A stretch of DNA of 64,000 bases from Candidatus Scatosoma sp. (GTDB lineage: Bacteria > Bacillota > Clostridia > Christensenellales > Borkfalkiaceae): contig JAZLDG010000074.1 of the NCBI GenBank assembly GCA_045614565.1, positions 38,561 through 102,560 on the forward strand, read 5' to 3'. How positions within the stretch are numbered: position 1 is the stretch's first letter; every line of letters starts with the position of its first letter. The notes under the pieces are model-generated. The model ran no database searches and had not been told where the DNA came from. It saw nothing but the letters and a program-made list of their open reading frames with translations. Positions 1 to 64,000 of the stretch are shown one piece after another. The translations under genes and the position numbers were made by a program.

Positions 1-1202
1 TCTATTTCGTAAGCGGCAGGCGTTGCGGAGACGTACACCACCTGCGGTATACGCGCGTCGAACTCGGGAAACGTGAGCGGACGGTTGTCGTACGCCGCTT
101 GCATACGGAAACCGTATTCCACGAGATTTTTCTTTCGGGAAAGATCGCCGTGATACATCGCGCGGATTTGCGGCACGGTCATATGGCTTTCGTCGATAAA
201 CACTAAAAATTCCCCCGACGGAAAATAATCGAGCAAGGTAAACGACGGCTCGCCGGGCTTTCGCCCGTCGAAATAACGGCTGTAATTTTCAATCCCGCTG
301 CAATACCCGATTTCCCGCATCATCTCCAAATCATGCTCGGTGCGTTGCTTCAAGCGTTGCGCTTCCAAAAGCTTGCCCGCGTCTTCAAACGCTTTCACTT
401 CTCCGCGCAAGTCTTCTTCAATCATCGCCAAAGCACTCCGCAGCTTTTCCGTGCCGACTGCGTATTGACTTGCGGGGAATATCGCGACGTGCGAAAGCTC
501 GTTGAGTTTGTTCCCCGTCAACGCTTCCACTTCGTAAATTTTATCAATCTCGTCGCCGAAAAACTCGACGCGTATCGCAACTTCCGAGTTAGACGCAGGG
601 AAAATCTCCAAGCTGTCGCCGCGTACGCGGAAGGTCGAACGCTTAAAATCGACGTCGTTGCGCGAATATTGCAATTCGATGAGCTTTCTAATCAGCTCGT
701 TGCGTTCGTATTCCATATTTGGGCGTAGAGATAAAGACAACCGAAAATACTCTTCGGGCGCGCCCAAGCCGTAAATACACGACACCGACGCCACCACGAT
801 TACGTCGCTTCGCTCCATCAACGAGCAGGTTGCGCTGTTGCGGAGCTTGTCGATTTCGTCGTTCATACTCAAATCTTTCTCGATATAGGTATCGGTGGTG
901 GGAATATAGCTTTCGGGCTGATAATAATCGTAGTAAGACACGAAATATTCCACGCGGTTTTCGGGGAAAAATTCCCGAAACTCGTTGCAAAGCTGCGCCG
1001 CAAGCGTCTTATTGTGCGCGATTACGAGCGTAGGTCTATTCACGTTTTTGATGACGTTTGCCATCGTAAACGTCTTACCGCTACCCGTAACCCCTACGAG
1101 TACCTGCGCACGCATACCGTCAAGCACGCCTTCGGTTAATTTTTCTATCGCCTGCGGTTGATCTCCCGTGGGAGCGTACGGCGAATGCAGCTTAAATTCC
1201 AT
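1..1202 (-). CDS. uvrB: excinuclease ABC subunit B, N-terminal ~400 codons (rest of gene lies beyond window start)
   Basis: Absent from the ORF track because it runs off the window. My translation from the ATG at 1202 gives [51 protein letters not shown]..., a UvrB N-terminus with Walker A GSGKT. Confidence 0.9.
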
Positions 1203-1221
1203 ATTTTATCCTTAAAACAGT

Positions 1222-1267
1222 AAACAAATGTTTAGAATATTATAACACAATTCGTAGAAAATGTAAA
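1222..1267 (-). promoter_or_regulatory. putative uvrB promoter with degenerate LexA (Cheo-like) box
   Basis: Minus strand reads TTTACA (1262..1267), a 17-nt spacer, TATAAT (1239..1244), then AAAC-N4-GTTT (1222..1233), about 20 nt before the uvrB ATG. The box deviates from GAAC-N4-GTTC at both outer positions. Confidence 0.35.
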
Positions 1268-1287
1268 CTTCTTGAATGGGATTTTTT

Positions 1288-1680
1288 TCAAAATATCCAT
1301 TTTAGAAGATACCCTACGAGAAAAGCGATCACCGCCGACGTAATCGCCCAACCAAGCTTCATCGCCCAATCGCGTTTTTGTTGTAAGGACGAGCGTTTAT
1401 ACGCATACCCGTTAGGGTGCATAGAAATGACGTACATTTTTTCGCCCTTGCGCTCGGAAGATAAAAGTTCAAAATAATCGTCCAGCGCGAGCGCGCTCAA
1501 AATCCCTTCGAGCTGTTCTTCGGTGTATCTTTTTTTAGGCGGTAATAAAGACAGTAATTCAGACGGCGAAATTAAACATACGCCCTTGTCGCTTGCCAAA
1601 GCGTATACCGCGTTCATTACTTCGTTTTCCCGTTTATCTAACATCTCCATTATAGTATTTACCTTTCTTTGTTCTTTCAT
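1288..1680 (-). CDS. hypothetical protein with C-terminal transmembrane helix
   Basis: 130-aa ORF with a hydrophobic tail, LGWAITSAVIAFLVGYLLKWIF. I recognise no family. The true start may be an internal Met (MEMLDK...). Confidence 0.55.
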   Translation of the reverse strand: MKEQRKVNTIMEMLDKRENEVMNAVYALASDKGVCLISPSELLSLLPPKKRYTEEQLEGILSALALDDYFELLSSERKGEKMYVISMHPNGYAYKRSSLQQKRDWAMKLGWAITSAVIAFLVGYLLKWIF

Positions 1681-1734
1681 TCACCACAAAAAAAGCGTTC
1701 ACCTGTGCGGTGAACGCTTTTATTCGCTTATCTT

Positions 1735-2109
1735 TTATAAAGTTGCAATGACTTCGACTTCGACTTTGACGCCCTTGGGTAAATCTTTTACCGCCACGCA
1801 GCTACGGGCGGGCTTGGTCGTAAAATAGTTCGCGTAAACGCCGTTAAACGCCGCAAAATCGCCGATATCCGCTAAAAAGCAAGTGGTTTTTACCGCTTTT
1901 TCAAACGAACTTCCCGCCGCGGCAAGTACCGCGCCGAGATTTTTCATTACTTGCTCGGTTTGCGCTTCAATCGTCGTCGCTTCCACGTTCCCGCTTGCGG
2001 GATTGATAGGAATTTGTCCAGACGTGAACACCATTTCCCCGCAAACGATCGCTTGCGAATACGGTCCGATTGCCGCGGGCGCGTTTTCCGTTGCTACTTT
2101 TTTAAGTTC
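1735..2109 (-). CDS. ridA: RidA/YjgF-family reactive enamine/imine deaminase
   Basis: Contains ENAPAAIGPYSQA...GQIPINP...CFLADIGDFAAFNGVY...ARSCV, typical of RidA. I chose the ATG at 2109, preceded by AAGGAG 8 nt upstream; the track's 2121 start is a GTG. Confidence 0.9.
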   Translation of the reverse strand, partial: ELKKVATENAPAAIGPYSQAIVCGEMVFTSGQIPINPASGNVEATTIEAQTEQVMKNLGAVLAAAGSSFEKAVKTTCFLADIGDFAAFNGVYANYFTTKPARSCVAVKDLPKGVKVEVEVIATL

Positions 2110-2124
2110 CATATCTATCACTCC

Positions 2125-3318
2125 TTATAACAGTTTGAAGCCAAAATCTTTTAAGGCTTTCTTGATGTTTTCAATATGCTCGTAATTTCTCGTTTCCAAA
2201 ACGATACGCAAATAACAACCGTTGACGTCCGAGCCTTCGTTTGCGCGTTCGTGATGAACGCTCGTTACGTTCCCGCCGAGATCGGCGATAATCCGCGACA
2301 CGTTTTTAAGCTGACCGGGCTTGTCCATAAGCTCGATAACGAGCTGACAGCTTCGGCCCGACGTCAACAAACCGCGCTTGATGACGCGCGAAAGAATGGT
2401 TACGTCGATATTCCCGCCCGACAAAACGCAAACGGCTTTTTTGCCCTGTAAATCCACCTTTTTGAACATCGCCGCCGCTACGGCAACCGCACCCGCGCCT
2501 TCGGCTACGAGCTTATGCTGTTCCATCAGCGCAAGAATTGCCGCGGAAATCTCGTCGTCGGAGACCGTCACGATCCCGTCCACGTACTTTTGGCAAAATT
2601 CATAGGTATGCTCGCCCGGTTTTTTAACGGCGATACCGTCGGCAATCGTCGAAACACCTGAAAGCTCTTCCATTTTTCCGTGTTCAATCGCGTTTTTCAT
2701 CGACGGTGCGCCCGCCGCTTGCACGCCGTAGACTTTAACGCGGGGTTTGAGCGTTTTCAAGGTATACGCAATCCCCGAAATCAGTCCGCCGCCGCCGATC
2801 GGCACGAGTACCGCGTCCAAATCGGGGAGCTGTTCTAAAAGCTCCAACCCGATTGTGCCTTGCCCCGCAATCACGTCTTCGTCGTCGAAAGGATGAATAA
2901 AGGTATACCCCTTTTCATCGCGAAGTTCCAACGCTTTTTTGTACGCGTCGTCATATACGCCTTCTACAAGACAAACTTCCGCGCCGTAGCTTTTCGTCGC
3001 TTCCACTTTGGAAATGGGCGCGCCGTCAGGCAAACAAATCACGGCTTTTATCCCGTTCTTTTGCGCGGCAAGCGCAACGCCTTGCGCGTGATTTCCTGCC
3101 GAACAAGCGATAACGCCGCGCTTCTTTTCTTCTTCGGAAAGGCGCGACATTTTATAGTACGCGCCGCGTACCTTGAACGAGCCCGTTACCTGTAAATTTT
3201 CCGTTTTCAAATAAAGATCCACTCCCTTGCAAAGCTTGGGCGCGTAAATGACGTCCGTTTTACGGATCACACCTTTGAGCGCGTTACTCGCGCTGTATAC
3301 GTTATCAATCGTAAGCAT
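2125..3318 (-). CDS. ilvA: threonine ammonia-lyase (threonine dehydratase), short form with a C-terminal regulatory domain
   Basis: PLP motif SFKVRGA and the glycine loop GGGGLISG. The 397-aa length fits the biosynthetic/catabolic short form. Confidence 0.9.
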   Translation of the reverse strand: MLTIDNVYSASNALKGVIRKTDVIYAPKLCKGVDLYLKTENLQVTGSFKVRGAYYKMSRLSEEEKKRGVIACSAGNHAQGVALAAQKNGIKAVICLPDGAPISKVEATKSYGAEVCLVEGVYDDAYKKALELRDEKGYTFIHPFDDEDVIAGQGTIGLELLEQLPDLDAVLVPIGGGGLISGIAYTLKTLKPRVKVYGVQAAGAPSMKNAIEHGKMEELSGVSTIADGIAVKKPGEHTYEFCQKYVDGIVTVSDDEISAAILALMEQHKLVAEGAGAVAVAAAMFKKVDLQGKKAVCVLSGGNIDVTILSRVIKRGLLTSGRSCQLVIELMDKPGQLKNVSRIIADLGGNVTSVHHERANEGSDVNGCYLRIVLETRNYEHIENIKKALKDFGFKLL

Positions 3319-3350
3319 AATTCTATCCTTATTCTAATTATTTGCTTCTA

Positions 3351-4532
3351 TTATAATAAGCTGTCAATAAATTGCTCTGCGCATCTTGCCGAGCGGTTAC
3401 CCTTGCGAAGCGCGAAGGCTTCCGCTTTGATTTCCAGCTCCTGCACAGGAAGCGCGATACCGTGCTTTTGCGCCAGCTCACGTACGATTTCCAAATACAA
3501 CTGCTTGTTGGGTTTTTGGAACAGTACGACAAGCCCAAACCGTTCGGAAAGCGAAAGCGTTTCCTGCAAAGTATCGTTGATATGCACGTCGTCGCCGTCG
3601 CGGTCGGCAAAGCTTTCCTTGATAATATGCCGACGGTTACTCGTCGCGTAAATGACGGCGTTATCCGCTTTCGCACTCGCCGAGCCTTCCAACGCCGCTT
3701 TGAGCATACTGAAATTGTCGTCGCTTCTGTTAAACGCCAAATCGTCGATGAAAATAATAAATTTCAAGGGATTGCCGCTAATCTTGCCCATAACGTAGGG
3801 CAGGAGCGAAAGCTGATCCTTGCGAAGCTCGATCAAACGCACGCCGTCGTCGAAAAAGGCGTTTGCCACAGCTTTGACCGTGGACGATTTTCCCGTTCCC
3901 GCATCCCCGCAAAGCAAGGTGTTTGCCGCAGGTCTGCCTTCCACAAACGCGCGGGTATTAGCCACGACCGTTTCGCGTTCCGCTTCGTAACCGATAAAGG
4001 TATCCATACCGATTTTGTCCGCGCTGACGATCGGCTCGATGGTTTTTTCGTCGGACAAACGGAACATACCGTGCGACGAAAATATGCCGTAGCCGTACTT
4101 TTCAATCCCGCGAAGCCGTTTTTTATACGCGGCGTATAAATCAACGTTCGTGCTGTCAAAGGACGGGATTTCCCCTTCGTTCAAGCCCATATCCAAAGCA
4201 AAATCCAAGGGCTTCAACGAAGCGAACGCGGAAAAGCTTTCCAGTTCTCTTTTTACCGACTTTTCCACACAAGCCGCCGTTTTTTCGCCGTGGGCTACCG
4301 CTTTGATATACACGTTTTCGTCTTCAAAAATCAAGCCCTGCACACATTTGGTAAGCGATGCGCCGCGTTCGTATATCTCGGCAACGAACGCCGTGTACGC
4401 GCTACGCTTTTCCGACGCCGTTTCCGCGCGCATATACTGCGAAAACGCGGTAAGGAGCGGCTTTTTCGTCACGCGGATAAACACGCTCGAAAGACATAAC
4501 CGATCGTAAATTGTACGTAAATTTTTTTCCAT
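3351..4532 (-). CDS. DUF815-family AAA-type ATPase
   Basis: 393 aa with Walker A LLCGDAGTGKSS and Walker B-like FIIFIDDL. The overall layout matches the uncharacterised DUF815/COG2607 ATPases as I remember them. Confidence 0.7.
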   Translation of the reverse strand: MEKNLRTIYDRLCLSSVFIRVTKKPLLTAFSQYMRAETASEKRSAYTAFVAEIYERGASLTKCVQGLIFEDENVYIKAVAHGEKTAACVEKSVKRELESFSAFASLKPLDFALDMGLNEGEIPSFDSTNVDLYAAYKKRLRGIEKYGYGIFSSHGMFRLSDEKTIEPIVSADKIGMDTFIGYEAERETVVANTRAFVEGRPAANTLLCGDAGTGKSSTVKAVANAFFDDGVRLIELRKDQLSLLPYVMGKISGNPLKFIIFIDDLAFNRSDDNFSMLKAALEGSASAKADNAVIYATSNRRHIIKESFADRDGDDVHINDTLQETLSLSERFGLVVLFQKPNKQLYLEIVRELAQKHGIALPVQELEIKAEAFALRKGNRSARCAEQFIDSLL

Positions 4533-4536
4533 TTTT

Positions 4537-5610
4537 TTACAGTCTTTTAATAATTTCTTCCGTCATTTCCACCGTACCGAGCGGTTTCGCACCGTCCCGC
4601 GCCAAATCCGCCGTACGAAGTCCGTCGTTTAACACCTTGTCCACGGCGTTTACGATCGCTTCGCTCGCTTCCGTTTCGTTGAATGCGTACAAAAGCATCA
4701 TCGCCGCCGAAAGCACGGTCGCAATCGGGTTCGCCTTGTTTTGCCCCGCAATATCGGGCGCGGAGCCATGAATAGGCTCGTACAAGCTGCGCGTATTGTC
4801 GCCGATCGACGCCGACGGCAGCATACCGATAGAACCTGTAATTTGCGAAGCTTCGTCGGAGAGAATGTCCCCGAACATATTGCTCGTCACGATAACGTCA
4901 AACTGCGACGGGTTGCGAACGAGCTGCATCGCCGCGTTATCCACGAGCATATCCGAAAGCTCGACGTCGGGATATTCCGCCGCAATCTCGTGCACGATTT
5001 TACGCCAAAGCCGTGACGTTTCCAAAACGTTCGCCTTGTCGATGCTCGTCAATTTTTTACGGCGTTTTCTTGCCGTTTCAAACGCCACACGGGCAATCCG
5101 TTCAATCTCCATACGGCTGTACGCTTCGGTGTCGTACGCTTCTTCGCCGTACTTGCCGTTGCGATAACCGCGCTCACCGAAATAAATCCCGCCCGTAAGC
5201 TCGCGCACGATCATAATATCAAAACCGTTCGCTACGATATCGGCGCGAAGCGGACATTCGCCGCTCAACGCAGGGTACAGCTTTGCAGGACGAAGGTTGG
5301 TAAACAAACCCATCGCCGCGCGAATCCCAAGCAACGCTTTTTCAGGGCGGACGTTTCCCGCCAAGTTGTCCCATTTCGGTCCGCCGACCGCACCAAGCAG
5401 CACGGAGTCGGAAGCAAGACACCCGTCGACCGTTTCTTTGGGTAACGGCTCGCCAACGGCGTCAATCGCCGCACCGCCGATCAAATAGGGCGTAAACGAA
5501 AATTCTAATCCGTACTTTTTGCCAACGGCTTTTAATACGCGCACCGCGCTGTCTACGATTTCAGGGCCGATCCCGTCCCCGCGAAGTAATCCGATTTTAT
5601 ACTTTTTCAT
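4537..5610 (-). CDS. leuB: 3-isopropylmalate dehydrogenase
   Basis: [19 protein letters not shown]..., [12 protein letters not shown] and [14 protein letters not shown] are signatures of isopropylmalate/isocitrate dehydrogenases. Confidence 0.93.
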
Positions 5611-5622
5611 AACCTTCTTCCT

Positions 5623-6117
5623 TTATTTCACGTCGCCTTTTTGAATAGAGTTTACCAAGCCGCCGTTCGTGATAATCTTTTGAATAAACGGGGGGAAGGG
5701 TTGCGTTTGGAAGCTTTTACCCGTCGTACGGTTATAAATCACGCCGTTGTCAAGATCCGCTTCCACTTTATCGCCTTCTTGAATCCCGTCCACTGCTTCG
5801 TCGCACTCGACGATCGCAAGTCCGATATTGATGGAATTGCGGTAAAAAATACGAGCAAAGCTACGCGCAATCACGAGCGATATGCCGCTTTCCTTAATCG
5901 CGATGGGCGCGTGTTCCCGCGAAGATCCGCAACCGAAATTAAATCCCGCCACCATAATATCGCCTTGACGTACCTTGTCCTTGAAAGACTTGTCGATATC
6001 TTCCATACAATGCGAAGCCAACTCTTTTTTATCAATGGTATTCAAATATCTTGCAGGAATAATAACGTCCGTATCTACGTTATCCCCGTATTTGATTGCC
6101 TTACCGTTAAAAATCAT
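5623..6117 (-). CDS. leuD: 3-isopropylmalate dehydratase small subunit
   Basis: [25 protein letters not shown]...GCGSSREHA. Start set at the internal ATG 6117, with AAGGAGAG upstream. The track ORF extends into the repeat element. Confidence 0.9.
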
Positions 6118-6153
6118 AACTCTCTCCTTATAAAATACTCGTATTTCCCACCC

Positions 6154-6434
6154 GTTAACCAATTCAATATAATCCGAACTCGATTTTGAGTGGCGAATTT
6201 TGGCGCATATTGCGTTAAAAGCCTTGTTAAATCGTCAGGTTTAACTTCGTCTTTTGCCTTATATTCACCTAAAATTCGCCTACTGAAAATTGCACACACG
6301 CAAAAGAGCGTATTTTCTGACGGATTTTGGTGAAGGTGCTCGCAGTTGTACCCGCGTACTACAAGGGCATATTTGCCGAAATGCGGCGAAAAGACGTCTT
6401 TTGCGCGAGTTCGGATTATATTGAATTGGTTAAC
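6154..6434. mobile_element. MITE-like non-autonomous element (281 bp) with perfect 29-bp terminal inverted repeats
   Basis: GTTAACCAATTCAATATAATCCGAACTCG at 6154..6182 is the exact reverse complement of 6406..6434. There is no credible CDS inside. A 57-bp copy of one end recurs at 53565..53621. Confidence 0.75.
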
Positions 6435-6540
6435 CATACACCCACCGAACCGTATGCGTAATGGTTAAAAGAATTCATATCCTTATATATCGTTTTGCGC
6501 GGATATTCTAAAAAATTTCAACGAAAACCCTTTTCAAAAA

Positions 6541-7803
6541 TTAAGCGATTTCGTAAGGACTTGCGATTTTACCCGCAATCGCGCTCGCCGCGGCAACCGC
6601 GGGAGAAGCAAGATACACTTCGCTGTCCACGTGCCCCATACGCCCGACGAAATTTCTATTCGTCGTCGCGACCGCTCTTTCGCCCGCCGCAAGGATACCC
6701 ATATACCCGCCAAGGCAAGGTCCGCAGGTGGGCGTAGACACGATACAGCCCGCTTGAATAAAGATTTTCACAAGTCCGTTTTCTACGGCTTTGAGATAGA
6801 TATCCTGCGTAGCGGGGATCACGATCGCCCGAACGCCCTTTTTCACCGTTCTACCCTTGAAAATTTCCGCGGCTTCCGCAAGGTCTTTATAATGTCCGTT
6901 GGTACACGAGCCGATCACGACTTGATCGATTTTGATATCCCCGATCTCGTCGAAAGTTTTCGTGTTTTCAGGCAAATGCGGGAACGCCACCGTCGGCTCG
7001 ATCGTATCCAAATCAATAACGTATTCCGCGTCGTAAACGGCGTCGTCGTCCGCTTTATATGCCACGAATTTTCTTTCGCTCCGTTCTTTCACGTACGCTT
7101 CCGTTTGTTCGTCCACTTCAAAAATACCGTTTTTCGCGCCTGCTTCAATCGCCATATTAGAGATGGTGAGCCGATCGTAGACCGTCAACGCTTTTACGCC
7201 GTCGCCGACGAATTCCATCGACTTATACAACGCGCCGTCCACGCCGATTTTGCCGATAATATGCAAAATTACGTCCTTCCCCGACACGTATTTTTTGAGT
7301 TTCCCTTTCAAAACGAAACGGATAGCCGAAGGCACCTTAAACCAAGCCTTACCCGTCGCCATACCGCAAGCCATATCCGTCGAACCCACGCCCGTCGAGA
7401 ACGCGCCCAACGCGCCGTAAGTGCAGGTATGCGAGTCCGCGCCGATGACGACGTCCCCGGGCACGACCAAGCCCTTTTCAGGCAAAAGCGCGTGTTCGAT
7501 ACCCATTTGTCCCACGTCGTAGAAATGCGTTACTTCGTGCTTGTCGCAAAAATCACGGCACATTTTGCATTGCGTAGCCGCTTTAATATCCTTATTCGGT
7601 GCAAAATGGTCCATAACCATCGTGACTTTATCTTTATCGTACACGCTCGTCGCACCGATATTTTCAAATTCCCGAATCGCAACGGGGGAAGTAATGTCGT
7701 TGCCGAGTACTCTGTCCAAATCGACGAGTATCAGCTGTCCCGATTCCACCCTTTCAAGTCCCGCGTGCGCCGCGAGAATTTTTTGCGTCATCGTCATTCC
7801 CAT
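6541..7803 (-). CDS. leuC: 3-isopropylmalate dehydratase large subunit
   Basis: MTQKILAAH...[15 protein letters not shown]...GSCTNG...CGPCLG are aconitase-family Fe-S ligand motifs. The start is ambiguous (7830, 7803 or 7797); I chose 7803. Confidence 0.9.
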
Positions 7804-7888
7804 ACTTTTTTCTTTCTCCTTTTTCCACATAAAAAGCCACGGCTACGCCCCAAAAAGGCGTAGCAAGGCAAGTTGAATTATTTGATTT

Positions 7889-9547
7889 TTATTTGTTTAT
7901 GATCGCGCCTTTATCCGCCGAGCTTACCTGCGCTGCATAGCGTTTCAAATACCCGCTCACTTCTTTCTTTTTTAACGGCATTTCCGCTTTGCGTTTTGCA
8001 AGTTCTTCGTCGGAAACTTTCAACTCGATCTTGTAATTCGGAATATCGATCGCAATGATATCCCCGTCTTTTACGTACGCAATCGGACCGCCCGAAACCG
8101 CTTCGGGGGAAACGTGACCGATAGACGCGCCGCGGGTTGCACCCGAGAAACGCCCGTCGGTAATGAGCGCGACGTCTTTATCCAAGCCCATACCCGCGAT
8201 CGCGGAAGTCGGCGAAAGCATTTCGCGCATACCCGGTCCACCCGCAGGACCTTCGTAACGGATAACCACTACGTCGCCCTTGACGATTTTACCGCCGTAG
8301 ATCGCCGCGATACATTCTTCTTCGCTTTCAAAAACCTTGGCAGGCCCTTCGTGCATGAGCATTTCGCTCGCCACGGCGGCACGCTTCACCACGCAACCGT
8401 CGGGCGCGAGATTGCCCTTCAACACCGCGATACCGCCCGTTTTTCCAAACGCGTTTTCGGGCTTTCTAATCACTTCGGGATCGAGATTGACGACGCCTTC
8501 CAAATTTTCTTTCAGTGTTTTACCCGTACAGGTCATCACGGAAGTATCTAAAAGGTTCAAGTTTTCAAGCTCTTTCAAAACCGCCGCAACGCCGCCCGCT
8601 TCGTTGAGATCTTCCATATAGGTAGGGCCTGCGGGCGCAAGATGACAAAGGTTGGGCGTTTTTTCGCTGATGGCGTTCACTTCGTCCAAATCAAACGCTA
8701 CGCCGCATTCGTTGGCAATCGCAGGCAAATGCAACATACTGTTCGTCGAACAACCCAACGCCATATCCGCGGTAATCGCGTTCTTAATCGCCGCCGCCGT
8801 CATAATATCGCGGGGACGGATATTCTTTTTCACAAGCTCCATAACCTGCATACCCGCGTGTTTTGCAAGCTCGATACGCGCGGAATATACCGCGGGGATC
8901 GTACCGTTGCCGCGAAGCCCCATACCGAGTACTTCGGTCAAGCAGTTCATAGAGTTTGCCGTATACATACCCGAGCAAGAACCGCAGGTAGGACATACTT
9001 TTTTCTCAAATTCCGAAAGCTGATTATCGTCAATCTTGCCCGCACTATACGCGCCGACCGCTTCAAACATACTCGAAAGCGAGCGTTTTTTACCGCCCAC
9101 TCTGCCCGCGAGCATAGGTCCGCCGCTGACGAACACCGTCGGAATATTGAGCCGTGCCGCCGCCATCAAAAGCCCGGGCACGTTCTTGTCGCAGTTGGGG
9201 ATCATAACCAACCCGTCGAAGCCGTGCGCCATTACCATCGCTTCGGTGGAATCGGCGATCAAGTCACGGGTGATGAGCGAGTATTTCATACCCGTATGCC
9301 CCATTGCAATCCCGTCGCAAACGGTGATCGCGGGGAACATAATAGGCGTACCGCCCGCCATCGCCACGCCGAGCTTTACCGCATCGCAAATTTTATCAAG
9401 ATTCATATGCCCCGGCACGATTTCGTTGTACGAGCAAACGACGCCGATGAGCGGACGGGCTTGTTCTTCGTCCGTCAAGCCAAGCGCGTGATACAACGAT
9501 CTATGCGGCGCGTTATGAAATCCGTCTACTATGGTTTCTTTAATCAT
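7889..9547 (-). CDS. ilvD: dihydroxy-acid dehydratase
   Basis: 552 aa with CDKNVPG, SGGPM, TDGRFSG and the overall IlvD layout. Confidence 0.93.
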
Positions 9548-9591
9548 AATTATACCTTTAATAAACAGTAACTGAAAAGTTAAAGTATTTA

Positions 9592-10629
<1,038 letters not shown>

Positions 10630-10655
10630 TTATAAATTTTTATTTTTTGAATAAA

Positions 10656-11156
10656 TCACTTTGAAAATAGTGTAGCCGTGCCGCGCTCTAACGCAACGAT
10701 ACCCGTACGGCACATTTCAAGAATTCCAAAAGGTTGCATCAATTTCACGAACGCGTCGATTTTGGACGGATTACCCGTAACTTCAATGCACATACCTTCC
10801 GTAGAATAATCGATGACGCTTGCGCGGAACACGTCCACCGCCGTCATAATTTCACTACGGTTTTTATTCTCGTTTTTGACTTTAATAAGCATAAGCTCAC
10901 GCTTAATCGGCTCGTATTCCATCACTTCGACCTTTTTGACGACGACTAATTTTTTGAGCTGATTGAGCATTTGTTCTTTCACGTACGCGTCCCCGCTCAT
11001 ACAAATGGTGATACGGGAATATTCGGGGCGTTCGGTTTCTCCTACCGTCAACGTGTCGATATTGAACCCGCGGCGGGTGAACATAGCCGTAACCCGCGTC
11101 AATACGCCCGCTTTGTTTTCAACGTATACTGCAATGATGAATTTATTGTTTTCCAT
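10656..11156 (-). CDS. ilvN: acetolactate synthase small (regulatory) subunit
   Basis: ACT-domain N-terminus, IIAVYVENKAGVLTRVTAMFTRRGFNIDTLTVG. It lies immediately downstream of ilvB. Confidence 0.9.
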   Translation of the reverse strand: MENNKFIIAVYVENKAGVLTRVTAMFTRRGFNIDTLTVGETERPEYSRITICMSGDAYVKEQMLNQLKKLVVVKKVEVMEYEPIKRELMLIKVKNENKNRSEIMTAVDVFRASVIDYSTEGMCIEVTGNPSKIDAFVKLMQPFGILEMCRTGIVALERGTATLFSK

Positions 11157-11183
11157 ACCTTTCTCCTTTCACGAATATACGCG

Positions 11184-12860
11184 TTATACCTTCGTAATAA
11201 TATCGCTGATCGCCCCGCCCGGCGGCAACATCGGCAACACCATTTCGTCCTTATCGATCCGCACGTCGATAACCGCGGGTTTACCCGCTTGCAACGCTTT
11301 TTCAAACGCTTGCTTGAACTCGACCTGCGTTTCCGCCAAATACCCGTCCGCGCCAAACGCTTTCGCCAAAGCCACAAAATCGGTTTTTCTTTTGAGTACG
11401 GTGTTAGAATAACGTTTTCCAAAGAACAGCGTTTGCCATTGTCTTACCATACCCAACACGCCGTTGTTCATCAAGACGATAACGACGGGAATATTATAGG
11501 TTACGGCGGTTGCCAGCTCGTTCAAGTTCATACCGAAGCTTCCGTCGCCCGTAATCAAAACGGTAGGATCTTTGGTCGCCGTGTACGCACCGATCGCCGC
11601 GCCCAAGCCAAAGCCCATCGTACCCAAACCGCCGCTCGAAACGATCCGTCTCGGACGGTCGAAATACGCGTACTGCGCCGTCCACATTTGATGCTGACCA
11701 ACGTCCGTTGCTATGATCGTACCCGCGGGTTTATTCGCGTTGATAATATCAAACACTTGCTTGGGCGTAAGCGGCGCGGTATTCGCCGCCGCTATTTCCG
11801 CTTCAAAGGCAAGTTCTTCTTTTTTGAGCTGACGAACGCGAGCGAGCCATTCGGGGCTGCTCTTGGCTTCGCACTTTGCCGCAATACGGCTGAATGCGTC
11901 GTGCACGTCGCCGACAAGCCCCAACTCGACGGGTACGTTCTTGTTAATTTCCGCGTAATCGGGGTCTAACTGTATAATTTTGCTTTGCTTGGCAAATTTA
12001 GAAACGTTCCCCGTAGCGCGATCGGAAAACCGAACGCCGACGGCGAGAATTAAATCCGCTTCGTTTTGGGACATAGACGACGCGTAATGCCCGTGCATAC
12101 CCTGCATTCCCAAAAACCGTTCGCTATCCTGCGGTACGGCGGAAAGCCCCATAAACGTACAGCCGATCGCCGCGTCGATTTTGTCCGCCAAAGCCACGAT
12201 CTCTTCACCCATTCCAAGCCCTGCCGCGCCCCCACCGACGTAAATATACGGTCTTTTCGCTTCGGAAATGAGCTTCACCGCTTCGTCGATTTGCGTTTCG
12301 TCTACCGTGGGCAAAGGAATTTTCTCTACCACGGGTTGCGGCTCGTACTCGTAGAAAGCCACCTGCACGTCCTTGGGAATATCAATCAAAACGGGACCGG
12401 GTCTGCCCGATTTCGCGATTTGGAACGCTTCGCGTACGGTGTCGGCAAGGTCTTTAATATCGTTCACGAAATAATTGTGCTTGGTGATCGGCAAGGTCAC
12501 GCCCGTGATATCGATTTCTTGGAAACTGTCCTTTCCGATCAACGAACAAGGTACGTTCCCCGTAATCGCAACCATCGGAATACTGTCCAGCATCGCCGTC
12601 GCAATACCCGTAACCAAATTCGTAGCACCAGGTCCGCTCGTAGCGATACAAACGCCCACCTTTCCCGTTGCACGGGAATACCCGTCCGCGGCGTGCGACG
12701 CACCTTGTTCGTGCGCCGTTAAAACGTGGTTGATTTCGTCCTTGTATTCGTACAAGGCATCGTAAATATTGATAACCTGACCGCCGGGATACCCGAATAC
12801 GTCGGTTACCCCTTGTTCGATCAGCGTCTTGATTAAAATTTGAGATCCTTTTAATTTCAT
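11184..12860 (-). CDS. ilvB: acetolactate synthase large (catalytic) subunit
   Basis: GYPGG...HEQGA...GPGATN and the ThDP motif GDGSFGMNLNELAT in a 558-aa protein. Confidence 0.93.
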   Translation of the reverse strand: MKLKGSQILIKTLIEQGVTDVFGYPGGQVINIYDALYEYKDEINHVLTAHEQGASHAADGYSRATGKVGVCIATSGPGATNLVTGIATAMLDSIPMVAITGNVPCSLIGKDSFQEIDITGVTLPITKHNYFVNDIKDLADTVREAFQIAKSGRPGPVLIDIPKDVQVAFYEYEPQPVVEKIPLPTVDETQIDEAVKLISEAKRPYIYVGGGAAGLGMGEEIVALADKIDAAIGCTFMGLSAVPQDSERFLGMQGMHGHYASSMSQNEADLILAVGVRFSDRATGNVSKFAKQSKIIQLDPDYAEINKNVPVELGLVGDVHDAFSRIAAKCEAKSSPEWLARVRQLKKEELAFEAEIAAANTAPLTPKQVFDIINANKPAGTIIATDVGQHQMWTAQYAYFDRPRRIVSSGGLGTMGFGLGAAIGAYTATKDPTVLITGDGSFGMNLNELATAVTYNIPVVIVLMNNGVLGMVRQWQTLFFGKRYSNTVLKRKTDFVALAKAFGADGYLAETQVEFKQAFEKALQAGKPAVIDVRIDKDEMVLPMLPPGGAISDIITKV

Positions 12861-12887
12861 CTTTGTCTACTCCTTCACTTTATCATC

Positions 12888-14546
12888 TTACAGCAATCTA
12901 TTGACTGCGGACACCAACGCCCGAACGGACGAAGTCATAATGTCTGTGTGTATCCCCGCGCCCCAAAACGGTTTTCCGTTTTCCACGATACAAATATACG
13001 AAGCCGCTTGCGAAGTCGATTTTTCTTCCAACGCGTGTTCGACGTAATTTTCAAGCGTATACTCTTTTCCCGTAACTTGCTTAATCGCGGTGCTTACGCA
13101 ATCGAGCCTGCCGTTTCCTTCCACTTCCACGGTCGTAGCCTTCCCCGCGTACTCGATCACGATCTTGCCCTTAATCCGTTCTGCGGAAACGTCTTGATAA
13201 CCCGCTTCCAAAACGTTAAGCTTTTCGGTAAGATTGACGAAATCCCGAATGAAAATGTCGTACACTTCTTTGGACGCAAGCTCTCTATGCTCGTGATCGG
13301 AAATACTCTTGACGTGATAGCCGAACTGTTCACGCATTTTGGGGGGTAAAATAAGCTTGAATTGCGTTTCGAGCACGTACCCGATACCGCCCTTTCCCGA
13401 TTGCGAATTGATGCGGATAACGTCCGCCTCGTATACTCTGCCCACGTCGGCAGGATCGAGCGGGAGATAGGGCACAGTCCAAGTATTTTCGTCCCTTTCC
13501 ACCCTGTATTTCATACCCTTTGCAATCGCGTCTTGGTGCGAGCCCGAGAACGCCGCGAACACAAGCTGCCCGCTGTACGGCTGACGCTCGCTCACTTTCA
13601 TTCTCGTCACTCGTTCGTACACCTTGGTAATCGCGGGCAAATCGGAAAAATCAAGCAACGGATCGACGCCTTGGGAATACATATTCAACGCTAGCGTCAC
13701 GATATCTACGTTCCCCGTGCGTTCGCCGTTCCCAAACAGCGTACCTTCGATACGGTCGCCCCCTGCAAGCAAGCCCATTTCGCTGTCCGCAACCGCACAG
13801 CCGCGGTCGTTGTGGGGGTGCAAGGAAATGACGACGTTTTCGCGGTTTTTCAGGTTTTTGCACATATATTCGACCTGACTTGCGTACACGTGCGGCATAG
13901 AATTTTCCACCGTCACGGGCAAATTGATAATCGCCTTATCGTCCGCCGTGGGCTGCCAAATATCAAGCACGGCGTTACAAATTTCCGCCGCAAATTCAGG
14001 CTCCGTACCCGTAAAGCTTTCGGGAGAATATTCAAAGGTGATTTTTCCTTCCGCTTGCTCACGGTATTTTTTACAAAGTTTCGCGCCCGTCACCGCAATA
14101 TCGATAATTTCTTTTTTCTCTCTCTTGAACACCTGCTCGCGTTGCGCTTTGGACGTGGAATTGTACAAATGCACGATCGCGCGTTTCGCGCCTTTGAGCG
14201 CGGCAAACGTCTTTTCGATGATATGCTCGCGGGACTGCGTAAGTACTTGAATGGTCACGTCGTCAGGAATCAAATTTCTCTCGATGAGCGCGCGGCAAAA
14301 TTCATATTCCGTTTCGCTCGCCGCGGGGAAACCCACTTCGATTTCCTTGAACCCGATTTGACAAAGCAAAGTGAAAAATTCAAGCTTTTCTTCCAAACTC
14401 ATCGGAATAATCAATGCTTGATTTCCGTCGCGCAAATCCACGCTACACCAAACGGGCGGTTTTTCAATCGCCGTCTTTTTCACCCAATCCATCGTTACGC
14501 CTTGTGGCGTGAAATATTGTTTCACGTATTTTTGACTGTTTCTCAT
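12888..14546 (-). CDS. leuA: 2-isopropylmalate synthase (long form)
   Basis: WCSVDLRDGNQAL...HPHNDRGCAVA...GERTGN motifs in a 552-aa protein. Confidence 0.92.
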   Translation of the reverse strand: MRNSQKYVKQYFTPQGVTMDWVKKTAIEKPPVWCSVDLRDGNQALIIPMSLEEKLEFFTLLCQIGFKEIEVGFPAASETEYEFCRALIERNLIPDDVTIQVLTQSREHIIEKTFAALKGAKRAIVHLYNSTSKAQREQVFKREKKEIIDIAVTGAKLCKKYREQAEGKITFEYSPESFTGTEPEFAAEICNAVLDIWQPTADDKAIINLPVTVENSMPHVYASQVEYMCKNLKNRENVVISLHPHNDRGCAVADSEMGLLAGGDRIEGTLFGNGERTGNVDIVTLALNMYSQGVDPLLDFSDLPAITKVYERVTRMKVSERQPYSGQLVFAAFSGSHQDAIAKGMKYRVERDENTWTVPYLPLDPADVGRVYEADVIRINSQSGKGGIGYVLETQFKLILPPKMREQFGYHVKSISDHEHRELASKEVYDIFIRDFVNLTEKLNVLEAGYQDVSAERIKGKIVIEYAGKATTVEVEGNGRLDCVSTAIKQVTGKEYTLENYVEHALEEKSTSQAASYICIVENGKPFWGAGIHTDIMTSSVRALVSAVNRLL

Positions 14547-14560
14547 ACTCTTACCTTTCT

Positions 14561-14800
14561 AAAAAAATAATCTCTTTCCCGCGCTAAAAAAGCAGGAAAG
14601 AGACGAAGAATTTTTTTCTCCGCGGTACCACTCCGTTTGACGGAAATTTTCCGTCCACTCACGTCCTTGAAAGACTTTCCCTATAACGGGGGAATCCGTC
14701 CGAATCTACTTGGCGAAATTCGCCGTTCTCTCGGCGGCTCGGGGAGGAGCTATGTTCCGTAATCCGTGTCGGCTTACACCCGCCGCCGACTCTCTGCTTT
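14561..14800 (-). promoter_or_regulatory. T-box leader (tRNA-sensing riboswitch) with intrinsic terminator, upstream of leuA
   Basis: The minus strand contains AGAGAG near the 5' end, an F-box-like CCGTTA, and the T-box core AGTGGTACCGCGGAG (plus strand 14618..14632). It ends in the terminator hairpin TCTCTTTCC...GGAAAGAGA (14571..14603) followed by TTATTTTTTT. I could not assign the specifier codon. Confidence 0.8.
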
Positions 14801-14955
14801 TTACGGTTTTTACGAATTTTTTCCCGTCGTTGCCTTTGTTTTATAATGCTTGTATATATTGTATACTACTTTCTTCTTTTTGTCAAGAAAGTACTGTCAC
14901 CTTTTTCACTTTTTTTACGATATTTTCTTGGAAAATGTTGCAATTCTTCGCTTCA

Positions 14956-16017
14956 TTACAGCTTATGCACCCAGCGGAAGGTATCTTCAATCTTACCCCA
15001 TTGAATACCCGTCAAAATATCGTAGAGTTTTTGCGTAACTTCGCCGATCTTGCCGCCGCCGATTTCGTATTCTTCATCGCCGTACGCAAGCTTTCCGATA
15101 GGCGACACGACCGCCGCCGTACCGCAGCCCCAAGCTTCTTCCAGCGTGCCGTTTTTCATCGCTGCCAAAAGCTCGTCCACGGACAAAAGCCGTTCGCTGA
15201 CCGAATACCCCAAGGACTTCAAAACTTCAATACAGCTCTTGCGGGTAATTCCGGGTAAAATCGAACCCGTCAAAAGGGGCGTGATGATTTCGCCGTTGAT
15301 TTTGAACATAACGTTCATTGCGCCCACTTCTTCAATATACTTTCTTTCCACGCCGTCCAGCCACAGTACCTGCGAATAGCCTTTTTTTGCTGCTCTTTCG
15401 CCCGCACGCGTGCTTGCTGCGTAATTCCCGCCGCATTTCGCGTAACCCGTACCGCCGCGCACCGTTCTAACGTCTTCGTTTTCGATCATAATCTTGACGG
15501 GGTTAATCCCTTCAGCGTAGTAGCTTCCGCTCGGCGATGCAATGAGCATAAACGTCGCGCGTTTCACCGCGTGTACTCCTAAGCTTTCGTCGTTCCCGAA
15601 CATAAAGGGACGAAGATAGAGCGACGTCCCGAACGAATGGGGCACGAAGCGTTCTTCTAAACGTACGAATGTTTCCAAAATTTCTAACGCGTCCTGCTCG
15701 TCTAAAAGGGGCAAGCTCATACGCTCGGCGGAATTGTTCATACGGCGGATATTTTCCATCGGTCTAAACAGCTGTATGCCGCCGTCCGCGCGTCTGTACG
15801 CTTTCAAGCCTTCAAAGATTTCCGCGCCGTAATGCAATACGGTAGACGCGGGATGCAAGGAAATACGCCCGAACGGCACGATTCTCGCATCGTACCAGCC
15901 CCGACCTTCTTCGTAGTCCATTATAAACATATGGTCGGTAAATACTTTCCCAAAGCCCAACTTATCTTCGGGCGGCATTACGCTCGGCGTCGTCGTTTTC
16001 GTGATTTTGATTTCCAT
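14956..16017 (-). CDS. ilvE: branched-chain amino-acid aminotransferase
   Basis: Class IV aminotransferase layout (FEGLKAYR...YLRP...GTGYAKCGGNYAAS). Start taken at the ATG 16017, preceded by GGGAG. Confidence 0.9.
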   Translation of the reverse strand: MEIKITKTTTPSVMPPEDKLGFGKVFTDHMFIMDYEEGRGWYDARIVPFGRISLHPASTVLHYGAEIFEGLKAYRRADGGIQLFRPMENIRRMNNSAERMSLPLLDEQDALEILETFVRLEERFVPHSFGTSLYLRPFMFGNDESLGVHAVKRATFMLIASPSGSYYAEGINPVKIMIENEDVRTVRGGTGYAKCGGNYAASTRAGERAAKKGYSQVLWLDGVERKYIEEVGAMNVMFKINGEIITPLLTGSILPGITRKSCIEVLKSLGYSVSERLLSVDELLAAMKNGTLEEAWGCGTAAVVSPIGKLAYGDEEYEIGGGKIGEVTQKLYDILTGIQWGKIEDTFRWVHKL

Positions 16018-16157
16018 AATCCACTCCCGTTCTCCATTCAAAAAACGAATTGAAGACATAAATTGCATTTATTTATATAATTATACAATATGATAGCACG
16101 CAAAAAAAATTAAGTCAACATTTTTTGCGTGCTTTTTACGTTTTTTATAAAATTTTA

Positions 16158-16187
16158 GCCCCGTTCCGCATTTTTTCGGAACGAGGC
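16158..16187 (-). terminator. intrinsic terminator after the symporter gene
   Basis: Minus strand reads GCCTCGTTCCG-aaaaaatg-CGGAACGGGGC followed by TAAAATTTTAT. Confidence 0.55.
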
Positions 16188-16195
16188 TTCGTTTT

Positions 16196-17827
16196 TTACG
16201 CGTTTGCGTCTTCCGCGGCAGGTTCTTCCGCCGCTTCGCCATTTTCTACGGCAAGGTCTTTAATAAACTGTTCGTTTTGTTCGGGATATCCCGAAAGCAT
16301 AGGCACTACGTCCTTGCCCGCTTTCCGATCGAAGTAGTTTTTGGTAATCTTGGCAACTAAGCCGCCCATAAACACCAAACCGATCAAGTTGGGCAACGCC
16401 ATAAGCCCGTTGAAGGTATCGGAAATTTCCCACGCAAGCGTGTTATCCATAATCGCCGCCACGATAACGAGCAATACGTACGCCACTTTGAATACGACCG
16501 TCGCGATTTTTTGTCCCTTATCCCCCGTCTTACGGAAAAGGAACTGTACGCATTTTTCACCGTAATACGACCAAGCGAGAATGGTGGTAAACGCGAACAA
16601 GGGAATAATCGTCGCGTAAATAACCGTACCCACGTCGCCGAACAAGCCTTGGAACGCACGCATCGAAACGACCGTCGTCGAGAGCGAATTGCCGTTTGCG
16701 TCTACGTAATACAAGACGTCGGTCATACCCGCTTCGTTGCCAAACGACACGAGAATAACGAGCGCGGTAAGCGTACAAATAATGAACGTATCGAAGAATA
16801 CTTCAAAGATACCCCAAAGCCCTTGTTTTACAGGCTCCCGCGTAGCGGACGCGCTATGCGCGATAACGGACGAACCAAGCCCCGCTTCGTTGGAGAATAC
16901 GCCGCGCGCAAGACCCTTTTGAATGATTTGCGCGAATACGTAACCGCCTACGCCCGCAATCGCCGTTTCAAAGCTGAAAATGTTGGAGAATATCAAAACA
17001 AACGCATTTCCTACCATCGTAATATTTGCAAAAATGATGATAAGTGCCATCAAAATAAACACCACGGACATAAAGGGCACGAGAATGGAAGCTACTCTAC
17101 CGATAGATTTGATACCGCCCAAGATAACGAGCGCAAGCATAACTGCAACCACGATACCGACGATCAAAACGACTACGTTGGTATCCACGCCTTGCACGCT
17201 GCCGAAAATGTCTTCAAACGTACCCGCGATATTGTTCGTTTGCGCGCCGCTCATACCGATTGCCGCGAGTACGCAGAATACCGCCGCCATTACGCCGAGC
17301 ACCTTACCAAAGCCCTTCAAGAACGAGCCGCCCTTGCCTTTTACGTCGCGGCCGATACCTTCGGAAAGGTATTGCATAGGACCGCCCGAAAATTCGCCGT
17401 CGCTACCCTTTTTACGGAAATACATACCGAGCACGTTTTCCGCGTAGTTGGTAACCATACCGAAGAATGCGGAAATCCACATCCAGAACACCGCACCGGG
17501 ACCGCCCGTCATAATCGCGGACGTAACACCGATAATGTTCCCCGTACCGACCGTTCCCGAAATTGCGGTTGCAAACGCTTCAAACGGGGAAATGGTCTTT
17601 TCCTTTTTCATTCCGCCGCCAACCTTGTCCTTTTTTACGACCATACTCTTAACGGTAGGAATGATGGTTTCGCCCCAAGACGTACCGAATTTACGGACTT
17701 GAAGCACCTTCGTGCGTACGGTGAGATAGATACCCGTGCCGAGAATTAAAATAATCATCGGCCAGCCCCACACGACGCCGTTGATCGCGGAGTTGACGCT
17801 CGCGATCCAAGCCAAAACTTGTTCCAT
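16196..17827 (-). CDS. sodium:alanine (glycine) symporter family (AGCS) amino-acid carrier
   Basis: 543-aa polytopic membrane protein. The N-terminus VNSAINGVVWGWPMIILILGTGIYLT and the region AIMTGGPGAVFWMW are typical of the AGCS family. Confidence 0.88.
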   Translation of the reverse strand: MEQVLAWIASVNSAINGVVWGWPMIILILGTGIYLTVRTKVLQVRKFGTSWGETIIPTVKSMVVKKDKVGGGMKKEKTISPFEAFATAISGTVGTGNIIGVTSAIMTGGPGAVFWMWISAFFGMVTNYAENVLGMYFRKKGSDGEFSGGPMQYLSEGIGRDVKGKGGSFLKGFGKVLGVMAAVFCVLAAIGMSGAQTNNIAGTFEDIFGSVQGVDTNVVVLIVGIVVAVMLALVILGGIKSIGRVASILVPFMSVVFILMALIIIFANITMVGNAFVLIFSNIFSFETAIAGVGGYVFAQIIQKGLARGVFSNEAGLGSSVIAHSASATREPVKQGLWGIFEVFFDTFIICTLTALVILVSFGNEAGMTDVLYYVDANGNSLSTTVVSMRAFQGLFGDVGTVIYATIIPLFAFTTILAWSYYGEKCVQFLFRKTGDKGQKIATVVFKVAYVLLVIVAAIMDNTLAWEISDTFNGLMALPNLIGLVFMGGLVAKITKNYFDRKAGKDVVPMLSGYPEQNEQFIKDLAVENGEAAEEPAAEDANA

Positions 17828-17845
17828 AACAGAACCTCCTATGTA

Positions 17846-18111
17846 AATAAAAAATAATGACGGAGTATAAAAACACTCCGTCGGCCGTTACGAAAAAAAG
17901 CAAAACTTTCCCTTTGAAAAGGGTTGATTTTACAAAGCATTTCTCTGTCCTTTTGCCTGAGAGATTAACGGCGGTTTTCCGTCCGTTTTGCCCCTTCGGC
18001 ACTCGCCTTGCGCGAGCTTCTCCGGAGTGCTATCCGATAGCAGTTCCCAATCTTGCGATCACCTGAGAGCTTTACTCCTTCGGTCGGACGAACCCGCCCG
18101 TCTTCTACTAT
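17846..18111 (-). promoter_or_regulatory. tandem glycine riboswitch with terminator expression platform
   Basis: Aptamer 1 on the minus strand is ATAGTAG...ACCGAAGGAGTAA...CTCTCAGGT...CTGCTAT. Aptamer 2 is CTCCGGAGAAG...GCCGAAGGGGCAA...CTCTCAGGCAAAAGGACAGAG. They are followed by the hairpin GACGGAGT-gtttttat-ACTCCGTC (17859..17882) and a U-run. Confidence 0.85.
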
Positions 18112-18274
18112 CTTCTTATAGCGCGCTTTCTTCAATTTTCGTCTATGATAACACACACTTAAACGTTTTGTCAATAAAATTTCACCCGTTTTTGATAATT
18201 TTTTTATCAATCAGTAGATTTTTACGAAAAAAAATGATATAATAAAAGAAAAAATTACGGGGCTTTTTATTTGT

Positions 18275-19306
18275 ATGATTAAAAAAACGTATTCGTTTGA
18301 AAAGAACGGCAATATTAACGACGTATACACCCTTTCCAACGCCGCGGGCGCGGAAGTGGATATTCTCACCTATGGCGGACGCATCACCCGCATTTCCGTA
18401 CCCGATAAAAACGGAGCGTTCGGCGACGTGATCGTCGGCTGTGCAAAATCCGAAGATTATTATGAAAAAAATCCTTATTTCGGCGCGACGATCGGACGGT
18501 ACAGCAACCGCATCGGCGGGGCGCGGTTTGTAATCGGGGGTAAAGAATATAAACTCGAAGCCAACGAACGGGGCAATATTTTGCACGGCGGTAAGAACGG
18601 CGATTTTTCGCGCAAGGTTTGGAGCGCGGAAATTGCGGGCAATACGCTCGTTTTATCCCATTTCTCCCCCGACGGCGAAAGCGGTTTCCCCGGGAATTTG
18701 TCCGTGAAGGTCTTTTTCACACTCACGGAAGAAAACGCGCTCGTTATCGAATACGCCGCGGTGAGCGATCAAGACACCGTTTGCAATCTCACCAACCATT
18801 CGTATTTTAATATCGGCGGTCAAGATACCGTGCTTAACCACGAATTGATGATCAAAGCCCGCCGTATCACGCCCGTGGACGAAGAATTGATCCCCCACGG
18901 CGAATATATGGATATCGACGGTACGCCGTACAGCTTTTACCCCGCGAAAAAGCTGGGTAAGGACACTTTCTCGGACGAAAAAATGATTAAAATGGCGAAC
19001 GGGTACGATTTTAACTACTGCTTGGAAAGAAGCGGCGACGGCTTGGAACATTTTGCATACGTGTACGACGAAGAAACGGGTAGAAAAATGGACTGTTATA
19101 CGACGCTTTGCGGCGTACAGCTTTACACCGCGGGCGGTATGGTCAGATTTGACGGCAAGCGCGTATACGGCAACCATTGCGCGCTTTGCTTGGAAACACA
19201 AGGCTACCCCAACTCCCCCAACTGCCCCGAATACCCGTCCACCCTTTTGCGTGCGGGGGAAAAATACACGGCGACGACCGTTTATAAATTCTCCGTCGTT
19301 AAATAA
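18275..19306 (+). CDS. galM: aldose 1-epimerase (galactose mutarotase)
   Basis: 343 aa with GATIGRYSNRI, HGG and NLTNHSYFN motifs of the aldose epimerase family. Confidence 0.85.
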   Translation: MIKKTYSFEKNGNINDVYTLSNAAGAEVDILTYGGRITRISVPDKNGAFGDVIVGCAKSEDYYEKNPYFGATIGRYSNRIGGARFVIGGKEYKLEANERGNILHGGKNGDFSRKVWSAEIAGNTLVLSHFSPDGESGFPGNLSVKVFFTLTEENALVIEYAAVSDQDTVCNLTNHSYFNIGGQDTVLNHELMIKARRITPVDEELIPHGEYMDIDGTPYSFYPAKKLGKDTFSDEKMIKMANGYDFNYCLERSGDGLEHFAYVYDEETGRKMDCYTTLCGVQLYTAGGMVRFDGKRVYGNHCALCLETQGYPNSPNCPEYPSTLLRAGEKYTATTVYKFSVVK

Positions 19307-19330
19307 ACATAAATTATCAGTACGGAAAGA

Positions 19331-19360
19331 TTGACAAAAAAGCAACATAAAGTGTATAAT
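19331..19360 (+). promoter_or_regulatory. sigma-70-type promoter for the DUF1538 operon
   Basis: TTGACA (19331..19336), an 18-nt spacer ending in TG, then TATAAT (19355..19360). Confidence 0.6.
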
Positions 19361-19399
19361 ATATTTTAGTATGGTTTTTAGTTTTAGGCGGATTACGAG

Positions 19400-20923
19400 A
19401 TGTTGAAAGCGTTATTCCACAAATTGAAAGAAGCGGCGGTGAGCGTATTTCCCGTCGCTATTATCGTGTTGTTTCTCAATCTTACCCCGCTCGTCAATTT
19501 CACACTGACGGAAACCTTGATTTTTGCAGGCTGCGCCGTCACACTCGTCGTCGGTATGGCACTTTTCAATCTCGGCGCCGATATGGCGATGACGCCGATG
19601 GGCGAACAGGTCGGTTCGGGCTTGTCCAAGTCGGGAAAGCTCGGCATACTGCTTTTGGTATGTTTCATTATGGGCGTGTGCGTAACCATCGCCGAGCCTG
19701 ACCTTTCCGTGCTTGCTTCGCAAGTACAAGATATTCTCAACGGCACGACGCTGATCGTGACGATCGGCGTAGGCGTGGGCGCGTTTTTACTTTTGGCGAT
19801 ACTCCGTATCGTGTTCCGTTTAAGCCTTGCCCACCTTATGACCTTTTTCTACTTATTGTTATTCGCGCTTTCCGCGCTCATTTTGGAAAGCGGAAACGGT
19901 AGCTTTTTACCCCTTGCGTTCGATTCGGGCGGGGTAACCACGGGTCCTATCACCGTACCCTTTATTATGGCACTCGGCGCGGGCGTTTCAGCTACGCTGG
20001 GCGATAAGCACGACCGCGAAAGCAGCTTCGGCTTTATCGCGCTTTGCTCGATCGGACCTATTCTCGCGGTAATGTTTTTGGGACTTTTCGCAAGCGGGGA
20101 AATGGAATACGCGCTCCCTGATTACACGATGCAAACGGGATTTGCGGAAATTGCCGAAACCTTTTTGCATACTTGCGGAGAAGTGTTGATGGCGTTGCTT
20201 CCCATTATCGCGTTTTTCTTCATTTTGCAATTCGCAGTATTGAAATTGCCCCAAAAGCGCATCTTACCCATCGCCGTCGGAATTTTTTACACCTTTTTCG
20301 GGCTTGTGATTTTCTTGGCGGCAGTGTCCGTCGGGTTTTTGCCGCTCGGCTATAAAATGGGTACGCAACTTGCGGCGCAAGACCCCGTACTGCTCGTTTT
20401 GTTCGCGTTTTTGTTGGGCTTGACCGTCGTTTTGGCAGAGCCTGCCATTCACGTCTTGAATAAACAAGTCGAAAGCGTAACGGGCGGCGCGGTGAAAAAG
20501 ACTTCGATGCTGATCGCGCTTTCCGTGGGCGTGGGCGTGGCAATCGCCCTGTCCGTTATCCGCGCGATTTTCGATTTCAGTATTTTGTATTATCTTATCG
20601 TCGGGTATTTCCTGTCGCTTGGACTTTCGTTCTTCGTTCCCAAGCTGTACACAGCGATTGCGTTCGACTCGGGCGGCGTTGCGAGCGGGCCGTTGACTTC
20701 CAGCTTCATTCTCCCTTTCCTTATCGGCGTTTGCGCGACCTTGCAGGGGGAAAGCAAAATCCTTTTGGACGCATTCGGGCTTGTCGCGATGGTAGCGATG
20801 ACGCCGCTCATTTCCATTCAAGCCCTCGGCTTTAAGGCGGTTGCAACCAAGCATTTACGCGAAAAAATCGCCATGCGCCGTATTCTCGCCGCGGACGACG
20901 AGCAAATTATTGATTTTATGTAA
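19400..20923 (+). CDS. DUF1538-family integral membrane protein
   Basis: 507-aa polytopic protein with an internal duplication (AFDSGGVTTGPITVPFI and AFDSGGVASGPLTSSFI). It is followed by P-II-like genes, the usual context for DUF1538 as I recall. Confidence 0.7.
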   Translation: MLKALFHKLKEAAVSVFPVAIIVLFLNLTPLVNFTLTETLIFAGCAVTLVVGMALFNLGADMAMTPMGEQVGSGLSKSGKLGILLLVCFIMGVCVTIAEPDLSVLASQVQDILNGTTLIVTIGVGVGAFLLLAILRIVFRLSLAHLMTFFYLLLFALSALILESGNGSFLPLAFDSGGVTTGPITVPFIMALGAGVSATLGDKHDRESSFGFIALCSIGPILAVMFLGLFASGEMEYALPDYTMQTGFAEIAETFLHTCGEVLMALLPIIAFFFILQFAVLKLPQKRILPIAVGIFYTFFGLVIFLAAVSVGFLPLGYKMGTQLAAQDPVLLVLFAFLLGLTVVLAEPAIHVLNKQVESVTGGAVKKTSMLIALSVGVGVAIALSVIRAIFDFSILYYLIVGYFLSLGLSFFVPKLYTAIAFDSGGVASGPLTSSFILPFLIGVCATLQGESKILLDAFGLVAMVAMTPLISIQALGFKAVATKHLREKIAMRRILAADDEQIIDFM

Positions 20924-20938
20924 ACGAAGGGGGCAGGT

Positions 20939-21331
20939 ATGGCGTTAAAGAATGTTTTACGGAAAACGAAAAAAGAAAAGCCCGCTTCGGCGGATTTCAA
21001 AAAACTTAAACTTTTAATCACGGTCGTCAACCGTAGCAAGGGCGAGTTTTATATGGATTATCTCGGCGGTTTTGAAGTCAATTTCCAAACGAGCGTTTTG
21101 GCGCAAGGCACGGCGCACTCGGAAACCTTGCACTTGCTCGGTTTGGAAAACTCGGACAAAAGCGTAATTTTCAGTATCGTGCGGGAAGACAAAGCGGAAG
21201 AAATTTTGCGGGGCTTGGACGAAAAATTCCAAACGGTGAAAAAGGGTAAAGGGATTGCTTTTACCGTCCCGCTTACCAGCGTCATCGGCGTGGCGATTTA
21301 TCGGTTTTTAAGTAATAACAGAACGGTTTGA
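20939..21331 (+). CDS. P-II-like signal-transduction family protein
   Basis: 130 aa. The core LLITVVNRSKGEFYMDYL...GKGIAFTVPLTSV resembles P-II/DUF-type nitrogen regulatory-like folds. Confidence 0.55.
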   Translation: MALKNVLRKTKKEKPASADFKKLKLLITVVNRSKGEFYMDYLGGFEVNFQTSVLAQGTAHSETLHLLGLENSDKSVIFSIVREDKAEEILRGLDEKFQTVKKGKGIAFTVPLTSVIGVAIYRFLSNNRTV

Positions 21332-21342
21332 AAGGTGGAATT

Positions 21343-21684
21343 ATGAAATACGGACACGAATCTATATTTTGTATTGTAAACAGCGGTTACAGCGAAGCGG
21401 TTATGGACGCGGCTAAAAAATTCGGCGCACGCGGGGGTACGGTTATCAACGCCCGCGGTACGGCAAGTAAAGACGCCGAAAAGTTTTTCGGGATTACGAT
21501 CGAGCCTGAAAAGGAAATCGTAATGATTCTCGTTCCCGCCAAATGCAAGGACGACATTTTACACGCCCTGTATAAAGAAGTCGGATTAGATACCGCAGGG
21601 CAAGGCATTGCATTCTCCCTGCCCGTCGATAGCGTAGTCGGCATCACCACCGAAGAAACAAGCAAAGAAACGGAAACGAAATAA
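21343..21684 (+). CDS. P-II-like signal-transduction family protein
   Basis: IFCIVNSGYSEAVMDAAKKFGARGGTVINARGT...GQGIAFSLPVDSV. Start at the ATG 21343, with AAAGGTGGA upstream. Confidence 0.6.
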   Translation: MKYGHESIFCIVNSGYSEAVMDAAKKFGARGGTVINARGTASKDAEKFFGITIEPEKEIVMILVPAKCKDDILHALYKEVGLDTAGQGIAFSLPVDSVVGITTEETSKETETK

Positions 21685-21725
21685 ACGAACGCGGGGTTGC
21701 ATTTTTCAATGCAACCCCGCGTTAT

Positions 21726-22310
21726 TTACATTCCTTCAAGTTCGTCCAAGGTTAAGGAAAAGGACGGAATGAAATGCTCGAAAAAATATTCGATTTCGGG
21801 CATTTTTTTATCGTGTAAGTCCTGCTCGATGCTCTTTTTGGCCTTGGAGAACTCGCCGTTGCCCGACCGCAGCTCTTCTAGGCATTTGATATACGCGGCA
21901 AGTCGGTCGGCGGCTTTTACCAAGCGGTATTCCACGCTGTTTTCGTCTGCGAGAATATACGGCTTGATTTCCTGTTGCATTTTTTGCGGGAGCATATCCG
22001 ACATCTTTTGACAAGCTTTTGCTTCCAGCTCCTTATACGCGCCGTGAATTCCTTGGTTATAGTACTTAATCGGCGTGGGCAAATCCCCCGTCATCACTTC
22101 GCTCGTTTCGTGGTACGTAGCGTACAGTACCGTTTTCAAAATATCCGCGTTTCCGCCAAACTCTTCGTTGTGGATAACGGCGAGCGCGTGCGCGAGCAAG
22201 GTTACGCAGTGGGAATGCTCCATTATATTTTCTTCCCGTACCGAGCGCATAAGCTGCCAACGCTTAATATATTTCATTCTGTCCATATACGCGTAAAAAT
22301 CGTACCGCAT
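21726..22310 (-). CDS. HD-domain 5'-deoxynucleotidase (YfbR-like)
   Basis: ENIMEHSHCVTLLAHALA...YHETSEVMTGDLPTPIKY closely parallels the YfbR motifs. Start at MRYDF (22310). Confidence 0.85.
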   Translation of the reverse strand: MRYDFYAYMDRMKYIKRWQLMRSVREENIMEHSHCVTLLAHALAVIHNEEFGGNADILKTVLYATYHETSEVMTGDLPTPIKYYNQGIHGAYKELEAKACQKMSDMLPQKMQQEIKPYILADENSVEYRLVKAADRLAAYIKCLEELRSGNGEFSKAKKSIEQDLHDKKMPEIEYFFEHFIPSFSLTLDELEGM

Positions 22311-22387
22311 AAATTTTTTCTCCTTTTTTTTGCCAAACGCTTGACAAAGACTTTTCATCGTTTTATAATGATAGTACAAAATTTAAT

Positions 22388-22551
22388 TATCCGTCGTGGG
22401 TGCCCTACAAGGCTGAGATTATACCATTGGAATCGGCAAGGTAATACTTGAGCGAGAGATTGATAACCGTTTTTTCCGTAACGCCGCTTGCGGCTTTTAC
22501 AACGAAAAAGCTTTTACGCCCCACTTTATACAAGTCGGGGCTTTTCTTTTT
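22388..22551 (+). promoter_or_regulatory. TPP (THI-box) riboswitch with terminator
   Basis: GGGTGCCC...GGCTGAGA...ACC...GGTAATAC...GCGAGAGA at 22390..22465, then the hairpin GCCCC-N14-GGGGC (22518..22541) followed by TTTTCTTTTT. Confidence 0.7.
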
Positions 22552-22766
22552 GTGAAGGCACTGTCCCAATATTCGGTTGATTTTTGACGGAAAAACGCCG
22601 CGAAATGCATCGCAAAACACGCGGTTACATACCACAGCGGGTATGCGCCCTTGTGTATTTGCTTGTCTTTCTTGCGTTTTTCTCGTCAAACCGTGCAAAG
22701 CACTAATTAACCGCTTATTGTGACACCGCCTTTGGAAAAGCGCGTACGACGGAAAAGGAGTGTTTT

Positions 22767-23480
22767 ATGTTTCTTTATTCCCTGCTCGAAGTTTCCGAGC
22801 AAACCACCAACGTCGTGAAATGGGTTTCCGTTTTAGGCGTCGTACTCGTACTTTGCGTCATTGCGCTCATCGGTTTTTTACAAAACGGCAAACGCTTCGA
22901 CGCGAAAAAAATCGCGTTTGCGGGCATTTGCGTGTCAATGTCGTTTACGCTCGCCGTGATCAAGTTCAGCCCCGTACAATCAGGCGGCTCGATCACCATC
23001 GCTTCGTTCGTGCCGATCTTGATTTTCGCCTACGTTTACGGCGTGGCGGACGGATTGCTCATCGGACTGATCCACGGCTTACTCAATTTCATTGAAGACC
23101 CGTATATTCTCACACCTGCCACCTTCATATTCGATTATTTACTCGCGTTTATGAGCGTAGGCGTAATGGGATTTTTCGGAAAAATGAAACGCAAGGAAAG
23201 AAGCGTTTTGCCCGTGGTTTTGGGTTGCGTTAGCGTGTTCTCGCTCCGTTTCCTTTCCCACCTGTTCTCGGGTATGATCTTCTTTGCCCAAGACGCCGTT
23301 TGGGTGAGCTTCCCCGACTGGGCAACGAGCAACGCGTTTATTTACTCGTTCATCTATCAATGTATCTACGTGCCCGCGGACGCGATTATCGCCACGCTCG
23401 TGCTCGTCGCACTTTGCAAATCAGGCGTGCTTGACCGCTTAACGGCAATGATGAAGCCAAAAAAATCAACGGCTCAATAA
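22767..23480 (+). CDS. thiT: ECF-transporter S component for thiamine (ThiT-like)
   Basis: 237-aa six-helix membrane protein downstream of the TPP riboswitch. RBS AAAGGAG lies 6 nt before the ATG. Confidence 0.75.
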   Translation: MFLYSLLEVSEQTTNVVKWVSVLGVVLVLCVIALIGFLQNGKRFDAKKIAFAGICVSMSFTLAVIKFSPVQSGGSITIASFVPILIFAYVYGVADGLLIGLIHGLLNFIEDPYILTPATFIFDYLLAFMSVGVMGFFGKMKRKERSVLPVVLGCVSVFSLRFLSHLFSGMIFFAQDAVWVSFPDWATSNAFIYSFIYQCIYVPADAIIATLVLVALCKSGVLDRLTAMMKPKKSTAQ

Positions 23481-23974
23481 ACGGCGATTTCGTCGAATAC
23501 CGATTTATTGACGATTACCTTTTTTTCGTCAATATCGACCTTTACGATCACGCCTTTTACGGCAGGGAAGAGTATGCTTTTCCCTGCTTTTTCTATGGTA
23601 TAAATATCCGAAGCAAGCAAAGTAATATCCTTGACCGTGCCTAAAAATTCCCCGTCCTGCGTTTCGCAAGCGCAACCGAGCACGTCGACGATATAATATC
23701 TGCCTTCTTCCAAAGCGGGCGCATCGTCGCGTTTTCCGTAAACGAGCTTGCCGCGGAACATCTCCGCCGCGTTACGGTCGGGTACGCCGCGAAGCCCTAC
23801 GTACGCCGCGCCGTCGTTTCCGACACGATAGGACAAAATCTTATAAGGCGTATCGTCGATATACAGCGTTTTGAACGCTTTGACGTCCTCGGGAAAATCG
23901 GTAAAGGTTTTAATTTTCAATTCCCCGCGAATACCCTGCGGTTTTAATATTTCAGCAATAACGAGCTTATCCAT
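23474..23974 (-). CDS. rimM: 16S rRNA processing protein RimM
   Basis: IAEILKPQGIRGELKIK...PEDVK... PRC-barrel layout, in the conserved ffh-rpsP-KH-rimM context. Confidence 0.88.
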   Translation of the reverse strand: MDKLVIAEILKPQGIRGELKIKTFTDFPEDVKAFKTLYIDDTPYKILSYRVGNDGAAYVGLRGVPDRNAAEMFRGKLVYGKRDDAPALEEGRYYIVDVLGCACETQDGEFLGTVKDITLLASDIYTIEKAGKSILFPAVKGVIVKVDIDEKKVIVNKSVFDEIAVY

Positions 23975-24199
23975 ACCACACACTCCTTTGATTTGAACGC
24001 ATACCTGCCCCTATCGTTTTAGTTATGGCGATGTCACAATAAACGATTGATTAGTGCTTTGCACGATTTGACGAGCAAAACGCGTAGAATTTCGCGGCGT
24101 TTTTTCGTCAAAATCAACCGAGTGTTGGGACAGAGCCTTGGTTATAAGCCAAAAAAAGGCTTCCGTCAGAAAGCCTTTTTATTCGGTTTTACAAACGGC

Positions 24200-24463
24200 T
24201 TATTCTTCGTCCGTGTTTACGGCGTCGCCGCCCTTTTCACGGATTTCAACGACGTATTTCTTGCTATTTGCAGGCGTCGCCGCGCGTACGATCGTACGCA
24301 TTGCTTTCGCGATTTTACCCTGCTTGCCGATTACCTTGCCCATATCGGACGGGGTAAGCACGACGGTAACTTCGATTACGCGGTCTTTTTCTTTGACTTC
24401 GTATTCGACGTTGTCCTTGTCTTCGGCAAACTGCTCGACGATATATTTAATCAAATCCAGCAT
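24200..24463 (-). CDS. KH-domain RNA-binding protein (YlqC-like)
   Basis: The KH motif VIGKQGKIAKAMRTIV, located between rpsP and rimM. Confidence 0.85.
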   Translation of the reverse strand: MLDLIKYIVEQFAEDKDNVEYEVKEKDRVIEVTVVLTPSDMGKVIGKQGKIAKAMRTIVRAATPANSKKYVVEIREKGGDAVNTDEE

Positions 24464-24482
24464 TTTTTATGCCTCACACTTC

Positions 24483-24773
24483 TTATTTGGATTTCTTCGT
24501 CTTGGTCTTGGAAGGGCTTAACTTCGCGCTCTTTTCCATAGCACCCGTTTTAACAAGCAAGTTCTTAACCGTTTCCGTGGGTTGAACGCCCTTAGAAATC
24601 CAGTCTTTTGCTTTTTCTACGTCGATCGTAAGTTCAACGGGATCGCAGGTAGGTCTGTAATGACCAACGCAATCGATGTATTCGCCCGTTGCAGCCTTTC
24701 TGCTGTCAACGACTACGACACGGTAGATAGGGTTCTTTTTGTCGCCCATTCTGAAAAGTCTCATTTTTACCAT
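24483..24773 (-). CDS. rpsP: 30S ribosomal protein S16
   Basis: MVKMRLFRMGDKKNPIYRVVVVDSRKA... Confidence 0.95.
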   Translation of the reverse strand: MVKMRLFRMGDKKNPIYRVVVVDSRKAATGEYIDCVGHYRPTCDPVELTIDVEKAKDWISKGVQPTETVKNLLVKTGAMEKSAKLSPSKTKTKKSK

Positions 24774-24822
24774 AATAGTATACCTCCAAAGTATATAAAA
24801 ATTTTTTTATTTTTTGCTGTGT

Positions 24823-26142
24823 TTAGAAGGGAAGCTTGAATTTCCCGCGCCCGCCTTTGAGCTGTTTCATCAAAAGCTTGGTTTGCTCGTACTGTTTCAA
24901 AAGCTGATTGACTTCCTGTACGCTCGTACCCGATCCCGCCGCAATACGACGTTTTCTCTTGCTGTCGATGATCGCGGGATTATCCCGCTCGGTTTTGGTC
25001 ATTGAAAGGATAATCGCTTTCGTGCGTTCGATCTTCTTTTCGTCGATATCGCCTTCGTTGACCTTCATTTTATTCGCGCCGGGGAGCATCGAAAGCATCG
25101 CGCTCGCACCGCCCATTTTTTTCATCATTGCAAACTGCTCTAAATAATCGCTCAAAGTAAAGCTGTTCGCAAGCATTTTTTGTTGCATTTTCTTGGCGTC
25201 TTCTTCGGTGATTGCCTGTTGCGCTTTTTCAATCAGCGAAAGCACGTCGCCCATACCCAAAATCCGCGAAGCCATACGGTCGGGATAGAAAGGCTCTAAA
25301 TCGGTGAGTTTTTCCCCAACGCCGATAAATTTAATGGGCTTGCCCGTAACCGCCTTGATCGACAAGCACGCGCCGCCGCGCGTATCGCCGTCTAATTTCG
25401 TCAAAATCACGCCCGTGACCGCCAACCGTTCGTTGAAGGTTTGCGCTACGTTCACCGCTTCTTGCCCCGTCATTGCGTCTACGACGAGCAGCGTTTCGGT
25501 GACTTCGATTTCTTTTTTGATATTTTCCAGCTCTTGCATCAGCGTATCGTCGATCTGTAACCGACCCGCCGTGTCCAAGATTACCGTATCGTAATTCATC
25601 GAACGCGCGTACTCGATCGCTTGCTTCGCCGTTTTGACGGGATTTTGCGTACCCTTTTCAAAAACTTCCGTTTGCGCGTTTTTGCCCACGACTTGGAGCT
25701 GGGTAATCGCCGCGGGGCGGTAAATATCCCCCGCCACGAGCAAGGGGCGTTTGCCCTGTTTTTTGAGAAGCAACGCAAGCTTGCCGCAAAGCGTCGTTTT
25801 ACCCGCGCCTTGCAAACCGCACATCATAATGACCGTGGGGAGCTTGGGCGAAACTTCGATTTTCGCGTTTTTCGCGCCCATCAACGCGATGAGTTCTTCG
25901 TTGACGATTTTGATAACCTGTTGTGCAGGGTTTAAGGAAGAAAGAATTTCTTGCCCTACCGCTTTTTCCGAAACGTCCGCGATAAAATCTTTGGCAACCT
26001 TTAAGTTGACGTCCGCTTCGAGCAAAGCCACGCGCACTTCGCGCATCGCCGTGCGGATTTCAAGCTCCGTAAGCTTCCCGCGTTTGGTGAGCTTGGAAAA
26101 TATATGATTTAATCTTTCTGATAAAGATCCGAATAAAGCCAT
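24823..26142 (-). CDS. ffh: signal recognition particle protein Ffh
   Basis: GLQGAGKTT, DTAGRL and TKLDGDTRGG GTPase motifs plus a Met-rich M domain. Confidence 0.95.
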   Translation of the reverse strand: MALFGSLSERLNHIFSKLTKRGKLTELEIRTAMREVRVALLEADVNLKVAKDFIADVSEKAVGQEILSSLNPAQQVIKIVNEELIALMGAKNAKIEVSPKLPTVIMMCGLQGAGKTTLCGKLALLLKKQGKRPLLVAGDIYRPAAITQLQVVGKNAQTEVFEKGTQNPVKTAKQAIEYARSMNYDTVILDTAGRLQIDDTLMQELENIKKEIEVTETLLVVDAMTGQEAVNVAQTFNERLAVTGVILTKLDGDTRGGACLSIKAVTGKPIKFIGVGEKLTDLEPFYPDRMASRILGMGDVLSLIEKAQQAITEEDAKKMQQKMLANSFTLSDYLEQFAMMKKMGGASAMLSMLPGANKMKVNEGDIDEKKIERTKAIILSMTKTERDNPAIIDSKRKRRIAAGSGTSVQEVNQLLKQYEQTKLLMKQLKGGRGKFKLPF

Positions 26143-26168
26143 TCCACTCTCCTTAATCGCCCGTCTCC

Positions 26169-26543
26169 TTAATCGTCCGCCGTGATCGTTTCCACACCAA
26201 ATTCTTCGTGGACGGCTTGCAAGTCCGCTTTCAGTTTCAGCACGGCTTCGCTTGCCGCATTCGCTTCCATAAAACGGTCCACCGTCGTCATATACGCGGA
26301 ATATTCGCGCGAAAGCTCGTCCAGCGTATTCAAAAAACCGAGCTTTTGATCGTAGTTTTCAAGCTGTTTTTTGCATTTTTGCAAACAGTCGGAAACGCTT
26401 TGGCGGGATACGCCCTTTTGTTCGGCAATTTCACCCAAAGAAAGGTCGTAATTGAAATACAAATCGGTGATTTCTCGTTGCGTCGCCGTAAGCAAGGGCG
26501 AATACAAATCCCAAAGTCGGAGAAACCGCAAATCGTCTTTCAT
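26169..26543 (-). CDS. ylxM: YlxM/UPF0122 putative helix-turn-helix protein
   Basis: LLTATQREITDLYFNYDLSLGEIAEQKGVSRQSVSD, located immediately upstream of ffh. Confidence 0.85.
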   Translation of the reverse strand: MKDDLRFLRLWDLYSPLLTATQREITDLYFNYDLSLGEIAEQKGVSRQSVSDCLQKCKKQLENYDQKLGFLNTLDELSREYSAYMTTVDRFMEANAASEAVLKLKADLQAVHEEFGVETITADD

Positions 26544-26637
26544 ATCCGTTTCCCCCCTTTCCGTCGTCTATTATACCCTAAAAATAAACGAGTGTCAAGC
26601 ATTTTTACTTGACACCCGTAAATTTTTTTTGCGTTTT

Positions 26638-27819
26638 TTACAGAATAAATTGTAATAAATCCACGAGAATGGCAAACGCGAACAAGAAAATGATGCCGAC
26701 GAAGTGGATAATCGTTTCCACTTTACGGTTGACGGGTTTTTTGCGTATCCATTCGATGATACAAAAGATGACCTTACAGCCGTCGAGCGCGGGAACGGGC
26801 AATAAATTGAACACCGCCAAGTTCACGCCGATAAACGCCGCTATATTCAAAAACGAAAGCGGGCTTGCCGAAGCGGCTTGTGCCGTCAAGCCGATCGTGG
26901 TTACGGGACCGCCCATCGTCGTAATACCGAGCTTGCCCGTAATCAATTCCCCAAGCGAGCGCAAGACCGTGCCGCCGATTTTGAACGAGTACACGAACGC
27001 CGAGCCGATCGTTTCAAAAAAGCCTTGTTGCACCGTCACGCTCGCGAATTGATATTGCGTAACGTCTAACCCAAGCGTTGCGTACAGCGTTGTCATATCG
27101 TTCATATTTTGGAAATTGCAATCGCTTTTGAGCAAAATTTGCAGCGTTCTTTCTTCCCAAACGCCGTCGGCGTTTTTGCGCAAGATTTTGAAATCCACAC
27201 TTTCGCCCTGCGTTTTACCCGAAAGCGCGTCGATATAGTCCGTAGCCAAATAGATATCTTCGCCGTCCACCGACAAAATAATATCTTTTGCGGAAAGCTC
27301 CGTTTCAGAAATCACAGGCTCGCCTTCCCCTGCGTAGGCAAGATAGGAATGAATACAGCCGTATACGCCGAACATCGTAAAAAGCAACACGAGCGCGAGC
27401 AAATAATTCATCAACGCGCCCGCTACCAACACGATAATACGTTTCCAAGGCGGTTGGTCGTTGAAACGTTCGCCCTTGGGTGTGGGGTACTCGTTTTCTT
27501 GGGTTTTCTCAACCCTGCCCCCGTCGCTTTGTTGGTTTTGTGCAAGCTCTTCAAACGGTTCTTCCGTTTTTTCTTCATTTTCTTCGTACTCGTCTTCGCC
27601 GTCAAAAGCGCAATACCCGCCGAGCGGGATTGCGCGGAGCGCAAACAGTTCGCCCGTTTTTTTACTGCGTTTTTTGAAGATGGCAGGTCCAAACCCGACG
27701 GAAAATTCGTTGATACGAAACCCTAAAATTTTTCCCGCGATATAATGCCCGAATTCGTGAATGGTGACCATTGCGAGCAAAATCAAAATTGCCAAAACGA
27801 TTCCGCCGATCGTCGTCAT
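26638..27819 (-). CDS. rseP: RIP (site-2) zinc metalloprotease RseP
   Basis: HEFGHY zinc motif in TM1, a central PDZ-like segment and a C-terminal NLLPVPALDG motif. Start uncertain: I took Met-38 of the track ORF so that the gene does not overlap dxr. Confidence 0.85.
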   Translation of the reverse strand: MTTIGGIVLAILILLAMVTIHEFGHYIAGKILGFRINEFSVGFGPAIFKKRSKKTGELFALRAIPLGGYCAFDGEDEYEENEEKTEEPFEELAQNQQSDGGRVEKTQENEYPTPKGERFNDQPPWKRIIVLVAGALMNYLLALVLLFTMFGVYGCIHSYLAYAGEGEPVISETELSAKDIILSVDGEDIYLATDYIDALSGKTQGESVDFKILRKNADGVWEERTLQILLKSDCNFQNMNDMTTLYATLGLDVTQYQFASVTVQQGFFETIGSAFVYSFKIGGTVLRSLGELITGKLGITTMGGPVTTIGLTAQAASASPLSFLNIAAFIGVNLAVFNLLPVPALDGCKVIFCIIEWIRKKPVNRKVETIIHFVGIIFLFAFAILVDLLQFIL

Positions 27820-27862
27820 TACGCTTTCAAACGTTGCTAATAAACCGTTTATATACAAAGTC

Positions 27863-29008
27863 TTAACCCCTTTCCACGTATTCCTTTGCCAAGGCGCGCG
27901 CCCGTTCGTCCGTAGCCTTGAGCGCGGCATACCCGTCCGCTTTTACGCGTTCCGTCTTTCCAAGCGCGTATTCGATCGTATCGGCAATCGCAAGGAAAGG
28001 TATTCGCCCGTCTAAAAACGCCCGAACGGCAATTTCCCCCGCGCCGTTGAGCGCGCAAGGATAGTTATCCCCCGTTTCCGCGGCTTTGAGCGCAAGGTCA
28101 AAGCAAGGAAACGCTTTTCTTTCAAACGGTAAAAAACGGATCGCGCCAAGCGACGCAAAATCCAAGGGCTTGACGCCGCAAGGCAGGCGTTCAGGATAGG
28201 TGAGTGCGAGCTGAATGGGCAATTCCATCGTCGGATAGCTCATTTGCGCCAACACGCCGCCGTCGGAAAATTCCACCATGGAATGAATGATACTTTCGGG
28301 TTGCACGATCGTGTGAATTTTGTCTAAATCGCAGTCGTACAACCATTTCGCTTCGATAACTTCAAAGCCTTTATTAAGGAGCGTTGCCGAGTCGATCGTG
28401 ATTTTCGCGCCCATATTCCAAGTGGGGTGTTTGAGCGCGGAAGCGGGTGTGACGGTTGCTAATTTCGCTCTATCCCAGCCGTAAAACGGACCGCCGCTCG
28501 CCGTGATGATCAGCCTTGAAAAAGGCGCATCCGTGCGGAAATGCAAGGCTTGCCACAGCGCGGAATGTTCGCTGTCCACGGGCATTAAACGCGTACCTGC
28601 CCCCTTGATTTTTTGCATTACCAGTTCGCCGCCGCAAACGAGCGTTTCCTTGTTCGCAAGCGCGATATCCTTTTTCGCTTCCACCGCTTTGAGTGTGTAT
28701 TTAAGTCCCGCAAAACCCGTCGCGGCAATGAACGCAACTTCGCCGTATTCGATGGCGGCAAGCGCGGCTGCTTCACCGTAGCCAAATCGTACCCCCGCCG
28801 GAATTTTGTCTGCAATCGCTTTCCCCGCTTCTTCGTCCACGAGCGCGGCGTACGCGGGCTTAAATTCTATCACTTGACGCAAAAACGCTTCCGCAGAAGC
28901 GTTTGCAACGATACTTTCAATTTTGAATTTGTCAGCGTGACGGCGAACGACGCTACAAACCTGCGTTCCGATAGAACCCGTCGAGCCGATCAAGGAAATT
29001 GTCTTCAA
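27863..29008 (-). CDS. dxr: 1-deoxy-D-xylulose-5-phosphate reductoisomerase
   Basis: LIGSTGSIGTQ...LANKE...PVDSEHSA... Confidence 0.93.
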   Translation of the reverse strand: MKTISLIGSTGSIGTQVCSVVRRHADKFKIESIVANASAEAFLRQVIEFKPAYAALVDEEAGKAIADKIPAGVRFGYGEAAALAAIEYGEVAFIAATGFAGLKYTLKAVEAKKDIALANKETLVCGGELVMQKIKGAGTRLMPVDSEHSALWQALHFRTDAPFSRLIITASGGPFYGWDRAKLATVTPASALKHPTWNMGAKITIDSATLLNKGFEVIEAKWLYDCDLDKIHTIVQPESIIHSMVEFSDGGVLAQMSYPTMELPIQLALTYPERLPCGVKPLDFASLGAIRFLPFERKAFPCFDLALKAAETGDNYPCALNGAGEIAVRAFLDGRIPFLAIADTIEYALGKTERVKADGYAALKATDERARALAKEYVERG

Positions 29009-29020
29009 AATCCCACCACC

Positions 29021-29950
29021 TTATGCTATCAAATAAATGAGCGCGAACGCCGCGTATACGATCACCGTCGCAAACAGCGTACCGTCGATACGGTCTAACA
29101 TTCCGCCGTGACCGGGGATTAAATTCCCCATATCTTTCAAACCTTTTTTGCGTTTGATACAGCTTTCCACGAGATCGCCAAACGCCGTCGCAAGCGCGGT
29201 CAGTAAACCGATTATCATATAAATCGGCAACCATAAGCCCATATGCGGGAAACCGCCCACGAACGAATTATAAATAAAGTAAATGAGCGTTGCACCGATT
29301 ACCCCGCCCAGCAGCCCGCCGATAAAGCCGACCACCGTTTTGTTGGGGCTTAACGTAGGCGCGAGTTTTTTTGGAAATACCTTTTTCAATGAAACTCCCA
29401 CGAAAAACGCCGTACAGTCGGCAATCGGGGAAATGCCCAAAATGAGTAAAATCGCAAGGTTGGAATTGAACTTCATTGCGTCCAGATCCGCCGAACTTGC
29501 CAAGAGTTTATCCCGAAACATCGGTGCTTCACCGATATGGTTTGCAAGCACCAAAAGTGTCAAAAGCAAGGTAGGATATACCGCGGATACGAACGCCGCG
29601 CCGATATTTTCGGGGGTAGATTCTTCGTTTTTGAACACGAGCAAGGACAACAGCGCAAGCGCGAGCACGAAAAACAAAACCGCCGTTACGTGGATACCGT
29701 ACCCGTAAAAAAATTCACCCAACGCGCAAAGCGGAATACAAACCGCCGAGAAGATAAATATGATGGATTTTTCCGTTTTTGCAAGATTATCGTTCATCGC
29801 GCGGACGATTTCAAACGTACCGATGAGCGAACAGCCGTAAATGAGTACGTCGAAGCACAAGCTTCCGTACGTGGGTACGAAAACCTTTAATAGATAAAAG
29901 GATAATACGACGATAATATATATTATGCCCGACGTAATTCGCTGTTTCAT
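29021..29950 (-). CDS. cdsA: phosphatidate cytidylyltransferase
   Basis: The C-terminal signature GDLVESCIKRKKGLKDMGNLIPGHGGMLDRID. Confidence 0.9.
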   Translation of the reverse strand: MKQRITSGIIYIIVVLSFYLLKVFVPTYGSLCFDVLIYGCSLIGTFEIVRAMNDNLAKTEKSIIFIFSAVCIPLCALGEFFYGYGIHVTAVLFFVLALALLSLLVFKNEESTPENIGAAFVSAVYPTLLLTLLVLANHIGEAPMFRDKLLASSADLDAMKFNSNLAILLILGISPIADCTAFFVGVSLKKVFPKKLAPTLSPNKTVVGFIGGLLGGVIGATLIYFIYNSFVGGFPHMGLWLPIYMIIGLLTALATAFGDLVESCIKRKKGLKDMGNLIPGHGGMLDRIDGTLFATVIVYAAFALIYLIA

Positions 29951-30019
29951 TGCTCACTCTCCCGCAAAAGGCGCGTTTCAACGCATACCTGCCCCTTGCA
30001 TTTTTATTTTTGGTGGAAT

Positions 30020-30736
30020 TTATAACTGTTCGTCCGTTTTACCAAAACGGCGGGTACGCTCGGAAAACCAAGCGATCGCACTTTCCAAATCCTTATCCGA
30101 AAACTCAGGGAACATTTTATCGGAAAAATACAGTTCCGCGTACGCCGCTTGCCATAAAAGGAAGTTGGACAAACGGACTTCCTTGCCCGTACGGATAATG
30201 AGATCAGGATCAGGTTGCTCGTAGGTATACAAAAGGGAAGAAAAGCTTTCTTCCGTAAGCGTTTCGCCCCGTTCGATTGCTAAATTCGCCGCGCGAACGA
30301 TTTCCGCGCGCGCGCCGTAGCAAAGCGCCATATTGATGCCTTTACCTTCGTAGCATTGCGTTCTTTCTTCGCTCGCGCGGAGAATGGCTTGCACGTCGTT
30401 AGGCAAAAGGGAAAGATCACCGATTACGCGAAGGCGTACGCCACGCGCGCACACCCGACGCATATATTCGTCGAAATAATTACGGATCAAATCGTACAGC
30501 CCTTCTAATTCCGCTTGCGGGCGTTTCAAGTTTTCCGTAGACAACGCGTACACGGTCACGTAAGAAACGCCTAAATCGAACGCGTGTTCGAGCAGTCCGA
30601 CCATACGCTCCATACCCTGTTTATGACCAAAGGAGCGGGGCATTAAGCGTTTTTTCGCCCAACGCCCGTTGCCGTCCATTATTATGGCGATGTGGCGGGG
30701 AATTTTCACACCCGCTTTTATTGTATTCGCCACCAT
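30020..30736 (-). CDS. uppS: isoprenyl transferase (undecaprenyl-diphosphate synthase)
   Basis: HIAIIMDGNGRWA...LIIRTGKEVRLSNFLLWQ. Confidence 0.93.
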   Translation of the reverse strand: MVANTIKAGVKIPRHIAIIMDGNGRWAKKRLMPRSFGHKQGMERMVGLLEHAFDLGVSYVTVYALSTENLKRPQAELEGLYDLIRNYFDEYMRRVCARGVRLRVIGDLSLLPNDVQAILRASEERTQCYEGKGINMALCYGARAEIVRAANLAIERGETLTEESFSSLLYTYEQPDPDLIIRTGKEVRLSNFLLWQAAYAELYFSDKMFPEFSDKDLESAIAWFSERTRRFGKTDEQL

Positions 30737-30739
30737 AGC

Positions 30740-31312
30740 TTATATAGACATCAAATCTTTTTCTTTCGCGGAAATAATCGTTTCCAACTTGCTCATATAT
30801 TCGGAAATCATTTTTTCTACGTCCGCTTCGCAACCCGAAGCTTCGTCTTCGGAAAGCTCTTTCGCCGTTTTCATTTTCTTGATAACGTCCATCGCTTCGC
30901 GGCGGTGGTTACGTACGGCAACTTTCGTTTCTTCGCCCATTTTCTTGGCTTGCTTTACAAGCTCTCTTCTGCGTTCTTCCGTCATATCGGGGAATACCAA
31001 ACGGATCACGTTCCCGTCGTTGGACGGCGTAAGCCCGATATTCGATTGCAAAATCGCCTTTTCTACCGCTTTGAGCAGGGATTTATCCCAAAGGCTGATT
31101 TGCAAGCATTTCGCGTCCAAAGCGGAAACGTTGCCAAGCTCGATAAGCTTGCTCATACCGCCGTACGCTTCGACTTCCAAGCGGTCCAAAATACGGGGAT
31201 TAGCTCTACCCGTACGAATTGCGCCGTAATCGTTTTCTAACGCGCGCAAGGAATTTTCCGCTTTTTCTTCAAGTTCTAACATCATTTCTTCAATTCTTTC
31301 GTTTTCAATCAT
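30740..31312 (-). CDS. frr: ribosome recycling factor
   Basis: IRTGRANPRILD...NDGNVIRLVFPDMTEERRRELVK. Confidence 0.93.
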   Translation of the reverse strand: MIENERIEEMMLELEEKAENSLRALENDYGAIRTGRANPRILDRLEVEAYGGMSKLIELGNVSALDAKCLQISLWDKSLLKAVEKAILQSNIGLTPSNDGNVIRLVFPDMTEERRRELVKQAKKMGEETKVAVRNHRREAMDVIKKMKTAKELSEDEASGCEADVEKMISEYMSKLETIISAKEKDLMSI

Positions 31313-31355
31313 TGTTCGTTTCTCCTTTATTGCCTTTTTTTATGCTTTTTATTCT

Positions 31356-32063
31356 TTACACCTTAATAAGAGTGCCAAGTTTTTCGCCGCAAACCGCGCG
31401 AACGATGGAATTTTCTTCGTTCAAGCCGAATGCAAGCGTGGGCACGTCGTTTTCCATACACATCGTCGCCGCCGTGAAATCAATCACTTTCAAATTGCGG
31501 TTGATAATGTCCGCATAGCGCAATTCTTCGTACTTTTTCGCAAACGGGTTGGTCTTGGGATCGGAATCATAAATCCCGTCTACGTTCTTTGCCATCAGTA
31601 AAATGTCCGCGCCGATTTCACAAGCGCGAAGCGCAGCCGCCGTATCCGTGGAACAGAACGGGTTACCCGTTCCGCAAGCGAAAATCACGATACGCCCCAT
31701 TTCAAAATGGCGCAATGCTTTACGCAGAATGAACGGTTCTGCCAAAGACACCATATTCAACGCCGTTTGTACGCGTACGGATACGCCGCGTTGCTCGATG
31801 GCGTCCATCATTGCGAGCGAGTTCATAACCGTCGCTAACATTCCCATATGATCCGCCGTCGTTCTGTCCATATTCGTGCCTTGTCTACCGCGCCAAAAGT
31901 TTCCGCCGCCGATAACAAGCCCGACTTGAACGCCCATGTTGTGCAATTCTACAATTTGATCCACGACGGGCGCGATCACTTCGTGATTAAGCCCAAACCG
32001 TTGATCGCCCGCAAGCGCTTCCCCCGAAAGTTTGAGCAATACTCTCTTGTAAATAGGTTCCAT
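31356..32063 (-). CDS. pyrH: UMP kinase
   Basis: YKRVLLKLSGEAL...VIGGGNFWRG. Start at Met-5 of the track ORF. Confidence 0.92.
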   Translation of the reverse strand: MEPIYKRVLLKLSGEALAGDQRFGLNHEVIAPVVDQIVELHNMGVQVGLVIGGGNFWRGRQGTNMDRTTADHMGMLATVMNSLAMMDAIEQRGVSVRVQTALNMVSLAEPFILRKALRHFEMGRIVIFACGTGNPFCSTDTAAALRACEIGADILLMAKNVDGIYDSDPKTNPFAKKYEELRYADIINRNLKVIDFTAATMCMENDVPTLAFGLNEENSIVRAVCGEKLGTLIKV

Positions 32064-32212
32064 AAACTCCTCCACTACCGTTTTATCTATTATACCATAT
32101 TTCTTTGAAGAAAGCTATATAAAATAAGAAAAAAGTTGATGAAATTTAGAAAATTTTATACAATTTACCCCGTGGGCGGGGTCGCCCACGGGGGAGTGGT
32201 TGTTTTTTTAAT

Positions 32213-33103
32213 TTAGTTCTTCATTGCAGCGACTTGTTTTGCAACTTCTTCGCTCAAATCTTCGCTCTTCTTTTCAAGACCTTCGCCCATAATATAGAAC
32301 GCGAATTTGTTGATGGAAGCGCCTGCGCCTTTTACAAGGTCCGCAATCTTCTTGGAGTCGTCCTTAATGAACGCTTGTTCCAAAAGGCAGTTTTCTTCGT
32401 AGAATTTCTTAATTCTACCCATAACCATCTTTTCAGCGATTGCTTCGGGTTTGCCTTCGTTCATCGCTTGTTGCTTCAATACAGCCTTTTCTCTTTCAAG
32501 CGTTTCAGCCGAAACTTCGTCCTTGGTAAGGTACGCAGGCTTCGTGAACGCGATTTGAAGCGTGATATCGTGCGCAACTTCTTTCGCTGCGTCCGTAGCT
32601 TCGCCAGCCATATCAAGCAATACGCCGAGCTTACCGCCAAGGTGGATATAGCTTGCCATAAAGCCGTTCGTTTCATAGCGAACGAATCTTCTTACCGCAA
32701 TCTTTTCGCCGATAATCGCGATTTTGCTCTTCAAAAATTCTTCTACCGTGCCGCCTTGGCAAGCGCAAGGAAGCAACGCTTCCACGGATGCGGGGTTATC
32801 TTTAACGATAACTTTCGCGATTTCGTTTGCGATTTCAAGGAACTGGGGATTTTTTGCAACGAAGTCGGATTCGCAGTTAAGTTCTACCAAAACGCCCGTG
32901 TTGCCGTCGATATACGCCGCAACGATACCTTCCGCCGCGATACGGGAAGCTTTCTTATCCGCTTTCGCAATGCCCCGTTCTCTCAATAAATCCGCCGCCT
33001 TTGCCATATCGCCGTCAGCGTCCGTCAATGCTCTCTTACAATCCATAACGCCTGCGCCAGTCTTTTCACGCAACGCCATTACGTCTTTTGCCGTAAATGC
33101 CAT
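32213..33103 (-). CDS. tsf: translation elongation factor Ts
   Basis: VMALREKTGAGVMDCKRAL... in a 296-aa protein. Confidence 0.95.
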   Translation of the reverse strand: MAFTAKDVMALREKTGAGVMDCKRALTDADGDMAKAADLLRERGIAKADKKASRIAAEGIVAAYIDGNTGVLVELNCESDFVAKNPQFLEIANEIAKVIVKDNPASVEALLPCACQGGTVEEFLKSKIAIIGEKIAVRRFVRYETNGFMASYIHLGGKLGVLLDMAGEATDAAKEVAHDITLQIAFTKPAYLTKDEVSAETLEREKAVLKQQAMNEGKPEAIAEKMVMGRIKKFYEENCLLEQAFIKDDSKKIADLVKGAGASINKFAFYIMGEGLEKKSEDLSEEVAKQVAAMKN

Positions 33104-33181
33104 AATTTTTTTCTCCTTATTTATTATTTTGAAATTTTCGTCCGATTATAAACAAATCGGACGAGCGTTAATTTTCTTCTC

Positions 33182-33952
33182 TTACGCGTTTTCTTCCGCT
33201 GCCGCTACCACTTCTTCAATGGATTCAGGAGCTTCTTCCGCAGCTTGTTGCATAGCAACGAGCGCTTCTTCACCTTGATTTGCTTCGATAACCGCGTTTG
33301 CGATTACGGACGCGATCAGCTTGATTGCGCGGATAGCGTCGTCGTTACCGGGGATAACGTAATCGATTTCGTCGGGATCGCAGTTGGTGTCGGTAATCGC
33401 AACGATCTTGATGCCGAGCTTCTTCGCTTCTTTGATCGCGATATCTTCGTTGTGGGGATCTACGACGAACATAACGCCGGGCATAGACTTCATAGTCTTG
33501 ATACCGCCAAGGTTCGCCTGCAATTTGCCCATTTCCTTCTTCAAAAGCATAACTTCTTTCTTGGGCAACGCTTCAAAATCGCCGTTTGCTTCCATAGCTT
33601 CAAGCTTTTCAAGACGCTCTACGCGGCTTCTCATCGTTTTGAAGTTGGTCAAGCAACCGCCAAGCCAACGGCTGTTTACGTAGTATTGACCGCAACGTTC
33701 CGCTTCTTCTTTGATTGCGTCCTGTGCCTGTTTCTTCGTACCTACGAAAAGTACGGTTTTGCCTGCTTTTACGCTGTCGCAAACGAACGTGTACGCTTCT
33801 TCGATAAGGTTAGCCGTAACCTGCAAGTCGATGATGTGAATATCGTTTCTTGCCGCGAAGATGTACTTCTTCATTTTGGGATTCCACTTTCTCGTCTGAT
33901 GACCGAAGTGCACGCCAGCTTCCAAAAGCTGTTTCATAGTGATAACTGCCAT
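33182..33952 (-). CDS. rpsB: 30S ribosomal protein S2
   Basis: [22 protein letters not shown]... Confidence 0.95.
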
Positions 33953-34171
33953 AATTCAAACCTCCGTTTTACCTCCCCGCCTTGCGTTGGCTCGCAATTA
34001 CGTTCGCATTGAAAGATTTTACGAACACGGATTGCGCACAATGAGCGAGTGTGAATTTTCAGCCTTACTATTTTATCATATCGGACAAGCGATTGCAAGC
34101 TATTTTATAACGATTTTACACTTTTTTTCCTTTTTTATAAAAAAACGCGGAAAATTTCCGCGCTTTTTCAT

Positions 34172-34921
34172 TTACTCCAACTGCATCGCTTCGTCGCTGT
34201 CTTCAAATTTTTCGTACTGATAGCAAAATTCCGCGAATACTTCGTCCATAAGCTGTTCGTCTTCCAATGGTACGAGCGTTTGTTCCGCTTCGTTAAGCTC
34301 GAAAATCACGACTTCGTCCTCTTCTTCCGATTCAGGTTCAGCTTTTTGGAATACGCAATACGTGCCGCCGCGATACTCGATCGTTGCGATATGCAAAAAT
34401 TTCTCTACGTTCCCCGCGTCGTCTTCCAGCTCGATAATGCGTTCTTCTTCATCCATCAACATTTCTTCGTTTTCCATTGTCTTCTCCTTTTTTTCTTTGA
34501 TTTTTTCTCGCGACAACCAGCTTTCTAAAATATAGGAAGCGGCAATCGAATCCACCGTTTTTTTTCTGTCCCCGCGCTTTACGCCGCCCGCAATTTGCGT
34601 TTCCCGCGCTTGCATCGTGGTAAAACGCTCGTCTTCCAGCTCAATGGGCAAATCCGTTTTTTCGCGCAGGGCTTGAATAAACTCTTGCGTTTTCACCGTT
34701 TGCACGCTCTCGCTGCCGTCGAAGTTCACGGGCATACCGCATACGATCACGCCTACGCCCCTATCCGCGGCAATTTTGGCAATCGCCGCCACGTCCGCTT
34801 GAAAATCCCGCGTACGAAAATAGGTTTCGCAAGGCATTGCGTATTCGTTAAAGGGATCGGAAATCGCTACGCCGATTCGTTTGTCGCCTATATCGAAGGC
34901 TATCGCTCTTTTTTTCAACAT
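34172..34921 (-). CDS. ruvX: Holliday-junction resolvase-like RuvX (YqgF) fused in frame to a DUF1292 domain
   Basis: The N-terminal ~146 aa, AFDIGDKRIGVAISD...DERFTT...AASYILESWL, match YqgF/RuvX. The C-terminal 101 aa, IIELEDDAGNVEKF...VVIFELNE...LVPLEDEQLMDEVF, match DUF1292. No stop codon separates them. Confidence 0.8.
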   Translation of the reverse strand: MLKKRAIAFDIGDKRIGVAISDPFNEYAMPCETYFRTRDFQADVAAIAKIAADRGVGVIVCGMPVNFDGSESVQTVKTQEFIQALREKTDLPIELEDERFTTMQARETQIAGGVKRGDRKKTVDSIAASYILESWLSREKIKEKKEKTMENEEMLMDEEERIIELEDDAGNVEKFLHIATIEYRGGTYCVFQKAEPESEEEDEVVIFELNEAEQTLVPLEDEQLMDEVFAEFCYQYEKFEDSDEAMQLE

Positions 34922-35080
34922 AACTATATTATAACACAATCCCCGCCTGTCGTCTATCGTTTGGATACGTATATTTGAAAAATTTTATCACATACTGTAT
35001 AACGAAACGGAAATAAAACAAACCCGACTTTTACAGTTTGTTTTACGATCGTTTGGTATATGCTCGATAAGGGGGAAATT

Positions 35081-35320
35081 ATGGAAAAATTCGTAATCGG
35101 TTTAGCCGTCGGCGGGGTTTTAGGCGCAGTTTTGGCAACGAACAACTATAAAATGCGTACGATCGTCAAAAAGAGCCAAGAAGAAGTCCAAGCCAAGCTT
35201 GACGAATTGATGGACGAAAAAATCCGTGAAATGGACGAAGCGGCGGAAGAAAAAGCCGCCGAAAAAAACGAAGCGGACGAAAAACCCGTCAAAAAATTGA
35301 TGAAAAAATTGAAGCAATAA
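35081..35320 (+). CDS. YtxH-like small membrane-anchored protein
   Basis: N-terminal helix FVIGLAVGGVLGAVLA followed by a charged helical tail. RBS AAGGGGG precedes the ATG at 35081. Confidence 0.65.
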   Translation: MEKFVIGLAVGGVLGAVLATNNYKMRTIVKKSQEEVQAKLDELMDEKIREMDEAAEEKAAEKNEADEKPVKKLMKKLKQ

Positions 35321-35355
35321 ATCAAAACCACCAGTTGAACTGGTGGTTTTGATTT
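35321..35355. terminator. bidirectional terminator hairpin between convergent genes
   Basis: 14-bp perfect stem ATCAAAACCACCAG/CTGGTGGTTTTGAT with a 5-nt loop. Confidence 0.7.
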
Positions 35356-35995
35356 AAGAATTTTTTAAGACGCGAAGCTCGGCTTTGAGCGCGGCGTTTT
35401 CTACGCGTAAGCGTTCGTTTTCCGTCTTTAAGGCTTGCGCCAAACGGTCGTATAAAGAATTGATTTCGTTTTCTAATCTACGGCGCAAAAAATCACGGTC
35501 GGGCAAATTCGTTTTTTCCACGGCGGCAGCTCGGCGTTGCATTTGCGATGCTTCTTCCCCAAGCCCCATTTCCGCGGCGATTGCCGCAATGCGTTTGGGT
35601 TCTTTTTTCAGCATATTACGGTACTTATTTTGCAAGCGGAGCATTAATTTATCGTCGCCGCCCGCAAGATTAAAAATCGCGCGGCGGATGGAAATTCCCT
35701 TGCTCTTTTCCGTCAAAATACTACGCAAAGCCGCGTCCGTTTCTTGCTCGGTAAACTCGCGGATTTTTTCCACGGACAGCGTAGACCCGTCCAAAAGCTT
35801 GACGATCCGTTCGTCTTGCTTTTCATTTTTCATCAGCGCGTAATAGTAATTTCTCACACTTCCTTTCGCTCTGCCCCGCTGCAAGCCGTACGCTTCAAAT
35901 AAATAAGTAAGCGTTTTGCCCTTGCTTTTGCCTTCCTTAATAAATTCGACTAAATTTTTAGCTTCTTCTTCCGTATAACCGTTGATCTTGTTCAT
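35354..35995 (-). CDS. hypothetical protein: two SANT/Myb-like helical repeats (tentative) plus a C-terminal coiled coil
   Basis: Start at MNKINGY (35995), preceded by GGAGGA. The C-terminus LENEINSLYDRLAQALKTENERLRVENAALKAELRVL is heptad-like. No family recognised. Confidence 0.6.
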   Translation of the reverse strand: MNKINGYTEEEAKNLVEFIKEGKSKGKTLTYLFEAYGLQRGRAKGSVRNYYYALMKNEKQDERIVKLLDGSTLSVEKIREFTEQETDAALRSILTEKSKGISIRRAIFNLAGGDDKLMLRLQNKYRNMLKKEPKRIAAIAAEMGLGEEASQMQRRAAAVEKTNLPDRDFLRRRLENEINSLYDRLAQALKTENERLRVENAALKAELRVLKNS

Positions 35996-36085
35996 ATTTT
36001 TATCCTCCGATTTTCTCGATCTGAAAAAATTATTAACGGATTTTTGCACTTTTATACTTTTCAAAGCGGGAAAAGAATAGGATAT

Positions 36086-36982
36086 AGTATGAAAATTTAT
36101 TTTTTATCTTCAAAACCTTGCGCGCTTTATATTAACGACGCGTATTTCGGTATCACGGACGGCTTTGAACGCTTCGCCGAAGCGTCGTTAAAAGACAAAC
36201 TTTTTATACGCTTTATTCCCGAAAACGCTTCGCCGATCGGCTTTTTTCTAACGGAAAATATCCGTTTCTCGCCCCCGCAGGGGTGCGAAGTATATTTACT
36301 TCGCGACGGGATTGCCATTTTTGCGCGGGATTTTACTCCGCTCGACAAAGCCTTGAAGATGATTGCGCAAAAGCGCGAAAATCAAACGCTCGTCACCGTG
36401 TTCACCCAAGGGGAAATACAAGCGTCCATCGAAACGCCCGACGGGCTGTTTCTCGCAACCCTGCCCCCGTCCTTTTCAGAATGTGAAATTATTTTTGCCT
36501 GTGATTTGGTACTGCTGAAAAGCCCAACCCAGCTCGCCGTGCTTACGCTTACGGGCAAGCGCGTGCTTTTGGAAAGCGTACGCGAATTTTCGCTCGAAAA
36601 CGATGAGTTGTTTTTAACCCTACCCCTTTGCGATTCGCTGGGGCAAGAAGCAAAATGCACGTACCGTTTGGATAAAGACGGTTGCCAGCGAACGGCGTTT
36701 TCGCTTATTCAAGCGCAAAGCGACAGCGTTTTAGACGAGCTTTTACCTTACGCGTTTTTTGAAAGCGTTTTGTTGGGGTTAGATTACGAAAATTTGTTAA
36801 ACGACGAGTTAAAAGCAAAATCGGGCGAGCTTCGCGCGTTTTTGGGCGAGTTCGTCGCCGTTATTCAAACCAAAACGTCTAACGTTTGCGCGTTAGTGCG
36901 AGAAAAGAAAGAACGGCTTTACGAGCTTTCCTATTACACCGTGGAAATTGCGGACGGAAAAATTTGCGATATAAAAACTTGA
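36086..36982 (+). CDS. hypothetical protein
   Basis: About 298-aa ORF with host-like composition. No motif recognised. Confidence 0.55.
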   Translation, partial: SMKIYFLSSKPCALYINDAYFGITDGFERFAEASLKDKLFIRFIPENASPIGFFLTENIRFSPPQGCEVYLLRDGIAIFARDFTPLDKALKMIAQKRENQTLVTVFTQGEIQASIETPDGLFLATLPPSFSECEIIFACDLVLLKSPTQLAVLTLTGKRVLLESVREFSLENDELFLTLPLCDSLGQEAKCTYRLDKDGCQRTAFSLIQAQSDSVLDELLPYAFFESVLLGLDYENLLNDELKAKSGELRAFLGEFVAVIQTKTSNVCALVREKKERLYELSYYTVEIADGKICDIKT

Positions 36983-37029
36983 TTTGACAAGCTTTGACCA
37001 AATTATAGAAAAATAGCCAAAAACCACCT

Positions 37030-37069
37030 TGCGCGCGCGGTTGACAACCGCGCGCGCAATCGTTTATAA
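37030..37069 (+). promoter_or_regulatory. promoter (TTGACA-18-TATAAT) whose -35 is embedded in a perfect 13-bp inverted repeat
   Basis: GCGCGCGCGGTTG-A-CAACCGCGCGCGC at 37030..37056. TTGACA at 37040..37045 and TATAAT at 37064..37069. Confidence 0.55.
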
Positions 37070-37102
37070 TAAGCTTGCTAAAAAATAAAAAGGAGCATAG
37101 TT

Positions 37103-37336
37103 ATGCAAAAAGTAATTTGTAAAAAGGTTTACGACACGGAAACGGCTACGTTTATTACAAAATTTACGTTTGGCGAATTCGGTTCGGCGGACGGATACGA
37201 AGAATGTCTGTTCCAAACGGAAAGCGGATCGTACTTTCTCTACGTAAACGGCGGGGCAAACTCGAAATACACGAAAGAAGACATCAAAAGATTGAGCCCA
37301 GAAAAAGCCGAAGCGTGGTTGAAAGCCATCGCGTAA
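37103..37336 (+). CDS. small hypothetical protein (77 aa)
   Basis: RBS AAAGGAG precedes the ATG. No family name recalled. Confidence 0.6.
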   Translation: MQKVICKKVYDTETATFITKFTFGEFGSADGYEECLFQTESGSYFLYVNGGANSKYTKEDIKRLSPEKAEAWLKAIA

Positions 37337-37355
37337 CGAAAGAAGTCGCAACAAA

Positions 37356-37387
37356 ACGCCCCGAACGGTTCGTACCGTTCGGGGCGT
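37356..37387. terminator. GC-rich hairpin between convergent genes
   Basis: 13-bp stem ACGCCCCGAACGG/CCGTTCGGGGCGT. A U-run is present only on the minus-strand reading. Confidence 0.6.
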
Positions 37388-37391
37388 AAAA

Positions 37392-38051
37392 TTATCCGAT
37401 AATTTCAAAAGCCAAGATGTCCACGGAAGAGTCTTTCACCTTGTAGCCAAAGCTCTTGAACATAGCTTTCAAGGTCACTCTGCCGTTCAAGGTTAACGTG
37501 TACATTTCGTGCGTGTTGCGGGATTCCCCTTGCACGTACGGCGTATTCCAAGCCGAGCCCATATCTATTTTGGTGTAGGCGGAATCGCCTTCTTCCAAAA
37601 TATATTTTACGATATCGTCCGCGAAATATTTAGGACGGGTAAGCGCGCCGTCCTTGCAAGGAACGTAAAGCTTTAACTTGTCGTTTAACGTAAGCACGTT
37701 GTACGGGTTTTCAATTTCCACGTCGTATTTAACGCTTAACGAAACCTTCGCCTTTTTGCCGTTTTTGGCGGTAAATTTAACGTCTTTTTTCGTAAAGCTT
37801 CCCGACATACCGTAAGGATAAAAATATAACTTTAAGTTTTGCACCTTCCCAAACAAGAACGGTACTTTTAACCCCGGTATATCCTTGCTGTTGACGGTAA
37901 TTTTATCGTTAAAAAATTTCAACGCGCCGTTGCCCTGCTTTGCCACGCCGAAATGGTTTTCGGGACAGTACACGACCGTTCCTTTCGCAAACGGCTGTTG
38001 CAGCCCGTAAAAAAGCGAGTCCGGAGAAAGCTTACAATAAATTTTTTCCAT
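37392..38051 (-). CDS. hypothetical protein (219 aa, beta-rich)
   Basis: Clean ORF with host-like composition. No recognised motif. Confidence 0.55.
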   Translation of the reverse strand: MEKIYCKLSPDSLFYGLQQPFAKGTVVYCPENHFGVAKQGNGALKFFNDKITVNSKDIPGLKVPFLFGKVQNLKLYFYPYGMSGSFTKKDVKFTAKNGKKAKVSLSVKYDVEIENPYNVLTLNDKLKLYVPCKDGALTRPKYFADDIVKYILEEGDSAYTKIDMGSAWNTPYVQGESRNTHEMYTLTLNGRVTLKAMFKSFGYKVKDSSVDILAFEIIG

Positions 38052-38119
38052 ATCCTTATTCTCCCATCTTTTTTCTTGACTTAATAAAAATTTGCCAAAA
38101 ATTAGAATAAAGCCAACTT

Positions 38120-38950
38120 TTATCTCTTGTTGATAACGACGTCTTCAATGACTACGGGCGAAGTCAAAACGTCAAACGTTTCCTTTTTGCCGTATTCGCT
38201 CATAAAGCGGTCGTCCGTATCGATATTGACGGTTACGCTACGCGCCGCACTCGAAGAAACGTAGGTCTTAATCGCCGCATCTAACGCCTTTAACGCGTCC
38301 ACGCTGTCGTCGTTTAAGGTCGCAAACGTACAATATTTAGAATTGCTTTGTTCCGTTTCCACCAAGGAAATATAGAACTGCGACGTCGCGCTGTTGTATT
38401 TATAATCGCGTTGGAACTGTCCCGCTTCGGGATGCTCTACGTATACGCTGTCTTCACATTCGGACTTATCCGTGTAATACATTGTTAACGCGCCGTAATT
38501 TTCTTTCTTGTTTCCGTTGGTAACTTCAAATTTATTCGCGCCAAACTCGCCGCAAAGCGTGTACGTGCTTTCGCCCTTACCGTTTGCGCCTTGCGTATAA
38601 ACGGTGGACGGGAAGTTTTGATAGCCTTTTACCGTTTCGTAATAGTTTTTATACTGCAAAGCGTCGTTTTCGTACGAATACCCGCCCGTCAAAAGTCTGG
38701 TCGCGCTGTAATCGTGTACGCAAAGCCCGTCGTAATAATTTTCTTCCGCAAGCACGAGAAAATGCTCGACGGTAGCGGGCGCAACCTTTCTAAACAAGGT
38801 ATAATTGAGCTTATACGTTTCCCCTTCAAAGGAAATTTGGATTTGCACTTCGGGATGCGAAGTTTCGCAAGCGGTTGCCATTCCCAAGCACCCAAACGCC
38901 GCCGTAGCCGCTAAAACGCCGCAAATTGTCTTTTTCAATATTTTCGCCAT
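38120..38950 (-). CDS. lipoprotein, divergent cyclophilin-type peptidyl-prolyl isomerase
   Basis: Signal peptide with a lipobox-like LGMATAC. VAPATVEHFLVLAEENYYDGLCVHD resembles the cyclophilin N-terminal motif. Confidence 0.6.
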   Translation of the reverse strand: MAKILKKTICGVLAATAAFGCLGMATACETSHPEVQIQISFEGETYKLNYTLFRKVAPATVEHFLVLAEENYYDGLCVHDYSATRLLTGGYSYENDALQYKNYYETVKGYQNFPSTVYTQGANGKGESTYTLCGEFGANKFEVTNGNKKENYGALTMYYTDKSECEDSVYVEHPEAGQFQRDYKYNSATSQFYISLVETEQSNSKYCTFATLNDDSVDALKALDAAIKTYVSSSAARSVTVNIDTDDRFMSEYGKKETFDVLTSPVVIEDVVINKR

Positions 38951-39402
38951 AATGAACGCTCCATTATATATTACCCTTTTATTTTAACTTTTATTTCCTT
39001 TTCCGTCAAGCGGTTTTTATACTCTTTTTATAATTTTTATCCGATTTACACAATTTACCCCCCACAAACGCATAAAGAGCGGAAACGTAACGCTTCCGCT
39101 CTCTATTCTTTAACTTACGATTATTTCTTTTTGATAACGTTGGTATCGCCGTCCGTCCAACCGCTCAACGCGCCTTGGTACGTGTTACCGCTCATTGCGC
39201 TAACCGTATGATATACGCCGCCTTTCTTTTTCAAATACAAAACTTTTACATCCGTGCTATCATTCACAAAAGTATTGTTTTTAACTTCTACCGTAAGCAT
39301 CGTTTGATCTTGATCAGCAGACTATTTATTAGGTTTATCCGATTATTAAAAGCCGTGGCATTTTTGAGAAAAATACCACGGCTTTTGCTTTTGAATTTAT
39401 TT

Positions 39403-39984
39403 TTATAATACGTTTGCAAAATTATATACGATATCTACGATGCAAGCAAACAGTGCAAACGCCGCTAAAATCCGCACGAGCGTTACGGGCATTTTACCCA
39501 AAAGATTTTTAATAGGCGTAAACGCAAATTTCATAAAAAAGAATATAAGCGTTGCCCATACGAGCGACACGGGCAAACAAACGTACCCGTTCAAATTAAG
39601 CGGTTGGGGAGAATAATCCCAAAGCGGGTTATGAAAAAGTTTATCGAAAGCAAAGCCGACGATAAGCTCGGCAAGGCTGGGCACGATAAAACCGATTAAA
39701 AAGTAAAACAAATAACGGAACACACGGTTGTCTACCCCTTTCAAGACGCCTTTCGGCTCGTCGGGCGTACCCGCGAGCAAATACATTCCAAACAGCGAAA
39801 CGCCGTAAATGGGGCAAAAGGGCAAAGTCATAAAACCGCGGTCTTGGAATTTCCCGAACGCGAGCCACACAAACCCCGTTTCAAACGCCCAACCCAAAAA
39901 GGATAAAATTAAAACGAGCAAAAAATATCGGCTTAAACCGTATTTTTGCTCGTTTATTTTTGTTTTTTCGTAATTTTCCCGCAT
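39403..39984 (-). CDS. membrane protein, putative ABC-transporter type IV (CmpB/DUF1113-like)
   Basis: LSFLGWAFETGF...LPFCPIYGVSLFG matches the family hallmark as I recall it. Start set at Met-43 so that the gene does not overlap the upstream gene. Confidence 0.6.
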   Translation of the reverse strand: MRENYEKTKINEQKYGLSRYFLLVLILSFLGWAFETGFVWLAFGKFQDRGFMTLPFCPIYGVSLFGMYLLAGTPDEPKGVLKGVDNRVFRYLFYFLIGFIVPSLAELIVGFAFDKLFHNPLWDYSPQPLNLNGYVCLPVSLVWATLIFFFMKFAFTPIKNLLGKMPVTLVRILAAFALFACIVDIVYNFANVL

Positions 39985-40012
39985 ACGGATATTGTGTGCA
40001 ATATCTCGTAAT

Positions 40013-40795
40013 TCAACTCTCGTATTCGTATAATTTATACAACTTTTTAGACGTTTTTCCCGCGTATACGGACTTAAAAACGAACTTTTCAAAACCTTGT
40101 AACTCATCAATGAGAAACGCGGGCGTGATTTCGTGTTCTTGCACGAAACGCAAATTCGTATTTTCTTCCAAAACGCTTGAATTTTCCACGCCGAAAACTT
40201 GGGAAACGCCTACGTCGTTTATGGGATTTTTAATCTTCGACATCTTCGCCGCAAAGGGTGTATAACAATCCACCAACACGGATAAATGCGAAAACCGTAT
40301 AGTAAGATTGTGCAGCGTTTGCCGTAATTCGGCGTTCGTCAAATACATACTCACACCTTCTAAAATCACGATGGCGCGTTCTACTTGGGGTAAAAGCTCG
40401 ATAAGCGCAGGCTCTTTGATATCCGCGGCAAGCAAACGGTAACGCTCCGTTTCCGTGTAATACCGCTTGCGCTCGGCAATGACGGCAGGAAAATCTACGT
40501 CAAACCATTGTAAAGCTCCATCCACTCTTTGCGCGCGGCTGTCCAAGCCGCAACCCAAATGCAATACAACGGCGTCAGGATATTCGGTTATTTTTGCTTT
40601 GACCCAGTTATCAAAAACCGCGGAACGCATACCCATATAATAGGCAAGCCACTTGGATTTGGATTTACCCTTCAAGGGGAATCGTTCTTTTTCCCAAATT
40701 TCTTCCGCTTTTTCGTCGCGAAGAATGATCCCCTTTTTGCTGACTAACGCTTTCCCGTAAAGCGGGATATATAAAGTTTTATTGACGTTATTCAT
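40013..40795 (-). CDS. class I SAM-dependent methyltransferase (LCMT/TcmP-like)
   Basis: The SAM motif VVLHLGCGLDSRAQRV. Confidence 0.65.
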   Translation of the reverse strand: MNNVNKTLYIPLYGKALVSKKGIILRDEKAEEIWEKERFPLKGKSKSKWLAYYMGMRSAVFDNWVKAKITEYPDAVVLHLGCGLDSRAQRVDGALQWFDVDFPAVIAERKRYYTETERYRLLAADIKEPALIELLPQVERAIVILEGVSMYLTNAELRQTLHNLTIRFSHLSVLVDCYTPFAAKMSKIKNPINDVGVSQVFGVENSSVLEENTNLRFVQEHEITPAFLIDELQGFEKFVFKSVYAGKTSKKLYKLYEYES

Positions 40796-40859
40796 TTTCT
40801 TTATTTCTATATTGATTTTTATTTTACAAAATTCCTATGTTGGGAGCGTTTTTCCTTTT

Positions 40860-41390
40860 TCATTGCAAGATTTTTACAAGTTCTTTTAGATTTTTTCGTT
40901 TCTTTGTGCGGAGCTTATCTTCGTCCTTGGCGTAACCCAAAATAATCACGAGCCGAACGGTGCCGTCAAGAGCGCAAATACTTCGTATTTCTTCGTCGTT
41001 GAGCCAGCCGAGAATACACGTTCCAAGTCCTTGCGCCGTCGCTTCCGCCGTGATATACGCCGTAACGATACCGATATCGATCGAACGGTAATCGTTCTTT
41101 TTTACCTTTGCGCCCACCCCCGCCGTTAGCGCGTACGGCTTTTCCAAAATAACCAACGCCACAGGCGCATCGGTGGCAAATTTGTTCATTCCCATTCCTT
41201 GCGTAGCTTTTTCCACCCTTTTTGCGATTTCCCCGTAACAAACGGTAATTTGATAGGGTTGACCGTTACAAGCGGACGGAGCAAGCCGCGCCGCTTCTAA
41301 AATGCAATCAATTTTGTCCTGTTCCACTGCGCGGTCGGGGTTATAACTACGGCAAGATTGCCTTGTTTTTGCTATTTCACTAAAATCCAT
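40860..41390 (-). CDS. nitroreductase-family protein
   Basis: RQSCRSY...ILEAARLAPSACNGQP, typical of the nitroreductase fold. Confidence 0.8.
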   Translation of the reverse strand: MDFSEIAKTRQSCRSYNPDRAVEQDKIDCILEAARLAPSACNGQPYQITVCYGEIAKRVEKATQGMGMNKFATDAPVALVILEKPYALTAGVGAKVKKNDYRSIDIGIVTAYITAEATAQGLGTCILGWLNDEEIRSICALDGTVRLVIILGYAKDEDKLRTKKRKNLKELVKILQ

Positions 41391-41411
41391 CTTTTTCCCT
41401 TTTTGCTTAAT

Positions 41412-41455
41412 TGGTACTCCCGACGAGAATCGAACTCATAATTGTCCCTTAGGAG
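41412..41455 (-). pseudogene. orphaned 3' portion (44 nt, anticodon loop to CCA) of the host tRNA-Arg(CCU); attL-side junction
   Basis: Minus strand reads CTCCTAAGGGACAATTATGAGTTCGATTCTCGTCGGGAGTACCA. Its stems pair with the orphan 5' half at 48721..48758. Confidence 0.85.
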
Positions 41456-41682
41456 CACATCCAAACTGTTGATATAATTCTAAATTCTATGGATTAACCG
41501 TAATTTTATATATTTTATGGATATTTTTCTTTCAATAAAATGGATGTTGTAATAAATTATGGACGTTTCAAAACAACTTTTATTCTAAAATTATTCCTAT
41601 TTTATTCCAATTCACTTTTCCCTCCTCTAAAAAGTTATTAAAATCATTTTCAAAATTAAAAATCTAAATATTGGATTTTTGG

Positions 41683-41711
41683 TTGAATTTTTTAGATGGA
41701 TATGCTATAAT
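41683..41711 (+). promoter_or_regulatory. sigma-70-type promoter of the island cargo operon
   Basis: TTGAAT (41683..41688), a 17-nt spacer, then TATAAT (41706..41711), about 40 nt before the XRE gene. Confidence 0.6.
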
Positions 41712-41749
41712 AGTAAAAACTGATTTTTTATTAAGGATGGTGCTATAAA

Positions 41750-41956
41750 ATGGCTGTCAGTTATAAAAAGCTATGGAAACTTTTAATTGATAAGGATATG
41801 AAGAAAAAAGACCTTCGTATTGCTACGGGTATGACTACTACTGCGCTTGCAAAACTCGGTAAAAACGAACACGTAAACACCGAAATTTTGGCTAAAATCT
41901 GCAAAGTTTTAGATTGCAATATAGAAGATATTGTGGAAGTTGTAGATGAAAAGTAA
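41750..41956 (+). CDS. XRE/Cro-family helix-turn-helix transcriptional regulator (68 aa)
   Basis: KKDLRIATGMTTTALAKLGKNEHVNTEILAKICKVLDCNIEDIV is the classic short HTH (YozG/HTH_26-like) pattern. Confidence 0.85.
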   Translation: MAVSYKKLWKLLIDKDMKKKDLRIATGMTTTALAKLGKNEHVNTEILAKICKVLDCNIEDIVEVVDEK

Positions 41957-42023
41957 AAACTTTTATAAATATGACAAGCGTTGTCGTATTTAGCGTAATA
42001 AAATTAATTTTATAGGTGAAATA

Positions 42024-42677
42024 ATGGCAGAAATGGTCTCTTGGATGAATGATAACAATGGCTTTATAATGGGGCTTTTAACTTTGGTATATGTTATAGC
42101 TACTATTTGTATCTGTGTTTTTAATTATAAATCAGCGACTGCGGCACGTAAACAAACTGAAACCCAAATAAATCAATTTAATGCAACGAATCGCCCTAAT
42201 ATTATTCCTTGTTTTACAATGATAGAAGGTGCAATGTTTTGTTTAACCTTCAAAAATATAGGAAACGAATGTGCAAAGAATCTAAAAATAACGATTAATA
42301 AGGAATGGTTTAATTGCTTTGATGAAGCGTTAAAACAAAAACAAATGCCCGGCAATATGAAAGAGTCCTTGCAAAACGAATTTTTTCTTCCCCCTAACGA
42401 TGATATTAAATTTGTTCTTATGATTCCAGGGGATGGTACAACAATGTATCAAGAACTTAGTAAAGAAAAAATAAAAATTCATTTATCATATAATCGAAAC
42501 AATTCCCAAGAATCTTTTAATGATGATTTTGAGTTGGATTTATTGGCAATGGCAGGATTGATACTTGATAAATCAGACTTTATTAGAAAAATGGAAAAAC
42601 AAGAAAAGGCATTAAAAGACATATCGAAAAATATTAAAAGCGTAGAAAAAGCAATTGCAAAGGAGAAAAACTTATGA
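42024..42677 (+). CDS. single-pass membrane protein of unknown function (217 aa)
   Basis: N-terminal TM helix FIMGLLTLVYVIATICICVF followed by a ~180-aa soluble domain. RBS AGGTGA. The stop overlaps the next start (ATGA at 42674..42677). Confidence 0.7.
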   Translation: MAEMVSWMNDNNGFIMGLLTLVYVIATICICVFNYKSATAARKQTETQINQFNATNRPNIIPCFTMIEGAMFCLTFKNIGNECAKNLKITINKEWFNCFDEALKQKQMPGNMKESLQNEFFLPPNDDIKFVLMIPGDGTTMYQELSKEKIKIHLSYNRNNSQESFNDDFELDLLAMAGLILDKSDFIRKMEKQEKALKDISKNIKSVEKAIAKEKNL

Positions 42678-44767
42678 AAGTAGAAAAATATAGAGTTCTT
42701 GGAGAGTTAATTGAGACGAATAAACGTCAATTTGTTATCCCTGTCTATCAAAGAAACTATGATTGGGGAAAACAACACTGCAAAAAACTTTATGACGATA
42801 TTATTTCTGCATATGAGTTAGATAGATTTCACTTTATCGGTTCAATCGTTTATGTCGACCAAGGTGAAGAAAATAAAATATATAGATATTTAATAATTGA
42901 CGGACAGCAAAGAATCACAACACTTTTTTTATTGCTCAAAGCTCTTCTTGATTCAACCGAAGACGAAAACCTTAAAAAAGAGTTTGAAGATATTCTTTTT
43001 AATATCGACAAATATAATGACTTAAAACTAACAGACCAAACAAAAATAAAGTTAAAGCCAATCAAAAGCGATAATGACCAATTTATGCTTTTGATGAAAA
43101 ATGATTTGCAAGCGATTGATAGAAGTTCAAACATTTTTATTAACTATGACTATATGAAAAAGTTGATTTCAAAATCAAACGCATTAGGTATAACAACTAA
43201 AGATATTTTGTCAGGTATCAAGAAATTAACTTCAGCAGTCATTATACTTGACCCAAAAGAAGATGAACCACAAGTGGTTTTTGAGTCTATCAACTCAACA
43301 GGGTTAGACCTTTCTCTTGCAGATTTAATTAGAAACTTTATTCTAATGACTGATAAAAATCAAGAAAAACTTTTTGAAGACTATTGGATTAAAATCGAAA
43401 ATAATGTTGGGCAAAATAAAATGCCCGCCTTTATTACGGATTTCTTGCAGTTTTCTTGTCGTGAGATTGTTTCCACTAAAAATGCTTATATTGTCTTTAA
43501 AAACTATTTTAAGACAGAGAATTTCTCTAATGAACAAATGTTAGAAAAGTTATTGCATTATTCTGCTTTCTACAAGGCATTTTTAGGCAATGATACACAA
43601 ACATATTCTCACATCGTAAACAAAAAATTGGCAGGATTTAATGCATTAGACCAAGGGACTATATATCAATTTTTATTCCACATTTTCGACGATTACGATG
43701 CAGGCATTATTTCAATTGAAGATTTAGAAAAGATTGTTACGTTCTTCTTTAATTATTTACTCCGTAGAATTGTTTGTGGGGTTGGCTCTAATAGTTTAAG
43801 AGGACTATATAAAACTCTATACAATAGAATTTTTGCCGATAAAAAGAATTTGGAAAATTACTACGACTCTATTATTCAATTCTTCTTACAGTTGAATACA
43901 AAGGATGCAGTTCCTTCTGATTCAGCGTTTAAGGATGCCTTAATAAACACTGATATTTATAACAAGAAAAACGTTTGTAAATATCTCTTAAAATCAATAG
44001 AAGATATTGCAGAAGATGGAAGTGAAAGCAAAGAGATATTAGACGTTTCCACTCTTTCTATTGAACATATAATGCCGCAAAAACTTTCAGATTATTGGCA
44101 AACAGCGCTCGGCAATAATTATGCCAAAATACACGAAAAATACTTACATAATCTCGGTAACTTAACGTTAACGGGTTATAATAGTGAATTAGGACAAAAA
44201 ACTTTTGACGAAAAGAAGCAATTAATCATAGATAAAAACTCTCATATTGTTGCTCTTAACAAAGATGTTTTATCTCAAACTTCTTGGGGCGAAAAAGAAA
44301 TTAAAAATCGTGCAGACCGCTTAAGTGCTATTTTATTAAAGTTATTCTATATTGATAAGCCGCAAAAATATATTCAATTTCAAAATGATACGGAAAGGCG
44401 TTATTCGGTTGGAGAAAACTTCGATGCTACGGGAACTAAGCCAAACACTTGCATTTTCTTTGGCAATACCTTAACGGTTAGTTCTTATGCAGACTTATTA
44501 TCAAAAGTTATGGAAGTGTTCTATGATTTAGATAACGATGTAATAAATGAATTAGCGAATAAAAATTACAAGTTAGCAAGCGCATCAAGAACATATATTA
44601 CCCACGATGCTGAAAAATTAAGAAAAGCTGTTGAAATTTACGAAACAGGCATATTTTTTGAATCAAATTTAAGTGCAAATAACATTATTTCTTTCTTAAA
44701 GAGTCTTTTAGATGTGTTTGAGCTTGATTATACCGAACTTGTAATTTGTGTAGATTCTAAACAATAA
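42674..44767 (+). CDS. DUF262/DUF1524 (GmrSD-like) nuclease-family protein with extra C-terminal region (697 aa)
   Basis: N-terminal DUF262 motifs FVIPVYQRNYDWGK and IIDGQQRITTLFLLL. The C-terminal His-Me/DUF1524-like motifs are LSIEHIMPQ and HNLGNLTLTGYNSELGQKTF. About 170 further residues of unknown type follow. Confidence 0.85.
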   Translation: MKVEKYRVLGELIETNKRQFVIPVYQRNYDWGKQHCKKLYDDIISAYELDRFHFIGSIVYVDQGEENKIYRYLIIDGQQRITTLFLLLKALLDSTEDENLKKEFEDILFNIDKYNDLKLTDQTKIKLKPIKSDNDQFMLLMKNDLQAIDRSSNIFINYDYMKKLISKSNALGITTKDILSGIKKLTSAVIILDPKEDEPQVVFESINSTGLDLSLADLIRNFILMTDKNQEKLFEDYWIKIENNVGQNKMPAFITDFLQFSCREIVSTKNAYIVFKNYFKTENFSNEQMLEKLLHYSAFYKAFLGNDTQTYSHIVNKKLAGFNALDQGTIYQFLFHIFDDYDAGIISIEDLEKIVTFFFNYLLRRIVCGVGSNSLRGLYKTLYNRIFADKKNLENYYDSIIQFFLQLNTKDAVPSDSAFKDALINTDIYNKKNVCKYLLKSIEDIAEDGSESKEILDVSTLSIEHIMPQKLSDYWQTALGNNYAKIHEKYLHNLGNLTLTGYNSELGQKTFDEKKQLIIDKNSHIVALNKDVLSQTSWGEKEIKNRADRLSAILLKLFYIDKPQKYIQFQNDTERRYSVGENFDATGTKPNTCIFFGNTLTVSSYADLLSKVMEVFYDLDNDVINELANKNYKLASASRTYITHDAEKLRKAVEIYETGIFFESNLSANNIISFLKSLLDVFELDYTELVICVDSKQ

Positions 44768-44783
44768 AACAAAGGAGAAAATT

Positions 44784-45008
44784 ATGTTTGACCCAAATTG
44801 GTATTATAACCCTAACTGTTTTAATCCACAAGCTTACGCTCAAATGCAAGCGCAACAACAATATGAGCAAGAACAGCAGAAAGATGTATATAACGCAATA
44901 AAAGCCTATAGCGATTTTCTAGATGCAATGGAAAAGTTAGACCCTGCGCATAAGCAAGATGTATTTCGCGGTTGTTTTGTTGAGATTGCTAAACGTATGC
45001 ATTGGTAA
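44784..45008 (+). CDS. small Q/N-rich hypothetical protein (74 aa)
   Basis: RBS AAAGGAG 7 nt upstream. The sequence is MFDPNWYYNPNCFNPQAYAQMQAQQQYEQEQQK... No family recognised. Confidence 0.6.
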   Translation: MFDPNWYYNPNCFNPQAYAQMQAQQQYEQEQQKDVYNAIKAYSDFLDAMEKLDPAHKQDVFRGCFVEIAKRMHW

Positions 45009-45051
45009 TTTTACACACAAAAAAATTGGTAAATAATATAGGAGAAAAGAA

Positions 45052-45747
45052 ATGCCCTTTAGTGAAAAAACAAAAGAAGACGCAATGATAGCGTGTGGGA
45101 GACACTGCTGCATCTGTCATAAGTTTTGTGGCAATAAAATGGAAGTCCATCATATAACTCCACAAAAAGATGGTGGTGAAGACACATTTGAAAACGCTAT
45201 TCCCCTTTGCTTTGATTGCCACGCCGAAGTGGGTGCGTATAATACAAGTCACCCTAAGGGTGTTAAGTTCTCTAAAACTGAATTAAAGCGCCATCGCGAT
45301 AATTGGTATAAATGTGTTAAGCAAGGTAATATAACAAGCGATACAATTCCACCGATGAAATTATTGCGTGAAGAAGGATTTAAAGAAACCCCACTCGTTC
45401 GCATAACATCAGGAATACAACTATTAAATGCGTTGAGTGGTTGTTGTGGAGCTCAATATAATTACGAAGAACCCAAAACGAGAGAAGAAGCATCAATTAT
45501 AAGCGAATTTCAAAAAGAAATGGAATATTTATCGGATGCGGATTCTCTTATCGAAGAAAGCGAAAGAGTTCTAATAGGGTTTGACTTAAATGACTTAATA
45601 ACTAAAATGGATGAGAAAGGTTTTTGGATTTTTATAGGAAGAGAAAATCGCGTCTTAACGGGTGGCGTAATCAAAGAGCCTGAAAGTTTTCCGATATTAC
45701 ATATTTACATTCTAAAAAAAGACAATATAACAATTAAAAATTGTTAA
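45052..45747 (+). CDS. HNH nuclease-domain protein with uncharacterised ~140-aa C-terminal domain
   Basis: CGRHCCICH...MEVHHITPQKDGGEDTFENAIPLCFDCHAEV follows the CxxC...HH...N...CxxCH HNH zinc-finger pattern. RBS AGGAG. Confidence 0.8.
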   Translation: MPFSEKTKEDAMIACGRHCCICHKFCGNKMEVHHITPQKDGGEDTFENAIPLCFDCHAEVGAYNTSHPKGVKFSKTELKRHRDNWYKCVKQGNITSDTIPPMKLLREEGFKETPLVRITSGIQLLNALSGCCGAQYNYEEPKTREEASIISEFQKEMEYLSDADSLIEESERVLIGFDLNDLITKMDEKGFWIFIGRENRVLTGGVIKEPESFPILHIYILKKDNITIKNC

Positions 45748-45830
45748 AATCTTTACAAAAGTAGGCAGATTCCCAAGAACGTGGGCGTTTGCCTATTAAA
45801 TTTTCACAACTCAATATATCTACCCTATTT

Positions 45831-45863
45831 AGGCGAGTGGAATTTGTTCTACTTGCCTTTTTT
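45831..45863 (+). terminator. intrinsic terminator closing the cargo operon
   Basis: AGGCGAGTGG-aatttgtt-CTACTTGCCT, a 10-bp stem with two G-U pairs, followed by TTTTT. Confidence 0.65.
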
Positions 45864-46365
45864 ATGTCCTAAAATTGCTTTCGTGGTTGTTTTTTTAAAA
45901 ATTTTTCAGCATTATAAAGTAGATGGGGTTGCAAAATGCAAAAAAAGTCAGGGATATATAATAGGAGGGTTATTTTCGCTTAAAAAATTCAGCAATATAA
46001 AGTGAGTGGTTGTTTTTTAAGAAAAAAGTAAGGAATATATAGTGTAAGGACAAACAAAAATATAACCGCTTGGTGCGGTGCGGAAATCAAAAAATTGTAA
46101 GCAGGATAAGAAAACCGCACCAAGTTGCAAATTTTCCTATTTTACCAAGCAGGTAAAGGAAAATGCAACAGGTCGCAGTTTCGACTTTTCAAACAATCGG
46201 GAAACCCGATTTTTGCTCTACTCCCCACCACCCAAACATTAACCACAAGGAGGAAAAATTTTATGAAAAATATTTTAGATTTTTATTAAAAACAGCTTGA
46301 CTTTGTTTGTTGAATATGATATTCGTATTAATACGACAATGCACTACGGTTAAGGAGATTTCAAA

Positions 46366-46686
46366 ATGAAAGAATTAACGTTAGAAGAAGTAATGGAATA
46401 TCAGCGAACACACCCACCCGTTAAGCACGTTTACGGCAGATGGGGAAACTTAAAAAAGCAATACTTAATAGACACGGGCAAAGATTGGCTGATTGCAGAT
46501 TTACCCACCTATCTTCACGGTATTGATAAAGCTGCCGAACAAATTTGGGAAGTTATGAGAGAAAAACTCTTAAAGCGCCCCGAATATAAAAAGACGGGCG
46601 AATTTATGCACGACGTTAAAATTGAAACGGAAATCAAAAACCGTATTGACGAAGAAATCTTAACCGAACTTATTTACGTGGATTAA
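46366..46686 (+). CDS. TnpV-like transposon-associated protein (106 aa)
   Basis: MKELT..., a central basic region and the C-terminal EEILTELIYV resemble clostridial TnpV proteins as I remember them. RBS AAGGAG. Confidence 0.55.
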   Translation: MKELTLEEVMEYQRTHPPVKHVYGRWGNLKKQYLIDTGKDWLIADLPTYLHGIDKAAEQIWEVMREKLLKRPEYKKTGEFMHDVKIETEIKNRIDEEILTELIYVD

Positions 46687-46699
46687 AGGAGAAAACACT

Positions 46700-46930
46700 A
46701 TGAATAGAAAAGAAGATACACCTATTAGAATTAGTCGTAGAACATACGAAGAAAAACACAAAGTAGAACGCAAAAAACTCAATAAGGTTTGGGGAACGAG
46801 CATCCCCCGTAAAGATGCTGAAAAAATTGATGCTTTCTTATCAAGCAAAGGATTATCAAAGGTAGATTTGATAATGGCAGGCTATGCAACGTTGATTGAG
46901 CAATTTGAAAGCAAGAAAAGTAATGATTAA
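46700..46930 (+). CDS. small basic protein (76 aa), possible recombination-directionality or DNA-binding factor
   Basis: Lys/Arg-rich N-terminus. The gene sits between the TnpV-like gene and the integrase with gaps of 11-13 nt. RBS AAAGGAG. Confidence 0.5.
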   Translation: MNRKEDTPIRISRRTYEEKHKVERKKLNKVWGTSIPRKDAEKIDAFLSSKGLSKVDLIMAGYATLIEQFESKKSND

Positions 46931-46941
46931 GGAGGAATTAT

Positions 46942-48360
46942 ATGGCTTATTTCAAAATAAGCACGGATAAAAAAGGAAAATTAAAAGCAAAAATACAAGC
47001 GCTTGGCAGAGACCCCGAGACGGACAAGCAAAAGGTTTGTTATAAATTGGTTAAAAACGATAACGACCTTACCCCGGCCAAGTTTCATAAGTACGTAGAA
47101 AAATGCGCTATTGAGTTCGAAGAAGAACTTGCAAAGGCTTATGAACTCAAAACCGACGTTAAAAAGTTGAAAGTTTTGACTTTTGACGAACTTGCAGCCG
47201 AGTGGCTTGAAAGTGTTAAAAAGAATTGGTCTATCAACTACTATTTAAGGGGAATTGGTATCACCAAAAAGTTTAGCGATTACTTGAAGAACAATAGACT
47301 TGCAGATAAACCCGTGAGTGAAATTACGGTTAGGCACGTTCAAATGTTTTTGAATAGTTTTGAGCAGAAAAACGGCAAACAAGACAACACTGTTTGCCTT
47401 AAAAAATACTTTCCAAACTCAATCAGTTTTAGAGCACTTGCAAGGGATAACGTTATAAATCGTTGTTCGTCATACGGACTTAAGAAAAAAGGCAATTACA
47501 TACTTCGTGAAACGGCAGAGAAAATTTGCGAAATTCACAACCTTGATTTCGACGAATATTTTAAGCCTAACGAAAGAAACAAAGCCTATTCAGCCGAAAC
47601 CATTAAAGGTTATAGAAGATTGCTTAGAACAGTATTTAACGAAGCCGTAAGATACGATTGGATAACGAAAAATCCCGTATGCGCTACAAAGGTTGGCTCA
47701 GGCAATAGCAACTCATCGCTTCGCCCCGTCAACGAAAAGGAAGTTTACTCAATAGCCGAAGCGCAAGAATTTATGAAAGCGCTTGACGAACTTCCCGAAG
47801 ATTTGATTTATAAGCGTGTACCGATAAAGTTTATGCTTCTTACGGGTGTGCGTGCAGGTGAACTTAACGGACTACGTTGGTCGGATATTGATTTTGACAA
47901 GCAAGTGGTTCATATTCGCAGAAATCGGCTTGTGGCGAAAGGTTACGGAATCTATGAGAAAGAACCCAAGACAAAGACTTCCACTCGAGATATACCCCTT
48001 CCAACGCCTTTAATTGACGATTTGAAGGAATATCGTGAGTGGTTTAGAGTAATCGACGACGAGTTTGATAATAATGTGGACGAATACTATTTTGCCGTCA
48101 ATATCTGCCGTGAACCCGTCTATCCACATACGGTTGGTGGTTGGCTTAAAAAGTTTCAAGACGACAAAGGTTTCAAGCGAGTTTGTTGTCACGGACTACG
48201 CCATACCTATTGCAGTTTGCTATTATCGCAAAACGTTCCCTTACAAACGGTTAGTAAATATATGGGACATAGCGACTCAACCATTACTTTGCAGGTTTAC
48301 AGTCACTTTATACCCGACACACAAGAAAAGGCGTTAAATGCACTAAATAACCTATTTTAG
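46942..48360 (+). CDS. int: tyrosine-type site-specific integrase
   Basis: N-terminal SAM-like/core-binding region plus a catalytic domain with LTGVRAGEL (Arg), HGLRHTYCS (H-x-x-R) and GHSDSTITLQVYSH (His...Tyr). Confidence 0.9.
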   Translation: MAYFKISTDKKGKLKAKIQALGRDPETDKQKVCYKLVKNDNDLTPAKFHKYVEKCAIEFEEELAKAYELKTDVKKLKVLTFDELAAEWLESVKKNWSINYYLRGIGITKKFSDYLKNNRLADKPVSEITVRHVQMFLNSFEQKNGKQDNTVCLKKYFPNSISFRALARDNVINRCSSYGLKKKGNYILRETAEKICEIHNLDFDEYFKPNERNKAYSAETIKGYRRLLRTVFNEAVRYDWITKNPVCATKVGSGNSNSSLRPVNEKEVYSIAEAQEFMKALDELPEDLIYKRVPIKFMLLTGVRAGELNGLRWSDIDFDKQVVHIRRNRLVAKGYGIYEKEPKTKTSTRDIPLPTPLIDDLKEYREWFRVIDDEFDNNVDEYYFAVNICREPVYPHTVGGWLKKFQDDKGFKRVCCHGLRHTYCSLLLSQNVPLQTVSKYMGHSDSTITLQVYSHFIPDTQEKALNALNNLF

Positions 48361-48372
48361 GAATAAAAAATT

Positions 48373-48409
48373 GGGATACCCACTTGATTGTGGGTATCCC
48401 TTAATTTTT
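48373..48409 (+). terminator. intrinsic terminator after the integrase
   Basis: GGGATACCCA-cttgattg-TGGGTATCCC followed by TTAATTTTT. Confidence 0.7.
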
Positions 48410-48507
48410 GTCTATGGGTGGATATAGTGGAATAGTTCAAAATTATTCCAAAAATGCCCGTTTTTTGCCCTAAAAATAGTAAAAAACCACAAAAAATGTG
48501 GTTTTTT

Positions 48508-48582
48508 TGGTAGTCCCTGCGGGAATCGAACCCACAACTAGCCCTTAGGAGGGGCTTGTTATATCCATTTAACTAAGGAACC
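48508..48582 (-). tRNA. island-borne complete tRNA-Arg (anticodon CCU), CCA-encoded
   Basis: Minus strand reads GGTTCCTTAGTTAAATGGATATAACAAGCCCCTCCTAAGGGCTAGTTGTGGGTTCGATTCCCGCAGGGACTACCA. It folds as a 75-nt cloverleaf with anticodon loop CTCCTAA. A hairpin with a T-run (48482..48507) follows it. Confidence 0.88.
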
Positions 48583-48720
48583 AAAATGGATAAAATTTAT
48601 TTTATTTTTATTCCTAAAATTATTCCTAAAACTTTTTAAGTCTTAAAAAGTGGCTATTTTCACTCGTTTTTACCATAAAAAGCATTGATTTTAGATATAT
48701 TAGACGGATAGACCAAGCGT

Positions 48721-48758
48721 TTAGGAGGGGACTGTTATATCCATTTAACTACGGAAGC
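48721..48758 (-). pseudogene. orphaned 5' portion (38 nt) of the host tRNA-Arg(CCU); attR-side junction
   Basis: Minus strand reads GCTTCCGTAGTTAAATGGATATAACAGTCCCCTCCTAA. Its acceptor and anticodon stems are complementary to the 3' fragment at 41412..41455. Confidence 0.85.
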
Positions 48759-48777
48759 ATACTATATAATTTTAATT

Positions 48778-48806
48778 ATTATACCGAAAATTACGTTTTT
48801 TTGCAA
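48778..48806 (-). promoter_or_regulatory. host tRNA promoter left upstream of the truncated tRNA
   Basis: Minus strand reads TTGCAA (48801..48806), a 17-nt spacer, then TATAAT (48778..48783), about 20 nt before the tRNA 5' end. Confidence 0.6.
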
Positions 48807-48894
48807 TGATTTTTATGGGAAAAGTTGAAATTTTGTAGTACGCTATTCCTTACGCGCTTGGTGGAAAACCGCCAAGCGCGTAAATTGAAATTGA

Positions 48895-51800
48895 TTATTC
48901 GCCGTCTTTTTTCAACGAAAGCATTTCGCCGTTCACTTCTATTTCGTCTTTTATCAGTCTTAACGCCGTTTCCATACGCTCCGTTAAGGCTTCCCCTGCG
49001 CGGGCAAAGCCAAGCTGCGAAGCAAGCAAACGGAACAAACCCGCTTTTTCCACCGTTACGTTTCTACGCAACAGCTCTTTAATCCCTGCAATCAGCTCCT
49101 GCAATTCAATATACTTGATATCCCGCGGCTCGTCGCCGTCCTTGGGCACGCGAAGCATCGGAACGGGTTTATTAATCAAATACAAAAATCCGTTCAAACG
49201 CACAATCCCCCAACGCTCGCAACCCTGCATGAGTTTGTTGAACTCGTCGTGCACGACGCCCGTCACCTTTTCCCGACCGCCAAACGCGAACACGATCCGT
49301 TTCAACAGCCATTCTTCGGAAACGGGAGCTTCCTTTTCCACGATCGCTCTCGTCATCTTCACGACGTCTTTTTTATACATTATACCAAGTCTGTTCTCGT
49401 CCAGCTTCTCATACTTGGGGAACTCGAAATGCTTTTCCTTGACCGCTTGTTCAAACGTCGTTTCCTTTTGCCCTTTGCTTTCCTTTTTCGGGGGATGCGC
49501 AATCGCGTACTTGACCGCCGTCAGCAAGCGTTCCTTTTCTACCCGTTTATTCGCAAACCAGTCGGTAGACCAAATACGGTAATACCGCCAGCCCATACGC
49601 TCCATAACTTCCTGCTGCAAGCGATCGCGATCTCTCGTCGTATGGGCGTCGCGATACGCCGCGCCGTCGCACTCGATCGCGAGCGCATATTCTTCCGTAT
49701 TCGGACGTTTGACCGCCAAATCGACCTTAAAGGACGAGCTTCCCAGCCGTTTTTCGACTTCAAAGCCTTCCGCCGTCAAAAAGTCGCAAATCTCCGCTTC
49801 CAAATCGGAATCGTGCGTAGCAAAAAGCTGCGTTTGCGACGTGGCGCGCGTAAGCGCGATATCGCCGTTTTCAGCGTAATCCAAATAATCCCGCAACAAT
49901 CTTGCTCCCACCGAGTTGGTACGCGAAATATCGATATCTCCGTAGTGCATAGACGAAACGAGCTGTACGTTATATTTCGCGCGCGTAACGGCAACGTTCA
50001 GGCGCCGTTCGCCGCCAGCACGGTTGACAGGGCCGAAATTGAGCAACAATTTCCCCTGCGCATCCTTGGCGTAAGCCACGCTGAAAATGATCACGTCGCG
50101 TTCGTCACCTTGTACCGTTTCCAAATTCTTGACGAAAAACGGCTCGCTGCGGTCGGATTTGAAAAACCAGTCCTTGGACGGGTCTTTTTTTCTGCGTTTG
50201 GTAATCAGTTTATCGATCAAGGTTTGTTGCGAAATACTAAACGCGACCACGCCGATACTTCTATCGGGATATTTTTCAATATTTTCAAACACGAGCTCGA
50301 CGACGCGTTCCGCTTCCAAGCGATTGGTTTTGCTCGTTCTGTCAAACACGCCGTCCACGTAAAAGTAATCGACGCCCAAGCCCTTTTTATCCTTTTGCGC
50401 CGAAGGGAAGGTCACAAGCTCTCCGTCGTAAAAATTCTCGTTAGAGAAGGAAATCAAGCGTTCAAAACGGCTTCTGTAATGCCATTTGAGCCGTCTTTGC
50501 GGGAAGGTCGTGGAGCAAAGATCCAAAATGGACTCGAAATCAGTAATATCTTCTTCTTCGCTATCGTCGAAATCGGCGGTGGAATTAAAGAAATTGCTCG
50601 GCGGCATTTGCTTGGAGTCGCCCACGACGATGAGCTGTTTTCCGCGATAAATCGCGCCGACCGCGTCCTGCGGGAAAATTTGCGAAGCTTCGTCGAATAC
50701 GACCACGTCAAATTGTATATCGGGGCTTAAAAAGGTACTTACGCTCAACGGCGACATCAAAAAGCAGGGTTTGAGCGTTTGTGCCAGCTCACCGATTTCC
50801 GACAGTAGCTGCCGTATGCCCTTTTGTTTGCGTTTTTTCTCGCCTTCGCGGAGCAAAATCGCAATACTGCTTCCTTGCGCGATCATATCCAAGGACGGTC
50901 TTTGCGCAGACAGCGTCGCTTTGATTTTCGCTTTATTGATATCGAAATGTAAATTGTCTTTTTCCTTGAACCGTTTTACCGTTTCGTCGTGCGGTATTCT
51001 TGCAAATTCCGCAAGCGCAGGCGTTTGGCCGAGTACCAAATCCGCCCATTGCGAATAGTAGGTTTTTTGGAACGTATCGCAAACGGCGGGGGCAGGTATG
51101 CGTTTATCAATGGTTTTATTGACGAACGTAAACAGCGACAAGGCTTTCAATTCGTCCAAAAGCTTCATAAACGAGCACCAGTGTCCAAGCTCGTCTACGC
51201 GGTCTAAACAGTCGCGGTATTTTTGCGTCAACGCGTCCAAAGGCGCGCGTTGCGTGTCGTACGCGTTCAAATCAAAGCGTTCTTTCAAACCTTTTTCCGC
51301 TTCGCCGTCCTTGGCAAACGCTTTTTCGTACGCGTCGAAAAATCTTGCAAACGAGCCGCGTTCGCTTTCAAATTCGCTCGGCGTATATTTTTGCAAACGC
51401 GCAAAGTCTACGTTTTCGGAATGAATTTCCGCCAACCGCGTCAATTCGTCGATCGCGCGCTTAAAATCCGTGTTGACCCCTGCGTAGTCCTTGCCCAACG
51501 CGTCCTTTACGCGATTTTCCAATTCGTCAAATTCGCGGAGCGTAGTTTGATACACGCAAAGATCGTCCATCGACGACACCGCTTTCTTATACGGGAGCTT
51601 TTTGCCGTTTCCCGTGCAGAAACGGATATCCTGCGCGATTGCTTTGTATTCCTTGGAAAACAAACGGGTGAAAAATCCGTCGTATTGCCGCGTTAATTTT
51701 TTATACAGTTCTTGTCCGTTGAGCTTATACACGTCTTGATCAAAGCGCATATCTAGCGCCTTTTTCTTTTGCAAAACGGTTTCGGCGAGCGTTTTCATCT

Positions 51801-53502
51801 TCCCACAAAGCTCTAATACGCGCGTATTTTCGCTTGATTTTAACAGCGTAGGCGTGATAAAACGCGCGTCTTTTAACAAGGCAAAGCATTTTTCAAGCGT
51901 TCGCGCGCCGTTTACGCCGTCTACGCACACGCCGTATTTGTCCTTGACGCTGTCGCGTAAAATCACGAGCGTATCGCAAAGGCTGATTGCGCCTTGAAAC
52001 TCCGCTTTGAGCTTGGTTACGGACGGATAGGAATAATCCCCGTCAACGTAACCGTACCAAACGTTCTTACGGTAGTCGTAGCCCACGGACTCGGTATATT
52101 CCGCGTATCGCGTCAACGCCGTTTCCGCTTTTTCGCCGTATTCTTCGCCCTTGCTAGGCAAATCCGAAATCACGAAATCCATCGTAGGCGCGTTTCGCCG
52201 CGCCGCGATTTCTTCAAATAAGCGGTACGCCGATTTATTGATAATCGGGCGGGGCGCGTGCAATTCTTTGGCGTATTCGTCCAAGCGTTCTTGCGCTTCT
52301 TTTTTCAGCCGAATTTCCCGATCCGCTTTATCCGAAACGCCGCTTTTTTGCAACTTCAAGGTATGGCAAAGCTCTTCGATAACCTGCTTTTTATTGGCTT
52401 TATGGCTGTGCAATTCCAAACAAAATTCTTCCAAGCCAACTTTTTTTAATTTATCGTATACGACGCTCAACGCCGCGAGTTTTTCAGAAACGAACAATAC
52501 CTTTTTTCCGTCGCCCATACATTCGGCGATGATATTCGTGATCGTTTGACTCTTGCCCGTTCCCGGAGGCCCTTGCAAGACGAAGCTTTCGCCTGCTTTG
52601 GCAAGCGCAATCGCTTCCCCTTGGCTGGAATCGGCGTCTACGACGTTACGCAAAGACAAAAGGTCGGGGGCAGGTATGCGTTCATTGTCCGTTTGTTCCA
52701 CCTTTTCGCCAAGCAAAGCGCGAATACAAGCGTTTTGCGCGATCTTGGGCGCGTTATCCTTTAAGTCCTTGTACATATTGATTTTCAAAAAAGAAAACGT
52801 ACCGATTTTACATTCCGTCGTCACCGTCCACTTCAACCGCGAAACGACGTCTTGTATCCGCAAGAAATACCCTTCGATCCCTTCGTCTTCGTCGTATTCG
52901 GGAAGCTTCACGCCGAACTCGTTTTGGAGCTTAAAGGAAAAAGTCGGATTGACGATCACTTCGTCGTCCGTTACGCGTACGTAGCAAGGCTCGACGGGAG
53001 ATTCGTTTTCAATGCAAACAGGAGCGAGCAAAATGGGCGCGCGCATACTCGTGGGCGCGTTTTCGTTTTCCCGCCAGTGAATAAAACCGAATGCAAGATA
53101 GGCGATATTGACGCCCGTTTCTTCCATTGCACTACGCGCTTTTTTACCGATGTTTTTCAGGGCTTGAATGGGTTTATTTTCGCTGTTATATACGAGAATT
53201 TGACGGTTTTTCACCTTTTTACGATAGGCGAGCAAATATTCGCCCTTGGTGATTTTTTGTTCTACACTTTCCCCGTCCCAAAGCGTGGTGGGAAGCGTAT
53301 AATCTTCGTCGTCTTCTTGCTTGGGATCGTATACTTCAAAGACGGCGGAATGTTCCGCGCGAGAAAATACCGTCGCAAAATCGGGATAGACGATTTCCGC
53401 CGTTCCCGTTTTCGTGTCCTTGAAATTGATCAAATTATTCCCCTTGCCCGTATCCAGCAATAAATCCGCCCATACGTGCAGTTTCTCCGTTCCCTTACTC
53501 AT
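48895..53502 (-). CDS. 1535-aa DUF4011-like / Upf1-like SF1 helicase / Vsr-DUF559-like endonuclease / DUF3320-like protein (Hhe-like)
   Basis: Helicase motifs: Walker A LQGPPGTGKSQT, motif II VVVFDEASQI, then LIVVGDSKQMPP, VQGDERDVIIFS and RLNVAVTRAK. The endonuclease-fold segment is FKVDLAV...ALAIECDGAAYRD...RDRLQQEVMERMGWRYYRIWSTDW. The long N- and C-terminal extensions fit DUF4011 and DUF3320 by layout. Confidence 0.8.
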   Translation of the reverse strand: MSKGTEKLHVWADLLLDTGKGNNLINFKDTKTGTAEIVYPDFATVFSRAEHSAVFEVYDPKQEDDEDYTLPTTLWDGESVEQKITKGEYLLAYRKKVKNRQILVYNSENKPIQALKNIGKKARSAMEETGVNIAYLAFGFIHWRENENAPTSMRAPILLAPVCIENESPVEPCYVRVTDDEVIVNPTFSFKLQNEFGVKLPEYDEDEGIEGYFLRIQDVVSRLKWTVTTECKIGTFSFLKINMYKDLKDNAPKIAQNACIRALLGEKVEQTDNERIPAPDLLSLRNVVDADSSQGEAIALAKAGESFVLQGPPGTGKSQTITNIIAECMGDGKKVLFVSEKLAALSVVYDKLKKVGLEEFCLELHSHKANKKQVIEELCHTLKLQKSGVSDKADREIRLKKEAQERLDEYAKELHAPRPIINKSAYRLFEEIAARRNAPTMDFVISDLPSKGEEYGEKAETALTRYAEYTESVGYDYRKNVWYGYVDGDYSYPSVTKLKAEFQGAISLCDTLVILRDSVKDKYGVCVDGVNGARTLEKCFALLKDARFITPTLLKSSENTRVLELCGKMKTLAETVLQKKKALDMRFDQDVYKLNGQELYKKLTRQYDGFFTRLFSKEYKAIAQDIRFCTGNGKKLPYKKAVSSMDDLCVYQTTLREFDELENRVKDALGKDYAGVNTDFKRAIDELTRLAEIHSENVDFARLQKYTPSEFESERGSFARFFDAYEKAFAKDGEAEKGLKERFDLNAYDTQRAPLDALTQKYRDCLDRVDELGHWCSFMKLLDELKALSLFTFVNKTIDKRIPAPAVCDTFQKTYYSQWADLVLGQTPALAEFARIPHDETVKRFKEKDNLHFDINKAKIKATLSAQRPSLDMIAQGSSIAILLREGEKKRKQKGIRQLLSEIGELAQTLKPCFLMSPLSVSTFLSPDIQFDVVVFDEASQIFPQDAVGAIYRGKQLIVVGDSKQMPPSNFFNSTADFDDSEEEDITDFESILDLCSTTFPQRRLKWHYRSRFERLISFSNENFYDGELVTFPSAQKDKKGLGVDYFYVDGVFDRTSKTNRLEAERVVELVFENIEKYPDRSIGVVAFSISQQTLIDKLITKRRKKDPSKDWFFKSDRSEPFFVKNLETVQGDERDVIIFSVAYAKDAQGKLLLNFGPVNRAGGERRLNVAVTRAKYNVQLVSSMHYGDIDISRTNSVGARLLRDYLDYAENGDIALTRATSQTQLFATHDSDLEAEICDFLTAEGFEVEKRLGSSSFKVDLAVKRPNTEEYALAIECDGAAYRDAHTTRDRDRLQQEVMERMGWRYYRIWSTDWFANKRVEKERLLTAVKYAIAHPPKKESKGQKETTFEQAVKEKHFEFPKYEKLDENRLGIMYKKDVVKMTRAIVEKEAPVSEEWLLKRIVFAFGGREKVTGVVHDEFNKLMQGCERWGIVRLNGFLYLINKPVPMLRVPKDGDEPRDIKYIELQELIAGIKELLRRNVTVEKAGLFRLLASQLGFARAGEALTERMETALRLIKDEIEVNGEMLSLKKDGE

Positions 53503-53564
53503 AAGTAAATCCTCTGTGTTTTATTTAAGCGTTAAAATCCTATACCGCAAAGACAATGTGTACT

Positions 53565-53621
53565 TTAACCAATTCAATATAATCCAAACTCGCGCAAAAG
53601 ACGTCTTTTCGCCGCATTTCG
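53565..53621. repeat. solo end (57 bp) of the MITE-like element
   Basis: TTAACCAATTCAATATAATCCAAACTCGCGCAAAAGACGTCTTTTCGCCGCATTTCG matches the reverse complement of 6377..6433 with 1 mismatch. No second end lies nearby. Confidence 0.8.
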
Positions 53622-53691
53622 TACCGCTGATATCCAAAACGATATAATATTTCTTTTTTTATACCGCCTACTACTTACTATATCGTATAAT

Positions 53692-53720
53692 ATTATAAAA
53701 CTTTTCGCGCGCGATGTCAA
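53692..53720 (-). promoter_or_regulatory. consensus sigma-70 promoter for the giant helicase gene
   Basis: Minus strand reads TTGACA (53715..53720), a 17-nt spacer, then TATAAT (53692..53697). This predicts a 5' UTR of about 180 nt. Confidence 0.6.
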
Positions 53721-53761
53721 TTACATTGTACGGCTATTTTTTGATCTTTTGCGCAAGCCGT

Positions 53762-53790
53762 TTGACTTTCTTTCCGCTTGGGTGTATAAT
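53762..53790 (+). promoter_or_regulatory. consensus promoter for the GNAT gene, positioned for a leaderless transcript
   Basis: TTGACT (53762..53767), a 17-nt spacer, then TATAAT (53785..53790). The ATG at 53797 is 7 nt after the -10 element. Confidence 0.5.
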
Positions 53791-53796
53791 AAAGGT

Positions 53797-54264
53797 ATGG
53801 AAACGAGACCTTTGTCCCCCTTTACCGAACGGGATTTTGAAAACTTATACGATTTTATGAAGCCGATTTGGCTGGAAACCTACGGACCGATTTTGCCGCA
53901 AGAACAAATTTTGTTCCTGTTGGATAAGTATTTTTCACAAAAGGGCTTGGCGCACTATAAAAGTCTTGGCTATCAGTACCGCAAAATAGACGACATCGGC
54001 GTGGTCGTGTTCGTCGACCGCGGGGAATATACCTATATGGACAAATTATACTTACTCCCCGCCGCACGCGGAAAACGGTATCCCGCGTTCGTGTTCGCCG
54101 AGCTTGCGAAAGCGGGCAAGGATATCGTACTCAACGCAAATTCGCACAATACCCGCGCCGTAAACTGTTATTTGAAAAACGGATTTGTGATTGAACGCGC
54201 AGAAGATATCGACCTTGGCAACGGTATGCTCAACCGCGATTTCGTAATGCGAAAAAAAATATAA
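53797..54264 (+). CDS. GNAT-family N-acetyltransferase
   Basis: About 155 aa with an acetyl-CoA-binding-like segment LLPAARGKRYPAFVFAEL and a C-terminal NTRAVNCYLKNGF. Confidence 0.7.
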   Translation: METRPLSPFTERDFENLYDFMKPIWLETYGPILPQEQILFLLDKYFSQKGLAHYKSLGYQYRKIDDIGVVVFVDRGEYTYMDKLYLLPAARGKRYPAFVFAELAKAGKDIVLNANSHNTRAVNCYLKNGFVIERAEDIDLGNGMLNRDFVMRKKI

Positions 54265-54312
54265 CCGTAAAGTTTACGCCCCCAAAGCCGAACAGCTTTG
54301 GGGGCGTACGTT

Positions 54313-56301
54313 TTATTCTAATTCAAACGCGCCCGTGTACAGTTGATAGTACGTACCCTTTTGCGCGATTAGCTGTTCGTGCGTGCCGCGCTCGATGATA
54401 TGACCGTGGTCAAGCACCATAATTGCGTTGGAATTGCGGACGGTGGAAAGTCTATGGGCGATTACGAACACCGTTCTGCCTTCCATCAGTTTATCCATAC
54501 CGTCGGTAACGAGTGCTTCCGTACGCGTATCGATACACGAAGTCGCTTCGTCCAAAATCATCGCGGGCGCGTCGGCAACCGCCACGCGGGCAATGGAAAG
54601 GAGTTGTCTTTGACCTTGGGAAAGGTTTGCGCCGTTGTTGGTAAGCACCGTTTCGTACCCGTCGGGCAAACGTCGGATAAAATCGTCTGCGTTGGCGAGC
54701 TTGGCGGCGGCGATACATTCTTCGTCCGTCGCGTCCAGCCGTCCGTAACGGATATTTTCCATTACCGTACCCGTAAACAAATTCGTGTCCTGCAAAACAA
54801 TCCCGAGCGAACGCCGTAAGTCGCTTTTACGGATTTTATTGATATTGATACCGTCGTAACGGATTTTTCCGTCGGCAATATCGTAAAAACGGTTGATAAG
54901 GTTGGTAATCGTCGTTTTTCCCGCGCCCGTCGCACCGACGAACGCGATTTTTTGCCCAGGTTTGGCGTACAGCGTAACGTCGGTAAGCACCTGTTTTTCG
55001 GGCACGTAGCCGAAATCGACCATATCCATTACGATATCCCCTTTCAGCTCGGTATACGTCGTCGTACCGTCCGTTTTATGGTAATGCTTCCAAGCCCAAA
55101 GCCCCGTACGCTCCTGCGTTTCCACGATTTCGCCGTTTTCATCCTTTTTGGCGTTCACGAGCGTTACGTAGCCTTCGTCCATTTCGGGCGGTTCGTCCAT
55201 AAGCGTAAACACGCGGCTTGCGCCCGCAAGACCCATTGCAATCATCGAAACCTGATGGGACATTTGGTTGACGATTTGTGAGAAATTCCTTGAAAAGCCC
55301 AAAAAGGCAACGATCGTACCGATATCAAGAATCGCTTTTTCCGCCGCGAACAGGTTAGAAAAACCGATATTAGGCACTTGTAAGGTAAATAACAACGCGC
55401 CGATAATAGCGATTAAAACGTAGGTGATGTTCCCGATATTGCCAAGGATCGGACCTAAAACGTTACCGAAAATATGCGCGCGCTCGCTATCCTTGAAAAG
55501 TTTTTCGTTCAACTCGTCAAAATTCTCTTTGGCTTTTTCTTCGTGGGTAAAGACTTTAACGACCTTTTGCCCTTTCATCATTTCTTCTACGAAGCCTTCT
55601 TCCATGGCAAGCGAAGATTGCTGCGCGACCATATATTTCGCGCTGTTTCCACCGATTTTCTTGACAACAAAGGTCATCGCCACCGTGCAAAAGCCCACGA
55701 CGATGGAGAGCCAGAAACTAAACGAAAGCATCATTCCCACGGAAACGACGAGCGTTAAGGCATTGGAAAACATATTTGGCAAGCTTTGTCCGATGATTTG
55801 CCGTACCGCGTCCGTGTCGTTCGTGTAACAGCTCATAATTTCGCCGTGCGCGTGGGTGTCGAAATATTTAATGGGGAGCGACTGCATTTTGGCGAACATT
55901 TCTTCGCGCAACCGATAGAGCATACCCTGCGTAACCGTCGCCATTATCCGCGAATATACGAAGTTTGCCACAACGACGAATCCGTACACCGACACCATCA
56001 TTACGATCAAACCCGTCAATACGCCGTACAAAGCGTCCGTCATACCGCCGCCCTTAATTGCGGGCGTAATGACTTCGTTGACGAGATCTTTCATATACAG
56101 CGTGGAAACCAAGCTCCCGAGTGAACTGAATATCAAGCACAGAAAGACGACGATCATTTGCCATTTATAATACTTAAACAGCATTTTCATAAGACGGGTA
56201 AACGTGCCTTTCTTGATCGCGCCCTTGGGAACGGGCATTGCGCGGCCACGCATCGGTTTTACCACGCGGGGTTTTTGTTCGTATTTCTTTTCTTCCGACA
56301 T
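54313..56301 (-). CDS. ABC transporter ATP-binding/permease (exporter half-transporter)
   Basis: Six-TM domain followed by Walker A GATGAGKTT, the signature LSQGQRQ and Walker B ILDEATS. Confidence 0.88.
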   Translation of the reverse strand: MSEEKKYEQKPRVVKPMRGRAMPVPKGAIKKGTFTRLMKMLFKYYKWQMIVVFLCLIFSSLGSLVSTLYMKDLVNEVITPAIKGGGMTDALYGVLTGLIVMMVSVYGFVVVANFVYSRIMATVTQGMLYRLREEMFAKMQSLPIKYFDTHAHGEIMSCYTNDTDAVRQIIGQSLPNMFSNALTLVVSVGMMLSFSFWLSIVVGFCTVAMTFVVKKIGGNSAKYMVAQQSSLAMEEGFVEEMMKGQKVVKVFTHEEKAKENFDELNEKLFKDSERAHIFGNVLGPILGNIGNITYVLIAIIGALLFTLQVPNIGFSNLFAAEKAILDIGTIVAFLGFSRNFSQIVNQMSHQVSMIAMGLAGASRVFTLMDEPPEMDEGYVTLVNAKKDENGEIVETQERTGLWAWKHYHKTDGTTTYTELKGDIVMDMVDFGYVPEKQVLTDVTLYAKPGQKIAFVGATGAGKTTITNLINRFYDIADGKIRYDGININKIRKSDLRRSLGIVLQDTNLFTGTVMENIRYGRLDATDEECIAAAKLANADDFIRRLPDGYETVLTNNGANLSQGQRQLLSIARVAVADAPAMILDEATSCIDTRTEALVTDGMDKLMEGRTVFVIAHRLSTVRNSNAIMVLDHGHIIERGTHEQLIAQKGTYYQLYTGAFELE

Positions 56302-58079
56302 TACGCTTCACCCCCTTTACTCTTGGTTTGCGCTTCGTAGATTTCGCGATAAATATCGCTTTCTTTCATAAGCGCGTCGTGATTGCCGCAAGCCACAATC
56401 TTGCCGCCGTCTAAAATGAGTATCTTATCCGCGTGTTCTACGGACGACACGCGTTGCGCGATAATAATTTTCGTCGTTTGGGGAATTTCCGTATCGAACG
56501 CTTTACGGATAAACGCGTCCGTTTTGGTATCGACCGCGCTCGTCGAGTCGTCCAAAATCAATATCTTGGGTTTACGGAGCAAAGCGCGGGCAATACAAAG
56601 CCGTTGCTTTTGACCGCCCGAAACGTTCGTGCCGCCCTGCTCGATATAGGTATCGTACCCGTCGGGGAACGCACGGATAAATTCGTCCGCTTGCGCAAGC
56701 TTGCACACGCGTTCGATATCTTCGTCGGTGGCGTTCTCGTCGCCCCAACGCAAATTTTCTTTAATCGTACCCGAAAAGAGTACGTTCTTTTGCAAGACCA
56801 CCGCCACGTCTTTGCGGAGTGCGTCCAAATCGTAGTCCTTGATGTTCACGCCGCCGACGTACACCGCGCCTTCCGTCGCGTCGTATAGACGGGGAATGAG
56901 CTGAATGAGCGTAGTTTTCGACGAGCCCGTGCCGCCTAAAATCCCCACCGTTTCGCCCGATTGAATTTCCAAATTTATATTAGAAAGCGCGTATTCATGG
57001 GCCGTTTTCGCGTACTTGAACTGTACGTTTTCAAAACGCACAGAGCCGTCCTTGACCTGCGTTACGCCCTGCTCGGGACTGACGATGTCCGATTCGCATT
57101 GCATAACTTCCGCAATTCTCCGTCCCGATTCTAAGGACATAGACAGCATCACGAAAATCATAGAGAACATCATAAGACAGGCCAGCATTTGTATACCGTA
57201 GGCAATGAGCGCGGAAAGCTGTCCCGTACCGAAACCGTCGTACGCCGCCCAAAAGTTCGGATCGACGATCGCGTACGCCGCGAATACGGAAATGAGAATG
57301 GACGCAAAATTGATAAACAGCGTCATAATCGGGCCGTTGAGCGCGATTACCTTTTCCGCGCGCGTGAAATCGTCGCGGACTTCCCCCGCCGCTTTTTGGA
57401 ATTTTTCCGTTTCGTACCCTTCGCGCACGAACGATTTGACTACGCGAATACCGCCCACGTTTTCCTGCACGGAATTATTGAGCGCGTCGTATTTTTTGAA
57501 GATACGACGGAAATAGGGCATAACGAAACGCATAATCGAAATAATCAAAAATGCAAGGAAGGGCACGATCACGACGAAAATCCAAGCGAGCTTGGGATTG
57601 ACCGTGAAGCTCATTATAATCGCGAAAATAAATTGCAAGGGTACGCGTACCACAATCCGCAAACACATTTGAAAGGATTGCTGTACGTTGGAAACGTCCG
57701 TCGTCAAGCGGGTCACGAGCGACGAAGTAGAGAACGTGTCTACGTTTCCGAACGAGAATTTTTGCACTTTATAAAACAAATCGTGGCGCAAATTTTTCGC
57801 AAAGCCGCAGCTTGCCGTCGCTGCAAACCGGCCCGCAAGCACGCCGCTTACGATGGATACGAGCGCGAGCGCGACCAAAATAATCCCGTATTTTAATACG
57901 AGCTGCATCGCGACGTCCGAAGCCACCACCGAACCGTCGTTGGGCTGAATCGCGGTGATAAGCTGTGCCATAAAGAAGGGAATTAAACACTCGCATAACG
58001 CTTCTAAAACCATAAAAACGGGCGTTATGATCGCGGGTTTTTTATATTCCCTTACGCTTTTTAGCAAGGTTTTTACCAT
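56301..58079 (-). CDS. ABC transporter ATP-binding/permease (exporter half-transporter, partner subunit)
   Basis: TMD followed by GGTGSSKTT, VSGGQKQR and ILDDSTSAVD. Its stop abuts the downstream partner's start. Confidence 0.88.
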   Translation of the reverse strand: MVKTLLKSVREYKKPAIITPVFMVLEALCECLIPFFMAQLITAIQPNDGSVVASDVAMQLVLKYGIILVALALVSIVSGVLAGRFAATASCGFAKNLRHDLFYKVQKFSFGNVDTFSTSSLVTRLTTDVSNVQQSFQMCLRIVVRVPLQFIFAIIMSFTVNPKLAWIFVVIVPFLAFLIISIMRFVMPYFRRIFKKYDALNNSVQENVGGIRVVKSFVREGYETEKFQKAAGEVRDDFTRAEKVIALNGPIMTLFINFASILISVFAAYAIVDPNFWAAYDGFGTGQLSALIAYGIQMLACLMMFSMIFVMLSMSLESGRRIAEVMQCESDIVSPEQGVTQVKDGSVRFENVQFKYAKTAHEYALSNINLEIQSGETVGILGGTGSSKTTLIQLIPRLYDATEGAVYVGGVNIKDYDLDALRKDVAVVLQKNVLFSGTIKENLRWGDENATDEDIERVCKLAQADEFIRAFPDGYDTYIEQGGTNVSGGQKQRLCIARALLRKPKILILDDSTSAVDTKTDAFIRKAFDTEIPQTTKIIIAQRVSSVEHADKILILDGGKIVACGNHDALMKESDIYREIYEAQTKSKGGEA

Positions 58080-58191
58080 AAGTATCTCCTTCTATCATTG
58101 CATTATCCATACCATTATATTTTTTTATAAAAAATATGTCAACGGTTTGGGGGTAAAAATTTATCCTTTCACGGAAATTTCATTTTTGGGG

Positions 58192-60441
58192 TTACAAGCT
58201 TCGTTCTTCTTTACAGGTGAAATAAATAATTTGATATTTTTGCGCCAACTGCTTCATCAATGCCTTTGCGCGCGCCGTTTTTTCATCGTCAAGGTTGGTA
58301 AACGGATCGTCCAAAATCAAGGGCGGGGCATCCTTGGTGAATACGGCTTCCGCAAGTGCGACGCGTACGCAAAAATCAAGTAAATCTTTCATACCCGCGC
58401 TGAAATATTCCGCGCTCCGCAAGTTCCCGTTTTCGTCGGATATGGGCGCGCCGTCGGCGGCAAATTGCAAGCCCTGCGCCCGCTCGTTAAACCCAAGCGT
58501 TTGCGCGTATACGCGCAAGGACTGTTCGACGGGATCAAGATACCGCGTAGCCATATTTGCCCGCGCCCGCGTGAGCAATTCTTTGGCGTAGCGTATTGCC
58601 GTCAAGCGTTTTTCAAGCCGTGCCTTTTCTTCCAAAAGCGCGCTTTCTTCCGCTTCGTAATCGGTCAGTTCCGCCGCCCGTTTTTGGAGTTGCTCCGCGC
58701 CCGCAACCGCTTTGCCGAGCATCGTCGTCAAATTTTCCTTTTCTTCTTCCTTATAGCGGATTTGCGTCTTGATATCTTCGATATCGGACGGGTAAATTTC
58801 CCGTTCGTCTAATACACGGTAGCTATCTTGCGCATTTTGAACGGGCGTTAAGGCGGAAAGCTTATGCGTGTATTCCCGTGAAATTTGCGTATATTTTTCG
58901 TGCGCCGCAACCCCGTCTTTTAGCTTGCCGAGCGCGGCTCTGTAATCGTAAATCTCCCCGAAACGGAAATTGCTTAAAAAGCGTTGGATTGCCCCGTCCA
59001 GCTCTTGCGAGTGCGCCCGCCTTTCTTCCAAATACGCGGAAAGTTCTTCAAATTCCGTTTCCGTTTGCGGTGCAATGAGCGCAAGCTTACGATCGATTTC
59101 CACGAGTTCCGCTTTAATCGCTTCGTAACGCGCCACGAGCGCGGGGTCTTTGGGTTCTTCCTTGGGTTTTTGCGGTTTATCCACGCTTCGGAGCATCACA
59201 ATAAAGCACACCAGTACGCCCGCCGCGCCGATCGCAAGCAGGCTCGCGCCAAGCGCGGGGATACCTTCCACGAGCATCGCGCCGATGATGGACAACGCCA
59301 ACATAAACACGAGCGCAAACGTCGCTTTTATCCCCCGTTTCGCCTTGGTTTTGTCCTTGCTTACCCGCGGCGTTTCTTTTTTAGGCGGGTTGAGCAATAA
59401 TTCATAGCTTTCCAACGACTTTTCCGTAGCCGCGCGTTGGGTTTCCAAGGTCTGTTTGTCGCGGATTTGCGCCGACAAAGCCGCGTACGCGCTTTCCTTT
59501 TCTAAAAGCTGGGCTTTGACTTCGTAAAATTCGTTCACGGCTTTTTCCAAGCCTTCGGTATTGAGCGTTGCGGGCGCGTTTTCACCAAAAAACGCGTTCC
59601 ATTCCGCGAGCGCGGTTTGCGCTTCGGAAAGCTTACTTTCTATCTCCGCTCTTACGGCGCGTTGCGCAGCCATTTCGCTACGGCGGGTATATTCTTCGCT
59701 CTTTGCCGCAAGCCGTGCAATCTCGTCCGAAAGCCCTTTAAGCCGCGCCGTACGCGCTTCCATTTCCCGCTCCGTTTCCGCCAGACGGTCGGCGGCGTTT
59801 TTGCAGTCCGTTTTTTGCGCGTTCAAATACGCAAGCCGTTCGTCCAGCTCGTCGAGCTTGCCTTTGGCGGGACGGCGTTTCGCGCGAAGCGCGCGATCGG
59901 CGGCTTCCAAACGATCCAACGCGTTTTGCCCGCCCGTTTGATCGGCGGTAACGCTTAAAAGGGCTAAAAGCTTGCCCTTGATATTTTCAGGGAGCGCGGC
60001 GCAATTTGCAATATTTTGGGGCAAATACGCCGTCTTACGATAGCTTTCTCTATCCAGCCCGAACACCGTTTCGCCCACGCGTTCGGCTTTGTCGCCGAAA
60101 TCGTAGCAAAGCATATTGTTCGCGTCGTACACGCGTACGGTATCTCCGCTCGGCGTGCGGGCAAAAAAGCGTTCGATACGGTAGGTCTTTCCCTCGTACG
60201 AAAACACGAGCGATCCGCCGAAGCGTGCGCCCGACCACGGCTCGTATTTGAGCCGTGCGTTTTCGCTCACGATTTTGCTTCTTCCCCCGTCGATTCCGTA
60301 AAACATACTCTCCAAAAATTCGGCGAGCGTCGTTTTTCCCCAACCGTTTTCTTCCTTGAAAACGGTGATTGGCGCGGAAAGATCAAAACTGCGGTCCACG
60401 AATTTTCCAAAACCCGTGATATAGCAAGAAACGAGTTTCAT
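58192..60441 (-). CDS. SbcC/YhaN-like AAA ATPase with long coiled coils and central hydrophobic helices
   Basis: N-terminal GWGKTT Walker A, extensive coiled coil, the central segment FALVFMLALSIIGAMLV...LLAIGAAGVLVCFIVML, and a C-terminal LILDDPFTNLD Walker B. Confidence 0.75.
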   Translation of the reverse strand: MKLVSCYITGFGKFVDRSFDLSAPITVFKEENGWGKTTLAEFLESMFYGIDGGRSKIVSENARLKYEPWSGARFGGSLVFSYEGKTYRIERFFARTPSGDTVRVYDANNMLCYDFGDKAERVGETVFGLDRESYRKTAYLPQNIANCAALPENIKGKLLALLSVTADQTGGQNALDRLEAADRALRAKRRPAKGKLDELDERLAYLNAQKTDCKNAADRLAETEREMEARTARLKGLSDEIARLAAKSEEYTRRSEMAAQRAVRAEIESKLSEAQTALAEWNAFFGENAPATLNTEGLEKAVNEFYEVKAQLLEKESAYAALSAQIRDKQTLETQRAATEKSLESYELLLNPPKKETPRVSKDKTKAKRGIKATFALVFMLALSIIGAMLVEGIPALGASLLAIGAAGVLVCFIVMLRSVDKPQKPKEEPKDPALVARYEAIKAELVEIDRKLALIAPQTETEFEELSAYLEERRAHSQELDGAIQRFLSNFRFGEIYDYRAALGKLKDGVAAHEKYTQISREYTHKLSALTPVQNAQDSYRVLDEREIYPSDIEDIKTQIRYKEEEKENLTTMLGKAVAGAEQLQKRAAELTDYEAEESALLEEKARLEKRLTAIRYAKELLTRARANMATRYLDPVEQSLRVYAQTLGFNERAQGLQFAADGAPISDENGNLRSAEYFSAGMKDLLDFCVRVALAEAVFTKDAPPLILDDPFTNLDDEKTARAKALMKQLAQKYQIIYFTCKEERSL

Positions 60442-61502
60442 AAATCAATCTCCTCCCCCGCAAGCGCTTTCAGCCCCACTTCTAAAATTTCTTCGCGCAA
60501 GCTCTCGTTCATCTCGTACCTGCCCACTTCTCTCACAAATTCCCCACGTTCGGTTAAATCGTTTTCATAGGTCTTGGGGTCAAGGAATAAACGGCTTTCG
60601 TCCACCGTTTTCACGAAGAAAAAGCGTTCGGAAAGCCGCGTGGATAACAGCGCGGTATCCTTTTTCAAACCCGCTTCAAAAGTTCCGCACAGCACGAGTC
60701 GTATCATATTGTCGCCGTTTTCGTCTTGCAAAGCGTTGAGCGCGGCGTTTTCCAAATCAAAATAACTGCGGCAAGCGGAAATATCCACCCGCTTTTCCAC
60801 GATTTCGCGGCGAGCAAAGGACAGGAATTTTTCGTTTACAATCCCGCCGTTTGCGATTTCTAACAAGAAGAAGCCCCGTTTCCCGATTTCGTCAAAGCCC
60901 CGACCTTCGGGACAACCGCAATAGCGGTATTTTCCGCGCATATCCAGTCGTTCCGCTTGCGGCGTGGGGATATGGATATGTCCGAGCGCAAGATAGTCGA
61001 TATATTTGTTTTGCAGGCTTGCAAGCGGGATTTCGCTCTTGATATCCCCGTGCATTAAGACGATATTAAACGCGTTCGCATCCAAAGCAAGCGAAGAAAG
61101 CGCGAGCGGGGAAATATTTTTGGTATCAATCCCCGTGACGGTCACACCTTCGCCCAAAGCGTACGCCTGCCAGCCGTGACCACGGGAAAAGGTAAAGAAA
61201 TTGTCGGGCAATTCGTCGCGAGTGTCAAATTCGTCGTCGTGGTTGCCCGAAACGTAAAAAAAGCAAACGGGTTTCGCCGCCGCAATAAAGGACAGCGTTT
61301 GCCGTTTGACCGCGGGAGAAACGCGGTTTTCATCAAATAAATCGCCCGCGAGCAAAACTGCCGCCACGCCGTGTTCCTTGGCGTACAAGCAAAGTTTCTT
61401 AAACCCGTCTAAAATCTCCGCTTTGCGGAGCTGGGCTTTTTCGCGCGGCAAGTTTTTCATCGCCGAGCCGATATGAATATCCCCCGTATGTATAATCTTC
61501 AC
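60438..61502 (-). CDS. SbcD/YhaO-like metallophosphoesterase (DNA repair exonuclease)
   Basis: IIHTGDIHIG, AGDLFD, SGNHD and MHGD motifs. The gene overlaps the ATPase gene by 4 nt. Confidence 0.8.
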   Translation of the reverse strand: MKIIHTGDIHIGSAMKNLPREKAQLRKAEILDGFKKLCLYAKEHGVAAVLLAGDLFDENRVSPAVKRQTLSFIAAAKPVCFFYVSGNHDDEFDTRDELPDNFFTFSRGHGWQAYALGEGVTVTGIDTKNISPLALSSLALDANAFNIVLMHGDIKSEIPLASLQNKYIDYLALGHIHIPTPQAERLDMRGKYRYCGCPEGRGFDEIGKRGFFLLEIANGGIVNEKFLSFARREIVEKRVDISACRSYFDLENAALNALQDENGDNMIRLVLCGTFEAGLKKDTALLSTRLSERFFFVKTVDESRLFLDPKTYENDLTERGEFVREVGRYEMNESLREEILEVGLKALAGEEIDL

Positions 61503-61600
61503 GATCGTTCACACTCCTTTTTCCTATTATATCATAAATACGTGGAATTGTAAACAAAAAAAGCGAAAATTCGTTCGTTTTTCGCATTTGTCAAGCGGTA

Positions 61601-61633
61601 AAATTTGGGGAACGGGCACACCCGTTCCCCAAA
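61601..61633 (-). terminator. intrinsic terminator after clpB
   Basis: Minus strand reads TTTGGGGAACGGG-tgtg-CCCGTTCCCCAAA followed by TTTTAC. Confidence 0.7.
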
Positions 61634-61636
61634 ATC

Positions 61637-64000
61637 TTACCGAATAAACAATCCGTTCTCGTTTGCGTCCACTTCGACGGTTTGCCCCGCCGAAAAATCG
61701 CCCGCGAGAATACGCTTGGCAATCGCCGTTTCGAGCGCGTGTTGAATATACCGTTTGAGCGGTCTTGCCCCGTAAACGGGGTCGTAACCCTTTTCCACGA
61801 TCGCGTCCACCACCTTTTGCGTGAGCGACAGCGCAAGCTGTTTCTCGTTCAAACGCTTTTTCAAGTCCTGCACGAGTAAATGCACGATTTTGCCGATTTC
61901 CGTCTTGTTCAACGGTTTGAAAAACACCGTTTCGTCCAAGCGGTTCAAAAATTCGGGACGGAAAGACGCTTTCAGCATCACGTTAACTTCTTTTTTCGCT
62001 TCTTCGGACAGCGTTCCGTCGTATTCAATCCCGTCCAAAATCGCGGACGAGCCTAAATTCGACGTGAGTATAATAACGGTATTTTTGAAATCCACCGTTC
62101 TACCCTGTCCGTCGGTAATCCGCCCGTCGTCCAAGACCTGCAACAACACGTTAAACACGTCGGGGTGCGCTTTTTCGACTTCGTCGAACAAAACCACGCT
62201 ATACGGTTTTCTCCGTACCGCTTCGGTCAGCTGCCCCCCTTCGTCGTAGCCCACGTAGCCCGGGGGCGCGCCGATCAAGCGCGATACCGAATATTTTTCC
62301 ATATATTCGCTCATATCGATACGAATCATATTCTTTTCATCGTCAAACAGCGACCGCGCGAGCGTTTTCGCAAGCTCCGTTTTCCCCACGCCCGTCGGTC
62401 CTAAAAACAGGAACGACCCGATCGGACGATTGGGATCGGCGATCCCCGCACGAGAACGCAAAATGGCGTCCGCAACCGCTTCCACGGCTTCATCTTGTCC
62501 GATCACCCGCTCGTGCAAGGTATCGCCAAGGCGCAACAGCTTCTCTCTTTCCCCTTCGACGAGCTTGGCAACGGGTATCCCCGTCCACCGCGCGACGATA
62601 CGCGCGATTTCTTCTTCGCTGACGCGGTCGCGAAGCAACGAATTTTCCGTTGCGCTCGTACCTGCCCCCGCTCTTTCAAGCTCTTCAAGCTGTTTTTTGA
62701 GCTCGGGAATTTTCCCGTATTGCAGTTGGCTTGCCCTTTCAAGGTCGTATTCCCGTTGCGCCTTTTCAAGGCTCGCCCCCGCAAGCTCTAATTCTTCGCG
62801 AAGCTTTTGCACCTTGCCGATCGAATTTCTTTCGTTTTCCCACTTGACTTTCATTTGCCCGTAATTTTCCCGAAGCTCTAAAAGCTCTTTTACGATTTGG
62901 GTAAGGTGGGAAGCGGAAAGCGCGTCCGTTTCCTTTTTCAGCGCGTTTTGCTCGATTTCAAGCTGCATAATTTTCCGCGCGATTTCGTCCATTTCGGACG
63001 GCATAGACTGCATTTCCGTCTTAATTAAAGCGCAAGCTTCGTCCACGAGATCGATCGCCTTATCGGGCAAAAAGCGATCGGTGATATAACGGTTAGAAAG
63101 CGTAGCCGCCGCAATCAACGCGTTGTCTTGGATCTTTACGCCGTGATAAACTTCGTAACGTTCTTTCAAACCGCGTAAAATGGAAATTGTGTCTTCCACG
63201 GTCGGTTCTCCCACGAGTACGGGCTGAAAACGCCGTTCCAGCGCAGGGTCTTTTTCGATATATTTACGGTATTCGTCCAAAGTCGTTGCGCCGATACAAT
63301 GCAATTCCCCGCGGGCGAGCATCGGCTTTAACAAATTCCCCGCATCCATCGCGCCGTCCGTTTTTCCCGCGCCGACGATGGTGTGCAGCTCGTCGATAAA
63401 CAAAATAATCCCGCCGTCGCTCTTTTTCACTTCGGCAAGTACGGCTTTTAACCGTTCTTCAAACTCGCCGCGGAACTTCGCGCCCGCGATCAACGCGCCG
63501 ATGTCCAAGGAAAATACCTTTCTATCCTTTAAGCTGTCGGGAACGTCCCCTTTCATAATCCGAATGGCAAGACCTTCGGCAATCGCCGTTTTGCCTACGC
63601 CCGCTTCGCCGATTAAAACGGGATTGTTTTTGGTTTTTCTCGACAAAATCCGAACGACGTTGCGGATTTCTTCGTCACGTCCGATGACGGGGTCGATCTT
63701 TTGCGCCCGCGCCTTTTCCACGAGATCCACGCCGTATTTATTCAAAACGTCGTAGGTGTCTTCGGGATCTTCGCTGTCTACTCTCCGATTACCGCGAACG
63801 CTTGCAAGTGCTTGCATAAACGCGTTTTGTTCAATTCCGTACGAAGCTAATAGCTTTTTCACCTGCGCGTCGGGCTTTTCGGTTAAACCGAAAAACAAAT
63901 GCTCGACGGACAAATATCCGTCCCCCATCTTCGCCGCTTGCGATTCGCCCGCTTCAATCGCTTGCGCGAGCGCGGTGGAAATATATTGCTCCCCGCCGCT
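61637..64000 (-). CDS. clpB: ATP-dependent chaperone ClpB (N-terminus beyond window end)
   Basis: Two AAA modules (GEAGVGKTA and GPTGVGKTE) with a long middle coiled coil. The reading frame stays open to position 64000, so the true start is outside the window. Confidence 0.93.

What the first reader, a model, noticed from the sequence alone, without database searches (positions are those of the whole stretch)
48895..53502. Giant single-gene helicase-nuclease (Hhe-like architecture) immediately beside the tRNA integration hotspot
The 1535-aa protein has a long N-terminal region with the layout of DUF4011 and a complete Upf1-like SF1 helicase core (GPPGTGKSQT, VVFDEASQI, GDSKQMPP, QGDERD, VAVTRAK). 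It also has a Vsr/DUF559-type endonuclease fold (ALAIECDGAAYRD...GWRYYRIWSTDW) and a ~300-aa C-terminal region resembling DUF3320.

As far as I recall, this domain order is that of the single-gene Hhe system reported in the 2020 defence-island survey by Gao and colleagues, whose mechanism remains uncharacterised. I cannot verify family membership without HMMs.

Its composition is host-like, so it is not part of the AT-rich island. It abuts the same tRNA-Arg locus, has a consensus promoter (53692..53720) and has a long 5' UTR carrying a transposon scar. Together with the island cargo this makes a two-locus defence neighbourhood.
Basis: partly seen in the sequence, partly recalled or inferred. 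Interest (0 to 1): 0.6.

Follow-up and report, generated by a model that had tools for sequence, protein, structure and literature searches.

The report
Prometheus-like helicase-nuclease defence candidate gene
This is an intact 1535-residue gene that fuses an unwinding motor to a DNA-cutting domain; it belongs to an already catalogued family of one-gene candidate anti-phage proteins (PDC-S37, closest to Prometheus/ProA, a cousin of Hhe), so it is a real but fairly ordinary member.

Summary
HMMs confirm DUF4011, an Upf1-like SF1 helicase and an MTES_1575 (Vsr/DUF559-clan) nuclease. DUF3320 scores just under Pfam's threshold.

The family is not Hhe:
- PADLOC PDC-S37 matches end to end (1374 bits).
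- NCBIfam ProA (Prometheus) is next (1242 bits, cut-off 1500; ProA's first ~356 positions are missing).
- Hhe is far weaker (858 bits against a cut-off of 2000).

It is an accessory single gene. It occurs in 10 of 60 same-genus genomes (Candidatus Scatosoma, gut Clostridia). The eight loci compared (window plus seven relatives) shared no neighbour gene. It is under purifying selection (dN/dS 0.08-0.13).

The same genome also carries a ~1884-aa ProA-type paralog. That paralog matched in all 24 same-genus genomes searched and has lost a nuclease hallmark residue.

The link to the island looks incidental. A conspecific strain has the same gene, promoter and MITE scar beside an unsplit tRNA-Arg(CCT).

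Most likely it is a self-contained sensor-motor-nuclease that cuts phage replication or transcription intermediates. This rests on homology only.

This scan has met the family repeatedly on other genomes, with the same reading. Verdict: new member of a known kind, low interest.

The parts
48895..53502 (-). Whole gene, 1535 aa: short-form DUF4011 helicase-nuclease (PDC-S37 / Prometheus-like)
   Evidence: ORF and translation. PDC-S37 scores 1373.7 bits over residues 5-1529. ProA scores 1241.9 bits on profile positions 357-1903.
52633..53502 (-). N-terminal DUF4011 domain (residues 1-290)
   Evidence: Pfam DUF4011, E 7e-35. The AF2 model has pLDDT 82.6 and pTM 0.77. It has no structural match in the PDB (best probability 0.13). 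Invariant residues include W11, D17, N22, E128, G130, Y135, W143, N185 and W225.
52213..52632 (-). Helicase RecA1 N-part with Walker A GPPGTGKSQT (residues 291-430)
   Evidence: Pfam AAA_11 and AAA_19. Residues 311-323 are invariant in 17 sequences. PDB sequence matches to IGHMBP2.
50803..52212 (-). About 470-aa insertion inside the helicase core (residues 431-900)
   Evidence: No Pfam family. Aligned end to end by the PDC-S37 and ProA models, so it is standard for the family. One of the two fastest-evolving parts (69% identity, dN/dS 0.16 against the nearest species).
49903..50802 (-). Helicase motifs II-VI (residues 901-1200): DEASQ, GDxxQxPP, WHYRS, QGDERD, RRLNVAxTRA
   Evidence: Pfam AAA_12. 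The motifs are invariant. PDB sequence matches to Upf1/NAM7 and Sen1 cores at E about 1e-10.
49516..49800 (-). PD-(D/E)xK nuclease domain, MTES_1575 / Vsr-like fold (residues 1235-1329)
   Evidence: Pfam PF18741, E 2e-29. D1261, E1277, D1279 and R1290-D1293 are conserved. The AF2 model matches the DUF559-like protein 3hrl and the I-Bth0305I catalytic domain 3r3p (TM to target 0.75-0.76, probability 1.0).
48898..49497 (-). C-terminal tail (residues 1336-1535): DUF3320-like, two winged-helix modules
   Evidence: Pfam DUF3320 scores 23.6 bits, below the gathering score of 25. The AF2 model has pLDDT above 90 over most of the tail. Local fold matches to winged-helix domains: E2F-DP, cullin WHB, Rok, Rpc5.
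53692..53720 (-). Consensus sigma-70-type promoter-like site for the gene
   Evidence: TTGACA-17-TATAAT, 12 of 12 positions. Conserved in the conspecific contig L039. It is a consensus match only; transcription was not tested.
53565..53621 (.). Solo MITE end between the promoter-like site and the start codon
   Evidence: 57 bp, 98% identical to window 6377..6433 and to copies on contigs C77 and C105. Also present in L039.
48852..48881 (-). Strong hairpin directly after the stop codon (no U-tract)
   Evidence: RNA fold -25.7 kcal/mol, z-score -5.5 against shuffles.

Best explanation
The gene encodes a stand-alone, single-polypeptide helicase-nuclease of the PDC-S37 family. This is the short form of the Prometheus (ProA) lineage and a sister of Hhe.

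Most likely it is an accessory anti-phage gene. Its predicted parts are:
- an N-terminal DUF4011 domain;
- an Upf1-like SF1B motor, which by class moves 5'->3' on a single strand;
- a ~470-residue insertion in the motor;
- a PD-(D/E)xK nuclease;
- two C-terminal winged helices.

The proposed mechanism is that the protein recognises nucleic-acid structures made during phage replication or transcription, such as forks, flaps or R-loops. ATP-driven translocation then delivers or licenses the nuclease to cut DNA. This either destroys the phage genome or aborts the infection.

Shown here: intact catalytic motifs, family membership, accessory and context-free distribution, and purifying selection. 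Inferred from homologs only: the anti-phage role, the substrate and the order of events. Its position beside the tRNA-Arg island is coincidental, because the island targets the tRNA and not this gene.
For: **Family.** PDC-S37 scores 1373.7 bits end to end. ProA scores 1241.9 bits and Hhe 858 bits.

**Catalytic motifs.** All SF1 helicase motifs are invariant in 17 sequences. The nuclease residues D1261, E1277 and D1279 are conserved: D1261 and D1279 in all 17, E1277 in 16 (the exception is the long paralog). The nuclease fold matches 3hrl and 3r3p. The helicase core is nearest to Upf1, IGHMBP2 and Sen1.

**Accessory distribution.** The short form is in 10 of 60 same-genus genomes and in 11 of 151 genomes of the order.

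**No partner gene.** The window and seven related loci share no flanking gene family.

**Selection.** dN/dS is 0.077 against a conspecific strain and 0.127 against the nearest species. The insertion and the tail evolve fastest.

**Independence from the island.** The conspecific contig L039 has the gene next to an unsplit tRNA-Arg.

**Literature.** Prometheus ProA of P. aeruginosa was experimentally validated, and all four domains are required; this is as summarised in PMC13700489. Hhe is a single-gene helicase-nuclease defence that responds to T7 DNA-metabolism genes (PMC11482910).
Against: - No experiment exists for PDC-S37. Most PDC candidates are unvalidated (PMC12988326).
- The protein is below the curated NCBIfam cut-offs of both validated relatives.
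- Neighbours at nine related loci are mostly metabolic or transport genes, with only sporadic defence or mobility hits.
- In a sister clade of eight species the gene keeps one conserved synteny block, like an inherited chromosomal gene.
- Its composition is host-like.
- The primary Prometheus paper was not readable here.
Confidence: 0.6

Rival explanations
1. It is a dispensable genome-maintenance enzyme, for example one that processes R-loops, stalled forks or flaps, like the eukaryotic Sen1 or DNA2-type enzymes. It is not an immune gene, and any effect on phage would be incidental.
For: - Host-like composition.
- Neighbours are mostly metabolic.
- Fixed synteny in eight species of a sister clade.
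- Strong purifying selection.
- A ProA-type paralog matches in all 24 same-genus genomes searched and sits between a DHH phosphoesterase gene and comEC-holA.
- The P. aeruginosa DUF4011 gene is a core gene (PMC10250203).
Against: - The short form is in only 10 of 60 genus genomes and 11 of 151 order genomes.
- The eight loci compared (window plus seven relatives) share no flanking gene family.
- The nearest characterised relatives are scored as anti-phage proteins.
Confidence: 0.25
2. It is a true member of the Hhe family of Gao et al. 2020.
For: Same overall domain order. The Hhe models give significant partial hits.
Against: NCBIfam Hhe scores 858 bits against a cut-off of 2000. PADLOC Hhe scores 583 bits and covers only residues 754-1319. 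PDC-S37 and ProA score far higher and align along the whole length.
Confidence: 0.03
3. It works together with the adjacent GmrSD-carrying tRNA-Arg island as a two-locus defence neighbourhood, or is itself old cargo of an island at this tRNA.
For: The gene ends 137 bp from the tRNA-Arg(CCU) that the island split. A tRNA gene lies within 400 bp of the 3' end in 4 of 25 loci examined; two of these are tRNA-Arg(CCU).
Against: - The conspecific strain L039 has the gene, promoter and MITE scar with an unsplit tRNA.
- No tRNA fragments or att remnants lie upstream of the gene.
- The gene lies 5' of the tRNA, which is not where tRNA-targeting islands sit.
- Composition is host-like while the island is AT-rich.
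- No integrase lies beyond the tRNAs in L054 and L055.
Confidence: 0.05

Closest known systems
PDC-S37 (PADLOC-DB v2.0.0 single-gene 'phage defence candidate', model PDLC05009)
   Same: End-to-end HMM match (1373.7 bits; residues 5-1529 on profile positions 7-1545 of 1550). Same length class (~1550 aa) and same single-gene layout.
   Different: No difference detected. The family itself is a candidate found by genomic association. I found no experimental validation in the held literature.
Prometheus / ProA of Pseudomonas aeruginosa (NCBIfam NF058533; van den Berg et al. 2024, Cell Host Microbe, as summarised in PMC13700489)
   Same: Four-part architecture: DUF4011, a helicase with a large insertion, a nuclease and a DUF3320-type tail. 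It is a single protein, and it is the best-scoring validated relative (1242 bits).
   Different: It lacks the first ~356 profile positions of ProA and is below the equivalog cut-off of 1500. The longer paralog in the same genome (P0002, 1884 aa) has that N-terminal region and scores 1483 bits.
Hhe (Gao et al. 2020; NCBIfam NF042953, PADLOC PDLC02194)
   Same: A single-gene DUF4011 protein with an SF1 helicase and a Vsr-clan nuclease, with proven anti-phage activity in E. coli (PMC11482910).
   Different: It scores only 858 bits against a cut-off of 2000, and only part of the length aligns. It is a sister family, not this family.
Upf1-like SF1B helicases (Upf1/NAM7, IGHMBP2, Sen1)
   Same: Helicase core motifs; these are the only solved-structure relatives by sequence (E about 1e-10).
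   Different: These are eukaryotic RNA/DNA helicases without the DUF4011 domain, the ~470-aa insertion, the nuclease or the winged-helix tail.

Membership tests
PDC-S37 (PADLOC candidate) | Full-length match to the family HMM PDLC05009 | tested here: met
   1373.7 bits, E = 0, residues 5-1529 on profile positions 7-1545 of 1550. The whole-genome search gives the same result.
PDC-S37 (PADLOC candidate) | Single-gene system with no obligatory partner gene | tested here: met
   The window and seven related loci share no flanking gene family. The sister clade has conserved neighbours, but these look like ordinary synteny.
Prometheus / ProA | Score at or above the NCBIfam equivalog cut-off (1500 bits) for NF058533 | tested here: not met
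   1241.9 bits. It aligns to profile positions 357-1903 only, so ProA's N-terminal ~356 positions are absent.
Prometheus / ProA | Four-domain organisation: DUF4011, a helicase with a characteristic large insertion, a nuclease and DUF3320 (as described in PMC13700489) | tested here: met
   Pfam finds DUF4011, AAA_11/AAA_12 split by a ~470-aa insert, and MTES_1575. DUF3320 is marginal at 23.6 bits against 25.
Prometheus / ProA | Protection against phage that depends on all domains | not testable with these tools
   Needs cloning and a phage challenge.
Hhe | Score at or above the NCBIfam equivalog cut-off (2000 bits) for NF042953, or a full-length PADLOC Hhe match | tested here: not met
   NCBIfam gives 858.4 bits in 3 stretches. 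PADLOC Hhe gives 583 bits with its best stretch over residues 754-1319.
Upf1-like SF1B helicase | Intact motifs I, Ia, II, III, IV, V and VI | tested here: met
   GPPGTGKSQT, DEASQ, GDxxQxPP, WHYRS, QGDERD and RRLNVAxTRA are invariant in 17 sequences. PDB hits to Upf1, IGHMBP2 and Sen1.
PD-(D/E)xK nuclease, MTES_1575 / Vsr-DUF559 clan | Family HMM above threshold, acidic catalytic residues present, matching fold | tested here: met
   PF18741 scores 102 bits against a cut-off of 38. D1261, E1277 and D1279 are conserved. The fold matches 3hrl and 3r3p at TM to target 0.75. Position 1284 is R here, where 9 of 17 relatives have H.
Defence-island gene | Recurrent embedding among known defence or mobile genes | tested here: inconclusive
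   In the window it abuts a GmrSD island. In the 45 neighbouring proteins of nine related loci, Pfam hits are mostly metabolic or transport and PADLOC hits are sporadic.

The most novel reading that the evidence does not exclude
The accessory short form, with an intact nuclease, does not act alone. It may cooperate with the core ProA-type long paralog of the same genome, whose nuclease has lost a hallmark glutamate. One could supply sensing or regulation and the other the cutting. This would be a two-paralog division of labour in a family thought to be strictly single-protein. The evidence does not exclude it: all 24 same-genus genomes searched gave a match to the long form. Nothing tested here supports an interaction.
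Probability: 0.06. Interest if true: 0.55.

Novelty: new member of a known kind. Interest (0 to 1): 0.2.

Why it matters
It matters little on its own. The gene adds one more intact, selected member to a very large family: the DUF4011 domain alone has about 5,800 clusters at 50% identity. Two relatives in that family are proven anti-phage proteins with unknown mechanism.

The useful points are practical:
- Readers should file such ~1,530-aa proteins under PDC-S37 / Prometheus-like, not under Hhe.
- Candidatus Scatosoma offers a natural contrast within one genome. The accessory short form has an intact nuclease; the core long form has a degraded one. This contrast could help separate defence roles from housekeeping roles in this family.
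- The DUF4011 domain gives a confident model with no solved structural relative, so it remains the main unknown of the family.

Tried and rejected
1. E. coli genome collection: no match. The organism is a gut Clostridia MAG (Candidatus Scatosoma by the titles of relatives).
2. Hhe membership: rejected on HMM scores.
3. Shared synteny downstream of the core ABC transporter: 12 relatives lack the gene there. The block that follows ABC2 in relatives lies on another contig (C53) in this genome, so the gene sits at a synteny break.
4. Old island cargo: no tRNA-Arg fragments upstream of the gene. No integrase beyond the tRNAs at two other tRNA-adjacent loci.
5. Fold search of DUF4011 against the PDB: nothing credible.
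6. Pfam on the ~470-aa insert and on the extra N-terminus of the long paralog: no family.
7. The primary Prometheus paper (doi 10.1016/j.chom.2024.07.007) is not held, and 'PDC-S37' appears in no held paper.
10. An ungapped dN/dS against L038 was invalid; I redid it on a codon alignment.
Full report
**Observation**

The minus-strand ORF at 48895..53502 is open for 1535 codons from an ATG.

Pfam finds:
- DUF4011 at residues 15-192 (E 7e-35);
- AAA_11 at 291-423 and AAA_12 at 1000-1184, the two halves of an SF1 helicase;
- the MTES_1575 restriction-endonuclease fold at 1235-1329 (E 2e-29);
- a marginal DUF3320 hit at 1376-1408 (23.6 bits against a gathering score of 25).

The gene has host-like composition. 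GC is 0.49 and GC3 is 0.586, like the neighbouring ABC-transporter, sbcC and clpB genes (GC3 0.596-0.621). The island genes next door have GC3 of 0.27-0.40.

A perfect TTGACA-17-TATAAT lies at 53720..53692. The region as a whole has no excess of promoter-like sites over shuffles. The 57-bp MITE end at 53565..53621 is real and has other copies in the genome. A strong hairpin (-25.7 kcal/mol, z -5.5) follows the stop codon. After it come the host tRNA promoter and the 5' half of the tRNA-Arg(CCU) that the island split.

**Which family**

| Model | Score | Coverage |
|---|---|---|
| PADLOC PDC-S37 | 1373.7 bits | residues 5-1529 on profile 7-1545 of 1550 |
| PADLOC Hhe | 583 bits | best stretch over residues 754-1319 |
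| NCBIfam ProA (NF058533) | 1241.9 bits (cut-off 1500) | profile positions 357-1903 |
| NCBIfam Hhe (NF042953) | 858 bits (cut-off 2000) | partial, 3 stretches |

The PADLOC results are and the NCBIfam results.

ProA is the single protein of the Prometheus system of P. aeruginosa (van den Berg et al. 2024). I could not read that paper. PMC13700489 summarises it as follows:
- It is a validated single-protein defence.
- It is related to eukaryotic R-loop-acting enzymes.
- It has four domains and a characteristic insertion.
- All four domains are required.

PDC systems are candidates found by 'guilt by embedding', and most are unvalidated (PMC12988326). So the protein belongs to PDC-S37. It is a short-form relative of ProA that lacks ProA's N-terminal ~356 positions, and it is a cousin of Hhe, not Hhe itself. 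NCBI names its close homologs only 'DUF4011 domain-containing protein'.

**Anatomy**

I aligned 17 sequences, including the long paralog. All helicase motifs are invariant:
- GPPGTGKSQT at 311-320
- DEASQ at 937-941
- GDxxQxPP at 961-968
- WHYRS at 1007-1011
- QGDERD at 1131-1136
- RRLNVAxTRA at 1166-1175

By sequence, the only solved relatives are the Upf1/NAM7, IGHMBP2 and Sen1 helicase cores. These belong to the SF1B class, which moves 5'->3'.

A ~470-residue segment (431-900) splits the motor. It matches no Pfam family, but the family HMMs cover it, so it is standard for the family.

The nuclease keeps D1261, E1277, D1279 and the RDRDR block. Position 1284 is R here, where 9 of 17 relatives have H.

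An AF2 model of residues 1190-1535 (pLDDT 83) shows two things:
- The nuclease part matches the DUF559-like protein 3hrl and the I-Bth0305I catalytic domain (TM to target 0.75-0.76).
- The tail forms two winged-helix modules.

An AF2 model of the DUF4011 region (pLDDT 82.6, pTM 0.77) has no credible match in the PDB.

**Distribution and context**

The genome is a 1.74-Mb MAG. Relatives are titled Candidatus Scatosoma, from gut Clostridia.

- Genus level: full-length orthologs (53-66% identity) occur in 10 of 60 same-genus genomes. The adjacent ABC transporter is in 55 of 60, at 70-82% identity.
- Order level: the short form was found in 11 of 151 genomes.
- Flanks: the window and seven related loci share no flanking gene family.
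- Neighbours: 45 neighbouring proteins from nine loci are mostly metabolic or transport proteins. Defence or recombinase hits are sporadic.
- Sister clade: eight species (47-49% identity) keep the gene in one conserved synteny block.
- Local synteny: in 12 other genus members a different conserved block follows the ABC transporter. In this genome that block lies on contig C53, so the gene sits at a synteny break.
- Nearest other species (79% identity): the gene follows ROK and SIS genes and precedes a 3710-aa LRR protein, with no tRNA nearby.

Selection is purifying. dN/dS is 0.077 against a conspecific contig (45 nucleotide and 10 amino-acid differences). It is 0.127 against the nearest species. 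The insert (0.16) and the tail (0.22) evolve fastest, and the motor slowest (0.05-0.07).

**Relation to the island**

A conspecific metagenome contig (L039; protein 99% identical) carries the same promoter, MITE scar and gene. These are followed by an unsplit tRNA-Arg(CCU). Its sequence equals the window's right junction joined to its left junction. So the gene predates the island and is independent of it.

No tRNA fragments lie upstream of the gene. The 93 bp after the tRNA in L039 are absent from this genome, so the tRNA's 3' side varies between strains.

A tRNA gene lies within 400 bp of the gene's 3' end in 4 of 25 loci examined:
- tRNA-Arg(CCU) in the window;
- tRNA-Arg(CCU) in a genome of another family;
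- tRNA-Ser(GGA) in L054;
- tRNA-Leu(CAA) in L055.

By a rough estimate from tRNA density, about 0.3 such cases would be expected by chance. There are no integrases beyond the tRNAs in L054 and L055. I leave this unexplained.

**The paralog**

The same genome encodes a 1884-aa relative on contig C68.
- It scores 1483 bits on ProA, just under the cut-off, and includes ProA's N-terminal region.
- All 24 same-genus genomes searched gave a match to this form.
- Its orthologs are 72-91% identical.
- It lies between a DHH phosphoesterase gene and comEC-holA.
- Its nuclease motif reads AIMCD instead of AIECD.

So the genus has a core long form with a degraded nuclease centre and, in a minority of species, an accessory short form with an intact one.

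**Mechanism**

Shown here: an intact SF1B motor, an intact PD-(D/E)xK site, a winged-helix tail, a conserved N-terminal domain with no solved structural relative, no partner gene, and purifying selection.

Inferred from Prometheus and Hhe: the protein senses phage replication or transcription intermediates, translocates on one strand and cuts DNA. For Hhe, PhageMaP found T7 DNA-metabolism genes and a Bas63 gene as triggers, with toxicity on co-expression (PMC11482910). That fits sensing of a process and not of a single phage protein.

I put 0.6 on the defence reading. I put 0.25 on a dispensable genome-maintenance role.

**Verdict**

This scan has already described the same family on other genomes with the same reading. 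My HMM, distribution and structure tests reach that reading independently. It is a new member of a known kind, of low interest.

Noticed in passing
G000 contig C68:3417-9071 (locus L007:3417-9071): A second, longer (1884 aa) ProA-type DUF4011 helicase-nuclease in the same genome. It scores 1483 bits on ProA (cut-off 1500). All 24 same-genus genomes searched gave a match to it, and its orthologs are 72-91% identical. It is flanked by a DHH phosphoesterase gene and by comEC and holA. Its nuclease motif has E->M (AIMCD). Its extra 375-aa N-terminus matches no Pfam family.
   Followed up: partly
L034:12767-12843, L054:7830-7919, L055:7933-8020 and window 48721-48758: A tRNA gene lies within 400 bp of the 3' end of the short-form gene in 4 of 25 loci examined. 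Two are tRNA-Arg(CCU), in different bacterial families; the others are tRNA-Ser(GGA) and tRNA-Leu(CAA). This is more than a rough chance estimate of about 0.3. No integrase lies beyond the tRNAs in L054 and L055. Unexplained.
   Followed up: partly
L039:8691-8783 versus window 41380-41412: In a conspecific strain the tRNA-Arg(CCU) is unsplit, but the 93 bp after its 3' end (with a terminator hairpin) occur nowhere in this genome. In the window the tRNA 3' half runs almost directly into the nitroreductase gene. The 3' side of this tRNA is therefore also strain-variable.
   Followed up: partly
window 53749-56301 and G000 contig C53:31.7-48.9 kb: In 12 other genus members a conserved gene block follows the ABC-transporter pair after 0-6 variable genes. 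In this genome that block is on another contig, so a synteny break lies right at the GNAT / helicase-nuclease / tRNA-Arg segment.
   Followed up: partly
L042-L049 (eight Clostridia/Christensenella-labelled MAGs): Short-form orthologs (47-49% identity) sit in one conserved block of about eight flanking gene families across eight species. In that clade the gene behaves like an inherited chromosomal gene, unlike in Scatosoma.
   Followed up: partly
window 53749-54264 (+): A small weakly GNAT-like acetyltransferase gene (best Pfam hits just below threshold) is transcribed divergently from the helicase-nuclease gene. Near-consensus promoters sit back to back at 53762-53790 (+) and 53720-53692 (-).
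   Followed up: no
L038:8405-14608: In the nearest other species the ortholog starts 20 bp after a SIS-domain gene that follows a ROK-family gene. There it may be co-transcribed with sugar-metabolism genes and lack its own promoter.
   Followed up: no
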